From the IMG/VR virus record IMGVR_UViG_3300007986_000012: DNA of 64,000 nucleotides; one strand, written 5' to 3'. The translations under genes were made by a program, and so were the position numbers. Source of the stretch: a virus. The notes under the pieces were generated by a model, which worked only from the letters and a program-made list of their open reading frames with translations, ran no database searches and had not been told where the DNA came from. Positions 1 to 64,000 of the stretch are shown piece after piece. Position 1 is the first letter of the stretch. Every line of letters starts with the position of its first letter.

Positions 1-1272
1 GTGTATCGTTTGAGGTGCATTGTCATCTCCCTCTTCTTTCTCTCTTCGCTCTTCTTCTTCGCGCTCTTCTTTTTCTTTCTGATTTCGATGTGCCACAAGC
101 CTTCTGTCAGAGGTGATACTCTGAAGCCTCAAACGTCTTTCCGCCGGGTCTTCGATCTGTTGGGCTTGTCGCCTTTTCACCCTCATGGTCATTTCGTTTT
201 CCAAATCGTCTAGTTCTAATAGGGTGCCCAAAAACGATCCACCTTCAGAGACACTGCTTAATTTGTGACGGGCCAACTCCGCCATCTTTTTGGCGTCCTT
301 TTCTCTCTCTTTCTGTGCCTCCATTTCTCGTTCCATTTTGGCAAGTTCGGTCTGTTTTGCCATCTCTTCTTTTGCGGCCATTGCAGTGTATTCAGCTTGC
401 AACGCGCGAGATTTTTCGGCTTCTGCTTCTGCCTGTGCTGCTTGTGCTTCTGCTTGTTTAGTCAACATCTGGACAATATTTTTCAGTAGACCGCTGGCAC
501 CGCCCTCGTCTTCTTCCTCATCACCAAACTCAACACCCAAATCTTCTTCCTCTGGAAGTTCACTGTCTTCCGGTGTTTCGTCGTCGCCGTCACCAAGATC
601 ATCCATCCCGCCAGCATCGCCGTCTGTGTCATCCATGCCGTCCATATTGAATTCTTCATCATCAGAAAAATCGGCGTCGTCTTTCTGGAATTCTTCTTCA
701 CCGAACTCTGCATCTTCTGGATCAGAAACCTTGTCCGCATTGTAAACTTTATTAGTGGGTATTTCGGGAAACTCTACTGTGATGATATCAAACTGTTGTT
801 TGAGGTTATATAGAACTTCTGCTATGGAAACTTCTCTTCCATAACCACCCCTGCCTGTCATCTTGTAATTTTCAAGCTCACCCAACTCTTGTGCTAAAGC
901 AACCTCAAACTTTTCGGCCTGATCTCCTCTAACGGTAATTTTCATCAAGTTTCCGTCGTCGTCTTCTACCCCGTAAGTGGATGTATTGTTGTCTTCCATT
1001 CTACCCTGATTTCGAATACCACTAAGTTTAGAATATACTTGATCCAAAGATACGTTTTCTTTTAGCTTTTTAGGGAAAGGTCTACTAGAATCGACAAGTT
1101 TCATGTTTGCTTTGTTCTTGAGACGAGAGTTAAATTTTTCCATAAAGTCTAAAAAACTCCCACCCCTACGTTGGGTTGGGAAATCGTCTTTCGCGCCGTC
1201 TGTTCTTACGGCTATGGAGTGTGCTCCCACAGAACCGCTTGCTGCCGTTTCTTCTACTGTTTTTTTATACAT
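1..1272 (-). CDS. Acidic/coiled-coil hypothetical protein, probably virion head-associated (3' end outside window; absent from the ORF track)
   Basis: Translated by hand: ATG at 1272 (MYKKTVEETAASGSVGAHSIA...) and no stop down to position 1. Long Asp/Glu-rich tract followed by an AQAAQAEAEK coiled coil. TATAAATA lies just upstream. Confidence 0.85.
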   Translation of the reverse strand, partial: MYKKTVEETAASGSVGAHSIAVRTDGAKDDFPTQRRGGSFLDFMEKFNSRLKNKANMKLVDSSRPFPKKLKENVSLDQVYSKLSGIRNQGRMEDNNTSTYGVEDDDGNLMKITVRGDQAEKFEVALAQELGELENYKMTGRGGYGREVSIAEVLYNLKQQFDIITVEFPEIPTNKVYNADKVSDPEDAEFGEEEFQKDDADFSDDEEFNMDGMDDTDGDAGGMDDLGDGDDETPEDSELPEEEDLGVEFGDEEEDEGGASGLLKNIVQMLTKQAEAQAAQAEAEAEKSRALQAEYTAMAAKEEMAKQTELAKMEREMEAQKEREKDAKKMAELARHKLSSVSEGGSFLGTLLELDDLENEMTMRVKRRQAQQIEDPAERRLRLQSITSDRRLVAHRNQKEKEEREEEERREKEEGDDNAPQTIH

Positions 1273-1303
1273 AATCTGGTTAAACCATTGCTATTCATTG
1301 AAT

Positions 1304-1311
1304 TATTTATA
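1304..1311 (-). promoter_or_regulatory. T4-type late promoter TATAAATA
   Basis: Exact TATAAATA on the minus strand, about 30 nt upstream of the ATG at 1272; a gp55-like sigma factor is encoded in the window. Confidence 0.7.
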
Positions 1312-1777
1312 AGAACTGGTCGTCTTCGGTCAAAAGTCTAAACCTTATATTGCGTTGCTTGCACCAATGTTCTGCCGCTTCCCACTTCAAACGATTGACC
1401 ATAAGAGTATATTCTTCGTTTGCCCGCTGTAACGGTTTTCTAGCTCTTGATTTTTGTGTTTGTTTTTTAGGCTTGATTTCAATCAATTCCCTGCGAATCT
1501 CGCCCATTTCATCACTAATCACAACGAACAAATCCGGAAGATATATGGAATCTACCAACATTCCGGTTGTGGGACTAGGCTTGCGGTATGGTATAGCGAT
1601 TTCTTCAGACGCCCACTTGATTATGTAAGGGTTATTGTCGCAGAACTTGAATGCTTCTTGTTCCCACGAAGATCGAAAGAAAATTTGATTTGGGTCTCCT
1701 AGATATTTTTCTGGGTTTTTTGGTTGAAACTGGCCTTCAGCCCACCGCCCACCAGATGTGGGTCTATGCTTAGGCAT
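1307..1777 (-). CDS. gp4: Head completion nuclease, T4 gp4-like (TnsA-like fold)
   Basis: Motifs GQFQPKNPEKYLGD, FRSSWE, WASEEIAIPY, YLPD, IEIKPKKQT, KWEAA. Confidence 0.9.
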   Translation of the reverse strand: MPKHRPTSGGRWAEGQFQPKNPEKYLGDPNQIFFRSSWEQEAFKFCDNNPYIIKWASEEIAIPYRKPSPTTGMLVDSIYLPDLFVVISDEMGEIRRELIEIKPKKQTQKSRARKPLQRANEEYTLMVNRLKWEAAEHWCKQRNIRFRLLTEDDQFL

Positions 1778-1779
1778 TG

Positions 1780-2061
1780 TTATTCCTCTATCTTACCCAT
1801 GATATCGCCAAACTTAAGCATGAGGAATTCGTTTCTTTCATGTTCTATACGCAACCCCGTACCCCTAGGGAAAAACACTCGGTCTCCCAGCTTAAGCGGA
1901 ATACTCTCAACAACCCCGTGAGGGTTTCGGAATCCGGGACCCACTGCTTTGACGGTCCCGGTGTTACTATTGCCCGATCCACCGAGCAAAATTATCCCAG
2001 ACTTTCTTTTTTCGGCTTCTTCGATTTCGACAAACACCTCGTCTCTTAGTGGTTTAAGCAT
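1780..2061 (-). CDS. groES: Co-chaperonin GroES (Cpn10)
   Basis: MLKPLRDEV, SGIILLG, GTVKAVGPG, LKLGDRVFF, DIMGKI; 93 aa. Confidence 0.9.
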   Translation of the reverse strand: MLKPLRDEVFVEIEEAEKRKSGIILLGGSGNSNTGTVKAVGPGFRNPHGVVESIPLKLGDRVFFPRGTGLRIEHERNEFLMLKFGDIMGKIEE

Positions 2062-2117
2062 AATATCTACTCCTTATATTGGCAGACATATTTATGGTAT
2101 GATTTTAGTTTTGAAAC

Positions 2118-2747
2118 TTAAAGGTGTGTAACTTTGTATCCGTCGTAAACAAAAGCAATATTGATTAAGGATACGTCAGATGCAGACATATCAAGTTCGT
2201 CTGCTATAATGTTTGTTATTTTGGGATTAAAAAATTCGTATTGTGTTTTCTTATCTCCACCATTCGACACGTGCCATAGTGTTATAGTTTTTATAATGCC
2301 CAATTCACTACCGTTTTGTAGTGCTTGAACAGTAGTAAGACCTCTTACACTATCAGCGTTGTTAGCGTCGGCTAGAGGACTGATGGCTTTCATGTAGCTG
2401 TCGACCAATTCATGACTTCTGTTGCTGGAATCATCATACAGAGTAACGTTCAGGACCGAAAAATCGGTTTTAGTAGCAACTTTAGTCCTATACCCATAAT
2501 AGTTAACATCTTTGTAATTGATGATAGGGGTGATTCTACCTGCTGTCTTTACTGGTAGATAATTTGATTCTATTGACAATTCACCCAAAGACTCGGCATT
2601 GGGAGGAGAATTTTGACGAAATTGAAATTTGATAAAAAAGTTAAATTTTAGTTTTGGGGCTTCGCTAGAGGCAAATTTATCTGCGACTCTTGGTCCGGGA
2701 GCGCTTCCGTTTGTGTATAAAAGCGGGCCTGTTATTATACCAGTCAT
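2118..2747 (-). CDS. Tail tube-fold protein (gp19/gp54-like paralogue)
   Basis: Tube-family pattern: VNYYGYRTKVATKTDFSVLNVTLYDD, YEFFNPKITNI..DELDMS, IAFVYD. Confidence 0.7.
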   Translation of the reverse strand: MTGIITGPLLYTNGSAPGPRVADKFASSEAPKLKFNFFIKFQFRQNSPPNAESLGELSIESNYLPVKTAGRITPIINYKDVNYYGYRTKVATKTDFSVLNVTLYDDSSNRSHELVDSYMKAISPLADANNADSVRGLTTVQALQNGSELGIIKTITLWHVSNGGDKKTQYEFFNPKITNIIADELDMSASDVSLINIAFVYDGYKVTHL

Positions 2748-3295
2748 TATCTAATCACCAGTCTCTCTTTCGAAATTTTTAATGTTCTAACACTTTTTCT
2801 GAGAAAAGAAAGAACATCTTCATTGTTCTTTCTCAGGAATGTGCCGGAATTGACTTGATCAAACACTTCTACCAATCTAGTCTTAGTATTTTCATGTAGG
2901 TCTTTTTTATAGATGCTCAATTCAGATACAAGGTTTCCAATTCCCAAACTTTCCGAAACGAATCTGATCTTATCATCGGTTGTTTTCGCAAAATCCAAAG
3001 CTTTTACGCTAGCATATTGGGGAATTCGATCAAACAACAACACACTATTTAGATTTTTCCCCTTTTTTGATAAAGATACCAATTCTAGGAAGATAAGCCC
3101 CCTAGAGACCCTACCGCCGCCATAGTCTTTCTGCAAATCTGCGTAACTAAGGTCTATTTGTTGTTCAGGCTCGACGACAAAACTAGGACCGAAATCATTC
3201 ACTAAAAAGGTTTGTGATTGTTGACTCAAGACTTCTCTGGCTTCATCGAAGTTACCTTGACGTATAGCGTATTGCACTCTAGCTAGGATTTTCAT
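2747..3295 (-). CDS. Hypothetical protein (start revised to MKILARVQ at 3295)
   Basis: The ORF-track start at 3367 would run through the gp19 terminator and a late promoter, so the internal ATG is more plausible. Confidence 0.6.
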   Translation of the reverse strand: MKILARVQYAIRQGNFDEAREVLSQQSQTFLVNDFGPSFVVEPEQQIDLSYADLQKDYGGGRVSRGLIFLELVSLSKKGKNLNSVLLFDRIPQYASVKALDFAKTTDDKIRFVSESLGIGNLVSELSIYKKDLHENTKTRLVEVFDQVNSGTFLRKNNEDVLSFLRKSVRTLKISKERLVIR

Positions 3296-3318
3296 GTAAA
3301 GATACCACACCTTTATTT

Positions 3319-3326
3319 TATTTATA
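3319..3326 (-). promoter_or_regulatory. Late promoter TATAAATA
   Basis: Exact motif 24 nt upstream of the ATG at 3295. Confidence 0.65.
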
Positions 3327-3356
3327 AAAAAAGGCCACATTTTTGTGGCCTTTTTT
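3326..3356. terminator. Rho-independent terminator (bidirectional form) after the tail tube gene
   Basis: A7-GGCCAC-ATTTTT-GTGGCC-T6. Confidence 0.85.
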
Positions 3357-3383
3357 GTATTTTTCAATTGAGCTTTATATACT

Positions 3384-3983
3384 TTAAGCAGCGCCGCCTA
3401 GGGCAGACTTCGCTCTTCCACGGACTACCAAGTATGCATGGTCATAACGAACCGTCAGAGTGGTTTTAATTGTTTCAGACGCCTGATAATCTAGGTCCCC
3501 AAAATCAACATTGTTTAAAGCACACCCTTCAAGAAACCATTCTTCCAAAATTGCAGTTCCACCCGCGTTTGGGTGAGAACCATTCAACAATTGCATTATC
3601 ATGGAAAACTTGTAGTCAGATCCTGCTTCTGCTTGGCCCAGATACAAACCACGATCCGGACCAATAAGTTTTTGCTGTACTTCCATTTGTCTCTGGATGC
3701 CCAAATGACATCTTCCACCCATATCTGGCTCTATTACGACCGTGATAGGCTGGAAGGTATACTTTCCTTGTAGAAATGCACGAGAGTTATATCTATCTAA
3801 TTGAATTTCTTCGTATTCTACTTTTGGTCTATCAGCCGTGATGGCCATTGATGTAACCGCTCTTACGCCATCCCCATCCTGACCTCTCAAATTCATTTGA
3901 ATTCTCCAGCGATTTTTATATAGAGGTTGTGAAATACCTTCTCCTAGGTCACCGGGGATTCCCATATCAGCGATTGTTGCCAT
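3384..3983 (-). CDS. gp19: Tail tube protein, T4 gp19-like
   Basis: QPLYKNRWRI, DRPKVEYEEIQLDRYNSRAFLQGKYTFQPITV, EEWFLEGC, DLDY, LTVRYDHA; AGGAG ribosome-binding site. Confidence 0.9.
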   Translation of the reverse strand: MATIADMGIPGDLGEGISQPLYKNRWRIQMNLRGQDGDGVRAVTSMAITADRPKVEYEEIQLDRYNSRAFLQGKYTFQPITVVIEPDMGGRCHLGIQRQMEVQQKLIGPDRGLYLGQAEAGSDYKFSMIMQLLNGSHPNAGGTAILEEWFLEGCALNNVDFGDLDYQASETIKTTLTVRYDHAYLVVRGRAKSALGGAA

Positions 3984-4046
3984 ACTCTTTAACTCCTAAG
4001 TATTTTAGTGTTCATCATTATTTATCGATTCTGATACTTTTTATTC

Positions 4047-4054
4047 TATAAATA
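4047..4054 (+). promoter_or_regulatory. Late promoter TATAAATA
   Basis: Exact motif upstream of 4080; the context TATAAATATCTTCGA recurs at 39286. Confidence 0.7.
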
Positions 4055-4079
4055 TCTTCGATCACATAAGGATAAACAC

Positions 4080-4799
4080 ATGGGCAAAAACCACAACAGG
4101 GCTTCTCTCGCTTTGCATGCATTCGTAGACAATCTGGACAATGCACATTATGACGCAAATAACGGAAAACTGGAATACAATTTGGGGGAAGTTATTCAAA
4201 ATGGATTCTTTTCAAATGTTGATATCGTTATCATTCAAGGAAACTCCGAATCAATAAGAGCGGCCAAGAGGAAAGATTCTGATACATACGCCATAGTTAT
4301 CCAAACTCCAACACTACCAGAAATTGGTGCGGTAGATGACTTTATTGAAAATAAAAAAATTGCAATACCAGTCATCAAAGAACTTGCAAAAATTGCTAAT
4401 AATTTAGAGGATCAGGGAGTTGACGGTTCTGACCAACTTACGGATCATGAAAAAAGCAAAAAGTTCAACAGCAAAGATTTTTTCGAAAAAGCATACATGT
4501 TGGGTGTTGAGAAAATGAATCGTTATTTGGAACGGTTACAGGGTCAGATCGAAAGCCTTAACCGAAAAGCCGAAAATGCTGGTCTAGCGTCTAGAAAGGC
4601 TACTTATAAAATGGCTATAGACAAGTTAAAAGAAGAAACAATCGGCGAAGACGCCAAAAAGTTTTCCACAAAGTTCTATGAATTAATTGAAGAAGAACAC
4701 CCGAACTTTAGAAAATATTTAGAATCTGAAAATAGAAAAAGATTAGAATCTAGGGTTAATCAATTTTACAAAAAAATTTCTTCTAGATTTAAAATCTAA
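4080..4799 (+). CDS. Hypothetical protein (late, helical C-terminal half)
   Basis: 239-aa ORF with a late promoter and a downstream terminator; no family recognised. Confidence 0.75.
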   Translation: MGKNHNRASLALHAFVDNLDNAHYDANNGKLEYNLGEVIQNGFFSNVDIVIIQGNSESIRAAKRKDSDTYAIVIQTPTLPEIGAVDDFIENKKIAIPVIKELAKIANNLEDQGVDGSDQLTDHEKSKKFNSKDFFEKAYMLGVEKMNRYLERLQGQIESLNRKAENAGLASRKATYKMAIDKLKEETIGEDAKKFSTKFYELIEEEHPNFRKYLESENRKRLESRVNQFYKKISSRFKI

Positions 4800-4910
4800 T
4801 TGCAGTATAATGACGACCCGCAAATGACAGAATACGAGAACAGGAGAAAAGAAGGGTGGTATCGAATATGGGATTGTGGAAGTAATAAATGGGTTTGGAA
4901 TAAACCATAA
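4800..4910 (+). pseudogene. C-terminal relic of a free-standing (Hef-like) phage endonuclease
   Basis: Translates to LQYNDDPQMTEYENRRKEGWYRIWDCGSNKWVW, the TE.EN..G(Y/W).RIWDCG signature; no N-terminal part present. Confidence 0.7.
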
Positions 4911-4935
4911 AAAAGCCCCGCGAGCGGGGCTTTTT
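4909..4935. terminator. Bidirectional terminator between convergent genes
   Basis: AAAAAAGCCCCGC-GA-GCGGGGCTTTTT. Confidence 0.9.
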
Positions 4936-4959
4936 CTTTTCTACCGCACGGTTTATCTA

Positions 4960-7107
4960 TTACGTGTTAGATGGTGGGTTTGCGATAATGCTACCCGGAT
5001 CACCGATGTCTGCATCTAAAGCAACCACTCTAATAGTAACAGGGATAAATTCTACCGCTGTTACTGGCTTTAAGGCCACATCAATCCAAAGTTCCTTGCG
5101 CTGAACACGATCTGGAGTATTGTTGGAATCGTCACAAATTGTAGCGAAGTCGAACAATGCTCTAGTGTTGATCAATCCGAACAAGAAATTATCCACAGTA
5201 GTTTTCACCTGATCGCGAGTAATCTGATCGTTTGGTTCAAACAGGTAAGGGAACAACCCTCTACGAACTTCTCTTTTGATGTATCTCAACAATCTTTCGA
5301 TGTTTACGGATTCTCTCAAAGATACGGCACCGTACACAGTTTTCTGGCCAAGAACCAAGATTCCTCTTCCGGATATGCGTGTGATCGGATTGATGTTTTT
5401 AGGAAACTCATACAGCGAATCCCTAGCACCAACATTGAGATCTTCCTCTACAAATGTGGTAGGACCCCCCAAGTTCCCAGAAACATAACCAGTTTTTGTT
5501 AGGTGAGGACATGATCCACGTTCGACACCCGCTGGTGCGTACCACAAGGCAGTCTCTCTATCATTGAAAGCATAGACTCTCAAGGCAGTAGAGGCCGAGG
5601 TGGTTAGAATGTTTCTACCGTCGAGATTAGAAGAAATTCCGTGACCATAGTAGTAAGCAGCGCCGGGATATGTGGTTCTTTCTGAAGAAAGAGCCCAAGT
5701 GGTAATACCGTTAAATCCAGTTGGCGGTCTGTCAAACGGGGTTTCACCGATTACAAATACTTCTTCCAACATGTCAACTGCCATCCTATTCAATTCGTCC
5801 GTAAGCTCGTGGTATCCCGGAGCTACTAGTAGGTTATATGAATAAGCGTCAGGGTTTCTCACACCAAGGGTCGGGTCATTGATTGCAGCTTGCATCTGGG
5901 CTACGATTTCTGCTCTTCTTTCAGCATCATTAATACCCAAACTGGTGAAATTCCTGAACTCTCTTGTCAACTCATACTCGTTAGCGGCAGTAGACAACAG
6001 TGCCACAATTTCTGGACAAGTGTACGAAGAACTGTCATCAATTGCATTATACAGACCAAAATAATCCCCAGTGGCAGCATTTTCATAGCCGTCGGCAAAA
6101 ATTAATAGTTGGTCTGTGCCTAGACCCTGTACTGGGTCAGCTAGGAACAAGAATAGATTCAAGGAACTAAATAGTCCCGTCGCACCAGAAACGCCTTCTT
6201 CTATTTCAATACTTGAAGTGGCCCCAGACAAAGCAGAAGTTACTCTTAAACGACCCGCGACAAAATCTATAAAAGCGTCACCACCGAGTTCGGTGTTAAT
6301 TTCGTCTATCAATTCTCCAAAAGTCTGAATAGCCGCACCATCTAGAGAAACCGTTTGCGGCACTGCACCTTCTATGCTAATGGTAAATGCGTAAGTGGTG
6401 GCATCGTTATTCAGTCCAGTAACATCATCGGTGGTTAGGAAGCCCCCGGTTGTATCAAATACTATTTCTTGGTACCCCGACCTAGCAACGTTGTTATCCT
6501 CTAAGAAATTTTGCTTGAAAAGATTGTTGTTTCCTGTTCTGTTCTTGGAAGAGAAAGAATATACGTTGAATAGGTCAGTAAGAGCCTCTTCAATCAAAAG
6601 TTTCGCGTCAGAACCAGCTACTTCTGTAGAGGCTGCTGGGCCATACAATTCGTTTTCTTCGTTGAACTCTGCTAGGTAATCTTCGAAAAGCTCGCAAACG
6701 TAATCAGAAGCTTCTGAAATTTTGCGTCCCCACAATGCACGGATTCCAGTAATAGAATCGTCCAAGTTCACGTTGGCACGGACAACATATGCTCTGTTAC
6801 CAACTTCCAAAAATTTGTTTAACGCATCCAAACCGTATTCGTTTCTGGCGTCGCCGTGGAACGGTTGGCCATCAACACTTTCCAAATATCTAGGAATTCC
6901 GTATAGTTCAACGGCCTGACGGATAGACGTTACTTCTCTAAAAACTCCATACTCATATGTACCAAGTGCTGGAGTCACGCCGTCAGGCTGTGTTTTCTCG
7001 TCAGCAGTCGCAATGAAAATTACCGGAATTGTAGCCGCACGACCCGGAATGAAAAAACTTTGGTCGTCAATGGTTACACTTACACCGGGGCTAATTAAAC
7101 TTGCCAT
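4960..7107 (-). CDS. gp18: Tail sheath protein, T4 gp18-like
   Basis: MASLISPGVSV, LWYAPAGVERG, INPITRISGRGILVLGQKT, INIERLLRYIK, FEPNDQITR, CDDSNNTPD, LKPVTAVEFI. Confidence 0.95.
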   Translation of the reverse strand: MASLISPGVSVTIDDQSFFIPGRAATIPVIFIATADEKTQPDGVTPALGTYEYGVFREVTSIRQAVELYGIPRYLESVDGQPFHGDARNEYGLDALNKFLEVGNRAYVVRANVNLDDSITGIRALWGRKISEASDYVCELFEDYLAEFNEENELYGPAASTEVAGSDAKLLIEEALTDLFNVYSFSSKNRTGNNNLFKQNFLEDNNVARSGYQEIVFDTTGGFLTTDDVTGLNNDATTYAFTISIEGAVPQTVSLDGAAIQTFGELIDEINTELGGDAFIDFVAGRLRVTSALSGATSSIEIEEGVSGATGLFSSLNLFLFLADPVQGLGTDQLLIFADGYENAATGDYFGLYNAIDDSSSYTCPEIVALLSTAANEYELTREFRNFTSLGINDAERRAEIVAQMQAAINDPTLGVRNPDAYSYNLLVAPGYHELTDELNRMAVDMLEEVFVIGETPFDRPPTGFNGITTWALSSERTTYPGAAYYYGHGISSNLDGRNILTTSASTALRVYAFNDRETALWYAPAGVERGSCPHLTKTGYVSGNLGGPTTFVEEDLNVGARDSLYEFPKNINPITRISGRGILVLGQKTVYGAVSLRESVNIERLLRYIKREVRRGLFPYLFEPNDQITRDQVKTTVDNFLFGLINTRALFDFATICDDSNNTPDRVQRKELWIDVALKPVTAVEFIPVTIRVVALDADIGDPGSIIANPPSNT

Positions 7108-7176
7108 ATTTTATTCTCCTGAATTATCGCAAATGTTCAATGATATTTATTAGGCGTGTATTTGGAAATTGTAAAT

Positions 7177-7965
7177 TTACCTAGGTGGTGGGTCTAAGTC
7201 ATCAATATCAAATATATTTTCATAATCGTCTTCCATTCCACGGGACGCTGCTATTTGTTTTACTTCTTCAAAACTAGCAGCTTTTTCTAGATTTTGTATT
7301 CTCAATTTTATTTTCTGTATAATATCGTCTCTTACATTTACAGGAGCACTTAACCAAGCCTCTATCTGGAATGACAGATTCAACGAAAGTATTCTTCTTT
7401 CACCTCCTGCGGGATAATTTTCTTCATTGTCAATAGACATTAGCATCACTCGGTGTATTGCAGTGTGGTCGTCGGGGTCATCTGAGGTATACAGAAGAAG
7501 ATCTGGATCAAATATTAAAGCTATTTGTTCGAGTATTTCATATTGATGAAACAAATTAGATGTTAGAATGTTAACCTCTCCTCGGATTCTCCACGGGATT
7601 GGTTTAAGTTTTTCGATTGTTCTTAGATCATCAGGGAAAACTCCCCCTCTAGGAAAAGTTACAGATTTATCTATGGTTCTCATGCCGCTCATACGATCCA
7701 GTGCCAATTCCATATCTGAAAACCGAACACTAAGAATAGGAAGTTTGACCGGTATATTGGGGGAGTTTCTCGCCATAATATGGGCTACTACCCTATCTTT
7801 GGAGCCATGAATAACTGGAACCCGTATCAAATTTGATTCGGAATTGAAATCGTTTTTCCCCACACTCACTTGAAGACCAGAAAAAATAGCCATAAATTGA
7901 ATCAGATATTTTCTAATCTGCTCTTGACTGTAGTGACTGCTTAGACTGTTATTTTCTTGTACCAT
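7177..7965 (-). CDS. gp15: Tail terminator / sheath stabiliser, T4 gp15-like
   Basis: HYSQEQIRKYLIQFMAIFS, VPVIHGSKDR, LPILSV, YEILEQIALIFDP; adjacent to the sheath gene. Confidence 0.8.
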   Translation of the reverse strand: MVQENNSLSSHYSQEQIRKYLIQFMAIFSGLQVSVGKNDFNSESNLIRVPVIHGSKDRVVAHIMARNSPNIPVKLPILSVRFSDMELALDRMSGMRTIDKSVTFPRGGVFPDDLRTIEKLKPIPWRIRGEVNILTSNLFHQYEILEQIALIFDPDLLLYTSDDPDDHTAIHRVMLMSIDNEENYPAGGERRILSLNLSFQIEAWLSAPVNVRDDIIQKIKLRIQNLEKAASFEEVKQIAASRGMEDDYENIFDIDDLDPPPR

Positions 7966-8084
7966 ATGTTTTTATTCCACCATGTTCCCGACGATGAAAG
8001 CCTTACCTTTCTGTGTCGTGGAAAAACTTATCAATACCTCGTTACTATTTAGTATATAGAAGGATTTCCGTCCGGCTATTGTAC

Positions 8085-11000
8085 TTATGGTATGATATCA
8101 GACGTTAAAATTTCAATAGAGCACAATGTTATTTCACCTGAAAACGCAAATCCAAGAATATCAATATTAGCACCAGTACCTATAATTCCAGATAGTCCGG
8201 TATATTCAAATATCTGGGGAACGCCATCCACCAATTCCATTGCTTGATACCCCGCCCCACCCGATATCGCATCAAAAGTCACTTGTGTGTCACCCGACAC
8301 ACCGCCTGTACCCGATGATGTTAATGTAAATCTAACACCCTGAATGTTAATGTTTTCATATGCAGGATTGATAACTATGTTCATACTATTGAACCCTTCA
8401 AAACTTTTCGTCCAACATGGGTTGGTGTATACCGTTGGGGTCTGTCCGTCACCCGTAGTTGGATCACCAGTCCAATATGTATCAGGCGTAATATCTACCC
8501 AGATTGGTACGGATGCAGCCGACGGGGTTGGGGTGGGTGATAGTATTGGTGTAACACTTGGTGTAACACTTGGTGTAACACTTGGTGTAACACTCACGGT
8601 TGGGGTGGGGGTAGGAGTTGGTGGTGGTGGTACGTCTACAGCACACTCTAATTCACTACCAACCACTTTAACAATTTCCAGCGTCTCACCTTCTAAAATA
8701 GTACCCGCATTTCCAACATCTACGGCCACCCACGAAGTCTTGAAAAAGTCCGGGTGCTTTTTCTTAGCAATCATAGAATTTTCCAGAATCTCAAAAAAGA
8801 TGTCATTGACTTCTTTCACGGTGAACAGAGCATATATCGCTCTGAGTAGCTGTACGTATCCCTCTGGTACCGTTAGATCATAAGATTCGTAGAACGCTTC
8901 TATATCACCAACAGACCATTTTCTGTTCGGTTCAAACAGCACCTGAGTAATAAGTTTTCTTAGGATGTCTCTATCAACTAAAGTTTGCTCTCTACCCAGT
9001 CCAATTCGTGTAGAAGCGCCGCGCACTAATACATCGTATCTGACTCTTTCTTCAGACGGAACCGGGACTCTCTCGTCAATGTTGAACAATTCGTCCACAA
9101 CTTCAAATCCGGTAGTACTTTCAACCACTTTTCTCCAAAGAATAAAATCGATTTTAGAAGTTTGGTTCTTTCTAATAAGTTTCCAATCTACGTGTTTGTT
9201 CTTTTTTTCTAAATCAAGACCCAGATCATCTCTTAATGTAAAATCTTTCCGAAGTCTTAGTACATAATCAGAGTTATTCTTAACGCTGTTTGCCAAACCT
9301 TTGATGATAAGTTGAGAGAATCGCAATGGTAGATTGTTGTCGTCGGGGTCGTAGGTTGCCCCGAACAACACACCATAACCATCACCCTCCTCACGGAATC
9401 CTTCAATAACGGCGTAGGGTTTGGTCATATCTGAGAGTTCACGCTCCGCGTCAAAAAGAGTAAGTGTAGTATTATTCAACAACTTCTGTGATTTGTCACC
9501 TCTAACCCAAAAGTAATACTTTGATTTTATATCACCGCTCACGCGGTCTATGTAGTCTATCTTACTGTGGGGATGTACCCGGATATAATCACCATTATCA
9601 ATTTCCTCTTCGCTAGGGACAACAGCTTCCTTTACCAACGTAATTATTGAATTGTCGGGGATATCAAGCCCGAAGGTTTCTGCTAATGCGAGCGTGGCCA
9701 AAAATACGTCATAGGAAACATAATTAAACCTTAAGGTAAATTTTCCATTAACGTACAGGTCAAGAAATTGTTCAGGTGTGAAATCTTCCAAATCTGACGA
9801 TTCTATCCCGGCCTTGGGGAAACTTCTTACAATGGTTTTTTCTTCTTCCCACCGGGCTTGTCCCGCTCCGGGATTTACTACTTTTTTATAAACCACAGAT
9901 TTTGGATTTCCTGTCAACTTTTCCCCCAGTGGTATATTTTCTAGAGACTGTTTCTCTACTTCGTTAATATAATCCTCTGGTGAGAAATCACTTTCTGTCC
10001 AGCGATACATTTCTATTTCTCCGTAATCTGCTAAATTGCCCCACTTCAGACTGCGCTCTTCTTGATTTGGAAAAATGAATTTGTCGTAGTAAGGAACGTA
10101 TCCTTTTTTGGTTATATCCAGCCAAACTTTTCCTATCTGTTTTTCTTCCCAAAAACTTTCTCTCTTGATAAACGCGCCACTGGAAGAATTAACATCAAAA
10201 TCCAAAGTATACGAGGCTGGATCTTTTTCTAGCTTAAAATCTATTGGATAATTTCCTACTGGGTTTTCTTGTCCAAAAGCCGGGTTCCATATAGGAATAT
10301 CGGCAACCACCCGTTCCTCACGTTTGTTATCTATCAACTTGAAAATGTTAGTACTGTCGTATGAATACCTCAACCCAGTAACAGTAATATTCTGCCACAC
10401 CTCGATGTTTGTAGCAATGAATTCTATGACTAACCCGTTTATAAATCTATAATCCACACCTTCGCTGGCAATGAATTTTTCATCAGAAATTTCATACTCG
10501 ATCTTAGCACCATAAACAGGGACGTTCAATCGTAAAACCGGATTATTGGTAATACTTGTGATCGTTGACGTTTGTATTAGATTTTCAGCATTCGTGAATA
10601 TTTCAGTTTCTTCAACATCTAAGAAATAACCCTTGAACGGCTTCATTAGATCCACAACATCTGGAAGATTTTCCCAACGGTTAAAATCAGTTAGTCGAAT
10701 AGGAATATAGTCCTTTCCGATAGTTCCGCCAGTTGGTGGAACAAATTCAAGTCGAAGTTCCTTTCTAATTACGTCATCCGTATTGAGTTTTATCTCAGGG
10801 TAGGCTTTTTTCTTAGAATCCCCAAACTCACATAGTTTATATGCCCAGAACTCATCAACTGTTACTCCGGTTAATGCACGTTGATTTGTAAAAGCCTCAA
10901 GTGAAAAATTTGTACCCTTGTTTTGTACAAAAGATTTCCAAAATACAAACTGTGACTTTTCGTTAATACCCAAGTTTTCCATATACTGTTTTGGTCCCTG

Positions 11001-14000
11001 ATACCCCACGGACCTTCTGACTGCCTCTGTAGTATCATCACCCCTAATGTTGTTGTATACATCGTAATAGTCTCTTATATCTTGTATCGATTTTTCGATG
11101 TTATCTATTAAGGAGTTGTCACTCAAAACCAAACCCCCCACATGGAGTCTTCCCGTGGGTTCTGTCGGCCTCAGAAAACTTAAAAACACCCTAGGGGTTT
11201 TGATTCCTAAAAAGGGATCATATATTAACTTGTTACCGCTAGTGTACTGATTAAACCTGCAAATGTGCGACACCTCGAAAATAGAATAATCCGCACCCGC
11301 AATCTTATTTTCGCTGTTCTGTGTTAACAAAACGCTTGTTTCTCTGTCATTCCTGAAAAATAATAAATTTTCTAAGTCGATGTATTCTCCATTAACATCC
11401 AAAACATTTTGTCTTTCGAATAACCCGTTTCTGGCCCTCTCAAAACTCGAAGGTAACCCTCTATCGTGGCTCACAACAAAATGGTTGTAATATGGATTGG
11501 TCATCATTTTAGGAAGAACTTTGTCACTTTTGAAAATTTCCAAATACACTTCCCCGGAGCCGGTAGAAAACTCTATAAACCTTCCGGCAGTGGCGTCGTT
11601 TTTGGAATATGCCAACTGAATAGCACCAGACCTAGTAACAATAGCGTAGTATGGTACAAACGCATTAAATGGACTGTTTAATTCTTCCGGCACCGTTCCA
11701 CCCTCACCCGCTTTCAACCTTACGGCCTGTCCAGTCGCCAAGAACTGTCCAGAAGGACTGATAAAAGAGCTAGAATCAACGTTTACCGTTGCAGATATTC
11801 TCGGGGGGAGTTCTTCTGCTCTCTGTATTAGAGTGTCTAGCCACACAATATACTTTTCAATTTCCAAAATCCATTCATTGTCTCTTCCACTGTCTTCGGC
11901 TTTATTGGTCTTGTCAAAAGGAACTGACTTAATACCGCGATCTTCCAGCAGAGCTTCATAACCAAAGAGAATATCTATGAGAGATTGTATTCTGGTTACG
12001 TTTTGAGCTTCAAAGAGGGTTTTAACGAGGCGAGTGTCTGGTTCATGTCTTCTGAATGCATAGTCTATTCTGTTCAACGGTTTAAACGTGTTTGTGACTT
12101 TTCCGACCCAGAAGTTACCAGAACCCGCAGTGGCAAAATTTATAACAGTTCCCAATTTTGCTAGGTCTTCACTCTCTGAAATCTGGAATGTTGTACCGTT
12201 AATCTTTACGATATAATAGGGAATATAATTCAGTAGTTCTCCCGGTAGTACCCCGTCTGTGTTTAAAAATACCTCTTGCCCGGTTTCCCACGGGATTGTT
12301 ATGGTATTTTCTGGGCTTACAATTCCGTCTACGATGTCGTCAGTTATAACAACATCTTCCAAGACTTTAACTAGAGTCTCGTTTCTTCTAAAATCGTATA
12401 TTACGTCGTCAACTGTATACGTCCCACCATAGTTGGTAGAAGAAGAGACCGTTATCTGGTCACCAGCCGAAAACTCTCCCAAAACGTTGCCATAAACATA
12501 GAATATTTTTTTGAACTCGAAATCAGTTATGCCGTCCTCAGACACTAAGCCCGAAGATATTACGGGAAAAAGGCTGTCTAGGCTAATGCTTATTGAAGAA
12601 CCGAGACCCGTGGCCTCGCTGCGGATGATCAAATATCCGTTTTCTAAATCGATAAAGGCACCACTTATTTGATCATTGATACTGGCGATAACGTCACCAA
12701 CTGTCGGAGTATTGGGAGAGAGTGACCCGTCTATGGTGACAACAGTAGACGTTGTGCCGTCGATATCAATAGTAAACTGGTATGGCCCTGCCGTTAACCC
12801 AGTAACATCCGTCAACGCTAAAGGTGAAGAATATATAGCTCTCCAAAAGCCTCTAGGTGAGTCTATTTCTGTGGCCTTGATTTGATACCCACCGGTTGTA
12901 AAAGTATTTGTTCCCACCAATCTAACTTGGTAATTTTGTGGTGGATAATATTCTATAGTTTTCTTCTTTTTAGGACTTTTAATATATGGTTTGAAAACCC
13001 AGTTGCTTGTTTCGTAATGAGTTCTTTCCGTGATTGGGGCTCTTTTTTGGACCGCCCAATTTATCGCGGAGAATGTATTTTCGGTCGAGTTTAGCTGGCG
13101 ATCAATGAATGTCGCATAATCTCTAGCAACTATGTCGATCTGGTCCCCCGAAACACCTAATGTAGTGTCGTTGATCAGAGTGTTAAAAATGTATGCTGCG
13201 TTTACATTCCAACCAATCCATAAATCCCTATAGTCAGAAGATCCCCCGTCTAACTCCAGATATCTATTGTAATTAACGATCCACTGCTGTATACCCGCAG
13301 AATAATAAACCGTGCCATCTTCTCTGTAGTCTCCGTGGAATAGAGTTTTAAAATGTGGATTTATATTTTGGGTTTCTTTGTTAGCAAGCAAGCAATCTAC
13401 TTGTACCAAATCATCACCATAGTTTCTGCTAAAAAATTCTATTGGATCACACAAAAAAGACGCCTTGAGCAAGAAATATAAGTAGCTACTACTATTTTTC
13501 CATTTCCACTCAACTGGACCATCTTGTCCAAAAAGAAAATCCGCATTTGGAGAAGATACATAATTGCCAAGACTCTTGTCGAATAGTGGTTTAAAGCGGG
13601 GGTCTGCCGATAGCGAACCATCCCAATATGGTGGTGCCAGTTCATCACTAGCAATACCCGCCACGGTACTTCCGGTTACGTTAACGGGAGAGTAATCGTA
13701 AATTTGAGTTTCTCCACTGTTGCCAGTAGAAATAGTTCCATTTGGTAATTCTTGTCCGGCTGGGACGACTCCAGTGAATATGTTATCCCACATAGTTTCT
13801 TTCCAGAATCGATCTATTCCTAAATCGTTATTCTTGTATGTGGTCTTCCACCATGTGGGCTCTTCTTCATAACCTTGCAAGATCCAAGGTTCTCGGTGGG
13901 GATATGCTGTTCCATATATTTCTTCATACAATCCCTGCCACGATGCCTTTCCCCTAGCAGAAAAAACTCCGGAAAGTGGATGTGTTGCTATGTCGGTATT

Positions 14001-17000
14001 GGCGTAGTTCCATGTAAAAGCATCCCCGCTCTGGAACGCGGTGTTGTGTAGTGCATCTTCTCCGACCAAACACAAAAATTCGGTCTCTTCAAGATCTCTA
14101 AAACGACTGTTTGTTTTAGTCAACTCTAGATTATAAAATTCGTCTAATGGCTCTCTGTGCTGTCCGGCAGAGTATAACAGAGTTTCCAACTCGTAAAGCA
14201 AATTGGCAATTTGTCCGATCACATCAATCTCGGTCCATGAACCTGATTCTAATTGATACAAAGATATGCTTTTTTCGGAAGAAACCCCCCTAACCAAATA
14301 GTCTCCTTCTGCATAATCTGCTATATCCGGGAAAGCTTCACTGTCTTCGGACACCTTCTGTGTATTTTTGGTTAGTATTCCGTAGAATTTGCTCTTCTGA
14401 GCGTTCGTTATATCTAATGTGAAATATGTGCCATCGTGTCTTTTGACTATCCAGTCTTCACCCCGTTTGAATATAGAAGGTTTAGAAAGCCCCGTCATTC
14501 TCAAAATTGCCGAAGTTGATATTACGTTTTTGATCCCATATCCATCAGCGTAACTAAAAGAATCTCCAAACAAACGATCCCATCTTGTGTTATTTTCGGT
14601 GTAATTTTCGAAGTTTTCTATTAAATCGACTTCTGACATTTCTAAAAAAGTAGAAAGATTTTCTAGATATCGTAATGTCCACCTATAAGTAAGTCGTTCG
14701 TATGCGTCCCCCACAAAATCTAAAGTTTTGGGTATATCAATTTGTTCCCCCAACATCGCAGAGACTAGTAGGTCGAGGTTGCCGTTGTGTTCTTTGATGG
14801 TACCACCCAATCCGAAGTTTGGATTGTTCAAAGCATGAAACACTTCTTCTGGGTTTGTCGAATTGTATTTTGTCGGTTCTTGTGCTAATGTTATAGTTTT
14901 GAAATGTCTAAATAAGTCGGTGAGACTTACTTCCTTTCTAAGCTCATGCTGTATGTTATATTTCCAACTGTTGGGTATGTCCCAGTCACTTTCTATTTTT
15001 TCTGGGACGGATTGTTCATTAAACTCTCCTTTCTTCCAAATAGTTTTAATCTTATTGTCCCTTAAATCTAAATAGCAGCGTAATTTTCCTTCAGAATCCA
15101 CAAGACCGTGTTCAAAAACTAGATCTCGTTCATTCCTCTTGTATTCTGCTCTTAGGTCTAACGTTCTATTCAACTCAAATTCTCCATTTTCTTTAAACCA
15201 GAAAATAGAGTTAGATTCTTCTAGTGGGTTTCCTAGAATATCATATATTTTGAACAAGGGATATTGGTTAGTTTTGGTTTTAGTTTGTTCTATTCTCTTA
15301 TATCGAGACAGGTTATAGATATCTGGTGAATTTCCCGTAGGATCAACCACTACAACGTCTTTTCGACCGATGTCGTGTGTCCAATATTCTCCTAATTCGA
15401 TACGAACTAGCGTGTCCGGGGTGATAACTAGGTCACTATCTAGAACAATAGCCCCAACGTAATTGGTATTGTTGGCGGGAATGTCTGTATGTCTTCCATA
15501 TATTCTTTTTCCGTCGATATACAGACGAAGGTCTCCTTCTTGGTAATCCTCAATCAAACACAAATCCGTAAGAGATTCATCAAGCTCCAACCTAGCTCCA
15601 TTTATTGTAGAAGTAGGGTTGAATTCTTGCCAGTATAGCCCTATTTTGGTTTGGTATTCTTGGAAAACGCTATTTGTCTCTGTCTTAATTTGTATAGCAG
15701 GTCCATCTAGCATGGGGTTTTTTTCGGGCTCTGCACCACTGGCTGTGATATTTTTTATTCCAACAAAAGCCCAGTGAGTAACCAGTGGATCAAAAGTATC
15801 CCCCAAACTGGTACGTTCCGGGTAGATTGTTCCCCCTCCATCAGAAATGTCATCGCCCACGCTGAAGAAATTCTCTACTACCCGGATAACGGATTGATAT
15901 CTTTCACCCGGAGTAAATTGTACAAATTCTACACTGTCAATAGTGTACTGGCCGTCGTTGGTGTTAAATCCAACGAGATTTATATTGTCGCCCTTTGTGA
16001 GAACCGATTCCATATTACCAAATCTGGCCGGTAGTAGTAATTCGTTTGAAGCTAACTGAAAAACTGGGACATTTTCGCTATCTGATTCTTCTATTTTTAT
16101 AGGTCTAATTTCTAAAAGATTGGGTTGGTCTTCAACTTTTTTGTATTGATCTTCAACTGTCTTTCGGTAAGCCCATTCAAATTCAAATTTGGAAAAGTAG
16201 GAAAGCTCTATGTAGTTCTTATATTCTATAATCGGTTGTGTTGCCTGACGACTTTCCGAAAGATTCGTAATTTGGTTTTTGTGTACCCACTTGTTTTCAT
16301 CAGCCCAGTCGTTGCTGTCCGCTCGTAATTTGCTGTTTTCACTTTCGTACAATATAGAAAAAGACCTGACTTTCGTCTTCCACTGTCCGTCAATCCATTG
16401 ATATAAAATGTCAGTGGTCGTATCGAAGAAAAAATCATTTTCTTGGGCATATACATTTGCAGATAGACTATCTTTGACGTATATTTGATAAGAAATATTT
16501 TCGTCTTTGAAAAATTCAACACCGTCAACTAAAAATCTATCAGGGTCACCAAAAACTGCACCTTCGACCCAACTAGATAAATCATGGTCCCCTGTGTTTG
16601 GGCCACTATTTATTTTGATTCCGTACTCGGCACCGACAACAAGCTCTGACGCGGGTCCACCGAAATATTGTATTACTTCGTTTTCGCCAAGTGACAGTAC
16701 GAAGCCCCCATTTGACGAAAAAACTTCCCGACGGTCATACCATACGGGCTCGCCGAGGTCATAGATGTTTATTTCGTCAACCTGCTGTGGCTCTGCCACA
16801 TCTTGAAAATATATGGATTCACTTCTAGCGGCGTATGCATAAGCATGAACAGATACCCGTGTAGGGGAGGTTTGGGGGACAGTTTTAAGCGTGAATACAC
16901 TTTCATTATTGTCTTCGTCAAACTCGTAAGATTGAACCTCGACAAATTCTTGTATACCATCCAAATCCGTATATAAACTTAAAATAAAACCTTCACGAGC

Positions 17001-17756
17001 CCCCGTCAAAAATGACCCGGATACTCGAAGTTCTGTGTTTTCCAAAGAAACAATTTCTCTATCCAAACGAACATACTCATTAAACGAAGTCAGGTTTAGA
17101 GTCCAACCATCAAGACTCAGATAACTACCGTCTGTTTCTTTAACCACAGCTACATATATGTTCTGTTCTACATCGTGGACGATAAAAATTCCAGCACTCT
17201 CAGAGTCGAGGTTAGTTGTTGGGTTAGATGTAATAATGTCAGAGAAAACACCTTTCTTCAACTCGTCGTATTTTGCTTCTGAACGGGTTCTCTGGACTTC
17301 TACTGTGATATAGTTTGGAGTAGTGTTTCTGTCAGTCCAGTAGTAGTCTTGATAATTTATTATCTTATCAATGTTTACAGGAGGTAGAAAATTAAATTGT
17401 AACGCTTTACCCCATTCACCAAAACTCTCAAGGTCCACCCCATCACGTTCTAGGTTTTTAAGGAATTTCTCAAATGTCAAGAACTTGGTTTCCGCACCCA
17501 GAGTTGCACTGATAACCTCTTGGAGTTGGTTCTTCTGCAAATACTCTCTACCTTCTGATATTCTAGACAAAACCGAATTGTCTATTTCTTTTCCAACATA
17601 TCCCGTTACTTCTTCAAAATTCTTTTTTGTGAGGAAGCGGTTTAAGATGTTGTTGGAAATTCCGTTCCAAAGTCGGCTACGAGAATATTCTGGAAGTAAA
17701 GAAGAGGTATCAACTACCTCTCCTTTTTTGTAGTCGGTGATGTGCTTTCGAGACAT
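8085..17756 (-). CDS. Giant (3223 aa) virion protein, probable baseplate wedge/peripheral protein
   Basis: Uninterrupted 9.7-kb ORF between gp6 and gp15 with its own late promoter. Contains repeated small beta modules, an IN-motif module, a Pro/Thr linker and a C-terminal beta domain. Confidence 0.8.
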   Translation of the reverse strand: MSRKHITDYKKGEVVDTSSLLPEYSRSRLWNGISNNILNRFLTKKNFEEVTGYVGKEIDNSVLSRISEGREYLQKNQLQEVISATLGAETKFLTFEKFLKNLERDGVDLESFGEWGKALQFNFLPPVNIDKIINYQDYYWTDRNTTPNYITVEVQRTRSEAKYDELKKGVFSDIITSNPTTNLDSESAGIFIVHDVEQNIYVAVVKETDGSYLSLDGWTLNLTSFNEYVRLDREIVSLENTELRVSGSFLTGAREGFILSLYTDLDGIQEFVEVQSYEFDEDNNESVFTLKTVPQTSPTRVSVHAYAYAARSESIYFQDVAEPQQVDEINIYDLGEPVWYDRREVFSSNGGFVLSLGENEVIQYFGGPASELVVGAEYGIKINSGPNTGDHDLSSWVEGAVFGDPDRFLVDGVEFFKDENISYQIYVKDSLSANVYAQENDFFFDTTTDILYQWIDGQWKTKVRSFSILYESENSKLRADSNDWADENKWVHKNQITNLSESRQATQPIIEYKNYIELSYFSKFEFEWAYRKTVEDQYKKVEDQPNLLEIRPIKIEESDSENVPVFQLASNELLLPARFGNMESVLTKGDNINLVGFNTNDGQYTIDSVEFVQFTPGERYQSVIRVVENFFSVGDDISDGGGTIYPERTSLGDTFDPLVTHWAFVGIKNITASGAEPEKNPMLDGPAIQIKTETNSVFQEYQTKIGLYWQEFNPTSTINGARLELDESLTDLCLIEDYQEGDLRLYIDGKRIYGRHTDIPANNTNYVGAIVLDSDLVITPDTLVRIELGEYWTHDIGRKDVVVVDPTGNSPDIYNLSRYKRIEQTKTKTNQYPLFKIYDILGNPLEESNSIFWFKENGEFELNRTLDLRAEYKRNERDLVFEHGLVDSEGKLRCYLDLRDNKIKTIWKKGEFNEQSVPEKIESDWDIPNSWKYNIQHELRKEVSLTDLFRHFKTITLAQEPTKYNSTNPEEVFHALNNPNFGLGGTIKEHNGNLDLLVSAMLGEQIDIPKTLDFVGDAYERLTYRWTLRYLENLSTFLEMSEVDLIENFENYTENNTRWDRLFGDSFSYADGYGIKNVISTSAILRMTGLSKPSIFKRGEDWIVKRHDGTYFTLDITNAQKSKFYGILTKNTQKVSEDSEAFPDIADYAEGDYLVRGVSSEKSISLYQLESGSWTEIDVIGQIANLLYELETLLYSAGQHREPLDEFYNLELTKTNSRFRDLEETEFLCLVGEDALHNTAFQSGDAFTWNYANTDIATHPLSGVFSARGKASWQGLYEEIYGTAYPHREPWILQGYEEEPTWWKTTYKNNDLGIDRFWKETMWDNIFTGVVPAGQELPNGTISTGNSGETQIYDYSPVNVTGSTVAGIASDELAPPYWDGSLSADPRFKPLFDKSLGNYVSSPNADFLFGQDGPVEWKWKNSSSYLYFLLKASFLCDPIEFFSRNYGDDLVQVDCLLANKETQNINPHFKTLFHGDYREDGTVYYSAGIQQWIVNYNRYLELDGGSSDYRDLWIGWNVNAAYIFNTLINDTTLGVSGDQIDIVARDYATFIDRQLNSTENTFSAINWAVQKRAPITERTHYETSNWVFKPYIKSPKKKKTIEYYPPQNYQVRLVGTNTFTTGGYQIKATEIDSPRGFWRAIYSSPLALTDVTGLTAGPYQFTIDIDGTTSTVVTIDGSLSPNTPTVGDVIASINDQISGAFIDLENGYLIIRSEATGLGSSISISLDSLFPVISSGLVSEDGITDFEFKKIFYVYGNVLGEFSAGDQITVSSSTNYGGTYTVDDVIYDFRRNETLVKVLEDVVITDDIVDGIVSPENTITIPWETGQEVFLNTDGVLPGELLNYIPYYIVKINGTTFQISESEDLAKLGTVINFATAGSGNFWVGKVTNTFKPLNRIDYAFRRHEPDTRLVKTLFEAQNVTRIQSLIDILFGYEALLEDRGIKSVPFDKTNKAEDSGRDNEWILEIEKYIVWLDTLIQRAEELPPRISATVNVDSSSFISPSGQFLATGQAVRLKAGEGGTVPEELNSPFNAFVPYYAIVTRSGAIQLAYSKNDATAGRFIEFSTGSGEVYLEIFKSDKVLPKMMTNPYYNHFVVSHDRGLPSSFERARNGLFERQNVLDVNGEYIDLENLLFFRNDRETSVLLTQNSENKIAGADYSIFEVSHICRFNQYTSGNKLIYDPFLGIKTPRVFLSFLRPTEPTGRLHVGGLVLSDNSLIDNIEKSIQDIRDYYDVYNNIRGDDTTEAVRRSVGYQGPKQYMENLGINEKSQFVFWKSFVQNKGTNFSLEAFTNQRALTGVTVDEFWAYKLCEFGDSKKKAYPEIKLNTDDVIRKELRLEFVPPTGGTIGKDYIPIRLTDFNRWENLPDVVDLMKPFKGYFLDVEETEIFTNAENLIQTSTITSITNNPVLRLNVPVYGAKIEYEISDEKFIASEGVDYRFINGLVIEFIATNIEVWQNITVTGLRYSYDSTNIFKLIDNKREERVVADIPIWNPAFGQENPVGNYPIDFKLEKDPASYTLDFDVNSSSGAFIKRESFWEEKQIGKVWLDITKKGYVPYYDKFIFPNQEERSLKWGNLADYGEIEMYRWTESDFSPEDYINEVEKQSLENIPLGEKLTGNPKSVVYKKVVNPGAGQARWEEEKTIVRSFPKAGIESSDLEDFTPEQFLDLYVNGKFTLRFNYVSYDVFLATLALAETFGLDIPDNSIITLVKEAVVPSEEEIDNGDYIRVHPHSKIDYIDRVSGDIKSKYYFWVRGDKSQKLLNNTTLTLFDAERELSDMTKPYAVIEGFREEGDGYGVLFGATYDPDDNNLPLRFSQLIIKGLANSVKNNSDYVLRLRKDFTLRDDLGLDLEKKNKHVDWKLIRKNQTSKIDFILWRKVVESTTGFEVVDELFNIDERVPVPSEERVRYDVLVRGASTRIGLGREQTLVDRDILRKLITQVLFEPNRKWSVGDIEAFYESYDLTVPEGYVQLLRAIYALFTVKEVNDIFFEILENSMIAKKKHPDFFKTSWVAVDVGNAGTILEGETLEIVKVVGSELECAVDVPPPPTPTPTPTVSVTPSVTPSVTPSVTPILSPTPTPSAASVPIWVDITPDTYWTGDPTTGDGQTPTVYTNPCWTKSFEGFNSMNIVINPAYENINIQGVRFTLTSSGTGGVSGDTQVTFDAISGGAGYQAMELVDGVPQIFEYTGLSGIIGTGANIDILGFAFSGEITLCSIEILTSDIIP
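8547..8594. repeat. 4 x 12-bp perfect tandem repeat (TGGTGTAACACT) encoding (SVTP)4
   Basis: Four exact copies read directly, inside the Pro/Thr linker of the giant protein. Confidence 0.95.
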
Positions 17757-17782
17757 TTAGTAGTACAAATCTTGTTTGGAAA

Positions 17783-17790
17783 TATTTATA
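17783..17790 (-). promoter_or_regulatory. Late promoter TATAAATA
   Basis: Exact motif 27 nt upstream of the giant gene start. Confidence 0.7.
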
Positions 17791-17815
17791 AGTCTCGCAT
17801 TAAATGTGTTTGTGC

Positions 17816-20737
17816 TTACAATCTTTGCACTAGTGTTTTTGAATCTAGATTTTGAACAATTTCGATATCATCAACACTTATGCTCGCTTGCAATATCTCG
17901 TCCTCTTTTGGAACAATTTCGTGAAGATCCCCGAAGAATGTACCCGCAGCCTTTGGTACCAACACGACAGATTCGATATTATACCCCAGACTATTGTGTA
18001 TCGCGGCAGACAATTCCGTAAAATAAAAAGGCTGACCGAAAGACCAGAAATTAATATCAAAAAATTTGTTTACTATCCCAACGATCTGGGTCTTGATCTT
18101 GTTGTCACTAACCACCGTGTTTTCCGACTTTACGACTTTTAGAGTTCCTTGAAGTTCTCTCTGTGCTTTAGAACCAATAATTGGTTTGATTATTCCGGGT
18201 TGCAATAGCATCGTGTCTGATATCATTTTATTTTCCACCAAATAAGAATAGGAGGATTTCAACTCGAATGGTGTTGGTCTAGTAGGTTCTTTGTCCAAAT
18301 TACCATTCAACCACGATCTAACTTTGGAATAGTATCCTCTTGTTATAATGAAGGTGTCAATTATGTTAGACGCCGCAGGATCGATTAGATGGTATCGGGG
18401 GGTTCTGTGAATCCACAAGAAGTTTAACCCCTCGACGCCTTTTTCCCTTTTCCACAAGCCCGTTGAAGACGCGGAATCTTCCGACCAAGACTGTAGGGTT
18501 TCTTCCGAAAACGGAACGTATACCCACGGGGCATTTCCATCTTCTCTTTGGAAATACACATAGTCGTTGTTCCCTATCAAATATGATAGATCTACTCCAT
18601 CAGGTAACCCGTTATTGTCCTCATCCACCGGGAGGATAGAAAGTGTATTAAAATCACAAATACCGCGCAACAGGCCCCTATTTACATTAACACCGTTGCT
18701 AATAACAAACGGTCTGTTGGTTCCAATACTACAACCGTCTACCCCGACGTTCGCTTTCAGTACGACAATGTTGTCTTTTTTCGAATTCATTGTATCATAC
18801 GTCAAAACCCGTTCATCATAGTTACTAAGATTGAATTTGGTTTCTGGGCTGTGGGCATATAACTCCCTAGTCTTAAAGTTTATGATCCAACTGTTATTTG
18901 TTTGTGAAGTTATGGCAATATCCCAATCTGTCTGTATGTTTGTTTCTAATTCGATTTGCCAAAAGTTATCTGCCTGATCTTCTTGTATCCGGTACGTTAA
19001 GTAAAGTGTGTTTGGGGCAGATGTTATCAAAGAATTGATATTTGTCAACAACCCACTGAGTTCTGCTGATGTAAACTCGTATCTGGCAAACACGGGTTGC
19101 ATTCCTTTCAAAATCAGAGAATTATAAAGGTCTTGTCTACGCAAAATTGGTTCAATGTAATTTTCAACCAAAGCCGTAATCAGGGGGACATTGATTCCTC
19201 CATCCTGTGGTGGTAGTTGTTCTGGAAGAATGTTAAAGTTCTTAATCTCAGAGTTAAAATACAAGACCATATCATCACCGAAAAGCTTAACGTTCTCATA
19301 ATATTCTTTCGGATCATGCCAACCTATGAATTTAGAATCTCCCGCAAAAGTTCTGTTGATAGAACGAAGTTTTAAGATAGTATTGTCTTGTAATAAAAAC
19401 TCGTTGTAATCTCTTCCGTTTACCATTCTATCTTGTGTATAGTACACTGATGGAGCTACTTCTCTAATCCTTGCCGCAGTCTCGGATGGTGCTGCATTTT
19501 GTATCGGTGCAGTCAGGGTGAAGGTAAACGTAAAAGTTCTAATTGCACCGGTGTTGTCTCTGTAGCGGATGTTGGCCGATTTATTTTGAATTGCGCTTCT
19601 TGGTATAACTAATCCTTCTTCTGGACTGGTGGAAGTTCTATACCAAACATCAAATTTTCCTGAAGGTATGTTAGAAAAATTCCCGTCACCGAAAATCAAT
19701 CTAACACCGTCATCTGCCAATGTCTCTACTTCGTATTTGTTTCTGTTGGGGGAAGTGTTATATAAAATGTTCTGTGCGTTTGTTACATCAACTTCCTGCC
19801 ATTCGCCCGTCCTAGGTTCGTTGTACCGCTCCCCACCGCTCAATATCTCGTCGGTTTCATCATCTATGTTGTTTAGCCATAAATCGGTATTGTTAATCCC
19901 CGTCCTAGAAAGATTCTTGGTCTGATTGGGCAACACTCCGTCCAAGAAAAACGTTTCTCGTTGAAGCTCACCCTGCTTTGTAAAAAAGAAAAATCCGGTA
20001 TTGTCAGAAGAATCACCCAAACCGTCAGACAGATACAGTATATTCATCTGTTGTTTTCGTTCCGGTCTTTTTTCAATTGAACCAAATTCATTCAATTCGG
20101 CACTGACCAACTCCATCGGATAAGTTTCTCCGTTAACAGAAACGCTGTAGCGTATTGCTTCGCCTTGTATTGCCTCGTTGTTTGTACCATATAATTCGAA
20201 CAGTACGTTTTGAACCTGAATGCGGTCTGAAGGTAAAACTGTTCCGAAATTTTGTGATAAAATTTTCTGCATCACTAAAATAAATTGTTCTTTCCAGTTA
20301 TCATTGTTGGGGTCATTCCAAATGATTCTAGTGTTTCCAATATTGTTTCCTTTACTGTCTACTAACGATTCTGTAGTAGACACAGAGGTTAGCTTAACAA
20401 GACCCCTCGCGGGTATGTTTCTTGATGCACTGTAAGAAAGAAACTTGGCTAGTCTAAGAACAGACTCTTTACGCTCGGCGGTGGCTAAAAAGTTTTCGTG
20501 TGTGTTTAAATCAATCCTATATGCCAAAAGTTCCCCAAGATAAGCGAACAATTCTATAATCGCCACAAGGTCAGATGATTCAATGTAATCGTTAAAATCT
20601 TCTGGATAGTACAGTTTCATATAATCCAACATGGACTGTTTAATACTATCGTAATCCCAAGCTTTAAAATTCACTTGCTGGAAAGAATCGTATGCCCTTT
20701 CCCAATTTTCGGCAATGTTCTGTAATCTATTATCCAT
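17816..20737 (-). CDS. gp6: Baseplate wedge protein, T4 gp6-like (extended)
   Basis: DYDSIKQSMLDYMK, FNDYIESS, LLAYRID..ENFLATAERKESVLRLAK, NAAPSET..IR..APSVYYTQDRMVNGRDY. Confidence 0.9.
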   Translation of the reverse strand: MDNRLQNIAENWERAYDSFQQVNFKAWDYDSIKQSMLDYMKLYYPEDFNDYIESSDLVAIIELFAYLGELLAYRIDLNTHENFLATAERKESVLRLAKFLSYSASRNIPARGLVKLTSVSTTESLVDSKGNNIGNTRIIWNDPNNDNWKEQFILVMQKILSQNFGTVLPSDRIQVQNVLFELYGTNNEAIQGEAIRYSVSVNGETYPMELVSAELNEFGSIEKRPERKQQMNILYLSDGLGDSSDNTGFFFFTKQGELQRETFFLDGVLPNQTKNLSRTGINNTDLWLNNIDDETDEILSGGERYNEPRTGEWQEVDVTNAQNILYNTSPNRNKYEVETLADDGVRLIFGDGNFSNIPSGKFDVWYRTSTSPEEGLVIPRSAIQNKSANIRYRDNTGAIRTFTFTFTLTAPIQNAAPSETAARIREVAPSVYYTQDRMVNGRDYNEFLLQDNTILKLRSINRTFAGDSKFIGWHDPKEYYENVKLFGDDMVLYFNSEIKNFNILPEQLPPQDGGINVPLITALVENYIEPILRRQDLYNSLILKGMQPVFARYEFTSAELSGLLTNINSLITSAPNTLYLTYRIQEDQADNFWQIELETNIQTDWDIAITSQTNNSWIINFKTRELYAHSPETKFNLSNYDERVLTYDTMNSKKDNIVVLKANVGVDGCSIGTNRPFVISNGVNVNRGLLRGICDFNTLSILPVDEDNNGLPDGVDLSYLIGNNDYVYFQREDGNAPWVYVPFSEETLQSWSEDSASSTGLWKREKGVEGLNFLWIHRTPRYHLIDPAASNIIDTFIITRGYYSKVRSWLNGNLDKEPTRPTPFELKSSYSYLVENKMISDTMLLQPGIIKPIIGSKAQRELQGTLKVVKSENTVVSDNKIKTQIVGIVNKFFDINFWSFGQPFYFTELSAAIHNSLGYNIESVVLVPKAAGTFFGDLHEIVPKEDEILQASISVDDIEIVQNLDSKTLVQRL

Positions 20738-21101
20738 CGAATTCTAACCTTATCTCCATAGTGTCATTAAAATTTATTTCAAGGTATCGTAAGTGTGCTA
20801 TAACAACAACTGCTTTTTCTTCGTATACGGGGTTGACGGATAAATCAAGAACCGCGACCCTAGGATCGTTATCAAAGACGTTTGTAAACTCAAGTTCCAA
20901 AAGTGCCAACGTGTTTTGGTCCAGCGGCTGAAACAACAATTCCTGAATAGAAGTTCCGTAATTTGGCATCATAAGCCGCTGGCCCTTAGAGGTGAATATA
21001 TTGTTCAACAAGTCCTGTTTTACAAGTTGTACGTCTTTTAACAAGATCTTTTTGTCATCCTCGTAGCTTTTAAGGCTAGGACCCCTATAAAACGTTGTCA
21101 T
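20730..21101 (-). CDS. gp25: Baseplate wedge subunit, T4 gp25-like
   Basis: VKQDLLNNIFTSKGQRLMMPNYGT, LLFQPL, DPRV. Confidence 0.9.
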   Translation of the reverse strand: MTTFYRGPSLKSYEDDKKILLKDVQLVKQDLLNNIFTSKGQRLMMPNYGTSIQELLFQPLDQNTLALLELEFTNVFDNDPRVAVLDLSVNPVYEEKAVVVIAHLRYLEINFNDTMEIRLEFDG

Positions 21102-21128
21102 GTAGTTCCGCTGTTTTCTACTCGAAAC

Positions 21129-21136
21129 TATTTATA
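21129..21136 (-). promoter_or_regulatory. Late promoter TATAAATA
   Basis: Exact motif 28 nt upstream of gp25. Confidence 0.7.
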
Positions 21137-21141
21137 AAAAA

Positions 21142-21480
21142 TTACCTTCTCCACAATGGGCCACGTTCATTTTTAAAATCACCTTCTATGACACCGATGG
21201 GTTTTCGACCCTCCGGGTTGGTTACATTGTCATATTGGTCAATCCAGTCTGTGTTGTTCTTATAACCGTCGTTGGTTTCATTTACGGAATCACCCCCGTC
21301 TTGTTTCATAACGCGTGGCCATGGTTCATGATCCGGCACCCTGTTTGTCCACGGGGCAATCTCGGTTAAAGACAGGCAAGATTTTTGTGCGAACGGGGGT
21401 TGAGTGTCCGCAAATGCAGGTGCATAGTTTTCGAAGTCCTGTACTACTTCGGCGTTCTTGGTCCATGTGTTGCTCATCAC
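21142..21480 (-). CDS. Small protein carrying the RVPDHEPW motif usually seen at the end of gp5-like spikes
   Basis: APWTNRVPDHEPWPRV; ATGA overlap with the gp5 stop codon. Confidence 0.65.
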   Translation of the reverse strand: MMSNTWTKNAEVVQDFENYAPAFADTQPPFAQKSCLSLTEIAPWTNRVPDHEPWPRVMKQDGGDSVNETNDGYKNNTDWIDQYDNVTNPEGRKPIGVIEGDFKNERGPLWRR

Positions 21481-23981
21481 GGGCCACCAAATTCTGAAAT
21501 AGCATTGCTATAAGCATTAAAGAAAATCACTTGTTCCTCCAAAGAGGTATAGTCCAGCCCATTTACGGTTGCAGGTGTCTCTTGTATTTTTGTATTTATT
21601 ACAATTAGGGACCGTAGGTGGTCATTTGTTTCATTCTGTAGAATTGTAAGTCGTGGAACTACAGTAGATCCTACGTTCTCGTTAAACACATTTACGGCAC
21701 TGTTAAAAGATGCGAGAGAGTCATTTAGTCCCCCAATTCCAGTTGTGTATGACGCAATATGTGTGCTATTATCTGTGATGTTTATATTCACCAAATTTTC
21801 TAACGAGTCTTTGATTTGGTTGATGTTATTCTTAATGTTGTCTATCGCGTTGTTGATGTTCATGTCAACCTGATTACTCGCTATATCCAAAACGTCGATA
21901 GAATTTTCAAAATTTAGTTTCTGGCGATCAAACCAAGATTTAAAGTTATCTTGTGTCCATCCCCCCAAATCTATATTTAAAAATAGTCCATCTGGTACCG
22001 GATTGAAATTTTCTATATTCGAGAAATTCCCTACGTCTATACAGAAGTTAAAGTTGAACTCCGGTAAGTCTAGAGATGGTATTCGTAAAGTAGGAACACT
22101 TGGAAATGTGGGCAACGCCGGTATGGTGATATCTAGAATATCCAATGGGTTGGAGACTCCGACAATTTCAGCCAATTTTTCCCCCACCGTGAATGCTAAA
22201 TCGTTTACGGTTCCCTGTATGGAATTAAAATTGTCGTTTATTGTTTGTACTGATGTTGCTATAGCTGAATTGTCTATGGCCATCTGGATGTTGTCCAACG
22301 CGTCAAAGTTTATTTCCGTCGGTTTAAAAGAAACGTTCACGCCACCCGTAAGAGATATGCACCCACCACCGAGAAGATTGCCGTCGATGGTGGGTCTTTT
22401 TTCGCCATCTATCCCAAACCCGTCGTTGGTTTGCTGTGCGATTTCTTTTGCACTTTGGCTGACTATTTGGCCCACGGAGAAAAAATTCATGAAAGGGTTT
22501 CTCATTGTTATTTGGTTGGCCCCGTTGTTGGACATTAACTTCATGTTTTCTTCTAACGCTTCCAATGTCAAGTCTCCTTCGTATGTCTTTATCGACATAT
22601 CCAACAAAGAACCTATGTCCATCTTTCCAGTAAAAGAAAATATCTTAGTGTCACTCACCGATTGCATAATGTTATCATTTCCGGAAAATATTGAGGTGTT
22701 TCCAGAAGCGTGGTGGTTGTAGTCTCCGTCTACCGACACACTGTAATTGCCTCCATTTAATATTGTATTGGCATCCCCGTCTACTTGGATAAACATGCCA
22801 CCGCCCACTGTTTGACAAATATCTTTGGCGATTTCTTCGAGTTTGTTTTCGTATACTAGAGTTCGTAAGTTTTTTTCCACTAATATGTGTGTGTCGGCGG
22901 TTGAATGTAATCTGATCTCACCGTCTTCCGGTTTGTCCGAATCTAGTGAAGACTGCCCCTCTGTGTTACCGGCGTACATGTATATTCCTTTGTTGGCCTT
23001 TACTCTAAAAGTACCATCCGTAGAGAAATTAATATCTTCTTTCGCTCGCATACTTATTCTGCGTTCCGAGTATCCATCGATGTTCCCGTTAGAATCCATC
23101 TCTATCCAGCTTTTTCCTTCGTTGGTTGCAACATATATTCTTTCGTTGGTGTCATCTAAAATTATCTGATGTCCGGTAGAAGAACGCAGCCGTATCCTAT
23201 TATTGTAAGGACGGTCGTCCATGGTGAAAGCATGGAATCCCGGTGTAGAAAAACCGAAAACCCTAGAGGCCAAGAATGAACCTAGAGCTTTATTGCCAGA
23301 CCAGTCATAGCCATGTGCTCCTACGATAGGCTTAACCCATTCGTCGCCCTCGGACTCCCTAATTTCCGGATACTGCTGATCAATCATATCCTCCTCTTCG
23401 TGGCCAACATTTCCGGTCGCTTGATATTCGGATTGACGGGTTTTCCATTCTGCGGAATCTTTTTCACCCCTAAATGCCTTTTCTGCGTTAGTGTATTGGG
23501 GTTCTATAGAATTCTTGGTAGAAGTAAGGGGGCCGTCTACCGTGCCCCCTTCTTTCCAATCATAGCGTCCATGAAACAACGAGTGCATTTCTCTGTGGGG
23601 CTGCATACACCCCATCCAAACTCTTCTTCTTTCGTCACCGTCTATACAGGTCACCAGAACAAGAGATCCTTGTTCCGGAATTGCCCAGAAACCATATGCT
23701 ATAGCACCTTGACTCTTTTCTGGACCCTTCCCGGTCCCCCTAGTAAACTCGCCGTTCGAAATTACCCCCCCATACGGAGATACATATGAAGCCCACGGGA
23801 GGTGGTGTATTTTTTTTGGATCGTCGTTCAGATTAGCACAAAAAACCCTCAAACGACCATTTTGTAATGGATCATCGGTATCTACCACAACACCAACAGT
23901 AATACCACTTGAGTTGTACTTGGTGTCGCCCACTTCCAATTCGGAATTCAAAATTTTTAGTAATTGTTGTTCGTCAAGCAT
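21477..23981 (-). CDS. gp5: Baseplate central spike, gp5/VgrG-like (OB fold plus beta-helix, no lysozyme domain recognised)
   Basis: GVVVDTDDPLQNGRLRV, LPWASYVSP, WAIPEQGSLVLV, RLRSSTGHQIILDDT, SWIEMDSNGNID. Confidence 0.85.
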   Translation of the reverse strand: MLDEQQLLKILNSELEVGDTKYNSSGITVGVVVDTDDPLQNGRLRVFCANLNDDPKKIHHLPWASYVSPYGGVISNGEFTRGTGKGPEKSQGAIAYGFWAIPEQGSLVLVTCIDGDERRRVWMGCMQPHREMHSLFHGRYDWKEGGTVDGPLTSTKNSIEPQYTNAEKAFRGEKDSAEWKTRQSEYQATGNVGHEEEDMIDQQYPEIRESEGDEWVKPIVGAHGYDWSGNKALGSFLASRVFGFSTPGFHAFTMDDRPYNNRIRLRSSTGHQIILDDTNERIYVATNEGKSWIEMDSNGNIDGYSERRISMRAKEDINFSTDGTFRVKANKGIYMYAGNTEGQSSLDSDKPEDGEIRLHSTADTHILVEKNLRTLVYENKLEEIAKDICQTVGGGMFIQVDGDANTILNGGNYSVSVDGDYNHHASGNTSIFSGNDNIMQSVSDTKIFSFTGKMDIGSLLDMSIKTYEGDLTLEALEENMKLMSNNGANQITMRNPFMNFFSVGQIVSQSAKEIAQQTNDGFGIDGEKRPTIDGNLLGGGCISLTGGVNVSFKPTEINFDALDNIQMAIDNSAIATSVQTINDNFNSIQGTVNDLAFTVGEKLAEIVGVSNPLDILDITIPALPTFPSVPTLRIPSLDLPEFNFNFCIDVGNFSNIENFNPVPDGLFLNIDLGGWTQDNFKSWFDRQKLNFENSIDVLDIASNQVDMNINNAIDNIKNNINQIKDSLENLVNINITDNSTHIASYTTGIGGLNDSLASFNSAVNVFNENVGSTVVPRLTILQNETNDHLRSLIVINTKIQETPATVNGLDYTSLEEQVIFFNAYSNAISEFGGP

Positions 23982-23983
23982 AA

Positions 23984-25768
23984 TTATATAATATCGTCCG
24001 ATCTAGCAAGTGTTAACGTCTGGTGAAAATGACTACCCTCAATTATCGTAGTTATTTTCTGGATATGCATCCATTCCTGATGATAAAATACCTCTGGCTC
24101 TGGCCCGCCGACATCCTCGTAATTCGTGTCGAGATATATATTCAACTTGGCATACCAAGGGAGTATTTCGGGTAATTGGTAGTGTACTGCGTTTGGGTGA
24201 GAACTGGTTGTCGCCGCACTAGGTTTTCGAAGAGTGTCATTGTATAAATCAGGATTCCCGTGAATATTTATTATGAATGTTGATTCTTGTAACGACTGCA
24301 TTCTGTATTGTTTTTTCATACATTCTGCCCATTCTTTGGGGTATTCTACACCCAAGGTTCGATCATTTCCAACCTTGGCTCTGAACCCACTGTATCCGGT
24401 CATGAAAAACTCCCGGTCTCTCTCGCGTTCGCCGGTAATGGGTTCCCTTTCACCCCCATATGCAGTTCTTCCTGAAACAGTATCTATTACGTCTTCTACA
24501 ATGTCTATTTTATCCGTTCTACTAGCTACTCCGACCAGCGCCCTAACATCGTGGTTTTGATTTGAAGAATAAAAAAATGTTAAGGGTTCTTTGGCGCTCT
24601 CCCCCGGTCCAGTATTCTTTCCCGTCGAAAAATTTACAGGTACTTCAAACCTTTTTATGACAATATCGTACAGTAGTTCTGAGCCCTGTTTTCTCCATAC
24701 GAAACAAATTTTATGACTATACCCCTGTGCGGAATCTATTCCTGTTTTTCTTGACATTTTCATTATCCTATCAATCAGGTCCAGCAAGGTCTCACCGCTC
24801 GTTGAAGGTATCACTCTTATACCCTTTTCGTTCGCATCAAGTTCCGGTTGTTCAAAAGGTAAATTTCTATTGTCTATCTCGTAATTGTTGTATTTTGGAT
24901 CTAGATGTATGTTGAATTTAATCTTCAATTCTTTTTGTTGAACAGAAGGATTTCTTAGTTTAAAAGTGTAATTGTCTCTTATAACTGCTTGCCAATCCTG
25001 TAGTTGATTTTTGTGGATCTTCGTAGACTCGTTGAGGTCTACTTGTAATGCTTCGAATGCATCCTGTAGAGTTCGCATGGGCTTGCTTTTTTCTAGCCGA
25101 TCTTTCCTAAATGGATTTTTTTCTGCGTCTTCTTCCCCACGAGGTTTTATAGAACCCCCACTGGGGTTGGGGGTTGGTGTCTCTTCATGGAGTTGTCCGT
25201 CTTTATGCGTCACCGTCATACTATATAATAAATTCAATTTTGAAGATAATCCTATGGTATTATGGCAAGCCATGAAATACATTTCATAATAGTTATGGGT
25301 GTCCATAAATTTATATTTGAAGTCGTTAACCACAAAAATTAAAGGTTCGCTTCTTGTAGTCCTTTCATCTCCTTCTGGATAGTGGAAATGTACGTCTAGT
25401 CGAAATGATAAATTCTCTATAGATATACCCAAAACATCAACTACTTCGTTCTTCAAAAAACCGAAAAAATCTCCTCCGGATACATCATGCAAAATGAATT
25501 TTCCTAGTGCGGAGGTGCTGCTTGTATCAGTGCTTGTCCAAGAATAATCATATTGGAGCCTTTTACCAACAAATCTTTTTGTTCCTGTTCCGAAAGAATC
25601 ATTCAAAATCAATACTCCACCTCCCGGTAGAAGTTTGCCTTCCGGACCATCTGTTAGCTTGGGTGCGTTGCCATCGTTTTCTGCGCTGGCCGTATTAGAC
25701 CACGCAGACAAAATGAATGTTGTAGAATAAGAAGAATACTTCTCTAAGGGATTTCTAGGTTCACTCAT
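23984..25768 (-). CDS. Baseplate hub protein (gp27/VgrG N-terminal-like)
   Basis: NPLEKYSSYS N-terminus, INIHGNPDL, C-terminal KITTIIEGSHFHQTLTL; lies directly upstream of gp5. Confidence 0.65.
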   Translation of the reverse strand: MSEPRNPLEKYSSYSTTFILSAWSNTASAENDGNAPKLTDGPEGKLLPGGGVLILNDSFGTGTKRFVGKRLQYDYSWTSTDTSSTSALGKFILHDVSGGDFFGFLKNEVVDVLGISIENLSFRLDVHFHYPEGDERTTRSEPLIFVVNDFKYKFMDTHNYYEMYFMACHNTIGLSSKLNLLYSMTVTHKDGQLHEETPTPNPSGGSIKPRGEEDAEKNPFRKDRLEKSKPMRTLQDAFEALQVDLNESTKIHKNQLQDWQAVIRDNYTFKLRNPSVQQKELKIKFNIHLDPKYNNYEIDNRNLPFEQPELDANEKGIRVIPSTSGETLLDLIDRIMKMSRKTGIDSAQGYSHKICFVWRKQGSELLYDIVIKRFEVPVNFSTGKNTGPGESAKEPLTFFYSSNQNHDVRALVGVASRTDKIDIVEDVIDTVSGRTAYGGEREPITGERERDREFFMTGYSGFRAKVGNDRTLGVEYPKEWAECMKKQYRMQSLQESTFIINIHGNPDLYNDTLRKPSAATTSSHPNAVHYQLPEILPWYAKLNIYLDTNYEDVGGPEPEVFYHQEWMHIQKITTIIEGSHFHQTLTLARSDDII

Positions 25769-26147
25769 TTATAACCCTTTCCCGCTCTGGATTCTTGATC
25801 GCAATTTGAGAGAAAACCCTACTGGATGATGGTAAAACTATTGTTCTACCGGCCACAAATTCTTCTTCGATGTCCACAATGTTATTGTATAGAAGGACAA
25901 GCCAAGTGAGTTTTGTCGTTCCGTAAACCCCCGCTGCTACTAAATCGGGTCTACCTTCATGCTCCGGTCCCAGTCGGTATTTACGATCAGTAAAAATATC
26001 ACGCTCTATTTCATTCCTCTCCCACCAGCCGAGTTTATTACCCTTGATTTCTGTAGTTCCGCCCGTTAGCATTCTAGACAACCTCTTCGCTAAAGAAGTT
26101 TTATTATCAAAAAGTCTGAATCGATTGTTTATGTTTTTACCAGCCAT
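25761..26147 (-). CDS. gp53: Baseplate wedge protein, gp53-like (LysM-type fold)
   Basis: EHEGRPDLVAAGVYG..LTWLVLLYNNI.D..EFVAGRTIVLP. Confidence 0.85.
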   Translation of the reverse strand: MAGKNINNRFRLFDNKTSLAKRLSRMLTGGTTEIKGNKLGWWERNEIERDIFTDRKYRLGPEHEGRPDLVAAGVYGTTKLTWLVLLYNNIVDIEEEFVAGRTIVLPSSSRVFSQIAIKNPERERVINE

Positions 26148-26718
26148 TTAATGTACCCTCTCTAAACGATTGAATGTTGAAATCTCGTAACTCTTGAATA
26201 GATCTAGCTTCTTTAAGAGTAATTGAAACGTTCCAGACGATAGGAACCGCGCCTTTTGGGGTTATGATATAATCGTTCTCTTCGTTCAAAGTTATGCTCA
26301 AATCGGTCATTCTAACTGCTACCTGTTTAAATTGATTGTTAAGACCATTGAGAAAAAGTCTAGAAGGGGTTTTTGTATTAAACTCACCGTCACCAGTTTT
26401 TTCTGGCATCCTCCAAGATCGAAGGGTATTGACATAGGCTAAGTTGGTTTCTGCTTCTGATACAGTTCTAGAAACAAACGTGGCGTCTATTGAAAAGGTT
26501 CTGCTGGGGCTTCCCGTGTAAATCAATAAACTGGCAGCTTGTCTCATGTCCCCAACTTCAAGGTAGTTTGCTGTACCGGATTCAGACACATTGGGTTGTA
26601 CGAAGAATACAACAACCCCGGTGGGTTGCCCTGTTGCTGCCGGTATCGTTTGTGTTTGTGCGTCGGTACCAATCTCTTCTTGGACCCGGCCAGTCAAAAA
26701 TATAGGTTGTGCTACCAT
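26137..26718 (-). CDS. Tube-initiator-like baseplate protein (contractile-system tube fold)
   Basis: FVQPNVSESGTANY, IYTGSPSRTFSIDATF, VRMTDLSI, VPIVWNVSITLKE; lies upstream of gp53. Confidence 0.65.
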   Translation of the reverse strand: MVAQPIFLTGRVQEEIGTDAQTQTIPAATGQPTGVVVFFVQPNVSESGTANYLEVGDMRQAASLLIYTGSPSRTFSIDATFVSRTVSEAETNLAYVNTLRSWRMPEKTGDGEFNTKTPSRLFLNGLNNQFKQVAVRMTDLSITLNEENDYIITPKGAVPIVWNVSITLKEARSIQELRDFNIQSFREGTLNGW

Positions 26719-26741
26719 GATTACTGTAAATCTGTTCCATC

Positions 26742-26749
26742 TATTTATA
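26742..26749 (-). promoter_or_regulatory. Late promoter TATAAATA, with a divergent CATAAATA at about 26798 on the plus strand
   Basis: Motifs sit in the divergent intergenic gap upstream of each gene. Confidence 0.65.
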
Positions 26750-26823
26750 TCCTATGGAAAGAGTCTATTTGTGGAAAAACAACTTTTTGTGTTGACCATA
26801 AATATCATCATTACAAACACACA

Positions 26824-27864
26824 ATGTCAATGAAAGAAGAATTTATATCAAACCCACTTATGGAAAAACGTAAAAGATCTCTTCCCGGAGTAACTTTTAG
26901 GTTGCCGTCTAGGGGTGAAATCTATAAAAAGGGTGTTCTGGCCGACAACGTTGAAAACGGTGAAATGGTAGTTTACCCAATGAGACTTAGAGAAGAACTT
27001 AAAATGAAATCTTTTGATTCAATCTTCCAAGGGAGTGCGGTATCTGAAACCATTTCATATTGTGTACCAGAGGTTTTAACTCCTGAAGAGTTGTGTCCAA
27101 CGGATATAGATTATCTCATAACAGCAATTAAAAAACAGAGTCATGGTAACGATTTTCTTTACAAAGATGTCTGTATGAAAATAGAAAAACTCGTGGACCG
27201 ATCAAAATTAATCCAAGAGTCAGTCGAACAGGAATTTGAAGAATCCCAAAGAACTTCCAAATATGAAGAATCTCTGGATGATATCGGTGAACAGCTAAGA
27301 AATCTAGACAATCAAATTGGCAAAGAAAATACTAAAGTAGAAAATAAAGAACGTGAATTTGACCCGGTGCTGGATAACGAGAATAACACAGGAATTGTCA
27401 GCAAATTTTGTGAATTTAAAATTCCGCTGTCTCATTTTCTGGATTCCTCCACAGAAATTGACCCGGATCTTTATGAAGAAAAGAAAAGATTCGATTTTAA
27501 AGGTTTTGATATAGAACTCCAACAAATTAGCTTTAAAGCATTCAAAGAAATCAGTAATTTGAGATTACAAGATAACCCACATGCTATGGGTGAAGAAAAA
27601 TACTTCGAATATGTGAACAAATTCTCCAACGTAAACCTAGCTAGAAGAATTCGTGTCGTTGACAACATCGAAAACCAAGACCAGATAGAAGAATGGGTTA
27701 ACTCTTTTAGTCTGGAGGATAGAACCGAATTACTTGACAGAATAGCCGATGCGTTTAACTGGGGAATAGACTTCAATTATACAATAACCTGTTCGGCTTG
27801 TGGGAAAAGCAAAGATATTGACATGTCTTACCTAAACCCTTTGTATTTTTTTTTAACATCCTAG
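26824..27864 (+). CDS. gp26: Baseplate hub assembly chaperone, T4 gp26-like (start revised to 26824)
   Basis: NPL...LPG..FRLPSRG..Y, VYPMRLREE, CVPEV..L...DIDYLITAIK, CxxC (CSACG), ends LYFF. Confidence 0.8.
   Translation: MSMKEEFISNPLMEKRKRSLPGVTFRLPSRGEIYKKGVLADNVENGEMVVYPMRLREELKMKSFDSIFQGSAVSETISYCVPEVLTPEELCPTDIDYLITAIKKQSHGNDFLYKDVCMKIEKLVDRSKLIQESVEQEFEESQRTSKYEESLDDIGEQLRNLDNQIGKENTKVENKEREFDPVLDNENNTGIVSKFCEFKIPLSHFLDSSTEIDPDLYEEKKRFDFKGFDIELQQISFKAFKEISNLRLQDNPHAMGEEKYFEYVNKFSNVNLARRIRVVDNIENQDQIEEWVNSFSLEDRTELLDRIADAFNWGIDFNYTITCSACGKSKDIDMSYLNPLYFFLTS
27846..27855 (+). other. Candidate -1 ribosomal frameshift site (T9 run; T-TTT-TTT / T-TTT-TTA)
   Basis: XXXYYYZ heptamer in the last codons of gp26; the -1 frame is open and continuous with the gp51-like ORF. 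Confidence 0.7.
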
Positions 27865-27917
27865 CGAGTAACGATAGGAGTGCGCTGAAGCGATATTCAC
27901 AATCCTTGAATGTAGGT

Positions 27918-28103
27918 ATGCAAAATTTAATTAAAAGTGCTATTCACTTAGCCTATTTCATGAGAGGTGGTGTTCAATACGAGGACATCCTAGATAGGAC
28001 CTTCTACGAACGAAAGATGATGATGGAATATATCAACGAAAGACTACAGTATGAAACAAAAAAACTTAAAGACACCAAGGGCAAACTCCCTCCGATATAT
28101 TAA
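27918..28103 (+). CDS. gp51-like hub assembly protein (probably the C-terminal part of a frameshift fusion with gp26)
   Basis: AYFMRGGVQYEDILDRTFYERKMMMEYI; gp26-gp51 synteny; frame open back to 27843. Confidence 0.65.
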   Translation: MQNLIKSAIHLAYFMRGGVQYEDILDRTFYERKMMMEYINERLQYETKKLKDTKGKLPPIY

Positions 28104-28819
28104 TGAACATAGTAGCTATTGATCCATCAACCACTTGTACCGGGATATGTATAAACGGAAACCGAATGGTTGCCGTTGCCCAAGAAAGTTTAGTATGTTC
28201 TAAAAAAGGTGACTTCGTGAAATGGTTTGATCTCGCATCCAATATTTGTGAAATTAAAACATACGAAAATTACAAAGAGAAAGAAACTTTTACCGGTGTA
28301 GAAGTGGAAAAATTGCGATACTATCAAACAATAGCAAATATTGTAATCAAAACAGTTGAAGAAAAATATAAGCCACATGATACAAAAATTTGTATCGAAG
28401 GGTTTAGTTATAACTCCAAAGCTGGAAATCTTATAGATCTTGTAACTTTTTCGACTCTAATACGAAGTCGCTTTCTCAACAACGGTTATGGGCTTATTGT
28501 CGTTCCACCCATGTCCCTCAAACAAGGTGCTGCTAAATTGGTATACCCGCGCGTTGACATAAAAAATAAAGACAGAGACCCAAAACTGACTCCATTGAAA
28601 CCTAAATTTATGTACCTAAACCCCGAGGGTGTTCCGGGGGGGAAATTCAAAAAACATGAAATGCTTCGTGCAATCGTAGATTCTCATTTTAAAGACGACT
28701 GGAAGAAATTTATTGACGCCAATTATTCAGATATCAGTTCTATGAAGTCAATACCTGCACCTATCGCAGATTTGAATGACGCCTATTTACTATACCATTA
28801 CATCAAAGATGATAAATAA
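28103..28819 (+). CDS. RuvC-like Holliday junction resolvase
   Basis: IVAIDPSTTCTG, ICIEGFSY, VPPMSLK, KKHEM, DLNDAY acidic catalytic pattern. Confidence 0.8.
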   Translation: MNIVAIDPSTTCTGICINGNRMVAVAQESLVCSKKGDFVKWFDLASNICEIKTYENYKEKETFTGVEVEKLRYYQTIANIVIKTVEEKYKPHDTKICIEGFSYNSKAGNLIDLVTFSTLIRSRFLNNGYGLIVVPPMSLKQGAAKLVYPRVDIKNKDRDPKLTPLKPKFMYLNPEGVPGGKFKKHEMLRAIVDSHFKDDWKKFIDANYSDISSMKSIPAPIADLNDAYLLYHYIKDDK

Positions 28820-28843
28820 TTGTAAATTGAAACATCTATACAT

Positions 28844-30163
28844 ATGAAAATTTTACAAGTACTTGAGGCCACTACCTACATGACGGATATTTCGTCAAAT
28901 GATTTCGGTCAAATGAGCCAATTTTTCTCTTTTCTTGAAAAAGAAAAAAAGGGGTACAATCTCTCTCTGGATGATGTAATGCGTTTTGTGCTAACAATCA
29001 AAAGCAAAAAGAGCGCTCTGCGAAACGTAGCAGGTTCAGGAGAAGAAATATCAAGGTCCCTTGCTTCGTCAACTGTCGGAAGAGAAGCCAATCTTGCAAG
29101 AGGGTTCAGTGATACCAAAGATGTAAATCTAGGTGAAACCAGTATTGATAATATGCATGCAGTAGGAAAAGCATTAGAGGCCGCAGGATATGCAGAACTA
29201 AACGATGATCCACGCAAATCAACAATAGACCGAGACGCAACCGCGAGATTATTGAAATTCATCAACACTATTAAAGCTAGTGGTTTCAATACACCACGAC
29301 AGGTAGCTCAAAATTTCGAGAAGGCCGTTGGTTCATATCGCCGTGGTGTAGAGGGCTTCAAACAAGATATCGGTAGAGGGAACAGTGATCTTGATATTGC
29401 TAAAGATCGAGTAAGTAATATAACACCAAACATGTTAATGTTTCTGGCCGCAGTAGTAAAGAAAAAAGGTAGAAGTGAAGCGTGGGACAACTACCTAAAC
29501 CCTGATAACTATGATGAACCACCGTTGCCGGGTTATACTCCGGGGTCATACAATCCCCGTGAAGCCGCTAAAGAACTAATAGCTATGGGACTTACAACCA
29601 AAACACCCAAAAAAGGACTGATAACTCTAAACAAGGATGCAATTAAAAAATCGGTTTCAGCCCTCCGCAACGAGTTAGAAGAATTAAAAACAGGTAGCAT
29701 CGAACAACCCGGTAACGTTAACACAAAAAGTCTAAAAGCCGTTGAACAAAATGCTAAAGCGTTAATCGACAAGATTGACTCAATGGTTCCTAATGACATC
29801 AAACGACTGGCAGAAAGTAAACTAGCAGCGGCACTTAGAAAAGCCAGTGAAGATACCGGTGACGATTCTTTTATTCAAGCCTATAACTTGTATACTAACA
29901 AACTAGCCCAATCAAGCGAAAGTGAAGCCGTGGGTGATGCTTCCGAAAGAATCAAAAAAACCCACTTAGGTAGTGTTATCGCTTTCCTGAGAGCCAGAAT
30001 CATCGGTCGCATGCTTTACCATTACGCATCGATGGTAATAGGCGATGGAAAAAAGTGGAAAGCACCAAACAAAGACTATGGATTTACTGGTCCAAAAGAA
30101 CTATCTATGGTAAGAAGCGCGCTCAAAAGTGGCGATGCATTAAAAACGTCACGTCTTTACTGA
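28844..30163 (+). CDS. Hypothetical 439-aa protein, possibly internal virion protein
   Basis: GATAAATA upstream; N-terminus MKILQVLEA resembles that of the ORF at 44955. Confidence 0.75.
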   Translation: MKILQVLEATTYMTDISSNDFGQMSQFFSFLEKEKKGYNLSLDDVMRFVLTIKSKKSALRNVAGSGEEISRSLASSTVGREANLARGFSDTKDVNLGETSIDNMHAVGKALEAAGYAELNDDPRKSTIDRDATARLLKFINTIKASGFNTPRQVAQNFEKAVGSYRRGVEGFKQDIGRGNSDLDIAKDRVSNITPNMLMFLAAVVKKKGRSEAWDNYLNPDNYDEPPLPGYTPGSYNPREAAKELIAMGLTTKTPKKGLITLNKDAIKKSVSALRNELEELKTGSIEQPGNVNTKSLKAVEQNAKALIDKIDSMVPNDIKRLAESKLAAALRKASEDTGDDSFIQAYNLYTNKLAQSSESEAVGDASERIKKTHLGSVIAFLRARIIGRMLYHYASMVIGDGKKWKAPNKDYGFTGPKELSMVRSALKSGDALKTSRLY

Positions 30164-30170
30164 AAAAAGC

Positions 30171-30202
30171 TTGACTTCACCTTCCCCAAGCATATATAAA
30201 TA
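30171..30202 (+). promoter_or_regulatory. Composite promoter: TTGACT-18 nt-TATAAA (sigma70-like) overlapping the late motif TATAAATA
   Basis: TTGACT at 30171-30176 and TATAAATA at 30195-30202; no ORF follows for about 670 nt. Confidence 0.75.
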
Positions 30203-30203
30203 A

Positions 30204-30540
30204 CCCTGTTCCCAACTTTGCAGTAAAGGAACACTTACAATTTGCATATCCCGAACAGGCTGCACAAATGTCGGACAGGGTGGATAGTAGACGATGAGGT
30301 TGCTATCCCATAGAAAAGCCCTAAAGGTCTGAATGAGGGGATTATACGTTGGTAACGCTTTCGGGACAGGCTGGACGTATAAATCCTAGACTCATGAAAA
30401 CAAGTTCATTGTTCATCGCAGTGAAAGGTCTTGGATCAATATTGATCGCGAATGACTGGAGATCGTCTTTGTACTGCAAATACAATGATCTTGTTATGGT
30501 AGTAGCAAGATAGATTCACCTACCTAGGTTGGAACGGGAA
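30204..30540 (+). ncRNA. Candidate ~335-nt structured non-coding RNA
   Basis: Starts right after the promoter; 5' and 3' ends are complementary; at least 7 nested helices, several with G-U pairs, and one possible pseudoknot; no ORF; not tRNA, tmRNA or RNase P by motif. Confidence 0.6.
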
Positions 30541-30546
30541 ATTTCC

Positions 30547-30845
30547 TAAACAAATTTATTATACAATTTTGTTAAAAAATGGGGGAGAGTATTTTAAAAC
30601 CCTTCAAAAAATATTCAAAAACACTGTAACCTACAAAATAGAAATAAAACAGAAACAAAATAAAGAATGTAAATGCGAACGGAGCGAAGCGTAGTGAGTA
30701 TTTACATTCTTGTAAAAAAAAACGAAATAACAAATTAATGGGGACCCCTTCGGGTCCCTCGGAGTCCGCTGTCGCGAACATCCGACTTGCTCTGCGCTCT
30801 TTAATAAGGTACAATATACAGGTACACCCAAATAGGTACAGACAA
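30547..30845. other. Origin-like element cluster
   Basis: A-rich tract 30547-30670; 12-bp inverted repeat 30663-30674/30700-30711 enclosing GCGAAGC; hairpin 30741-30758; three AGGTACA direct repeats (30807, 30820, 30834); directly upstream of a helicase. Confidence 0.45.
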
Positions 30846-30871
30846 ATGAACTACAAACAAATAGGTTGAAT

Positions 30872-33577
30872 ATGAAACACGAAGAGATACTTGAAAATAA
30901 CGAAAAGAAAATTCTAGAGACACTAGGAAACAGAAGTGTGTTCGACGCTTGGAAGAAAGCTCTAAATTACACGCCCAGAGATTCTCAAGAGAAGGTAATG
31001 GAGTGGATTGATACGTTGCCACCTGAAATCAAGTACATTTTAGTAGAAGCCCCCGTAGGCTGTCATGCAATAGATACACCAATAATAGGCTATGACGGAC
31101 ACATCAAACTGGTTCAAGAAATAAAGGTTGGGGATCAACTAATGGGACCTGATGGAAAAAAGCGTACCGTTTTGGAACTGCATCGAGGTACTCAACAGAT
31201 GTATAAGATAACACCGGTAAAAGGTGACCCATTTGTCGTCAACCAAGACCACATACTATCGTTGAAAACCACTCCGCTGGGAGGTAGGTACAATGTGTCA
31301 GGGAGCGAAATAGTAAACATTTCTGTTCGTGATTATCTGAATAAATCGAATCACTTTAAAAGAAATCACAAACTGTATCGACCGGATTTCATTGAATTTA
31401 CGGATTCTCAGTCTTTTCAGTCTTGCAACGAAAAACAGCAAGAGATAAACCCATATTTCATGGGAGTACTGTTGGGGGATGGATGTATGAAAAAATGTGC
31501 TTCAGTTACCACTATCGATTATCAAATTGCACAGACCGTATATGAACAAGCGGAAGTATTTGGACTTGAGGTTAGGGAACAAGTCAAAGAATCTACACAT
31601 GCAATACAGTATTACTTGTCTAGTGGAAGGTCTCAGCTATATGAAGACCGAAACCGCTTGATCGATATTCTGAAGAGAAACGGCTTGTATGGAAAAACTT
31701 CAGGGAATAAGTTTATTCCACACATGTACAAGGTTGGAAATAAGTTAACACGACTCGAAATACTGGCAGGGCTTATAGACACCGATGGAAGTCACAACGG
31801 TAGAGGGGGTTTTGATTATGTAACTAAATCCCCCCAGTTGGCAGAAGACATTAAGTTCATATGCAGAAGTTTGGGACTATCTGTAAATTCCAGTATAAAG
31901 ACGGTAGATGGAAAAAAATATGCAAGAATATGTATTAGTGGTAACACAGATATTATACCTACCCGTTTGGAGAGAAAAAAGGCACCACCTCGAAAACAAA
32001 AAAAGAGACCCACAGTGACCGGGTTTTCGATAGAAAAACTTGATGTAGATGAATATTACGGCTTTTCTCTGGATGAAGACCATCTCTATTTGTTGGGGGA
32101 TTTCATAGTAACACACAATTCAGGAAAATCTAATTTAGCAATGGCATTCAGTTCTTACATTAGTGATAGAATGGGTGATTCGTTCATATTAACTCCACAG
32201 AAAACGCTACAGCGCCAATATGAAGAGTCATTTGAAAAACATCTTCTTTTTTCTGTATACGGAAGAAGTAATTATGAATGCGAACAAAAAAACACGACTT
32301 GTGATGTAGGCGCGGATATTAAACCTGCATGTGATAATTGTCCCGCTAAACTCGCAAGAGATATGTCTATTACATCACCTAATGCCGTAATGAACTATAC
32401 ATTAGCTCTAACTTATTTCAAATACTTGAGAAAAATGATTCCCCCTAGAAATTTAATGGTGTTGGATGAAGCACATACCTTGGAATCCAACCTTGTCGAA
32501 TTCAGTTCGATTTCTGTAACGGACAAGAAATGTAAGAAATACAACGTCAAGTTCCAGTTCGCTCGTAGCGCCGCTGAGGCCATAAATTGGATAAGTCGTA
32601 CCTATCTACCTGCCGTCGAAGCAAAATCGATAGAGCTACGTAAGAAGGTGACTGAGATCGAAACTAGAGGTGGGGCACTGAGTAAATCTGACATACAGAC
32701 TGTTCGTGCTGCCATAACAGCCACGGAACATCGTAACCAATTAGTAGATCTAGTAGAAATGGACATGTCTCTAATAGACAAGAAATACGTCCTTGTGTCT
32801 GAAAAAGTTGGATTCAAATTCAAGGAACTCTACGCCAAGAATAATTTTAAAAACATTTGTTTACCAATGGCAAATCGTTTTCTCTTTATGTCATCTACTA
32901 TTCTGGATAAAGACGAATTCTGTCGAGACTTGGGGATCGACCCAGATGAGTCTGCTATGATTTCTCTTGATTCCGAATTTCCAGAAGAAAACAGGGAAGT
33001 AATATTTTCTCCCGTTACCAAAATGAATTATGGGTGGAACTCTGAAGAAAGAACACAAGATCGTAAGAAGATGATGACCCACATCAATCATGTATGTAGC
33101 TATCATGCGGACGAGTCGGGTGTGATACACACGGGTTCTTTCCAAGTTTCCCAGTGGATTCTTGAAAACATAAAGACAAATCATAGAATCATTCATCATA
33201 ATCCCGGTTTCAATCTTAGTAGAGATGAAGCTATTGACACCTTTTTGGAGTGTTCTGAAAAAGAACCAACTTTGCTGATATCTCCTTCTGTGACTGAAGG
33301 CATGGACTTGAAGGATAATCGCGGAAGATTTGCACTTATAGTCAAAGTTCCGTATCCGTATTTAGGAGATGCGTGGACAAAACGACGTATGCAGATTTCC
33401 AAGGACTGGTACAACCGACAGGCTATTACAGGAATAATTCAGGGTTGTGGTAGAGTTGTACGTTCCAAGGATGACTGGGGTACGGTATACATTCTCGACG
33501 AGTCCTTCGAATATTTGTATAATCAGACTAGAAAAATGATTCCATCATGGTGGAAGAGAGGATTGACAGTAGTATGA
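30872..33577 (+). CDS. DinG/XPD-like SF2 DNA helicase with intein
   Basis: Walker A EAPVG|SGKS split by the intein, four-Cys cluster (YEC..C..C..CP), VLDEAH, EGMDL, KVPYPYLGD, QGCGRVVRSKDDWG. Confidence 0.9.
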   Translation: MKHEEILENNEKKILETLGNRSVFDAWKKALNYTPRDSQEKVMEWIDTLPPEIKYILVEAPVGCHAIDTPIIGYDGHIKLVQEIKVGDQLMGPDGKKRTVLELHRGTQQMYKITPVKGDPFVVNQDHILSLKTTPLGGRYNVSGSEIVNISVRDYLNKSNHFKRNHKLYRPDFIEFTDSQSFQSCNEKQQEINPYFMGVLLGDGCMKKCASVTTIDYQIAQTVYEQAEVFGLEVREQVKESTHAIQYYLSSGRSQLYEDRNRLIDILKRNGLYGKTSGNKFIPHMYKVGNKLTRLEILAGLIDTDGSHNGRGGFDYVTKSPQLAEDIKFICRSLGLSVNSSIKTVDGKKYARICISGNTDIIPTRLERKKAPPRKQKKRPTVTGFSIEKLDVDEYYGFSLDEDHLYLLGDFIVTHNSGKSNLAMAFSSYISDRMGDSFILTPQKTLQRQYEESFEKHLLFSVYGRSNYECEQKNTTCDVGADIKPACDNCPAKLARDMSITSPNAVMNYTLALTYFKYLRKMIPPRNLMVLDEAHTLESNLVEFSSISVTDKKCKKYNVKFQFARSAAEAINWISRTYLPAVEAKSIELRKKVTEIETRGGALSKSDIQTVRAAITATEHRNQLVDLVEMDMSLIDKKYVLVSEKVGFKFKELYAKNNFKNICLPMANRFLFMSSTILDKDEFCRDLGIDPDESAMISLDSEFPEENREVIFSPVTKMNYGWNSEERTQDRKKMMTHINHVCSYHADESGVIHTGSFQVSQWILENIKTNHRIIHHNPGFNLSRDEAIDTFLECSEKEPTLLISPSVTEGMDLKDNRGRFALIVKVPYPYLGDAWTKRRMQISKDWYNRQAITGIIQGCGRVVRSKDDWGTVYILDESFEYLYNQTRKMIPSWWKRGLTVV
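31061..32119 (+). mobile_element. Intein (353 aa) with LAGLIDADG homing endonuclease
   Basis: N-terminal CHAIDT, DHILSL block B, YFMGVLLGDG and ILAGLIDTDG motifs, C-terminal VTHN followed by Ser. Confidence 0.95.
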
Positions 33578-33790
33578 AAACATTTCAAGTTTCAGTACAG
33601 GCCAATATAGTTGCAATTGATGATGTTGTGGCGGAGGATTCCGACGAGGCTATCCAAAAGGTTTTGTCGGATATCAGGGCTGACGGTTATGATATATGGG
33701 GAGATTTTTCTGCACATGCAGAAGAGGTAACCTACGAGTAAGACTAAATCGATATCATTCATATTGATGATTCCATCGTGGTGGAAAAGA
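33536..33790 (+). repeat. Imperfect 24-bp direct repeat (33536-33559 and 33767-33790) duplicating the helicase 3' end
   Basis: ATGATTCCATCATGGTGGAAGAGA vs ATGATTCCATCGTGGTGGAAAAGA (22/24 identical); both read MIPSWWKR. Confidence 0.85.
33574..33741 (+). CDS. Small acidic hypothetical protein (55 aa)
   Basis: MKTFQVSVQANIV...; ATGA overlap with the helicase stop. Confidence 0.7.
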   Translation: MKTFQVSVQANIVAIDDVVAEDSDEAIQKVLSDIRADGYDIWGDFSAHAEEVTYE

Positions 33791-33852
33791 CGCAAAAAGG
33801 CTTATAGAAGACAACATCATCCGAGGCAGAGAATTAAGACAGCGTTTCATGG

Positions 33853-34074
33853 ATGATTATAAAAAACCACGCTTACTGTCCGGAATGTGGGAGTGACAAT
33901 TCCATATCCACCTTAATGAGCTTTACATTTGATACCGACGACCCGGATAGTTACGAAGATAGAAACAACGTGACATGTTGTTGCTGTAGTTGGAAAGGAA
34001 TTGCACATGATTTGGTTGGAAATCAAAAAAAAGATTTACAGAGAGAATTTCGTATAAATATTAAAACAAGTTGA
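33853..34074 (+). CDS. Small zinc-ribbon-like protein
   Basis: CPECGSDN...CCCCSWKG. Confidence 0.65.
   Translation: MIIKNHAYCPECGSDNSISTLMSFTFDTDDPDSYEDRNNVTCCCCSWKGIAHDLVGNQKKDLQREFRINIKTS
34053..34060 (+). promoter_or_regulatory. Late promoter TATAAATA
   Basis: Exact motif 28 nt upstream of 34088. Confidence 0.7.
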
Positions 34075-34087
34075 GAAGATATAGAAG

Positions 34088-34717
34088 ATGTCAAAAATAA
34101 TATACACTACGGAAAACGAAAACGAAAGACCAAAACAAACCAATGCGGATACTGCTCCTCCTTTAAATCTGGTATATGGCCAAGAAGACACGAACACACG
34201 CCCCAAAAGAAGGACAGTATTGCAGCATTATCTCGAAGAAAACTCTTATTACGTTTATGATTCGGAAAGCAGAAAAACTTTTGCAGAAACTGTAACCGGC
34301 AGTTTAATCACAGAAGATTTCACTACGGACTGGTTGTTGAATGCTGCACAATCGCAGGGAGAATCTCCTTTTTTTGGTGAATGTTATAGTGTTGAACAAG
34401 CACAGACTCCAGTCCTTTTGAGCATAGATTACGACGGGGACAAATCGTATTATTCTTTGTCACTGATATTGCGGTACATTGGATCACAACCATCTACAAC
34501 CGTGGAAATGGTGTTGACCTATAACGACGGCTCTGATAATGTCGAACACAATTTTAATTTTGAGGTTAATAACGGAGAAGATCGCGAGGTTAATATAGAT
34601 TTAACTGCTCTTGGGATTACACCCGTATCTTTCGTGAATATTTTATTGACACCAGATTTGGTGGAATACGACATATTCAGGTTGTGTGATATAACGGGTG
34701 TCCGTATGTCCGGTTAA
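34088..34717 (+). CDS. Hypothetical late protein with a beta-rich C-terminal domain
   Basis: Acidic and beta-strand-rich; W...C...LCDI pattern resembles the C-terminus of the giant protein. Confidence 0.7.
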   Translation: MSKIIYTTENENERPKQTNADTAPPLNLVYGQEDTNTRPKRRTVLQHYLEENSYYVYDSESRKTFAETVTGSLITEDFTTDWLLNAAQSQGESPFFGECYSVEQAQTPVLLSIDYDGDKSYYSLSLILRYIGSQPSTTVEMVLTYNDGSDNVEHNFNFEVNNGEDREVNIDLTALGITPVSFVNILLTPDLVEYDIFRLCDITGVRMSG

Positions 34718-34721
34718 TCTA

Positions 34722-35345
34722 ATGATTGACGTTGCTATAATTTGTAGTGGAAGCAGGGAAAGTTATTTCAAAGAATGTTTACTCAGTTTGGAAAAAGAGC
34801 CCGTAAACATATGTGTAGTAGATAAACAGAAAACTCTTGGCGACGGAAGAATAAAATCTTATGAAGCTGGAGTAAACAGGTTTGTATGCTTTGTTGATGA
34901 CGATGATGTTATTATTCCCGGAGCTTTTGATCGTGCTTTGTTTAAAATTAAGTTAGAGTCGAATATATCCGCATATTATTCTAACCATTTAGTTGTTACC
35001 GAAGATTTGTCTACCGTTATCGGACGTAGGTTTTCTAAATTGTCGTCACCCGGCTTATTACAAGACGCACAAATGCACCACATAGTAGTATATGACAGAA
35101 ATACTATAAGCCCTGTTATTGGTTATCTGAGGGGGGTTCATACTCGCGACAGAAGGTTGCTGAATTACCATTCTATAATGAATGGTCGGGTTATTGGAGA
35201 TTTGAACCATGGCGCAATGTGGAGAATACATTCTGGGAATAACCATAAAACCGCAGACATCAGATCCAATCCACCGGAATGGTTCGCAAAGATAGAAGAA
35301 CTGGAAAAAGATATCATCGACAAATTCTCCAAAATAGTCAGGTGA
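34722..35345 (+). CDS. Glycosyltransferase, GT-A fold (family 2-like)
   Basis: IDVAIIC, CLLSL, GDGRI, FVCFVDDDDVI (DXD motif). Confidence 0.8.
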   Translation: MIDVAIICSGSRESYFKECLLSLEKEPVNICVVDKQKTLGDGRIKSYEAGVNRFVCFVDDDDVIIPGAFDRALFKIKLESNISAYYSNHLVVTEDLSTVIGRRFSKLSSPGLLQDAQMHHIVVYDRNTISPVIGYLRGVHTRDRRLLNYHSIMNGRVIGDLNHGAMWRIHSGNNHKTADIRSNPPEWFAKIEELEKDIIDKFSKIVR

Positions 35346-37500
35346 CTATTTTGGAGAATCCGTTTTTCAATTCAATTTTGATTTGATCTTTGAATGAATC
35401 TTTGATTTCGTCTCTATGCGAAATGATGAACATTGACAGTTTATTCTTTTCTGCTACCTCTTTCATCAGCTTTACGGTTTTTCTTACACCAACATTACTC
35501 AGACCGACATCTAGACATTCGTCTAGAATATACAAGTTGATGAAATTGTGCTTGGATTGTAGAACGTCTCTGAAGGCCAGAGAGAGGGCAATGTTTATCC
35601 GTGCCTTCTGTCCAGACGAAAGGCTCGTAAAGGTGATCTCACGGTCAAACTGGCCAATTTCCATGGAGAGGTCAGATTTGAACTTAGCCTTGTGAGGCAA
35701 ACCCATGGTGCTCAAATAATAGTGCAATCGTTCGTTTAGGAACGGCAGGTACTTGTCCATCAAAGCTTTTCTTACAAACGAGTCCTTCTTAGTTAAAAGC
35801 TTTAACAAGAATTCTTGATGTTTAACTGTTTTCTCAAGAGAGTCGATTTCTTCAGACTTGCTTTCCTTGACCCTAAAACCTTGTAAAGTTTCAAGTGATT
35901 TTTCATAAGGGTTTTCTTGTTCTACAAGGTATCCTTTTTTTTCTTTCGCTGATTCCATCTTGTTTTTGGCTTCGAAGAGTTCTCGTAGGGTACCGAATGA
36001 AGGACTATCAAAAGTCTTTCCCTTCTCTATTTCAATGTCGCTTTTTATTTTTCCAAGTTCTTTCAAGAGTGACTCTATCTCGTCATTTCTATTAGAATGA
36101 GGATTTTGTTCTACTTTTAATTCTTCGATAGTTTCTTTGACACCATCTCTAGCGTTCCGAAAACTTCCGACCATGAAGGGATGAGTGAATTCATTTGGTA
36201 TTTGATTTTTGATTTCCTCTAATCTAACAGTAGATTCGCTAATTGATTCTTCTATCTCCTGTGAGGTTTTCAGAGTTTTCTTGAGAACTTCAGAAAGAGT
36301 CTTCAATTCATCAACAACACTTTCGAGTTTATCTTTCGAGTCCTTGTAATCTTGAGAACAGTAAGGACATTTGGCGTTTTCCAAAGTCTTTTTTTCTTTT
36401 TCAAGTTCTTCTACTGCATCTAGACCTTCATCAAGGACCTTTTCCAACTTGCTCAGCTCTCTTTTCTTTTCCCCTATTTCCTTTTCCAGATTGTCTCTAT
36501 CCTGAAAGAGGATCAATATCTTGTCGAGATCTTCTTCAGAAAATCTCTCGTAATTGGTCAATTCTTTTTCAAGTTCAACAATTTTTTTAGCTTTATTCTC
36601 ATCATATGCTTCGAACTTCTTTTGTTCTTCTGTATAACGAGTCATAGTTCTGGATTCTTCTGTTAAAGAAGACTGTAGTTCCTTCAACAGTTTATTGTGT
36701 ACGTCTAGTTTTTCCAATAAGATTTCTTCCTTATCGAAATTGAATTTGCTATATTTTTCAATCAACTTTTCAACTTCTTCAATATCCAACTGGTGCTGAT
36801 GATTCCAAGATGCAATATTTTTTTCCGCTTCTTCCACACCCTTTTTGTGTCTGGCGTGTTCTTGTTTGATTTCTTCGTTGGAATCTTTGGCATATTTCAA
36901 ATCACTCTTACTGGATTTGATCTGTTCTTTTAAGGTTTCGGCCTTTTTTGTAAGTTCAGTATAGGAGAAAAGTTCTTCTATTACATCTCTCTGCTTAGCT
37001 AGAGGCATTTTTAAAAAAGATTCTTCGCTTGCAGCGTATGTTATGATCCTACTGAATATCTCGTATGGGACTTTGACAATTTCCTCGGCAATGTAAACAT
37101 TAGCATTCGAAATACTGTCTGGTGTTATGTCTTTCCCGTTCTTGACAATTTTAACACCACTACCGCCCATTGCTTTATTTTTTCTATATCTGCTTATTTT
37201 GTAGATATCTTCTTTTATTTTAAAGTCTATTTCCACAAGGAGATCCTTGTTGTTGATGTTGTTTATTAGGTTGTCTTTCTTTTCTGATTCTTTCCCTAGA
37301 GCCAGATCGTAAAGAGCGAAAGTTATTGCCATCAACAATGAACTTTTCCCGCACCCATTAGAGTCCATTTCTCCATTCACAGAAGCATCGTGGTTGATAC
37401 CAGTAATAAGGGTTGGATTCTTTCTCTGTAGATCTAAGCTAACGGCCTCATTCCCGTAGGACAGGAAATTTTGTAATGTCACTTTTTCAAATACAATCAT
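35338..37500 (-). CDS. gp46: Recombination endonuclease ATPase subunit, gp46 (SbcC/Rad50-like)
   Basis: QNFLSYGN, NGCGKSS, long coiled coil with CPYC hook, LSSGQKAR, ILDECLD, ISHR. Confidence 0.95.
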   Translation of the reverse strand: MIVFEKVTLQNFLSYGNEAVSLDLQRKNPTLITGINHDASVNGEMDSNGCGKSSLLMAITFALYDLALGKESEKKDNLINNINNKDLLVEIDFKIKEDIYKISRYRKNKAMGGSGVKIVKNGKDITPDSISNANVYIAEEIVKVPYEIFSRIITYAASEESFLKMPLAKQRDVIEELFSYTELTKKAETLKEQIKSSKSDLKYAKDSNEEIKQEHARHKKGVEEAEKNIASWNHQHQLDIEEVEKLIEKYSKFNFDKEEILLEKLDVHNKLLKELQSSLTEESRTMTRYTEEQKKFEAYDENKAKKIVELEKELTNYERFSEEDLDKILILFQDRDNLEKEIGEKKRELSKLEKVLDEGLDAVEELEKEKKTLENAKCPYCSQDYKDSKDKLESVVDELKTLSEVLKKTLKTSQEIEESISESTVRLEEIKNQIPNEFTHPFMVGSFRNARDGVKETIEELKVEQNPHSNRNDEIESLLKELGKIKSDIEIEKGKTFDSPSFGTLRELFEAKNKMESAKEKKGYLVEQENPYEKSLETLQGFRVKESKSEEIDSLEKTVKHQEFLLKLLTKKDSFVRKALMDKYLPFLNERLHYYLSTMGLPHKAKFKSDLSMEIGQFDREITFTSLSSGQKARINIALSLAFRDVLQSKHNFINLYILDECLDVGLSNVGVRKTVKLMKEVAEKNKLSMFIISHRDEIKDSFKDQIKIELKNGFSKIVT

Positions 37501-38546
37501 TATAAACCTCTGTAAATTTTTTTAAGTTCTTCAGATTCAATTTCTTCAGCCTTGATTTTTCCTAACAGGGCTAAAACTATTTCGTCCGTACTTTCCGACT
37601 CCAAGTCTTCCTCGTCTATGTCTTCGCTGATCTTATAATCATCGACAGGCTCTTCCATTTTCAGTTCCCTGAGAGAGTATTTGTTGATAAGAACTTCCTT
37701 GATATGCAGAATATCTTCGAAACCCAAGTCTTTCTCATCAACCAGACAGGTTACAGTTGCCTTGGGTCTAAGATAATCTTTCGGATTCTCCAGAAGATCA
37801 CTTAGAGAACATCTGATGTAGGTTGGTGCTTCTTCCCAATCAATGTATTTTAGATTATCATTTTCGAAATCGTAGATCGCCATACCACGTTCTGTTTGAT
37901 TGGCGTCACTATAGTCCATCGGGAAAGTATTGCCAATATAATGAACGTTTTTCTTTTCCTGTCTTTTGTGGAAGTGGCCGGTGAATATCCGATCAGGCCC
38001 CCTGAAATCTTCTTGATCGGGTCCGTGTTCTAGAACCTTGGTTTCTCCCGTCAAAACGAATCCCTTGAACTCAAAGTGTCCAAAGACTACGTCATGAGAG
38101 TTGATCACCACAATTTGTTCAGCATATTCTTCTTCGAAAAGATACGGACAGAAAAGAATACTCTTGTTGCCGATTTTGACACTTATATTATCATCCACCA
38201 GAATTAGATTACCAAATGGTTCAAAAATTACAGTGTTAAAAGAGTTACGATTGTTTCTGTAGACTAAATCATGATTTCCTACGATTAGAAAAAATGGAAG
38301 TTTCAGTTCTTCGACCAACTGTTTAATTATTTTGTGTGATCGGTCTAGGGTTTTTCCTGTGATAGCATCTCGGTGTTCAAACCAATCACCACAAAATACA
38401 ATTATGTCAACCTTTTCTTTTTTACAATTGTCTATAAACCAGTCAATGTAATCTTGACAATCATTCAAATGAACATCACTACTGTTTTTTCTACCTAGAT
38501 GGATGTCGGTGAACATTGCAGCTTTTTTTACATTATTCAGATTCAT
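37500..38546 (-). CDS. gp47: Recombination endonuclease nuclease subunit, gp47 (SbcD/Mre11-like); start revised to 38546
   Basis: FTDIHLG, GDWFEHR, VGNHD, FGHFE, TGHFH; AGGAG 6 nt before the ATG at 38546. Confidence 0.95.
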   Translation of the reverse strand: MNLNNVKKAAMFTDIHLGRKNSSDVHLNDCQDYIDWFIDNCKKEKVDIIVFCGDWFEHRDAITGKTLDRSHKIIKQLVEELKLPFFLIVGNHDLVYRNNRNSFNTVIFEPFGNLILVDDNISVKIGNKSILFCPYLFEEEYAEQIVVINSHDVVFGHFEFKGFVLTGETKVLEHGPDQEDFRGPDRIFTGHFHKRQEKKNVHYIGNTFPMDYSDANQTERGMAIYDFENDNLKYIDWEEAPTYIRCSLSDLLENPKDYLRPKATVTCLVDEKDLGFEDILHIKEVLINKYSLRELKMEEPVDDYKISEDIDEEDLESESTDEIVLALLGKIKAEEIESEELKKIYRGL

Positions 38547-39210
38547 ATTCATCTCCTGAATATTGTTTGTATGTCGGATCGTAGATCGACGAAAGTTCAC
38601 TTATCTCTCTTTTTAGGAACTCGCAAACAGAAACTTTATTTTCCCTGTCCTCTTCCTTTTTCAAAATGGTTGATACCATATCTCGGTGGATATTTCTAGT
38701 CGCTTCTTTGTCTTCTACAACTCTGGCAATTTCTCGCATCAATAGATTTTTGAAACGTTCGGAAATTTTCTTTTTGGCAACAGACTCTAGATATGCTTCC
38801 TCTAGTTCCATTTCTCTGAAATCTTCTTCGTAGGTGTGTGATGGAAGTTCTCCCTCTTTCAATAATAAAGCATCTTTGATATTTCTTTGTGATTTTTCTG
38901 AATCTAAAAATTGCCAAAAAGCCCGTTTAATGGTCTGGGTGAAATATGCAAAAGGGTTGTAGTATGTATTTGGGTCAAAGCTGTCCCAGCCCCTACACAC
39001 AATTGTAAAGGCATATGATTCCATATCCTCACGATATGTGTAACTTGCATAACTACCCTGAGACGAATATCGTTTGGCTAGTATCATGATCATCTCGCCA
39101 AAACGCTCAGTCATTCTGCCTTGTGTTTTGCTCTTGATAACTTCTTCAAGCATTTCTTTGTTATTGATGTAATATTGATCTTTTTTTGTTTTTCTTTTTC
39201 TTGTAGTCAT
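38533..39210 (-). CDS. gp55: Late-transcription sigma factor, T4 gp55-like
   Basis: YYINNKEMLEE, YTYREDM, FDP..YNPFAYFTQ.IKRAF..FLDSEK; 55-47-46 synteny as in T4. Confidence 0.9.
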   Translation of the reverse strand: MTTRKRKTKKDQYYINNKEMLEEVIKSKTQGRMTERFGEMIMILAKRYSSQGSYASYTYREDMESYAFTIVCRGWDSFDPNTYYNPFAYFTQTIKRAFWQFLDSEKSQRNIKDALLLKEGELPSHTYEEDFREMELEEAYLESVAKKKISERFKNLLMREIARVVEDKEATRNIHRDMVSTILKKEEDRENKVSVCEFLKREISELSSIYDPTYKQYSGDEYESE

Positions 39211-39248
39211 GTTTAATTCTCGACAGTAAGTTGCTATATTTACAAAGT

Positions 39249-39277
39249 ATTATATGGTCTTGAATGAATTATTCCAA
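39249..39277 (-). promoter_or_regulatory. sigma70-like promoter for gp55-47-46 (TTGGAA-17 nt-TATAAT)
   Basis: Read on the minus strand upstream of 39210. Confidence 0.55.
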
Positions 39278-39285
39278 ACATGTTA

Positions 39286-39293
39286 TATAAATA
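39286..39293 (+). promoter_or_regulatory. Late promoter TATAAATA
   Basis: Exact motif upstream of the TTG start at 39321. Confidence 0.7.
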
Positions 39294-39320
39294 TCTTCGA
39301 AATAATTTTGATTATTAAAA

Positions 39321-42300
39321 TTGGATAAGCAAGCGGCAAACCAACTAATACTCGCCATAAACGAGTTAAATCGCAGATTGGGTATGATGGGTGCAAATCA
39401 ACGCCCCGGCTGGATGCGCGATGGTGATTCTAACGCCAGATACGGTGGGACGGATTCCAGCGGAGAGAAACTGCTGGATAAGATGCGTGAACAGCGCAAG
39501 GTTTTCGACGATACCACTAAAGTACAAACTAGATTTATGCGAACCATGGCAGAGGGTGTTCCAATTATTGGAAACATCGTGAAGGTTATCGGCAAACAGA
39601 CCGAGGATTTGAAAATGTCAATGCGCGGTCAATCTGATGCTTATAAAAATGCCGCTCTCGCGACCGAAGAATACGCATACAGGGTGGGGCAGAATAGTGA
39701 CGATCTTTATACTATTCATCAAACCCTATCCAATGTTCAAAAGAAAGCGTCAGATCTTGCAAAGATTGTCCAAAATAGAGCAAGTATAGAAAAAAGAATC
39801 TCCGAAAACGCAAAAACAGCAAAAATAGGCGCACAGAAAGTCAAATTGGAAAAAGATCTTTCGAATATTTCAGAGGTGTTGAAAGAAGCCCAGAAGAAAC
39901 TTAGGTTGGAAAAAAACGCTCCGGTGGAGGGTAACATCAAAGAAATCATTAAAGATCTAAAGGAACTGAAGAAAGTTCCTGATCTGTTTTCTGATATTAA
40001 AGATGAGTTGGCCAAGAAAGACGTTCAAGAAGCGATAAGAAAAGATCAATCACTAGCAGCCATCATGAAACCTATTGTGGATGGGTTGGGTAAAGATGTA
40101 GGAGAGGCTTCTGATAACATCAAAGAATACTCCAAATCTATTAATGAAACCGTGAAAGGAAGTTTCAATACGTTAGCTGGAATAATGCAAAAAAGTTTGG
40201 ATGATGTTGTACAATCCAGAAATGATTTGAACAATACTCTTTCTAATTTGGGAGCCTCTATTGCTGCATCCGTGGGGGTGGCGGCTAAACAAGAAGCCGT
40301 AATGTTTATGGAGCGCCAGAGGCTGACTGGATCAACCACAAGTACAGCCATGCGAGGGGAAGCCATTACGATGGGGGTTTCTGAAACAGAACTACTGACT
40401 TCACTCGCAGAGAATAGATTTCAGATGAGAAGACTAGGACAGGCTGAAGGATTCGGTGGGGCCGCGGAATTTATGGAGTCTTCGGCGTTCGAACAGATGA
40501 GACAAACCGCATACGAAATGGGATACACCGGAAAAGCAGCGTTGGATGCTATCATGCAAACTACTGATGTACTTAGAAGAGTCGGTGCAGATTCTAGTGT
40601 ACAAGCGGTTTCTTCTACAATAAAATTCATCAAAGAAACACATAAAGAGTTGGGCGTGTCACAAGAAGAAATGGCCGGTTTCTTTAGTGATATGATGAAA
40701 GATACAGAAGGTTTGAGATTATTGGCCGGGGCCCGTGACGGTGGGGGATTTGCTTCTATCGAGGCAATGAATGAAGAAATTGAAATGAGAGGAAAACTGG
40801 CACGGGTATTAAATCAAGATTTGGAGATTCAAAAGAAAAGATTGAATGAGCAGAAATCATTGGCGTTCGGTGATCCAGCAGAAGCACTCAGACGGTCTAT
40901 AGGGGGTAGTATTCTAGCTAGACAGGTGGGCATGCCGTCGGAGGATGCAAACTTGCTTCGTCGCTACATGACATCCGGGGGTCAGGATATGAACGAACCA
41001 GACCTATTGAGGGCTAAAATAGCCAGAGAGAATATCGAGATACTTACTGGTAAAGCTCTTTCAGAGGCTGCAACAAAGGGAGAGGCGGGGTTTGGTGAGA
41101 GAGCACTTCTTACTGCATTCATGGGCCAACTCGGACTTGATGTTGATAGTGCGCTTGGTGCATACACCAGATCGGGTGGTGGAAAACTTATTACTAATGA
41201 GGAACAACTTCTTGCGGCAGAAGCGGCTAGAACCCAAGAACCCGTTGAACCCGTGGGTCCGGCCATGAAGACCGCCATTGGGGCAATAGAGACTGCCCAA
41301 GGTGTTTTAAAATCTAGTATCGGACAGGCCGCTGCGGTAATTACTGGTTCTATAGTTACGACATCTGGGGGTATAATAGCATCAATCTTTGCAACCAGAA
41401 TGGGGCTAGGACTTTCACCTCTAGGTCGCGCGGGTGGAGCGATTTCTAGGGCAGGTGGCGCAGTCGTGGGTGCTGCTAAGAGGATTGGGGTGCGTGGCGC
41501 AATACGGGGTCTAGGTCGAGCATCGGTTCCGGTTTCTGTGGGGTTTTTGGCACATGATGTATACAAAGGCGTAAATGCCGGAATGTCTATCAGATCGTCT
41601 CGACAGGCAGAAACCCGAGCCAGACGGGGGTCAATAGGTTCTCTGGATAGAATGATTTCAACTATGCAAGAACGGGGACTTACTCACCACCCCAACGGAA
41701 GAAGCCTCGAAGAAATGATCGCCATGCGCAACCAACTGGCAGGAAGCAAAGGACCAGACACTGCTTCTGCGAATAGTATACCTAGCTTGATTGGCGTGTC
41801 CAATGATCCTACAATCCAACGAATTTTAAACGAAACTGGTCCGGGGAAGAGTTCAACACGACCCCCATCCAGTAGTCTACTTAGTGGAGAACACCAGATT
41901 CAACTTTCTTCGGCATTTAGAGGCGGGGAAGCCATAACATTGGCAGAAATGATGTCATCTTCTCGTAGACCGACAGACCCAAATTCAACATGGGGGGCTG
42001 ACATTGGCTTGGACGACAGACAGGGTATGAGAAAGTTGGCAGAGGATGGAATTATCAATTTTTCACAAAGCTCTGATTTTTCTAATACAACAGATATTGC
42101 GGGTTTGCGGGAAATGAAAGAATATCTTGAAGAAGACGGAAGCTTGGAACGTACCGGAGAACGAGAAGCAGTAGAGATGATACGAGAAAAACTAGATCAA
42201 TTGATTGGTGTAAACGAGGAGGGCAACCAAATAACCCTATCGACAGCGGATAAAGAATTCCGTGCAAGAAGAGAAATGAGCGAGGAGGACCAACGGAAAG

Positions 42301-42377
42301 CCGTAGACGAAGGTATTAATAGTGTAGTATCTACACAACTAGAAAACGCTCGCCGAAGAGCAGCTTCATATTCGTAA
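39321..42377 (+). CDS. Probable tape measure protein (1018 aa)
   Basis: Long Ala/Gly-rich helical protein with a hydrophobic segment and GGAISRAGGAVVGAAK-type repeats; late promoter. Confidence 0.6.
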   Translation: MDKQAANQLILAINELNRRLGMMGANQRPGWMRDGDSNARYGGTDSSGEKLLDKMREQRKVFDDTTKVQTRFMRTMAEGVPIIGNIVKVIGKQTEDLKMSMRGQSDAYKNAALATEEYAYRVGQNSDDLYTIHQTLSNVQKKASDLAKIVQNRASIEKRISENAKTAKIGAQKVKLEKDLSNISEVLKEAQKKLRLEKNAPVEGNIKEIIKDLKELKKVPDLFSDIKDELAKKDVQEAIRKDQSLAAIMKPIVDGLGKDVGEASDNIKEYSKSINETVKGSFNTLAGIMQKSLDDVVQSRNDLNNTLSNLGASIAASVGVAAKQEAVMFMERQRLTGSTTSTAMRGEAITMGVSETELLTSLAENRFQMRRLGQAEGFGGAAEFMESSAFEQMRQTAYEMGYTGKAALDAIMQTTDVLRRVGADSSVQAVSSTIKFIKETHKELGVSQEEMAGFFSDMMKDTEGLRLLAGARDGGGFASIEAMNEEIEMRGKLARVLNQDLEIQKKRLNEQKSLAFGDPAEALRRSIGGSILARQVGMPSEDANLLRRYMTSGGQDMNEPDLLRAKIARENIEILTGKALSEAATKGEAGFGERALLTAFMGQLGLDVDSALGAYTRSGGGKLITNEEQLLAAEAARTQEPVEPVGPAMKTAIGAIETAQGVLKSSIGQAAAVITGSIVTTSGGIIASIFATRMGLGLSPLGRAGGAISRAGGAVVGAAKRIGVRGAIRGLGRASVPVSVGFLAHDVYKGVNAGMSIRSSRQAETRARRGSIGSLDRMISTMQERGLTHHPNGRSLEEMIAMRNQLAGSKGPDTASANSIPSLIGVSNDPTIQRILNETGPGKSSTRPPSSSLLSGEHQIQLSSAFRGGEAITLAEMMSSSRRPTDPNSTWGADIGLDDRQGMRKLAEDGIINFSQSSDFSNTTDIAGLREMKEYLEEDGSLERTGEREAVEMIREKLDQLIGVNEEGNQITLSTADKEFRARREMSEEDQRKAVDEGINSVVSTQLENARRRAASYS

Positions 42378-42442
42378 CAGCTTCATTGGTGTTCATATAA
42401 TTCATTGTTAAATAAATAGGTTGTATAGAATTTAAAAAACAC

Positions 42443-44173
42443 ATGAAAGCAAGCAAGTTTTACAAGATCGTACGCCCGATGGGTCGGGATTCCGAGGTCA
42501 TAGATAACCAATCTGCTTATGGTGGCGGAGGTGGGCTTTTTGGAAAGTCTTCATGGTACAATAGAATCGTAAATGGTTCGGCAAATAGAAAGGGTCGTTA
42601 CCGCGAATATGACATCATGGATAGTGACTCAGACGTCGCTTTGGCTTTGGACTACATTGCGGAAGAAATGTGTGGGAATGCCACGAAAGGAAAAGATATT
42701 CTAAAGTTGGAGATGATGACTGAACCCTCCCAGAAGGTATCCAACACTACTATCCTCACATTGAAAGCAGCACTGAAAACATTCACCGCCCTGCATCAAT
42801 TAGAGGGTGATCGTCTATTCAACATATGTAGAAACACGATCAAATATGGAGACAGTTTCTATCTCCGTTCTCGAAAAACGAACGGGCGATGGATGTTTAT
42901 TCCAGCCAAAAACATCGATGCCGCTATCACTGACAAATATGATCTAACGCATGTTAAGGCGTGGATGGTTAGAAGCGATTACAACAATGAGGTCAACGAC
43001 AACACGGGAGTGTTCAACTATTCTAGCGTATACGCGGGACAAGATACAAACCAAGCACAGCCCTATCGGGCCTCTGATGTCGTTAGGTTTTCTTTGTTCG
43101 ACGAGACCAGCGAAGAAATGCCTTTCGGTCTTTCTATACTTCGTTCGATATACAAAGTGTTTAAACAAAAAGAACTGTTGGAAGACGCTATAGTTATCTA
43201 CAGAATCCAACGAGCGCCGGAGCGCAGAGCATTCTACATCGATGTTGGTAGAGCACATCCACATGAAGTAAAAACCATTCTAGAAAAGGTCAAGAACGAT
43301 TTTAGACAGAAGAGGATACCGTCGCAGATAGGGGGACAAAACCAAGTTGATGCAATTTATAATCCACAGTCCATGCAAGAAGATTTCTTTTTGGCCGTTA
43401 GACCGAACGGTGGTGGAACAAAAATTGAAACACTACCGGGGGGACAGAACCTCGGAAACTTAGATGACCTACACATTTTCTTCCGAAAGATCTGGAGAGG
43501 ATTGAAAATACCACAAAGTTACATTAACACCTTAGAGGGTGACGGCGGCACTGGTAATTTCAATGACGGTAAGGTTGGCATTGCTATGATGCAAGAAATT
43601 AAATTTAGTCTATACATCGAAAGACTACAGAGTTCAATAGAACGAACATTGGACGAAGAGTTCAAAAGATTCGTTTATGAAAACAATTTGAACATCGACC
43701 CATCTTTGTATTGCATCAAATTACCGGAACCGAGTAATTTTAAGAAGAACAGAGACCAAGAGATTGATGCTGCTCTTATTGGTGTATACACCAGCATTTC
43801 TGGTGACAAGACGATCTCTAACCGCTTCGCGCTTAGAAAATATCTACAACTCACAGATGAAGAAATGGCTCTCAATGAGAGATTGCTTCGTGAAGAAAAA
43901 GGACTACCTGTTGATGGTGGTCGTGAGGACATCCCAAAGCTTTACAATGAAGAAGGTGCTGAAGCGGGCGGATTCGAGGGTGGCCTCGGTGGAATGGCAG
44001 CAGGTGGCGGTGCTTTTGGCGGTGCGGGAGGTCTTGATGGTCTAGATGACATGGAAGAACCCCCGTCCGGAGGTGGCGGTCTTGAGGGTGAAGGGGTTGG
44101 GGCTGACGAAGAGGTTGGTGGAGAGACTCCCCCAGAACAACAACCACCCACCCAAAAATCTCCCGCGTTTTAA
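42443..44173 (+). CDS. gp20: Portal protein, T4 gp20-like
   Basis: RYREYDIMD, DAIVIYRIQRAPERRAFYIDVG, QSMQEDFF, GTKIETLPGGQNLG; Gly/acidic C-terminal tail. Confidence 0.95.
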   Translation: MKASKFYKIVRPMGRDSEVIDNQSAYGGGGGLFGKSSWYNRIVNGSANRKGRYREYDIMDSDSDVALALDYIAEEMCGNATKGKDILKLEMMTEPSQKVSNTTILTLKAALKTFTALHQLEGDRLFNICRNTIKYGDSFYLRSRKTNGRWMFIPAKNIDAAITDKYDLTHVKAWMVRSDYNNEVNDNTGVFNYSSVYAGQDTNQAQPYRASDVVRFSLFDETSEEMPFGLSILRSIYKVFKQKELLEDAIVIYRIQRAPERRAFYIDVGRAHPHEVKTILEKVKNDFRQKRIPSQIGGQNQVDAIYNPQSMQEDFFLAVRPNGGGTKIETLPGGQNLGNLDDLHIFFRKIWRGLKIPQSYINTLEGDGGTGNFNDGKVGIAMMQEIKFSLYIERLQSSIERTLDEEFKRFVYENNLNIDPSLYCIKLPEPSNFKKNRDQEIDAALIGVYTSISGDKTISNRFALRKYLQLTDEEMALNERLLREEKGLPVDGGREDIPKLYNEEGAEAGGFEGGLGGMAAGGGAFGGAGGLDGLDDMEEPPSGGGGLEGEGVGADEEVGGETPPEQQPPTQKSPAF

Positions 44174-44241
44174 TAAATTGGGTTTTAAGTTCAATAAATA
44201 GTATTGAAAATCAATAAGACAATTCGAAATAGGAGTTTTTT

Positions 44242-44952
44242 ATGTCTATTAACAAATTTTACAACAGTTTTGTTCAAAAGCGTTCCACAGGTGAATTGAA
44301 TGAAACAGAAGACTTGGACTCGTTGTTTAACGAGTACCTAACAGAAAAGATGGCGGGCCTTTTGGTAGAAGATCATGAAAAGTCTATGACTGCCGAACAA
44401 ATGGCAGCACATATCAAGAAGCTATTTAAAATGTGTGATGATGAAGCAACCGAGAGTAAATTTTTGAAGCGCCTAGGCAAAGCTGCCGATGTGGAAGATT
44501 GCAAGGAAAAGGATATTACCACATGTGCCAAAAAGCTTTGCGACATGGACGATGAAAAGTGTGATGATATGATTCATGAATTAGAAGGCATGGTTGATTA
44601 CACTTATGAGTCCAAAAAGGAAAAGCCAGAAGAATCTGACGAGAAAGAAAAAGACAAAAAAAAAATTGATGAAGGGGTGTCAGTAGGCTCAGTCGTTAAG
44701 ACTATGAACGGAAAGCATATGGTGGTTATTGGTGATATGGGGGAGGGCGACGTAACTGCTGTTCGCCTACATCATGGAAAACCCTTATACAGAACGCAAA
44801 TCAACTTGCGTAGTAGCGAATACGTTCCCACCGGGGAAACAGTTCCTGTAATGTCTAAGAAAGACCTGAAGGATCGAGAAAACTCTATTATGGACAAGAG
44901 AAAGGATCATGTGGAATATGGTCACCGTACAGTAGGATCTTTTAACTTCTAA
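44242..44952 (+). CDS. Hypothetical prohead/internal protein
   Basis: Between portal and protease; several L/I-x-E sites (LNE, LTE, LVE, IDE); Cys-rich middle. Confidence 0.7.
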   Translation: MSINKFYNSFVQKRSTGELNETEDLDSLFNEYLTEKMAGLLVEDHEKSMTAEQMAAHIKKLFKMCDDEATESKFLKRLGKAADVEDCKEKDITTCAKKLCDMDDEKCDDMIHELEGMVDYTYESKKEKPEESDEKEKDKKKIDEGVSVGSVVKTMNGKHMVVIGDMGEGDVTAVRLHHGKPLYRTQINLRSSEYVPTGETVPVMSKKDLKDRENSIMDKRKDHVEYGHRTVGSFNF

Positions 44953-44954
44953 AA

Positions 44955-45125
44955 ATGAAGATCTCTATCGTTCTAGAAGCATTGGACAGGAACAGGGCCG
45001 CTTGGGGAGATCCCATTCCAAACTTCATGGAAAAGAAGAAAGTAAAAAGCAGAGAAAAGAAGCTTCCAAAATTGGGAGCTTCTGTCTACGGTGTTGATCA
45101 CGACAGCGGAGGTTCAAACGAATGA
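44955..45125 (+). CDS. Small basic protein (56 aa, MKISIVLEA...), below the ORF-track cutoff
   Basis: Translated by hand; fills the gap and overlaps the next start as ATGA. Confidence 0.7.
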   Translation: MKISIVLEALDRNRAAWGDPIPNFMEKKKVKSREKKLPKLGASVYGVDHDSGGSNE

Positions 45126-45346
45126 AAAAGAAACTTTCACTCCAAAGAGAAATACTAGAGCGTATCGATTATTTTAATTATCTTGACCCAGATAGTTTGT
45201 GTGCAGATTGTAAAGAAAAAGATCAAAAAAAAGACGACAAGGAAGAGGAAGAAACTTCGGAAGAAGAACTTTCTAGTGTCAAAAAATATTCTAAACCGGC
45301 AGATGTTAGACGATATCTTCAATATGTTAATGCTAAGAACGATTAA
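45122..45346 (+). CDS. Small charged hypothetical protein
   Basis: Translationally coupled; CADC motif; in the head gene cluster. Confidence 0.65.
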   Translation: MKKKLSLQREILERIDYFNYLDPDSLCADCKEKDQKKDDKEEEETSEEELSSVKKYSKPADVRRYLQYVNAKND

Positions 45347-45347
45347 C

Positions 45348-45355
45348 TATAAATA
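45348..45355 (+). promoter_or_regulatory. Late promoter TATAAATA
   Basis: Exact motif upstream of 45386. Confidence 0.7.
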
Positions 45356-45385
45356 ATTACTGAATTCAACCAAACAGGTGTTACT

Positions 45386-45997
45386 ATGAGCAACATTCAA
45401 AATAAAATTGTAGACGCAATATTCGAAAACGACGAGGAATTGACTCGCACTCTAGTACGAGAACTTTCTTACGTTAAGACTCGAAAGATTCTTGGACTTT
45501 TGGAAAGTGGTGAAGTCACTATTCGCGGTAACGACATTTTCGTAGGTGGCAATACGGTCGGTTCTTTTGAAACCAAGGACGATAAGATCGAATTCACGGC
45601 CTCCGGTGATGGTACCGTCAAGACTTTCGAAAACGATGAAGAATTGATGAATTATGTTTCCGGCCTTACTGAAGATATGAAAGAAGTAAAGGCACCAGAA
45701 GGATACACAAAGCATGATCTTTCGGCAAAACACAAAGACGAGCGCATGGAAAATCCTAAAAAGAAAGATCATGGCCATGATAAGGATCAGAAGGAACCCA
45801 CTGGTAGTAGTGCCAAGGGTCCGAAAGAGCATGAACATTCTTTAGATACAAAGGGCCACGGTCATGATAAGGATCAGAAGGAACCCACTGGTAGTAGTGC
45901 CAAGGGTCCGAAAGAACATGAGCACACCCCAAACAGTAAGGCACACTCCCATGACGCTCCGTCTGGGGTTGGAGCCGTAGAGAAGAAAGGCAAGTAA
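45386..45997 (+). CDS. Probable prohead core protein with His-rich repeats
   Basis: Position upstream of gp21; LLE and LTE sites; repeated GHDKDQKEPTGSSAKGPKEHEH. Confidence 0.7.
   Translation: MSNIQNKIVDAIFENDEELTRTLVRELSYVKTRKILGLLESGEVTIRGNDIFVGGNTVGSFETKDDKIEFTASGDGTVKTFENDEELMNYVSGLTEDMKEVKAPEGYTKHDLSAKHKDERMENPKKKDHGHDKDQKEPTGSSAKGPKEHEHSLDTKGHGHDKDQKEPTGSSAKGPKEHEHTPNSKAHSHDAPSGVGAVEKKGK
45776..45915 (+). repeat. Two copies of a 53-bp identical core with an 87-bp period
   Basis: CATGATAAGGATCAGAAGGAACCCACTGGTAGTAGTGCCAAGGGTCCGAAAGA at 45776 and 45863. Confidence 0.95.
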
Positions 45998-46626
45998 TGA
46001 TGGATACTCTAATTGAAAGCGTAGAACCCAGTATAGCAAACATTGTTTGTGAGTCTAACACGACTGGCAAAAACATGTGGCTTAGCGGTGTTTTTATGCA
46101 AGCCGAACATCCTAACAGAAACAAAAGGATCTATCCTATTTCCGAAATGACTAGCGCAGTTAAAAATGCCAATGACATCATTAAAGAAAATGGCGGCATT
46201 TTTGGAGAACTCGACCACCCAGAGAAGCTCACAATAAATATGGATAGAATATCTCACGCAATTAAAGAACTTCAAATCAACGGTAACAACGTCATAGGTA
46301 GAGCAGAGATTTTGCGCACACCAATGGGATTGATCGCTGAAGAACTTGGTAAGTCTGGTGTTCGTTATGGTATTTCTAGCAGAGGGGCCGGGAACGTTGG
46401 ACCAAATGGAGTAGTGTCTGAGTTTGTGTTTGTGACTGCTGATTTGGTTGCCACGCCTTCCGCACAGGGAGCATATCCACGTCCCGTCTATGAAGGTTTG
46501 CAGAATAGCAAGGAAGGAAGAAAGGTTCTTACTTTGGCCGAAAGTTTGAAGCATGATGAAAATGCACAGAAGTATTTCAAAAAGAGCATATTGTCATTTA
46601 TGGAGAATGTATTCAATAAGATGTAA
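45997..46626 (+). CDS. gp21: Prohead protease, T4 gp21-like
   Basis: GVFMQAE..NRNKRIYP, GELDHP, RISHAI, GISSRGAG, TADLVATPSAQGAYP. Confidence 0.95.
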   Translation: MMDTLIESVEPSIANIVCESNTTGKNMWLSGVFMQAEHPNRNKRIYPISEMTSAVKNANDIIKENGGIFGELDHPEKLTINMDRISHAIKELQINGNNVIGRAEILRTPMGLIAEELGKSGVRYGISSRGAGNVGPNGVVSEFVFVTADLVATPSAQGAYPRPVYEGLQNSKEGRKVLTLAESLKHDENAQKYFKKSILSFMENVFNKM

Positions 46627-46655
46627 TTGGATGTTACTATTGAAACATGTATAAT
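46627..46655 (+). promoter_or_regulatory. sigma70-like promoter TTGGAT-17 nt-TATAAT
   Basis: Perfect -10 box with TG extension, immediately after the gp21 stop. Confidence 0.55.
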
Positions 46656-46696
46656 TCCTTGTGTAGGCAATACTAAAAAATAAAGCTTACATCTTT

Positions 46697-46724
46697 GACC
46701 CCACACTAGTGTGGGGTCTTTTTT
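46697..46724 (+). terminator. Rho-independent terminator
   Basis: GACCCCACACTAGTGTGGGGTC (22-bp palindrome) followed by T6. Confidence 0.85.
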
Positions 46725-46774
46725 CATCTAAAAATATAGAATCTAAATACCTTTAACATAACAGGGTAACACAA

Positions 46775-47140
46775 ATGAATGAACTACACGGACAGTTGAC
46801 AATGTATGTATCAGGCGAAAATACATATACCAATGGAAATCTTACCAAAGCCACCGGAAAAGTTTCGTGGGGGATTAGGGACGACAGAAAAATAAACAAA
46901 AACGAATGGATGGTAGAGGATGGTGATTTCCTTGAAGTGTATGATAATAGTGGAAGAATACTATTTTCAAAACACATCATAGAAGATTATGATTCTCATT
47001 ACAATCCTTCTTTGAAAAGACAAGTGTATAGAGGGACCACGGTGGGGTGGCTTCCTCACGGAGTTGACGCTGGATTTTGGTTCAACATGTTCAATAATAG
47101 ATTTAGAGCAAGGTTGGTTAAAAAAGATGATCAGGAATGA
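46775..47140 (+). CDS. Hypothetical protein (Trp/Gly-rich beta protein)
   Basis: 121-aa ORF, no family recognised. Confidence 0.7.
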   Translation: MNELHGQLTMYVSGENTYTNGNLTKATGKVSWGIRDDRKINKNEWMVEDGDFLEVYDNSGRILFSKHIIEDYDSHYNPSLKRQVYRGTTVGWLPHGVDAGFWFNMFNNRFRARLVKKDDQE

Positions 47141-47258
47141 AGATAATGATGATTTGGTCGAAGGGTTCCTGAAACATTTTGATGGTAAGATGATAGACAC
47201 CCCGGCAGACATACAAGAAATCGTCAATGAGGAATTTTGGGATTTGTTAGGAGATTAA
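47127..47258 (+). CDS. Small acidic hypothetical protein (43 aa)
   Basis: MIRNEDNDDLVEGFLKHF...; overlaps the upstream stop. Confidence 0.5.
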   Translation: MIRNEDNDDLVEGFLKHFDGKMIDTPADIQEIVNEEFWDLLGD

Positions 47259-47261
47259 AGC

Positions 47262-47450
47262 ATGCCAATGTTTGATTTTAAATGTAACAAGTGTAATAAA
47301 GTAGTTGAGAAGATCGTATCACACAAAGATGTAGATAAGTTGTTTAATTGTGATTGTGAAGAACAAGGAACTCTTCAACGAGTTGAAAGGATAGGAAAAA
47401 CCTCTGTGGCTTTCAAGGGTAGATGGTTTTCAAATACCGGGGGGTATTAG
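47262..47450 (+). CDS. FmdB-family zinc-ribbon protein
   Basis: MPMFDFKCNKC...CDC...VAFKGRWF; GGAG ribosome-binding site. Confidence 0.8.
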   Translation: MPMFDFKCNKCNKVVEKIVSHKDVDKLFNCDCEEQGTLQRVERIGKTSVAFKGRWFSNTGGY

Positions 47451-47457
47451 GCTTACA

Positions 47458-47688
47458 TCAATCTAACCACTTTTCAATATTTTCTTTCAAGGCTTCTATT
47501 TCAAATAGAAGCCTTTTTGCTTCTGAGAGATTGATATATTTCATACTCTCAATACTTTCTCTTACGGCCCTTATCCTCACAACCTCTGGTTGTAAATTTC
47601 TCTCCATTTTTTCTAGAGTATTACTGTCCACCGATTTAGTTTTAGGTACTACGTAGCGATCCAGTATGCTTTGGGTGTGTTGGTTCAT
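47458..47688 (-). CDS. Small hypothetical protein (start revised to MNQHTQ)
   Basis: Helical 76-aa ORF converging on the FmdB-like gene. Confidence 0.55.
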   Translation of the reverse strand: MNQHTQSILDRYVVPKTKSVDSNTLEKMERNLQPEVVRIRAVRESIESMKYINLSEAKRLLFEIEALKENIEKWLD

Positions 47689-47882
47689 ATTCAGTCCTAA
47701 GTGTAAGTAAATATTATAGTTTTTCCCAAATATTTTGTCAATACCCAAAGACATTTTTAAAAATTCCAGAAAAATAAAAATCTTTACAAATCAATAAGTT
47801 AAGAACTTTACATTAGTATTCTTTTAATTTTTTGGTTTAACAATAAATAATACACGAAAATCCAAACAAATTTCTGGAGTAT

Positions 47883-48833
47883 ATGAAAATGGATGAACTA
47901 TTGAAAATGTTGATGGAATCTGAACTTCTAACCGAAGACACTAAACAGGAACTATCCGAACAGATTAAATCTGTGATGGAATCCAAGATTTCTGAACAGG
48001 TAGAACAGAAGGAAAACGAACTTCGTGCTGAGTATGCTCGGAAGTTTGTTACAGAGAAACAAGAACTGGCAGAAGCTATTGACACCAAGATTGAAGAGGC
48101 ATTAGCTGCCGAGTTGGAAGAATTACGTGAAGACGTAGAACGTTTCCGAGATCTTGAGGCTGAATATGCTCACAAGATCGTTGCAGAGAGACAGAAGATT
48201 GCCGAAGCTGTTCAGGAAGACATGAGACAGTTGATGGAAGCTCTAGATGCATATGTTGAACAGCGCTTGACCGCTGAACTGAATGAACACAGAGAATCCA
48301 TCGATGAGGTTCTCAAGGAAAATTACGGTCGTCAGATTGTTGAATCAATCGGTGGCGAATTCCGTAAGCGTTTCTTGAACGAAGATGATATTGAAGATCG
48401 CAAGCTTGAGTTGGAAGCAGAACTTAACGAAGCTCGCGAACAGTTGAGCGAAGTTCGTAAGAAGTTGGATGAATCCATCAGAACTCGCAAAATGGAAGAA
48501 GTTTTGGAAAGCTTGAGCGGAACTCCGCGCAGCGTAATGGAAGCAATTTTAGATAACGTTCCGACGGAAAAACTAGAAGAAGCGTATGACCGTTACATTG
48601 CTAAAGTTCTCAACGAGTCTACCAATAAAGTATCGGAGAAGGAAAGCAACAAGCCAGTACTCGCCGAGGGAGAAGAAGCTGAAAACCTACTCGAAGGTTA
48701 TGAGATCAAGACCGGTAACACACAACAGTTGGCCGAAGATGTTTCTGGCATCGATGATGGCGACGGTGACGAGGTTAAGGCTCAACTAAACGAATGGCTT
48801 ACTAAGCTTCGCAAAAGCGCAGGTGTGAAGTAA
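47883..48833 (+). CDS. gp22: Prohead scaffold protein, T4 gp22-like
   Basis: Acidic coiled coil, LLTEDTK..L, YVEQRL; directly upstream of the capsid gene. Confidence 0.9.
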   Translation: MKMDELLKMLMESELLTEDTKQELSEQIKSVMESKISEQVEQKENELRAEYARKFVTEKQELAEAIDTKIEEALAAELEELREDVERFRDLEAEYAHKIVAERQKIAEAVQEDMRQLMEALDAYVEQRLTAELNEHRESIDEVLKENYGRQIVESIGGEFRKRFLNEDDIEDRKLELEAELNEAREQLSEVRKKLDESIRTRKMEEVLESLSGTPRSVMEAILDNVPTEKLEEAYDRYIAKVLNESTNKVSEKESNKPVLAEGEEAENLLEGYEIKTGNTQQLAEDVSGIDDGDGDEVKAQLNEWLTKLRKSAGVK

Positions 48834-48870
48834 CACCACTAGTCTATAACTAAATTATAAGGAGAAAGTA

Positions 48871-50289
48871 ATGGACGATTTAAAATTGTTAAATGAAAAC
48901 TGGAATGAAGCGCGTTCCGCTCTCTTGGAAGGATTGGCTCCGAACAAGGCAGAAATGGTTGCACCGCTTCTAGAAAACCAAAAGAACTATATTCTTAAAG
49001 AAACCGCATCCTTGGGTTCTACACAGGCCCATGACATCGCGAACTTCCGTAAGACCCTGTTGCCGATGATTCGAAGAATCATTCCGGGAACCATATGTTC
49101 TGAAATCGTAGGTGTTCAGCCTATGAGTGGACCGGTATCTTTGATTTATACCTTGAGATACAAGTACGCAGAAGAAATGACCGCGCCTGCAAACTTTGAT
49201 GGAAATCCGTTTGGTGGATTTGATATTGGAGAAGGGGACGAAGCTTTCGGTAACGATAAGCCAATTCGTAGATTCTATGCTGGTTCTACCGGAACAGCTC
49301 AGCTTGCTGGGGCTTCTGGTATCGCTAACCCCAACGGCTCTGAGTCTGACATTGATGTTGGCCCGGCAACCGGTGAAGGTTGGGAATCTAGCCTTCGTCC
49401 GGGCGACGGAAATGATTACGACGTTGGTACCACTCTGTATGGTGAGCCGGTAGGTGGTTCTCTGCGCGGTGGTTCTGGTAGCTTCCTAGAAGGTTCCGGT
49501 GGTCGTAAGATGACCCTAGAGATCATCAACCAGACCGCTGAAGCTCGTACCAGAAAGCTACAGTCAGGATGGACCATTGAAGCCATGCAGGACATGCAGT
49601 CCCAGCACGGTCTAGACATCGAATCCGAACTAACCAAAGCATTGTCTGCTGAAATTGTTCAGGAAATCGACGCCGAAATCGTTGGTGACCTATTGGCTCT
49701 TGCGGGTACCGTCAGAACCTTTGATTATGATCAGACCGGTGGCACAACCTATGCACCTGCTTTTGCTGGTGACCGTTTTGCCAACCTAGGTGTTCGTATC
49801 AATGAAGTGGCAAATGAAATCGCACGTAAGACTCGTCGTGGTGCAGGTAACTTTATTGTTGCTTCTCCAATGATCGTTTCGGTTCTACAGAGTGCATCCA
49901 AGGCAGTATTTGCTCCTGCGGTTGAAGGTTCCTTCCAAGGTCCTAACAACACTCAGTTGGTTGGTACTCTAAACGGACAAATCAAGGTTTACAGCTACCT
50001 ATGGAATCAGGCTCAGTCTGTTGATAGCTTGTCTCCGCCAGTGGGTGGCAGTGATCAGATTTTGGTTGGTTATAAGGGTGGTAACGGTGAAACTGATACC
50101 GGTTACTGGTATGCACCGTATATCCCACTGATGTCTTCTGGTGTCATCATGAACCCGGTCACGTTCCAGCCTGTAATGTCCCTCATGACCCGTTATGGTA
50201 AGGTTGTTCTTACGGACACCACTACCTCTCTGGGTAACAGTGCGGACTATTACGGTAAGATCAATGTCCAAAATCTAGACTTCATTTAA
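48871..50289 (+). CDS. gp23: Major capsid protein, T4 gp23-like
   Basis: LLENQ, LPMIRRIIP, VGVQPMSGP, ARTRKLQSGWTIEAMQD..QHGLDIESEL, EIVQEID, WYAPYIPL, MTRYG. Confidence 0.97.
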   Translation: MDDLKLLNENWNEARSALLEGLAPNKAEMVAPLLENQKNYILKETASLGSTQAHDIANFRKTLLPMIRRIIPGTICSEIVGVQPMSGPVSLIYTLRYKYAEEMTAPANFDGNPFGGFDIGEGDEAFGNDKPIRRFYAGSTGTAQLAGASGIANPNGSESDIDVGPATGEGWESSLRPGDGNDYDVGTTLYGEPVGGSLRGGSGSFLEGSGGRKMTLEIINQTAEARTRKLQSGWTIEAMQDMQSQHGLDIESELTKALSAEIVQEIDAEIVGDLLALAGTVRTFDYDQTGGTTYAPAFAGDRFANLGVRINEVANEIARKTRRGAGNFIVASPMIVSVLQSASKAVFAPAVEGSFQGPNNTQLVGTLNGQIKVYSYLWNQAQSVDSLSPPVGGSDQILVGYKGGNGETDTGYWYAPYIPLMSSGVIMNPVTFQPVMSLMTRYGKVVLTDTTTSLGNSADYYGKINVQNLDFI

Positions 50290-50304
50290 GTCTCAACACC
50301 CCCG

Positions 50305-50330
50305 AAAAGCCCCGCCCTGCGGGGCTTTTT
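50305..50330 (+). terminator. Rho-independent terminator after the capsid gene
   Basis: AAAAGCCCCGC-CCT-GCGGGGCTTTTT. Confidence 0.9.
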
Positions 50331-50344
50331 TATAACCTCTAAGG

Positions 50345-50545
50345 ATGCATAGGTGGGCCTTCAGGAAAGACGCTTTGAAAGAAAAATTCTCCTCTAAATA
50401 TGATAGCAGTCTAACCGAATACCAAAACATGCTGGAATTAGGGTATGATAGAATTTGTGGTTGTGGTATATTGCGATATGAGATAGTCAATCAAGGACAA
50501 ATAAAACATGCTTACAATAAGACAAAAACACGAAAAAGCCCTTAA
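50345..50545 (+). pseudogene. C-terminal relic of a Hef-like endonuclease
   Basis: HRWAFRK...YDSSLTEYQNMLELGYDRICGCG, a degenerate RIWDCG signature; no N-terminal part. Confidence 0.7.
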
Positions 50546-50795
50546 GGTTATTATGGAGACTGGTATTGATATTGAAGATGTAGCAAAAGTTGTATCTGAA
50601 AATCAACAATTCACAGATGACGGCTGGTACATGGGTCCAAAAGAAAAAGTTTTGGGGGTTACAGGGAAGAATGGAAAGACTATTAAGTTGGTTCACGGTG
50701 GTAGTATCACGATGATACAGAGTCCCTGTCGTAGAAAAAAGAATATATCATGTGGTTTTTGGACGGGTTTACTCGTTGGAATTATTGGTTCTTAA
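50508..50795 (+). CDS. Hypothetical protein with a C-terminal hydrophobic segment
   Basis: Ends GFWTGLLVGIIGS. Confidence 0.6.
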   Translation: MLTIRQKHEKALKVIMETGIDIEDVAKVVSENQQFTDDGWYMGPKEKVLGVTGKNGKTIKLVHGGSITMIQSPCRRKKNISCGFWTGLLVGIIGS

Positions 50796-50875
50796 TTCTT
50801 GAGGACGGGAAGACAAAATTGTATCAGGTAAAAGGCAACAGATAAATATAGAAGAACAAGTTTGAAGGCACAATT

Positions 50876-51223
50876 TTGGATATAAAGAAGATTTCGTTTT
50901 CTGAGTATTTTGAAAGCAAAAAACAGCTTTTGGAAAAAGCCGAAGAAATACCTAGAATCTATTCGCATTACGAGATGAAAACTTACAAGAGGGTTCCCGT
51001 AAAAGAGTCTTATGACGATGATGATGAAAAAATTTATGTGAATCTAAAACCAAAAGATAGAATCAAAATATTGTGGGAATATGAGAATTTATATTACCCC
51101 ACTGCTAGAAATTTTGTGGTAATTACAGAAGACTGCCAAGAATACTATTTTCCTTGTTGGGGTAACAAAAAATTAATGCATTGGGTCATAACAAACACAA
51201 GAGAAATAGATGCACAGAAATGA
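50876..51223 (+). CDS. Hypothetical late protein
   Basis: GATAAATA upstream; N-terminus ISFSEYF..LLE. Confidence 0.7.
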   Translation: MDIKKISFSEYFESKKQLLEKAEEIPRIYSHYEMKTYKRVPVKESYDDDDEKIYVNLKPKDRIKILWEYENLYYPTARNFVVITEDCQEYYFPCWGNKKLMHWVITNTREIDAQK

Positions 51224-51536
51224 ACCCCCCTACGGCGATTGTGAATATCAGTTACTAGTGAAAAAGTTGGAAAATTTTTGTGGGAAGATGCCTAGCAAGT
51301 TATTGTTCGAAGAATTGTCCAAAGAGGTCAAAGAATACTCTATAAAACAATCGACAAATTTCTGGAATCAAGAGTCATCTAAAAGATTTGTGGATCACAT
51401 ATCAGAATCAGAGAAGTGGAAAAATTCTTATTGTGCTACTCTTGTCATCGAAGCAGTTCTAACAGAACTATGTAGATCATATCCCAAAACAACGTTTAAT
51501 CATATATCACAAATTCTTCTAAAATTAACGATTTAG
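51210..51536 (+). CDS. Hypothetical protein
   Basis: 108-aa ORF overlapping the previous stop. Confidence 0.6.
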   Translation: MHRNEPPYGDCEYQLLVKKLENFCGKMPSKLLFEELSKEVKEYSIKQSTNFWNQESSKRFVDHISESEKWKNSYCATLVIEAVLTELCRSYPKTTFNHISQILLKLTI

Positions 51537-51596
51537 TCTTTTTTACGCTGCTCATAAAATAAATACATATGTTGAATTTTATGGGGGCGAATCAAC

Positions 51597-52304
51597 GTGC
51601 TTTCTTTTGCAGATATTATTAAAATGGCCCAAGAATACGGCCTAGAGACCATGGTGGGGATATTGTTGATGGGGGTAATTTACTTGTTTGCGAAAGGTCA
51701 CGTTGATGTTTGGGCATTTAAGAAAAAACATCAAATTGAATCATCCAAAGCTTTTCCAGAAGAAGACTTTGACAGTATGATTGATGATATTCTCAAAAGT
51801 GAATTTTTTCGAAACATAAAATTCAAAATCACGGTAGATATACCCGCTGAGCATTTTTCTGAGGATGCTACTTTGGATATGTTGTACAAGGATCTTCTCA
51901 TATGTCTTTACACTAGCTATCAAAACGTTCTTTATGAAAAAGTGTCAAAGATGAAAAAATCAGACACCGCAGGGATGTGGGTAAATTCTTTTCTTGAAAT
52001 AATATATTATACCATGGATGAGTTTGATAAATCCACTGAAAGAATGAACATTCCTCCAGAGATTGTTGCAGAGTTTACTTCATGGTTTTCTCCGTTTTTG
52101 CATCAGATTTATAACTATGTCACAATTATTGATTTGTCTGAGCCGGGTTGCGTTGTTCGTAAAACAAAACTTTTTTTGCTAACATTAGAACTTATATTAG
52201 TCAATGCTACGGCACAAGCCCAGAAGTTTCAAGTGTTTGAAGGAAAGTTCAACGGCAAAGAATATAAAGGGAATACAATAGGCAATAAGATAGTCGACAG
52301 TTAA
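51597..52304 (+). CDS. Membrane-anchored protein (single N-terminal transmembrane segment), possibly holin-like
   Basis: TMVGILLMGVIYLFA followed by a ~200-aa soluble domain. Confidence 0.55.
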   Translation: MLSFADIIKMAQEYGLETMVGILLMGVIYLFAKGHVDVWAFKKKHQIESSKAFPEEDFDSMIDDILKSEFFRNIKFKITVDIPAEHFSEDATLDMLYKDLLICLYTSYQNVLYEKVSKMKKSDTAGMWVNSFLEIIYYTMDEFDKSTERMNIPPEIVAEFTSWFSPFLHQIYNYVTIIDLSEPGCVVRKTKLFLLTLELILVNATAQAQKFQVFEGKFNGKEYKGNTIGNKIVDS

Positions 52305-52321
52305 ATCGTTCCAATCATCTT

Positions 52322-52329
52322 TATAAATA
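52322..52329 (+). promoter_or_regulatory. Late promoter TATAAATA
   Basis: Exact motif upstream of 52355. Confidence 0.7.
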
Positions 52330-52354
52330 CACTGTAGGCATAGAGAAAGGCTAG

Positions 52355-55300
52355 ATGTCCATTTTCAAATCATTCGCAGATTCACCGGATCAAATTAGAC
52401 TAGAGGGTCAGGAAATAACCCTTAAGTATGTCAGAATTGATGATGAAACGGGGAAGCTCACTTGGAATATACCCCCGTCTATTGAAGGATGCAGTGGGGA
52501 TGGTAAGTACGACGGAATTGTGCTAACAGTCAGTAGGGTTCCGGCGAATTACATCGGTTCTTCGCCCAAGGACGGTCAATATTACATTGGTGATTCTACC
52601 GTTGACCCGGACCTACATTCTGGTAGCAGGATAGAAGATGGGGTTATGGTTGTTGGTGCATTTTATAATGATAGAACAACAACAGAGTTGGAGGTTACCG
52701 GCCTTCAACCAAACACTGCATACTATTTTTCCGGGTATGCTGCAGATAATGTTGCAAGATACCATCGAGAGGGCGTTCATTCATATTCACTGCCGACGGG
52801 AATTCAGGAAGGACCACACGATGATGCGACTCCGGCGAATCACACCATTGTACTGGACAACACCATCAGATTGACACAACCCACAGGACTAAACCCTAGC
52901 AAAACTTACAAGGTTCGTTTGAATGTCAATGATTGTGAGCACGAGATACAATTTCTTGGGGGAGAAGTATCAAACTACCAACAGTTGATAAACGTAATCA
53001 ACGAAAAGTTAATCTTGTTGGATTCGGACCTATACAAGTCTCCCGTTTTTCCGTTTATAAACACTATTTGGTTGGAAGATGGTGTTTATTATTTGTGGGA
53101 CGGTGAGAACAAAATCAAGTTAGAGATAATTTATTCGGATGTTGCTCCCAACAATCTACCAATAGGAACTCTATGGTATGACACGGATGATGATAAATTA
53201 TACGAATACAACGGAGTTGGATTAAGCGCAGGAGCTTCATGGACCGAATTAGATTTTGTCAGTTACGGATTTGACATAACAGATCCGGATGATGGGACTA
53301 TTTGGTTTGATTCTACGTCCGGCATCGCCAGAATTTGGAAGAATGGTATCTGGTGTGATCTAAATACCGTAGTTTCAACCAGAAATCCTTTGTTACCTGT
53401 TTGGATTGAAGGATTTGCCTACTGGTATAACACGGCAAGCGGGGAACTGACTAGATTAAATAAGGAAACCAGTCAGTGGGAGGAAATTCTCGCCATATAC
53501 TTTGACAAGGACCCGGAAGATATTGATGTCGGGGACTACTGGTACGACGAAAATAACGAAACCGTATTTCAGTTGCAGTCCGGGTTAAATTGGGAAGAAT
53601 CCACGAATGTTTTCTTTGAAGATACGAACTCTAATATAGCCGGCAGACTTTCTTTTCGTTATGTGAAGGATGAATTCAACCTATACCGGTGGAACTCAGC
53701 AGACGAGCTTTGGGACAGGATTCAGGTCATTAACAATGCTATTGATCCGAACGCCGATCCTGACGCTCCTGACGGTCTTCTAGGCGATTTTTGGTATGAT
53801 ACAAATGACGAAATACTGTATGAGTTTAAGTCTTCTGGTTGGGTAGTCGTAGATAATGTAGTAATAGAAGAGACAAATTCACACATCTCGGAGCCATACG
53901 ATTTGAGATATGTGAAAGACGAGCAAGCCTTATTCCAATGGTCTTCTGTAACACTATCATGGGAAGAAGTTTCGGTTGCGAGTTTCCCCACCGACCCCAG
54001 AAATAGAAGTTCATGTCAGTATTGGTGGAATTCCAGTCCTTCGGTTGACACACTGTTTTCGTGGGATTTTTTAAATTCTCGATGGGTGGAAGTCGACAAT
54101 TTCTTCCAGCAGGAAAGCAATCCACTGGAGCCAGAAAAATTGCCGGAAGGTACAGTTTGGTTTAACCCGGAAACTGAGGTGTTGACCAGAATTCTTTCTG
54201 AAGCATGTGAAGAGCTTAAATTCATCAACGAAACTTTTAACCCGCTGGAACCACCACTCGGGCTATATTGGCTGTTTGATGATAAATTTTACATGTATTC
54301 AGAAAGTTTGCAGCAATGGATTTTGTTAGACGAACAACCTATTAGATCACCGACTGATCCGACTGACGTTGAGGCGGGTACATATTGGCTTAACACCATT
54401 ACAGATGAGCTATTTCAATGGGATGGGTCGTTCTGGGTTTTACAAGAAGTTGCTGAATCTGACCCCAAACCAGACGAAGGTTTTGTTTGGTACAACACTG
54501 CCGAGGAACAATTGTATTTGTGGAATGCAATTAGATGGGAAAAAACCACAGCATTTGCATATTTAGAATTTACAAAGGGAGAAGAATGTAACGACAAAGA
54601 CACATTTGTATTTAAAACTCGTGTGAGGGGATGTGATGCGGTAATTGAAGTTTTAGATGTAGTAGATAATGTATTTGGGGACCTTTCTGTCACTATAAGA
54701 TATAGAGAACCGGTTCCGGGGCAAGATATTCAAAGAGTCAAGCCCATGTACAAACAACTCGGCGTCGGGGACGATGGAAGTCCGGATGAACGTCGAGAAC
54801 TACACAGAAAGATTCGCGAGCTTCTCGGGTCTCCTTCCACGAAAGTTGAGTTATCGAAATCACAGATAGATATATGTATAGACAACGCGTTGAAAACATT
54901 GAGAAAGTATAGTGGTTATGCATATAAGAGAGGTTTTTTCTTCTTGAATATGAAGAGAAATCAACAAACTTATGAACTGAGCGATAAGTGCGTTGGTTTT
55001 AATAAGATCGTAAAGGTTACAGCCACGTATCGTTTGAGGAGCGGTTTCCTCAAGGGCGCGTATTCCGGGTATGATATATATGGTTACGCCGCTTTAAAAC
55101 AGTTGTATACCCTTGGCTCCTTTGATATTTTGAGTTTTCATCTGGTTTCATCTTTTATTGAAGAACTTGAAAATATTTTTGCTACCAGATTGACATTCCA
55201 ATGGAACGAGCAGACTAGAGAATTAAAAATGTACAACGCGATTTACGCAGATGAAAAAATATTGGTTGACGCCAGCGTAGAAAGAACAGAACAAGATTTA

Positions 55301-55546
55301 ATGGTTGACCGGAATACGACTATGTGGATTCAGAAATGGGCATTAGCAGAAGCCAAGATGATGCTATCTCAGGGTCGAGGAAAATTTCAATCTTTGCCGG
55401 GTCCTAACGGTAACACTGTGTTGAACGCACAGGAATTAATTACCCAGTCCGAAGCCGAGAAGGCTGGTTTGTTAGAAGAGTTAGAAGATATGTCAATGGC
55501 AGATGCCAGTGAAGTTGGACAGCATGCTTACTTTATAATGGGATAA
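52355..55546 (+). CDS. gp13: Neck protein, T4 gp13-like, with a very large N-terminal/internal extension (1063 aa)
   Basis: C-terminal gp13 domain: LLGSP..KVELSKSQID.CIDNAL, WIQKWALAEAKMML..GRGKF..LPGPNG..VLNAQELI. Confidence 0.85.
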   Translation: MSIFKSFADSPDQIRLEGQEITLKYVRIDDETGKLTWNIPPSIEGCSGDGKYDGIVLTVSRVPANYIGSSPKDGQYYIGDSTVDPDLHSGSRIEDGVMVVGAFYNDRTTTELEVTGLQPNTAYYFSGYAADNVARYHREGVHSYSLPTGIQEGPHDDATPANHTIVLDNTIRLTQPTGLNPSKTYKVRLNVNDCEHEIQFLGGEVSNYQQLINVINEKLILLDSDLYKSPVFPFINTIWLEDGVYYLWDGENKIKLEIIYSDVAPNNLPIGTLWYDTDDDKLYEYNGVGLSAGASWTELDFVSYGFDITDPDDGTIWFDSTSGIARIWKNGIWCDLNTVVSTRNPLLPVWIEGFAYWYNTASGELTRLNKETSQWEEILAIYFDKDPEDIDVGDYWYDENNETVFQLQSGLNWEESTNVFFEDTNSNIAGRLSFRYVKDEFNLYRWNSADELWDRIQVINNAIDPNADPDAPDGLLGDFWYDTNDEILYEFKSSGWVVVDNVVIEETNSHISEPYDLRYVKDEQALFQWSSVTLSWEEVSVASFPTDPRNRSSCQYWWNSSPSVDTLFSWDFLNSRWVEVDNFFQQESNPLEPEKLPEGTVWFNPETEVLTRILSEACEELKFINETFNPLEPPLGLYWLFDDKFYMYSESLQQWILLDEQPIRSPTDPTDVEAGTYWLNTITDELFQWDGSFWVLQEVAESDPKPDEGFVWYNTAEEQLYLWNAIRWEKTTAFAYLEFTKGEECNDKDTFVFKTRVRGCDAVIEVLDVVDNVFGDLSVTIRYREPVPGQDIQRVKPMYKQLGVGDDGSPDERRELHRKIRELLGSPSTKVELSKSQIDICIDNALKTLRKYSGYAYKRGFFFLNMKRNQQTYELSDKCVGFNKIVKVTATYRLRSGFLKGAYSGYDIYGYAALKQLYTLGSFDILSFHLVSSFIEELENIFATRLTFQWNEQTRELKMYNAIYADEKILVDASVERTEQDLMVDRNTTMWIQKWALAEAKMMLSQGRGKFQSLPGPNGNTVLNAQELITQSEAEKAGLLEELEDMSMADASEVGQHAYFIMG

Positions 55547-55547
55547 C

Positions 55548-57281
55548 ATGGAAGATAATAATATTTACGACTGCTATCCAGAAGAAAACTCTCCGGGCAA
55601 TTGTCCAGATGGTGGTGTTGTTGGGCCCGATGAACCTATAAGGGGTGATAATGGTACCAACAACAGTTGTTCTCCGGGGGGCAACGTTCGAGGGTTACCA
55701 TGTGTAGACACCGAACCGTGTTATCCGTGGCAATTGACAAATTTCGATGAGGAAGTCTGTGCCATAGACGGCTATGTTGAAGAATCTATCGCGATAGGCG
55801 GAGCGGTGGTCAACATCCATAAAATGCTGGGAATCTATGAACAGGAAAAGCTTGTTGATCAGACGGGAGTGGGCGAATCCATATCTGGCGGAGATCATCC
55901 AAATTTTCCAGCAGACGACGCATTTAACAGATTCGACACGGAATGGAGATCTCTCCAAACGGGTCAAGATGTAGTTAGAAAAGCCTTTATAGGATACGAT
56001 TTTGGGCCGATACGACTCGACAACGGGAGAATACGGTATGCTATCGAAACATACGTTAAACACAACATAGCCACGATTAGAATCAAGCAGGGTTGTAATT
56101 CTAAAAACAGAGTCACAAAAGTCCGAATCGAGAGGTCCCCAGACGGCGAGAAATGGTTTGGGGTATCACTGTTGAGCATTCCTGATTGTGACGGATACGT
56201 TACTATACATTTCAAAGCGTCAGTGCCTTCTAGATATTGGAGAATACGCCCAGCAGCTTTTAATGGTGGCCCAGAAGATCACTGGGCAGTAAAAGCAGTA
56301 CAACTGTCCGAATACGAGAAAACTGATATAGAAAATATTCAGGATAAGATCTTTCTTGAAAATCGTGATCGACAGTACACTGAAGACCCTATAAGAATAA
56401 AAGGCACATACGCCCCTGTAGATTATGCGGGTTTCTTGGCAAAAATGGGATTTGGCTCTGGGTATTATAACGGAGAACAATATTTGTTTGAATTTTCTTT
56501 TACTGCGTTGGTACGAGCTTTGGGTAGACCCATCGTTATAGGTGATATTCTGCAGTTGCCTAGTGAAACGTATTATGATGCTAAAATGCAACCTACACTG
56601 AAATACCTCGAAGTGACTAACGTCTCATGGTCTTCTGCCGGATTTACCCCCCACTGGACCCCCACTATGATTCGTGTGGTAGCCGAACCTGCTATTGCTT
56701 CGCAAGAAACTCAGGGGATTTTCGGTAAACTTACAGAAGATAGGGATAATTTAGGTACAGTAGACACCAATGATGGAAACAAAAAGAAATACCAAGATGT
56801 TCACGATATCGATCAGACCGTGGAAGCGGATGCAAATACACAGGTTCCACAGAGAGGTCAAGATTTTGCAAACAAACAGGTCCCTAGCAACGATCTTCGG
56901 GAGTGGATACAGAGAGAGCTTCCGAACGTTGATCCTACCAAACTGGACCCAATGATTTTTCGTTGGGGCATGGACGCAATACCACCGAACGGCGAAGATT
57001 ATACCGAGGGAGACGGTTTTCCAAAAAACCCCAAGAATGGTGATTATCACAGGAAGACCTATAATGACATCGATAGAAATTTGGCACCTAGACTTTATCG
57101 ATATTCTTCGAAGAAAAAGAGATGGTTGTATCTATCGACAGATGTTCGATATAAGCTCCGTCAGACCAAACCCGTACTTACAGACTTCTTGAACCCAGAT
57201 TCCGAAGACGGTAGTATAGACCCCCGTGCAGATGTTGATAAGATTGAAGAAAAGATCAACAAGGACATAAACGGGAAATAA
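55548..57281 (+). CDS. gp14: Neck protein, T4 gp14-like, with an inserted discoidin/F5-8 type C domain
   Basis: EESIAIGGAVVNIHK; DKIFLENRDRQY; LGRPIVIGDILQLP; insert with AF...EWRS, IGYDFG, IERSPDGEKW, RYWRI. Confidence 0.85.
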   Translation: MEDNNIYDCYPEENSPGNCPDGGVVGPDEPIRGDNGTNNSCSPGGNVRGLPCVDTEPCYPWQLTNFDEEVCAIDGYVEESIAIGGAVVNIHKMLGIYEQEKLVDQTGVGESISGGDHPNFPADDAFNRFDTEWRSLQTGQDVVRKAFIGYDFGPIRLDNGRIRYAIETYVKHNIATIRIKQGCNSKNRVTKVRIERSPDGEKWFGVSLLSIPDCDGYVTIHFKASVPSRYWRIRPAAFNGGPEDHWAVKAVQLSEYEKTDIENIQDKIFLENRDRQYTEDPIRIKGTYAPVDYAGFLAKMGFGSGYYNGEQYLFEFSFTALVRALGRPIVIGDILQLPSETYYDAKMQPTLKYLEVTNVSWSSAGFTPHWTPTMIRVVAEPAIASQETQGIFGKLTEDRDNLGTVDTNDGNKKKYQDVHDIDQTVEADANTQVPQRGQDFANKQVPSNDLREWIQRELPNVDPTKLDPMIFRWGMDAIPPNGEDYTEGDGFPKNPKNGDYHRKTYNDIDRNLAPRLYRYSSKKKRWLYLSTDVRYKLRQTKPVLTDFLNPDSEDGSIDPRADVDKIEEKINKDINGK

Positions 57282-57287
57282 TATTTC

Positions 57288-57316
57288 TTTACTTTCATAT
57301 CCCTAGACCCTATCAT
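57288..57316 (+). promoter_or_regulatory. sigma70-like promoter TTTACT-17 nt-TATCAT
   Basis: Upstream of the DnaB-like helicase. Confidence 0.45.
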
Positions 57317-57359
57317 TCTGCCGTGGCTATATAGAGGAATATGTCAAGGACAGCAATGA

Positions 57360-58856
57360 ATGAATAATAAAAAACAACACCATATTATCAACAATTTGCT
57401 AAACTCTCCAGAGCTTTTGGGGAGATGTATGGCGATCCTAAAATCTGAATATTTTGACCCAGAGTATATACCCCACGTTCAATTTTTGTTGGATTATCAC
57501 CGAGAACACAACACTAATCCCACCATAAAATTGATGAATGCTGAGGCTGATGCTGAACAGGAATATGAAAAATATGCAGTACCAATGGATGAAATCGACC
57601 ATAGTGCGAAGGAAGTAGAATCTTTTTGTAAACAATGCGCTATGCGAGACGCGGTCAGCGAAAGTTTCCCCTTGATCCAGAAGGGAGACTTTGGTGCAGT
57701 GTATAAAATGGTATCCGACGCACTAAACGTATCACTGGCCACCGACTTGGGGATTGACGTTTTTTCTAACCCGGAAGAACGTTTAAAAGAACTAGCCAAA
57801 AATTTAAATCATATTTCGTGTGGCATTACAACATGGGATAATTTAATGGGTGGGGGAAATCTGCGCAAACAATTACAGATAGTATCCGCAAATTCCGGTG
57901 GAGGCAAATCTGTTTGTTTGAGCAACGTTGCCAACAATTATGTCCTCCAAGGTCTGGACGTTTTATACATATCTCTCGAATTGCCACCAGAGATGGTATT
58001 TTTGCGTCAATCGTACATAATGACAGCGTCATCTCATAGAGAGTGGAAATCGAGAATTTTTGAGATTGCTAAGAAGATGTCACATTTCAAAGAACTCGGT
58101 GCTGGCGATTTTAGAATAATTCGCTTACCGGGCGGTAGCAATTGTAATCAGTTTAGAGGTTATATCAAACAGTATGAAATCGAACACGGGAAACCACCTG
58201 ATGTATTAATTATTGACTACATGGATTTGATGTCCCCAATCTCTAAGATGCATGCCCAACGTGGGCTTTCTGAAGAAGACAAGGCAAAGTCCGAAGACAT
58301 TTATGAACTGCTTCATGCATATGACATGATTGGTTGGACAGCATCACAGCAGAATAGAGATGCTTTGAAAATGAATGAACCAAATCAATCCGTCATCGCT
58401 GGCGGTCTGTCAAAAATCAACATATGTGATAACTGGTTGTCTGTTTATATGTCTAGTGAAATGCGACTAGAAGGTGAAATGCTGACCTACGCCTTTAAAA
58501 CTAGATGGTCTGATGGTGCAGGTAAGAAGGCATTGTTGGCATATGATTCGGAAACTCTAAGGATTTCTGATCACGGTTCGCCTAACAAATACGAAGACCT
58601 TCTTACTAAAATAAAGAAAAAGACGGAAGAAAAAACAGATAACGGTTCTAGTATGTTAGAAAAGCTTGTAGAGAAAGGTTACATTTCTCCTCCGTCTAAA
58701 GAACGAACACAAGAAGACGAAATGGTGGAGAACCAGTTGGATGTGTTGAAACATCAACTAGTTGATTTCAAGGGAGAAGATTCAGAAGAAGCCTATCAAT
58801 TGAAAAAAGAAATAGATGACGAGCTGGATTTGTTGGATTTTAGGAACGCAATTTGA
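57360..58856 (+). CDS. gp41: Replicative DNA helicase, DnaB/T4 gp41-like
   Basis: SANSGGGKS, YISLEL, IIDYMDLM, WTASQQNR, IAGGLSK. Confidence 0.9.
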   Translation: MNNKKQHHIINNLLNSPELLGRCMAILKSEYFDPEYIPHVQFLLDYHREHNTNPTIKLMNAEADAEQEYEKYAVPMDEIDHSAKEVESFCKQCAMRDAVSESFPLIQKGDFGAVYKMVSDALNVSLATDLGIDVFSNPEERLKELAKNLNHISCGITTWDNLMGGGNLRKQLQIVSANSGGGKSVCLSNVANNYVLQGLDVLYISLELPPEMVFLRQSYIMTASSHREWKSRIFEIAKKMSHFKELGAGDFRIIRLPGGSNCNQFRGYIKQYEIEHGKPPDVLIIDYMDLMSPISKMHAQRGLSEEDKAKSEDIYELLHAYDMIGWTASQQNRDALKMNEPNQSVIAGGLSKINICDNWLSVYMSSEMRLEGEMLTYAFKTRWSDGAGKKALLAYDSETLRISDHGSPNKYEDLLTKIKKKTEEKTDNGSSMLEKLVEKGYISPPSKERTQEDEMVENQLDVLKHQLVDFKGEDSEEAYQLKKEIDDELDLLDFRNAI

Positions 58857-58866
58857 GGAGAAAAGT

Positions 58867-59160
58867 ATGAGTAAGATAAAGATATCTAAAACACATTATT
58901 GGAAAACAGAAAATGGTCGGGTCATAAACCTAGATGACTTGCCCGGTAGCGTCAAACAACATATTGAAATTTTTGATGCAATTAGAAAAGATCTGACAGA
59001 TATAAAATATCAGGAACAGGTATATTCCCTCGCCCTCGCCACAAAGAAACAGCAGATAGAACAAATCATTGCTGCAATGATAAATGCACATACAAAGCAG
59101 GAAGAACAGACAAGAAATGTAGATATAAACGGTAACTTTTCTGGATCTGACGAACAGTAA
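58867..59160 (+). CDS. Small coiled-coil hypothetical protein (start revised to MSKIKISK)
   Basis: GAGGAG ribosome-binding site 6 nt before the ATG at 58867. Confidence 0.7.
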   Translation: MSKIKISKTHYWKTENGRVINLDDLPGSVKQHIEIFDAIRKDLTDIKYQEQVYSLALATKKQQIEQIIAAMINAHTKQEEQTRNVDINGNFSGSDEQ

Positions 59161-59198
59161 CAACATAAATAGTCATTGAAACGAAACCAAGTATATCT

Positions 59199-59744
59199 GT
59201 GATTAGTGATTTTGACCAAACAAGTGGAGATCTTACGGAAAAAGAAGATGCTCCTACCATCAAAAAGGTGAAAGAGAAACGGGGGCACGCCTTAGAAAAA
59301 TTCTTTAACGTCCCAGAAGAGAGTACGGAGATGGAACGAGTCCTTGTCTCTTACCCCCTTAAGAAATCTGGGGATTATGACGATAAAGACTCCGAGATAG
59401 AGAAAGAATTTCATGATGTTTTCAGAAGAGCCATGGAAGGATACGAATCTTTATCTGATATATTAGACAAGGTGGAACCTAAGTACAGAGCAAGAATTGC
59501 TGAAGTCGCAGCAACATACCTCAACACTGCTTTGAATGCTTCTACAAAGAGGGCCGGACAAAAAGAATCAATTCATAAAATAAAACAGAAACAACAAGAA
59601 ATAGACAAGAAAGCATCGGGATCTAGAACTACAAACAATATTGTCTTTAACGGTGATCGAAACGAGTTTTTGAAATTTCTTCGTGGCGACAAAGAAGAAA
59701 GAGAACCCATCGACATAACACCAGACCCAGACAGTAACGATTGA
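59199..59744 (+). CDS. gp16: Terminase small subunit-like protein
   Basis: RIAEVAATYL.TA, C-terminal TTNNIVFNGDRNEFLKFL; CATAAATA upstream; lies upstream of the large terminase. Confidence 0.7.
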   Translation: MISDFDQTSGDLTEKEDAPTIKKVKEKRGHALEKFFNVPEESTEMERVLVSYPLKKSGDYDDKDSEIEKEFHDVFRRAMEGYESLSDILDKVEPKYRARIAEVAATYLNTALNASTKRAGQKESIHKIKQKQQEIDKKASGSRTTNNIVFNGDRNEFLKFLRGDKEEREPIDITPDPDSND

Positions 59745-59769
59745 TTTTATAAACTCAAGACTTTAGTAT
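59741..59769 (+). promoter_or_regulatory. sigma70-like promoter TTGATT-17 nt-TAGTAT
   Basis: Upstream of 59798 with a GGAG ribosome-binding site. Confidence 0.45.
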
Positions 59770-59797
59770 ATTCCAGATTATAGGAGAACGTAGTACC

Positions 59798-61504
59798 ATG
59801 AGCAAAAGATTTGAAAATACGGAAGACTTTATTGCAAAGTATAAAGTAGCACACACCAACAAATTGAAGTTAGAAGAATTTGCTTGGTTAATGGGAATAA
59901 AACCAAAAAGTGTCGCAAGACGAAAGCTTTCAGTAAAGCATCATTCTGGTTTCGAACTACCAGAACTTTCTCGCTATGAGCCCAATGTTAAAAAGTCTCA
60001 TGCAATGAGACCGAGTGATGAAGACATCAACAATTATGAAGTAGGTTTGGCCAAAATACAAAAAACCCAAGGCAAATTTGTCATGGAAGTTCACGAAAAT
60101 GTGAATAAGAAAAAGAAAGCTACTTACATAGTCACTTCGGCCCAGAACGCAACACCGGTTCATGAAAATTTTCTTAAGTGTCTCGAAAATTACGCACAAA
60201 TTAACGATGCACAAATTATGGTCATCCCGTATCGATATAGAAATCCTACATCGATATGGAATTTCAACAACACCGACCATGAATGGTGGGATTCGAAGCT
60301 AAAAAACTACACACTTGAAAATCATATAAAGCTAAATGATCATCTTCGTGTTATGGCACAGATTTCAATTCAGCCCACGGCAACCAGACCGTTGTCCGGA
60401 TTCGATCATGTGACCGGTCAGGATTCTGCCATATTCGGACACCCCTCTATCGAACAAAAAACGATTCCGACTCCAGCACAGAAGCTTCCTAAGATATTGA
60501 CAAGCACTGGTGCTGTTACCACACCAAACTATACAGACTCCAAAGCAGGGCACAAAGGGGAGTTTAATCACTGTTTAGCTGCGGTAGTAGTAGAAATAGA
60601 GGGCGATCGTTTTTACATTCGGCATGTCCACGGTGACCGGCATACCGGAGCGTTCTATGACAAGGATACCCTTTACACTATCGAAGGCGCTGAGAACGGC
60701 CACAGGGTCGCTGCTCTGGTGACCGGTGATATCCATGCAGAGTTTCATGATCCTTCTGTGGAAGCCGCCACATATACAGACAAAAACTCGATTATGAACG
60801 TTTTAAATCCCGAAGTGTGGGTTCTTCATGATCTTGAGGATTTTTATCGCAGAAATCACCACCACCGAGGCAACGACATCATTGCTTTTGGGAAACATCA
60901 TTATGGAAGGAACAATGTAGAAGACGGTTTGCAGATTTCCGCAGATTTTGTTGATCGACATTCCAGAAAAAATATGGTTAATTTGATAGTAAAATCCAAT
61001 CATGATGAAGCGCTTGATAGATGGCTGGGGGAAGCTGATCCTAAATCCGATCCGGAGAATGCCGTTCTGTATCACTACCTAAAGTATCACCAGTACAAGA
61101 GTGTACGGATGAGCCGAACCGGTTTTAAAAGTTTTGATCCTTTCAAGTTTTGGTGCGAAAACCCGGAGTCCCGTCCCGGTTTGCGAAATATAGAAAATAC
61201 ACATTTCTTGGAACGCGATGAGTCTTTCGTTATTGCTGGGATCGAGATCGGGTTCCATGGGGACAAGGGTCCCAATGGTGCAAGAGGTAGTATTAATAAC
61301 TTTTCCAAAATCGGGCCAAAGACGATCATAGGTCACAGTCACTCTCCGGGAATTTTTCATGGGACATATCAGGTTGGGGTCAGTGCTTATACAGACCTAG
61401 AATATGCTTCCGGTCCAAGCAGTTGGATGCAAACCCACTGTGTAGTTTATCCAGACGGTTCAAGAACTCTAATTCATATTGTAAAGGGTAAGTGGACGTT
61501 CTAA
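59798..61504 (+). CDS. HTH plus calcineurin-like metallophosphoesterase protein
   Basis: N-terminal helix-turn-helix-like EEFAWLMGIKPKSVARR; GDIH, HDLEDF, SNHD, GFHGD, IGHSH metal motifs. Confidence 0.75.
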   Translation: MSKRFENTEDFIAKYKVAHTNKLKLEEFAWLMGIKPKSVARRKLSVKHHSGFELPELSRYEPNVKKSHAMRPSDEDINNYEVGLAKIQKTQGKFVMEVHENVNKKKKATYIVTSAQNATPVHENFLKCLENYAQINDAQIMVIPYRYRNPTSIWNFNNTDHEWWDSKLKNYTLENHIKLNDHLRVMAQISIQPTATRPLSGFDHVTGQDSAIFGHPSIEQKTIPTPAQKLPKILTSTGAVTTPNYTDSKAGHKGEFNHCLAAVVVEIEGDRFYIRHVHGDRHTGAFYDKDTLYTIEGAENGHRVAALVTGDIHAEFHDPSVEAATYTDKNSIMNVLNPEVWVLHDLEDFYRRNHHHRGNDIIAFGKHHYGRNNVEDGLQISADFVDRHSRKNMVNLIVKSNHDEALDRWLGEADPKSDPENAVLYHYLKYHQYKSVRMSRTGFKSFDPFKFWCENPESRPGLRNIENTHFLERDESFVIAGIEIGFHGDKGPNGARGSINNFSKIGPKTIIGHSHSPGIFHGTYQVGVSAYTDLEYASGPSSWMQTHCVVYPDGSRTLIHIVKGKWTF

Positions 61505-62111
61505 TGGGTCACCCGGCTATAAAGAGGATAAGGGAGATTGTGGGGGGGGGGGAGTCGAATGTGGAAGCGATGTTGCAGATTTCCTCCGCTCTTACATGAA
61601 TATAAATCCTTCACCTCTACAGATTAGGATATTGCATCATTTGTCGAAAAACAATATGAGTGGGGTTGCAGGGCCGAGGGCATCAGGCATTACTACCGCA
61701 GTACTAGGACATTTGCTATATAATTTTGTCGATAAAAACCATCAAACAATTGTGCTAATGGCCAACAACATGCAATCGGCGAAACACAATTTAACAATTT
61801 TCAGAGATATGATGTTGTCGATTAACCATCAATATATTGATATCAATACGAACATCAAATGCACCAAATGGGGACTAAAACTAATTAACGGTTCTAGGGT
61901 AATGGCTACAAACACGGTGCGTTCTTTCGAGGGAGCACACATTACACATTTGTTTGTAGACGACTTCTACAAGTATAATTATAGAGACGGTTCAGAACTT
62001 TTAGATTGTATATACCCTGTGATGGCACGTAACAATGGTCAAATTATTTTAGGGTCAACGGGTGGTACGGTTCCTGTGAGCAGTAATATATTCCCTACAT
62101 TACAAGTGTAA
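61504..62111 (+). pseudogene. Degenerate terminase-ATPase paralogue, frameshifted at a G11 tract (61542-61552)
   Basis: Frame 1 reads MGHPAIKRIREI and frame 0 continues VECGSDVADFLRSYMNINP (cf. KCARDPVYFITNY in the true terminase). Walker A GPRASGITT lacks Lys; Walker B is FVDDF; ends QIILGST. Confidence 0.7.
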
Positions 62112-62240
62112 CCCGTTTTTTCATATTATACTATTTCTCGTAAATATCTTTAGAGATGATATAGATGTGAAAACGGTGATAACCCTATAACTATATAAGT
62201 GTGCAGCCGACCCAAATTATTTCATCGAGCGTCTCGCAGC

Positions 62241-62280
62241 AGGAATCCCCTCACTTTAGGGAGGGGGGGGGGGGGGTCGA
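62241..62280 (+). mobile_element. IS200/IS605 (TnpB)-type right-end relic with an expanded G14 tract
   Basis: GAATCCCCTC-ACTTTAGG-GAGGGG hairpin, then a G run and TCGA; translates as QESPHFREGGGGVE, like the ESPxFxxGEdV tail of TnpB elements. Confidence 0.6.
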
Positions 62281-62476
62281 GACAAGTTGTTTGTCCCGTA
62301 ACGAAGGGGATTTGTTTGAGGAAATGTGGAACAATGGGTTGAGTGAAGGTTCTCCAATGAATTCTATAAAGATCTCTTGGGACACCGTCCCATATAGAGA
62401 CGAAGAGTTTAAACGACGCACGATTGACGCTATAGGCTTAGACCAGTGGAATAAAGAGTATGAGTTTTGGGTGTAG
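62277..62476 (+). pseudogene. Fragment of a terminase large subunit (post-ATPase linker region)
   Basis: GDLFEEMWNNG...IKISWDTVPYRDEEFKRRTI..IGLDQWNKEYE matches the F..W...W..VP.RDE.W...TI...QF..E(F/Y)E segment of gp17-like terminases. Confidence 0.7.
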
Positions 62477-62750
62477 AGCATGGCTATAAGAAACTGGTAA
62501 CTTTTGTGGATCGTAGATGGTCTACTGGAGATTTGTATACACAAATAGTTTCATTTTATCTAAGTCAATTGAACCGGATTATTATTTCTGCAAAAACGAC
62601 ATACGCCTACACAAATTCAATCTGAGAAACTCCCCATCTGAAATAAACAAAGATTGTTCCATAAACGAGGCAGCAATGGCTTTGGGGTATTTAAAAATTT
62701 GGGATTGCGGTAAATTAAAATTCGAAAAAGTGTTGTTGCCAAGGTCATAG
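62476..62750 (+). pseudogene. Frameshifted C-terminal relic of a Hef-like endonuclease
   Basis: Frame 1 reads KLVTFVDRRWSTGDLYTQ; after a 1-nt shift near 62545, frame 0 reads FILSKSIEPDYYF..RLHKFNLR..GYLKIWDCGKLKF. Confidence 0.75.
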
Positions 62751-62796
62751 AATTTATATAGAACTAAATAATTGAGATGACTTGTCCCATTTGTTT

Positions 62797-64000
62797 ATGA
62801 GTAGAAGAAGTAACCCAAGACTTAAAAAAGCTTTCTCCGAGCAGTCCTATACAGTAGAACAAGCACAAGAGTTAATGAAATGTGCCAGAGACCCGGTTTA
62901 TTTCATTACAAACTATGTGTTTATCAAACACCCGGTTAGGGGACAGATCAAGTTCTCCATGTATGATTATCAACAAAATATGGTCAGACAATTTGAAAAG
63001 AATAGATACAATATTGTTCTAGCATCTAGACAGGTTGGTAAGACTGAAACATCTGCGGCATATCTACTCTGGTACGCCCTATTCAACGAAGAGAAGATGG
63101 TGTTGATTCTTTCCAATAAATCCGATGGCGCTAAAGAGATTATATCCAAGATTCAAAACGCTTATGAAGAATTGCCACATTGGCTGAAGCCGGGGATCGA
63201 TGATGATTCTTGGAATAAGCATGAATGTAGGTTTGACAACAAGTCTAGAATTCTTGCTGGTGCCACTTCTGCCGATTCTGCCCGTGGTCTTGCTATCAGT
63301 CTTTTGTATCTTGACGAGTTCGCATTTGTAAAGACACACTTACAGGAAGAGTTCTGGACTTCGGTTTTACCAACTCTATCTTGTTTGTCGGGTGATACTT
63401 TAATCTTTACACAAGACGGTTTGAAAGAAATAGAAGAATTCCACAAGGAAAAAAATGTGGGAGACTATTTTGAGATAAAAGGCTTGGCCACATGGGGGAT
63501 CGGTGGAAGAGAACGTGTTTCCCATGGTTATGTTAGTCCGGAATCTGAAACCCAAATCATTACAAATCTTTGGGGGATGGAGGTGGAAGCCACGCTCAAA
63601 CACCCGTTTTGGGTTGCTGGGCCGGATGGTCCATTCATGAAACCCAATCAAGAATTATCAGAAAAAGACTATATTCGTGTAGATTCTGGAATGAACATGT
63701 GGGGTAATAACACATTGAAACCAGAGCATGCATATATGCTAGGTGGTTATATTGCAGAGGGTTGGACGCAGAAGAAACACACAACAGGTAAAGCATACAG
63801 TATTCTGGTCTCGAATACAGATGACGAATTCAGAGATGTATATTTAAACTCTAATTTGATAAAGGAATTTACACAACATAGTCAAGAATCTCATAAGTTG
63901 GTTTGTAGTTCTCTAGAGTTGGTAGAAACTTTTGAGAGTTGGGGCGTTGACGTATACGCGAAATGTTACGAGAAAACCACCCCAAAGACTATTTTTACTA
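62797..64000 (+). CDS. gp17: Terminase large subunit, T4 gp17-like (5' part; absent from the ORF track because it has no stop in the window)
   Basis: Hand translation: KCARDPVYFITNY, YDYQ, LASRQVGKT, ARGLAISLLYLDEFAFV, FWTSVLPTLS; CTAAATA upstream. Confidence 0.95.
   Translation, partial: MSRRSNPRLKKAFSEQSYTVEQAQELMKCARDPVYFITNYVFIKHPVRGQIKFSMYDYQQNMVRQFEKNRYNIVLASRQVGKTETSAAYLLWYALFNEEKMVLILSNKSDGAKEIISKIQNAYEELPHWLKPGIDDDSWNKHECRFDNKSRILAGATSADSARGLAISLLYLDEFAFVKTHLQEEFWTSVLPTLSCLSGDTLIFTQDGLKEIEEFHKEKNVGDYFEIKGLATWGIGGRERVSHGYVSPESETQIITNLWGMEVEATLKHPFWVAGPDGPFMKPNQELSEKDYIRVDSGMNMWGNNTLKPEHAYMLGGYIAEGWTQKKHTTGKAYSILVSNTDDEFRDVYLNSNLIKEFTQHSQESHKLVCSSLELVETFESWGVDVYAKCYEKTTPKTIFT
63382..64000 (+). 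mobile_element. Intein in the terminase (runs off the window), LAGLIDADG-type
   Basis: Starts CLSGDTLI after PTLS; EATLKHPFW block B; YMLGGYIAEG endonuclease-like motif. Confidence 0.9.

What the first reader, a model, noticed from the sequence alone, without database searches (positions are those of the whole stretch)
30171..30540. Candidate novel ~335-nt structured RNA with its own dual promoter
Transcription should start near 30204-30208, after TTGACT/TATAAATA, and no ORF follows. Helices seen: 30204-30216 with 30528-30538 (closes the molecule); TTTGCAGTAAAG 30217-30228 with 30467-30480; AGGGT 30277 with GCCCT 30318, enclosing GGATAGTA 30282 with TGCTATCC 30301; ATGAG..GGATTATACGTT 30333-30350 with 30374-30395; TTCATTG 30405 with CAGTGAA 30419; ATCTTGTTA 30488 with TAGCAAGAT 30503; and the palindrome GATCAATATTGATC 30434-30447. 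TCCCGAA 30249 complements TTCGGGA 30360 in a hairpin loop, a possible pseudoknot. Frequent G-U pairs suggest selection on RNA rather than DNA. It lacks tRNA, tmRNA, RNase P and group I/II hallmarks. Hypotheses: a replication primer RNA (ColE1 RNA II-like), a late structural or packaging RNA, or a protein sponge. The palindromic loop could mediate dimerisation.
Basis: partly seen in the sequence, partly recalled or inferred. Interest (0 to 1): 0.85.

Follow-up and report, generated by a model that had tools for sequence, protein, structure and literature searches.

The report
New pseudoknotted RNA gene of jumbo phages
The gap in front of the helicase gene holds a real, previously uncatalogued gene for a folded non-coding RNA of about 350-380 bases, kept once per genome in a small clade of uncultured giant phages; its job is unknown, and priming DNA replication is my leading guess.

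Summary
The observation largely holds. Window 30171-30590 is a non-coding transcription unit. It has a sigma70-like promoter fused to a T4-type late TATAAATA box, then a highly structured RNA, then a conserved A-run/G-run.

Nine relatives carry the same element. All are uncultured jumbo-phage contigs, two of them complete at about 315 kb. The element is single-copy and always lies upstream of, and co-oriented with, the DinG-like helicase gene.

A covariance model built without the window finds it at E 5e-15. On the ten-member alignment 89.5% of pair cells are standard pairs, 27 of 32 pairs change on both sides, and 0 of 500 shuffles reach this.

Its closing helix and its "dimerising palindrome" are not conserved. 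It missed the best-supported helix (30256-61 with 30326-31) and a second pseudoknot.

No Rfam family matches three divergent members, even at E<=10. No cultured phage carries the element.

Function is inferred only. I favour an origin-associated R-loop/primer RNA (about 0.35) over an unrelated trans-acting "ornate" RNA (about 0.35). The tie is broken by the conserved polypurine tail, the iteron-like repeats and the helicase neighbour.

The scan has noted other orphan RNAs before helicase genes in other jumbo phages. I did not test whether they are related.

The parts
30171..30202 (+). Promoter: -35 TTGACT (30171-76), 18-nt spacer, -10 TATAAA, overlapping the T4-type late box TATAAATA (30195-30202)
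   Evidence: Eight of ten family members have a sigma70 match of at least 10/12 at the same place.
30204..30235 (+). 5' extension found only in the window and L004.
   Evidence: In L011 and L013 the promoter ends 4 nt before the conserved core, so this extension is not part of the family core.
30236..30406 (+). Conserved core of the RNA family, from the 5' motif UACAAUUUG to AAAACA
   Evidence: Model R2 scores 141.6 bits. Model R3, built without the window, scores 74.7 bits at E 5e-15.
30249..30255 (+). Pseudoknot 1, 5' strand (UCCCGAA); pairs with 30360-30366
   Evidence: C-G becomes U-A in L004. The pairs vary as C-G, U-A and A-U across members.
30256..30261 (+). Helix H1, 5' strand (CAGGCU); pairs with 30326-30331 (GGUCUG)
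   Evidence: It is 100% paired in 10 sequences, three pairs change on both sides, and two G-U pairs are invariant.
30277..30322 (+). Hairpin domain inside H1: AGGGU/GCCCU enclosing GGAUAGUA/UGCUAUCC
   Evidence: two double changes in L004. Equivalent helices in other members (AAGU/ACUU, AACC/GGUU, GAG/CUC, AAG/CUU) were read.
30326..30331 (+). Helix H1, 3' strand, preceded by the conserved UAAA
30333..30395 (+). Long hairpin. P4 30333-37 with 30391-95; P4a 30338-40 with 30385-87; P4b 30342-49 with 30375-82; P4c 30357-58 with 30370-71. The apical loop carries the pseudoknot 3' strand, 30360-66.
   Evidence: P4 and P4a 100%, P4b 83%, P4c 90% of cells paired, and every pair changes on both sides.
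30405..30425 (+). Hairpin TTCATTG/CAGTGAA. A hairpin stands here in every member, with unrelated sequences.
30427..30480 (+). Segment specific to the window and L004: the hairpin holding the palindrome 30434-47, and the 3' strand (30467-80) of the clade-specific helix
   Evidence: Absent in the L089, L030 and L165 group.
30488..30524 (+). Pseudoknot 2. Helix a: 30488-93 with 30506-11. Helix b: the loop GGUAG 30498-502 with CUACC 30520-24.
   Evidence: Sequences printed. Helix a varies as AUCUUG/CAAGAU, GUUC/GAAC, AUGC/GCAU, AUCC/GGAU. Helix b varies as GUAG/CUAC, GUGG/CCAC, GUGC/GCAC, GCAC/GUGU. It is clear in 8 of 10 members and was read by eye, not by a column test.
30525..30548 (+). Conserved motif YUGGGUUUGG (here CUAGGUUGG) and terminal hairpin UAGG/CCUA
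   Evidence: The closing pairs vary as GGG/CCC, AAG/CUU, GAG/CUC, GGCG/CGCC, AGG/CCU.
30551..30589 (+). AU hairpin (30551-56 with 30565-71), then the A-run and G-run AAAAAAUGGGGGAGAG (30574-89)
   Evidence: It is present in all ten members, 137-207 nt after the core. It occurs only once in the 64-kb window. The XacN1 group also has a G-run at this place.
30590..30865 (+). Spacer before the helicase gene: an A-rich stretch, hairpins 30667-30710 (with a GCGAAGC loop) and 30741-58, and three AGGTACA repeats at 30807, 30820 and 30834
   Evidence: In relatives this spacer holds intrinsic terminators, iteron-like repeats and a separate sigma70 promoter for the helicase.
30866..33577 (+). DinG-like helicase gene (here with an intein), the constant downstream neighbour

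Best explanation
SHOWN. Window ~30205-30590 is a gene for a member of an undescribed family of pseudoknotted non-coding RNAs. From start to G-run it is about 335-490 nt, and about 385 nt here. It occurs once per genome in a clade of uncultured T4-like jumbo phages. It has its own strong host-type promoter, and in this phage also a late promoter.

The conserved core has these parts:
- A 5' single strand that pairs into the apical loop of a long hairpin (pseudoknot 1).
- Helix H1, which abuts that strand directly and has two invariant G-U pairs.
- A second H-type pseudoknot.
- A terminal hairpin.

An AU hairpin and a polypurine tail (A5-6 N G5 A G...) then follow at a fixed distance.

INFERRED MECHANISM. 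The RNA is made early by host RNA polymerase and reads towards an origin-like spacer with hairpins, direct repeats and A/T-rich DNA. The purine-rich tail forms an unusually stable RNA-DNA hybrid (R-loop) with the pyrimidine-rich template. The folded 5' domain governs whether, or where, that hybrid forms, or recruits a replication protein. The hybrid's RNA end primes leading-strand synthesis. The DinG-like helicase encoded next door belongs to a family that unwinds R-loops, so it loads at or resolves the hybrid.

Confidence is about 0.9 that this is a real structured RNA family new to the catalogues, and about 0.35 for the primer/R-loop mechanism. The number in the confidence field is for the mechanism.
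For: REAL AND CONSERVED
- L004 is about 85% identical. None of 101 predicted pairs is broken and six change on both sides.
- Nine relatives were found by covariance models in the syntenic gap.
- Model R3, built from five members without the window, finds the window at E 5e-15. It finds L004, L008, L089 and L165 at 2.5e-11 to 3e-25.
- On the ten-member alignment 89.5% of cells pair, against 66.6% when shuffled. 27 of 32 pairs change on both sides, 0 of 500 shuffles reach this, and slid controls give 28-48%.
- Pseudoknot 1 is supported.
- The invariant G-U pairs make the fold strand-specific.
- Helicase identity among the carriers is only 43-49%.
- The element is single-copy in two complete genomes.

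OWN TRANSCRIPTION UNIT
- Promoters match sigma70 at 10-11 of 12 positions in eight of ten members.
- L011 has a terminator after the tail, and the helicase has a separate promoter.

NEW
- No Rfam match at gathering threshold, or at E<=10, for the window, CM1 and L011.
- No match in 50,697 phage records.

PRIMER/R-LOOP READING
- The A-run/G-run is in all ten members at 137-207 nt from the core and is unique in the window.
- A G-run stands at the same place in the XacN1 group although its RNA is different.
- Direct repeats and stable hairpins lie in the same gap.
- The constant neighbour is a DinG-like helicase.
- The locus lies 2.5-3.6 kb from a divergent strand switch and a cumulative GC-skew minimum. 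That minimum is global in G001.
- G-runs downstream of a promoter are what nucleate primer R-loops at mitochondrial CSB II (PMC3488243). By my own recollection the same holds for ColE1 RNA II, and the tail resembles retroviral polypurine tracts.
Against: - There is no expression, end-mapping or hybrid data.
- As I recall, known T4 R-loop origins need only a promoter and an unwinding element, not a 200-nt pseudoknotted domain. The conserved unpaired nucleotides (GCA, GUCGRA, UAAA, AAAACA, UGAUGG) look more like a ligand-binding, protein-binding or catalytic core.
- A terminator after the tail (L011) suggests a released RNA.
- In the window, L004 and L010 a late promoter is also present. That fits an origin poorly if origins are used early.
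- GC skew is confounded with transcription direction.
- Synteny with the helicase may be mere clade-wide gene order.
- The family has only ten members, so the peripheral helices remain uncertain.
Confidence: 0.35

Rival explanations
1. A free, trans-acting structured RNA whose job has nothing to do with replication initiation. It could be a ribozyme, a scaffold for a phage or host protein, or a self-assembling 'ornate' RNA like GOLLD, ROOL, OLE or raiA. On this reading the polypurine tail is a processing, stability or protein-binding signal.
For: - Two pseudoknots and several invariant unpaired stretches.
- Its own promoter and, in L011, its own terminator.
- Late promoter boxes in three members.
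- Other large phage RNAs of unknown function exist and turned out to be RNA-only assemblies (PMC12286853).
- The carriers have 34-43 tRNA genes, so RNA-processing functions are conceivable.
Against: - No similarity to any catalogued ribozyme or large RNA.
- It is not next to the tRNA arrays.
- This reading gives no explanation for the conserved distance to the G-run, or for the G-run persisting in the XacN1 group with a different RNA.
- The palindrome proposed for dimerisation is not conserved.
Confidence: 0.35
2. A long cis-acting leader (attenuator or riboswitch-like sensor) that controls read-through into the helicase gene.
For: It always lies upstream of, and co-oriented with, the helicase. 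Hairpins or terminators lie between the RNA and the gene.
Against: The helicase has its own consensus sigma70 promoter after the terminator in L008, L011 and L013. The structured core ends 340-680 nt before the start codon. No alternative terminator/antiterminator pairing was seen.
Confidence: 0.08
3. The conserved fold acts in single-stranded DNA rather than RNA, for example as a priming or helicase-loading signal on the displaced + strand.
For: The region looks origin-like. G-T wobbles are tolerated in DNA hairpins. The GCGAAGC mini-hairpin motif lies downstream.
Against: A strong promoter is placed exactly at the 5' edge of the conserved core in L011 and L013. Two pseudoknots and 170-190 nt of conserved core are unusual for DNA signals.
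Confidence: 0.06
4. A very divergent or rearranged member of a known RNA class: RNase P RNA, tmRNA, group I intron, or a twister-type ribozyme at the tail.
For: - By my recollection, the H1 strands (YGAA-YR-GGCU and UAAAGGUCYR) resemble the RNase P CR-V and CR-I motifs that form P4.
- The carriers have many tRNAs.
- L011 gives a sub-threshold twister-P1 hit of 16.5 bits over its tail.
Against: - No RNase P, tmRNA or intron model scores even at E<=10 in three divergent members, and ARAGORN finds nothing.
- The motif order is reversed, and covariation fixes a register without the bulged U.
- No gene is interrupted.
- The twister hit is far below its threshold (67 bits) and is absent in the window.
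Confidence: 0.04

Closest known systems
RNA-primed (R-loop) origins: ColE1 RNA II, mitochondrial LSP/CSB II primer, phage T4 oriF/oriG
   Same: A promoter reads into an origin-like region. A purine/G-rich run in the transcript lies downstream of the promoter, as in CSB II (PMC3488243). In ColE1 a folded upstream RNA domain decides hybrid formation (my recollection). A helicase that acts on R-loops is nearby.
   Different: There is no sequence or Rfam similarity. The folded domain here is far more conserved and is pseudoknotted. No antisense regulator was found. No hybrid, RNase H processing or DNA start has been shown. T4 origins have no such RNA domain.
Large orphan structured RNAs of phages and bacteria (GOLLD, ROOL, OLE, raiA)
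   Same: Hundreds of nucleotides long, intricate conserved folds with pseudoknots, phage-borne, function unknown when discovered.
   Different: The Rfam models do not match. The element is not beside tRNA clusters. It is smaller, and no conserved self-complementary loop suggests multimers.
Retroviral polypurine tract
   Same: An A-run followed by a G-run inside an RNA that could lie in an RNA-DNA hybrid. In retroviruses such tracts resist RNase H and prime DNA synthesis (my recollection).
   Different: Different biology, with no reverse transcriptase here. The resemblance covers about 16 nt only and is untested.
Phage T4 stable RNAs C and D and other phage-encoded small RNAs
   Same: Non-coding RNAs of T4-like phages made from their own promoters, with unknown function.
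   Different: Those are 120-140 nt, lie in the tRNA cluster and are tRNA-processing products. This RNA is 2-3 times larger and sits elsewhere.

Membership tests
Any Rfam 15 family | Covariance-model score at or above the gathering threshold | tested here: not met
   No hit in the 64-kb window. Nothing relevant at E<=10 in window 30100-30900, CM1 (L005) or L011 5960-6480.
RNase P RNA | Match to the bacterial or archaeal RNase P models | tested here: not met
   no RNase P family even at E<=10.
RNase P RNA | CR-I (5') and CR-V (3') pair to form P4, with a bulged U | tested here: not met
   Similar-looking motifs pair as H1, but in reversed order along the RNA. The register fixed by covariation has a G-U pair, not a bulged U.
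RNase P RNA | Cleaves pre-tRNA 5' leaders | not testable with these tools
   Needs an in-vitro assay.
tmRNA | tRNA-like ends with a T-arm and CCA, plus a tag reading frame | tested here: not met
   ARAGORN finds none in the window. In relative G001 a tmRNA lies elsewhere, at 164 kb.
Group I / II intron | Interrupts a gene; matches the intron models | tested here: not met
   The flanking ORFs are complete: 28844-30163 ends with a stop and 30866 starts the helicase. No Rfam intron hit.
ColE1 RNA II-type / R-loop primer RNA | Promoter upstream, transcription directed into an origin region | tested here: inconclusive
   The promoter is present and conserved. The downstream spacer has repeats, hairpins and A/T-rich DNA, but no origin has been mapped.
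ColE1 RNA II-type / R-loop primer RNA | G-rich RNA segment able to form a persistent hybrid | tested here: met
   The A-run/G-run is in all ten members at a fixed distance. Only the sequence feature is shown, not the hybrid.
ColE1 RNA II-type / R-loop primer RNA | RNase H processing and a DNA synthesis start at the hybrid | not testable with these tools
   Needs biochemistry or 5'-end mapping of nascent DNA.
ColE1 RNA II-type / R-loop primer RNA | Antisense regulator RNA | tested here: inconclusive
   One weak - strand promoter-like site lies at 30618-30591 (9/12). The number of such sites equals chance expectation.
GOLLD / ROOL | Model match and association with tRNA arrays | tested here: not met
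   No Rfam hit. No tRNA in the window. In G001 the RNA lies about 18 kb from the tRNA array.
phi29 pRNA (packaging RNA) | Model match; conserved intermolecular loop-loop complementarity | tested here: not met
   No Rfam hit. The only palindrome (30434-47) is a stem confined to the window and L004.

The most novel reading that the evidence does not exclude
T4-like jumbo phages of this clade start replication from an RNA-primed origin. A dedicated pseudoknotted RNA domain of about 200 nt, followed by a polypurine tract, controls formation of the primer R-loop, and the adjacent DinG-like helicase acts on that R-loop. This would be a phage counterpart of ColE1 RNA II and mitochondrial CSB II, with a far more elaborate RNA.
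Probability: 0.3. Interest if true: 0.85.

Novelty: categorically new. Interest (0 to 1): 0.72.

Why it matters
Large RNAs with conserved tertiary-type architecture are rare, and each class found so far has opened new biology.

This one is single-copy and strongly conserved across phages whose proteins have diverged to 43-49% identity. It also sits in a fixed relation to a polypurine tract and a DinG-like helicase.

If it is an origin RNA, it would give the first structured primer RNA in a tailed-phage replication origin, and a handle on how giant phages begin replication. If it is not, it is a new ornate RNA or ribozyme candidate for structural study.

It also shows that the "empty" gap before the helicase gene in this whole group of jumbo phages holds RNA elements, and that different clades carry different ones.

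Tried and rejected
- SEQUENCE SEARCHES: blastn of the window, L030 and L011 RNA regions against 50,697 phage records gave no match. The upstream 439-aa ORF has no relatives in the phage or viral collections.
- XACN1 GROUP: I first took the XacN1-group element (L001-L003, L005) for a homologue because an nhmmer profile linked them. That profile contained the window, so the result was circular. An XacN1-only profile, a window-group profile, and models R1 and R2 (R2 with filters off) find no relation. I treat it as a different RNA in the same gap.
- PATTERN SCANS: two scans of viral contigs for the conserved motifs gave 80 loci, of which only one (L165) was a new true member.
- MINIMUM-ENERGY FOLDS: they pair TCGGAC with GTCTGA. 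Covariation shows GGTCTG pairs with CAGGCT instead.
- 5' MOTIF PARTNER: the search for a partner of UACAAUUUG was no better than shuffled sequence. A G-U-rich pairing with the conserved UGGGUUUGG motif is possible but unproven.
- 3' DOMAIN: column-based counts failed because MAFFT did not keep the helices in register. Those helices are therefore reported from inspection only.
- TWISTER: a 16.5-bit twister-P1 hit over the L011 tail was rejected as composition-driven.
- TOOL FAILURE: one cmsearch with filters off over nine loci failed internally.
- CODING READING: rejected, because stops occur in all frames on the RNA strand in all members and the indels are not multiples of three.

Full report
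WHAT IS THERE

The 702-nt gap between an ORF of unknown function (28844-30163) and a DinG-like helicase gene (30866-33577; Helicase_C_2 plus a Hint/LAGLIDADG intein) has no conserved reading frame.

The + strand of 30204-30540 folds to -102.9 kcal/mol, z -3.3 against dinucleotide shuffles. The - strand gives z -1.7.

ARAGORN finds no tRNA or tmRNA in the window. Rfam 15 gives nothing at gathering thresholds for the whole window, and nothing relevant at E<=10 for 30100-30900.

WHERE THE WINDOW COMES FROM

The helicase's closest cultured relatives are Xanthomonas phages XacN1 and Xoo-sp13 and Stenotrophomonas phages RAS14 and CM1, at about 50% identity. All are 309-385-kb myoviruses. They share the gene order baseplate hub - small ORF - RuvC-like - ORF - 650-820-nt gap - helicase.

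TATAAATA, the T4 late-promoter box, occurs 11 times in the window against 4.2 expected, almost always just upstream of structural ORFs. One copy is at 30195-30202, overlapping a TTGACT-18-TATAAA host-type promoter.

RELATIVES OF THE RNA

A close relative, L004 (IMG/VR contig; helicase 83% identical), has the RNA at about 85% identity. Of 101 pairs in the joint fold, none is broken and six change on both sides.

I anchored on the RuvC-like protein and fetched about 140 loci from viral and metagenome contigs. Covariance models found the element in the syntenic gap of L086, L089, L030, L008, L011, L013 and L010. A motif scan added L165.

In all ten members the RNA lies upstream of, and co-oriented with, the helicase gene. 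The helicase proteins are only 43-49% identical to the window's. The element is single-copy in two complete genomes of 315 and 317 kb with terminal repeats. No cultured phage has it.

As a non-circular test, model R3 was built from five members without the window. It finds window 30236-30406 at 74.7 bits, E 5e-15. It also finds the other four left-out members at E 2.5e-11 to 3e-25.

STRUCTURE

All 60 cells pair in ten sequences. Three pairs show C-G/U-A/A-U exchanges and two G-U pairs are invariant.

Its inner extensions P4a, P4b and P4c hold at 100%, 83% and 90%.

Over the 32 pairs of the core model:
- 89.5% of cells are standard pairs, against 66.6% when partners are shuffled.
- 27 pairs change on both sides.
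- 0 of 500 shuffles reach the observed values.
- Sliding the partners by 1-3 columns drops pairing to 28-48%.

Of the 134 cells that differ from the commonest pair, 101 still pair (75%). In H1, P4 and P4a all of them do. These figures are my arithmetic.

One caveat applies. For the window and L004 the model forces a spurious 4-bp "Pa" hairpin. These two lack that hairpin, which the other eight have.

Each member's 5' strand finds a contiguous 6-8-bp complement in its own apical loop in nine of ten cases, against a mean of 4.9 bp for mismatched partners. The three variable positions switch among C-G, U-A and A-U.

In the 3' domain a second H-type pseudoknot is visible in eight of ten members. 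Helix a is 30488-93 with 30506-11, and its loop 30498-502 pairs with 30520-24. Both stems covary. A conserved YUGGGUUUGG motif follows and opens a terminal hairpin whose closing pairs also covary. These were read from the sequences printed. Column counts failed there because the alignment is out of register.

It is weakened by two uncompensated changes in L004. It uses the conserved 3' motif that forms another hairpin elsewhere, and it starts before the likely transcription start.

In L011 and L013 the promoter's -10 box ends 4 nt before the conserved core. The family core therefore begins at UACAAUUUG (30236), and 30204-35 is a clade-specific extension. The palindrome 30434-47 is a stem found only in the window and L004.

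WHAT FOLLOWS THE RNA

All ten members have an AU-rich hairpin and then an A-run plus G-run, 137-207 nt after the core. In the window this is AAAAAAUGGGGGAGAG, 30574-89; elsewhere it reads for example AAAAAUGGGGGAGGGAGGG. The motif occurs once in the 64-kb window.

After it come stable hairpins, several with GCGAAGC/GCUUCGC loops. Intrinsic terminators follow in some members, for example L011 6426-48 plus a T-run. Direct repeats differ from phage to phage. Finally comes a separate consensus promoter for the helicase. The RNA is therefore its own transcription unit, not simply the helicase leader.

THE XACN1 GROUP

Its gap also holds a conserved, probably structured element, but I could not show homology. 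An XacN1-only nhmmer profile, a window-group profile, and models R1 and R2 (R2 with filters off) all fail. My first positive result was circular.

It nevertheless has a G-run at the corresponding place. That G-run is exactly complementary to an internal AAACCCCCC tract over 9-11 nt in XacN1 and Xoo-sp13. The G-run thus seems to be the constant feature of this gap across clades.

FUNCTION

Nothing here is shown directly.

I favour an origin-associated primer/R-loop RNA for these reasons:
- A strong early promoter reads towards a spacer with repeats, hairpins and A/T-rich DNA.
- The transcript carries a polypurine tract at a fixed distance. This is the kind of sequence that gives the most stable RNA-DNA hybrids and nucleates primer R-loops at mitochondrial CSB II (PMC3488243). 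From my own knowledge the same holds for ColE1 RNA II, and the tract resembles retroviral polypurine tracts.
- The invariant neighbour is a DinG-like helicase, a family known to unwind R-loops (my knowledge).
- The locus lies 2.5-3.6 kb from a divergent strand switch and a cumulative GC-skew minimum in the window and in both complete relatives. That minimum is global in G001. Skew is confounded with transcription direction.

Against this reading:
- Such an elaborate, pseudoknotted, sequence-conserved core is not needed by known R-loop origins and looks like a binding or catalytic core.
- Some members have a terminator after the tail.
- Three members also have a late promoter.

The main rival, a free trans-acting RNA (ribozyme, scaffold or ornate self-assembling RNA), is about as likely. 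A cis-leader, a DNA-level signal, or a rearranged known RNA are minor.

The H1 strands resemble RNase P CR-V and CR-I, and the carriers have 34-43 tRNAs. However, the motif order is reversed, the register differs, and no RNase P model scores.

COMPARISON AND NOVELTY

No catalogued family matches three divergent members, so I file it under none. It works most like the RNA-primed origins if my inference is right, and it looks most like the orphan large RNAs (GOLLD, ROOL, OLE, raiA; PMC12286853) if not.

Earlier notes of this scan describe other orphan RNAs before helicase or polymerase genes in other jumbo phages. I did not test any relation to them.

VERDICT

This is a real, new, well-supported structured RNA family with a plausible but unproven role at a replication origin.

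Noticed in passing
window 30866-33577: The helicase carries a Hint + LAGLIDADG intein (about aa 66-419). L004 (83% identical) and the eight other relatives have the helicase without it, so the intein is a recent insertion in this phage.
   Followed up: partly
L001 4338-4346 and 4713-4721; L002 4337-4345 and 4703-4711; L003 4276-4284 and 4721-4727: The XacN1-group phages have a different conserved non-coding element in the same gap. Its internal AAACCCCCC is the exact complement of a downstream GGGGGGTTT about 370 nt away. This could be a long-range helix or a switch.
   Followed up: partly
L007 4790-5290; L009 4880-5300: Two further relatives have neither RNA type in this gap, but share another motif (CAAAACTG-TTCAGTG) and G-rich runs. 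This may be a third RNA at the same locus.
   Followed up: no
L086 3678-3721; L009 5401-5490; L165 (reverse strand) about 1320-1425 after the RNA; window 30807-30840: Phage-specific direct repeats (4x11 nt, at least 6x13-16 nt, 4x about 17 nt, 3x AGGTACA) lie in the same intergenic region. They look like iterons.
   Followed up: partly
window, 11 sites (e.g. 4047, 17783, 26742, 34053, 39286, 52322): TATAAATA is enriched (11 against 4.2 expected) and sits just upstream of structural ORFs. These are T4-type late promoters, consistent with a gp55-like late sigma factor in this phage group.
   Followed up: partly
G001 (contig of L030) and G002 (contig of L013), whole genomes: The complete relatives of 317 and 315 kb carry 43 and 34 tRNA genes. 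G001 also has a permuted tmRNA at 164 kb.
   Followed up: no
window 26500-26750: Divergent strand switch and cumulative GC-skew minimum 3.6 kb upstream of the RNA. The same arrangement is seen in G001 (a global minimum at about 260 kb, with the RNA at 258.4 kb) and G002.
   Followed up: partly
L089 about 3100-3140, L030 about 5230-5260, L165 (reverse strand) about 1237-1270: After the G-run, three members share a hairpin with the conserved loop CGAGGNACGAG.
   Followed up: no
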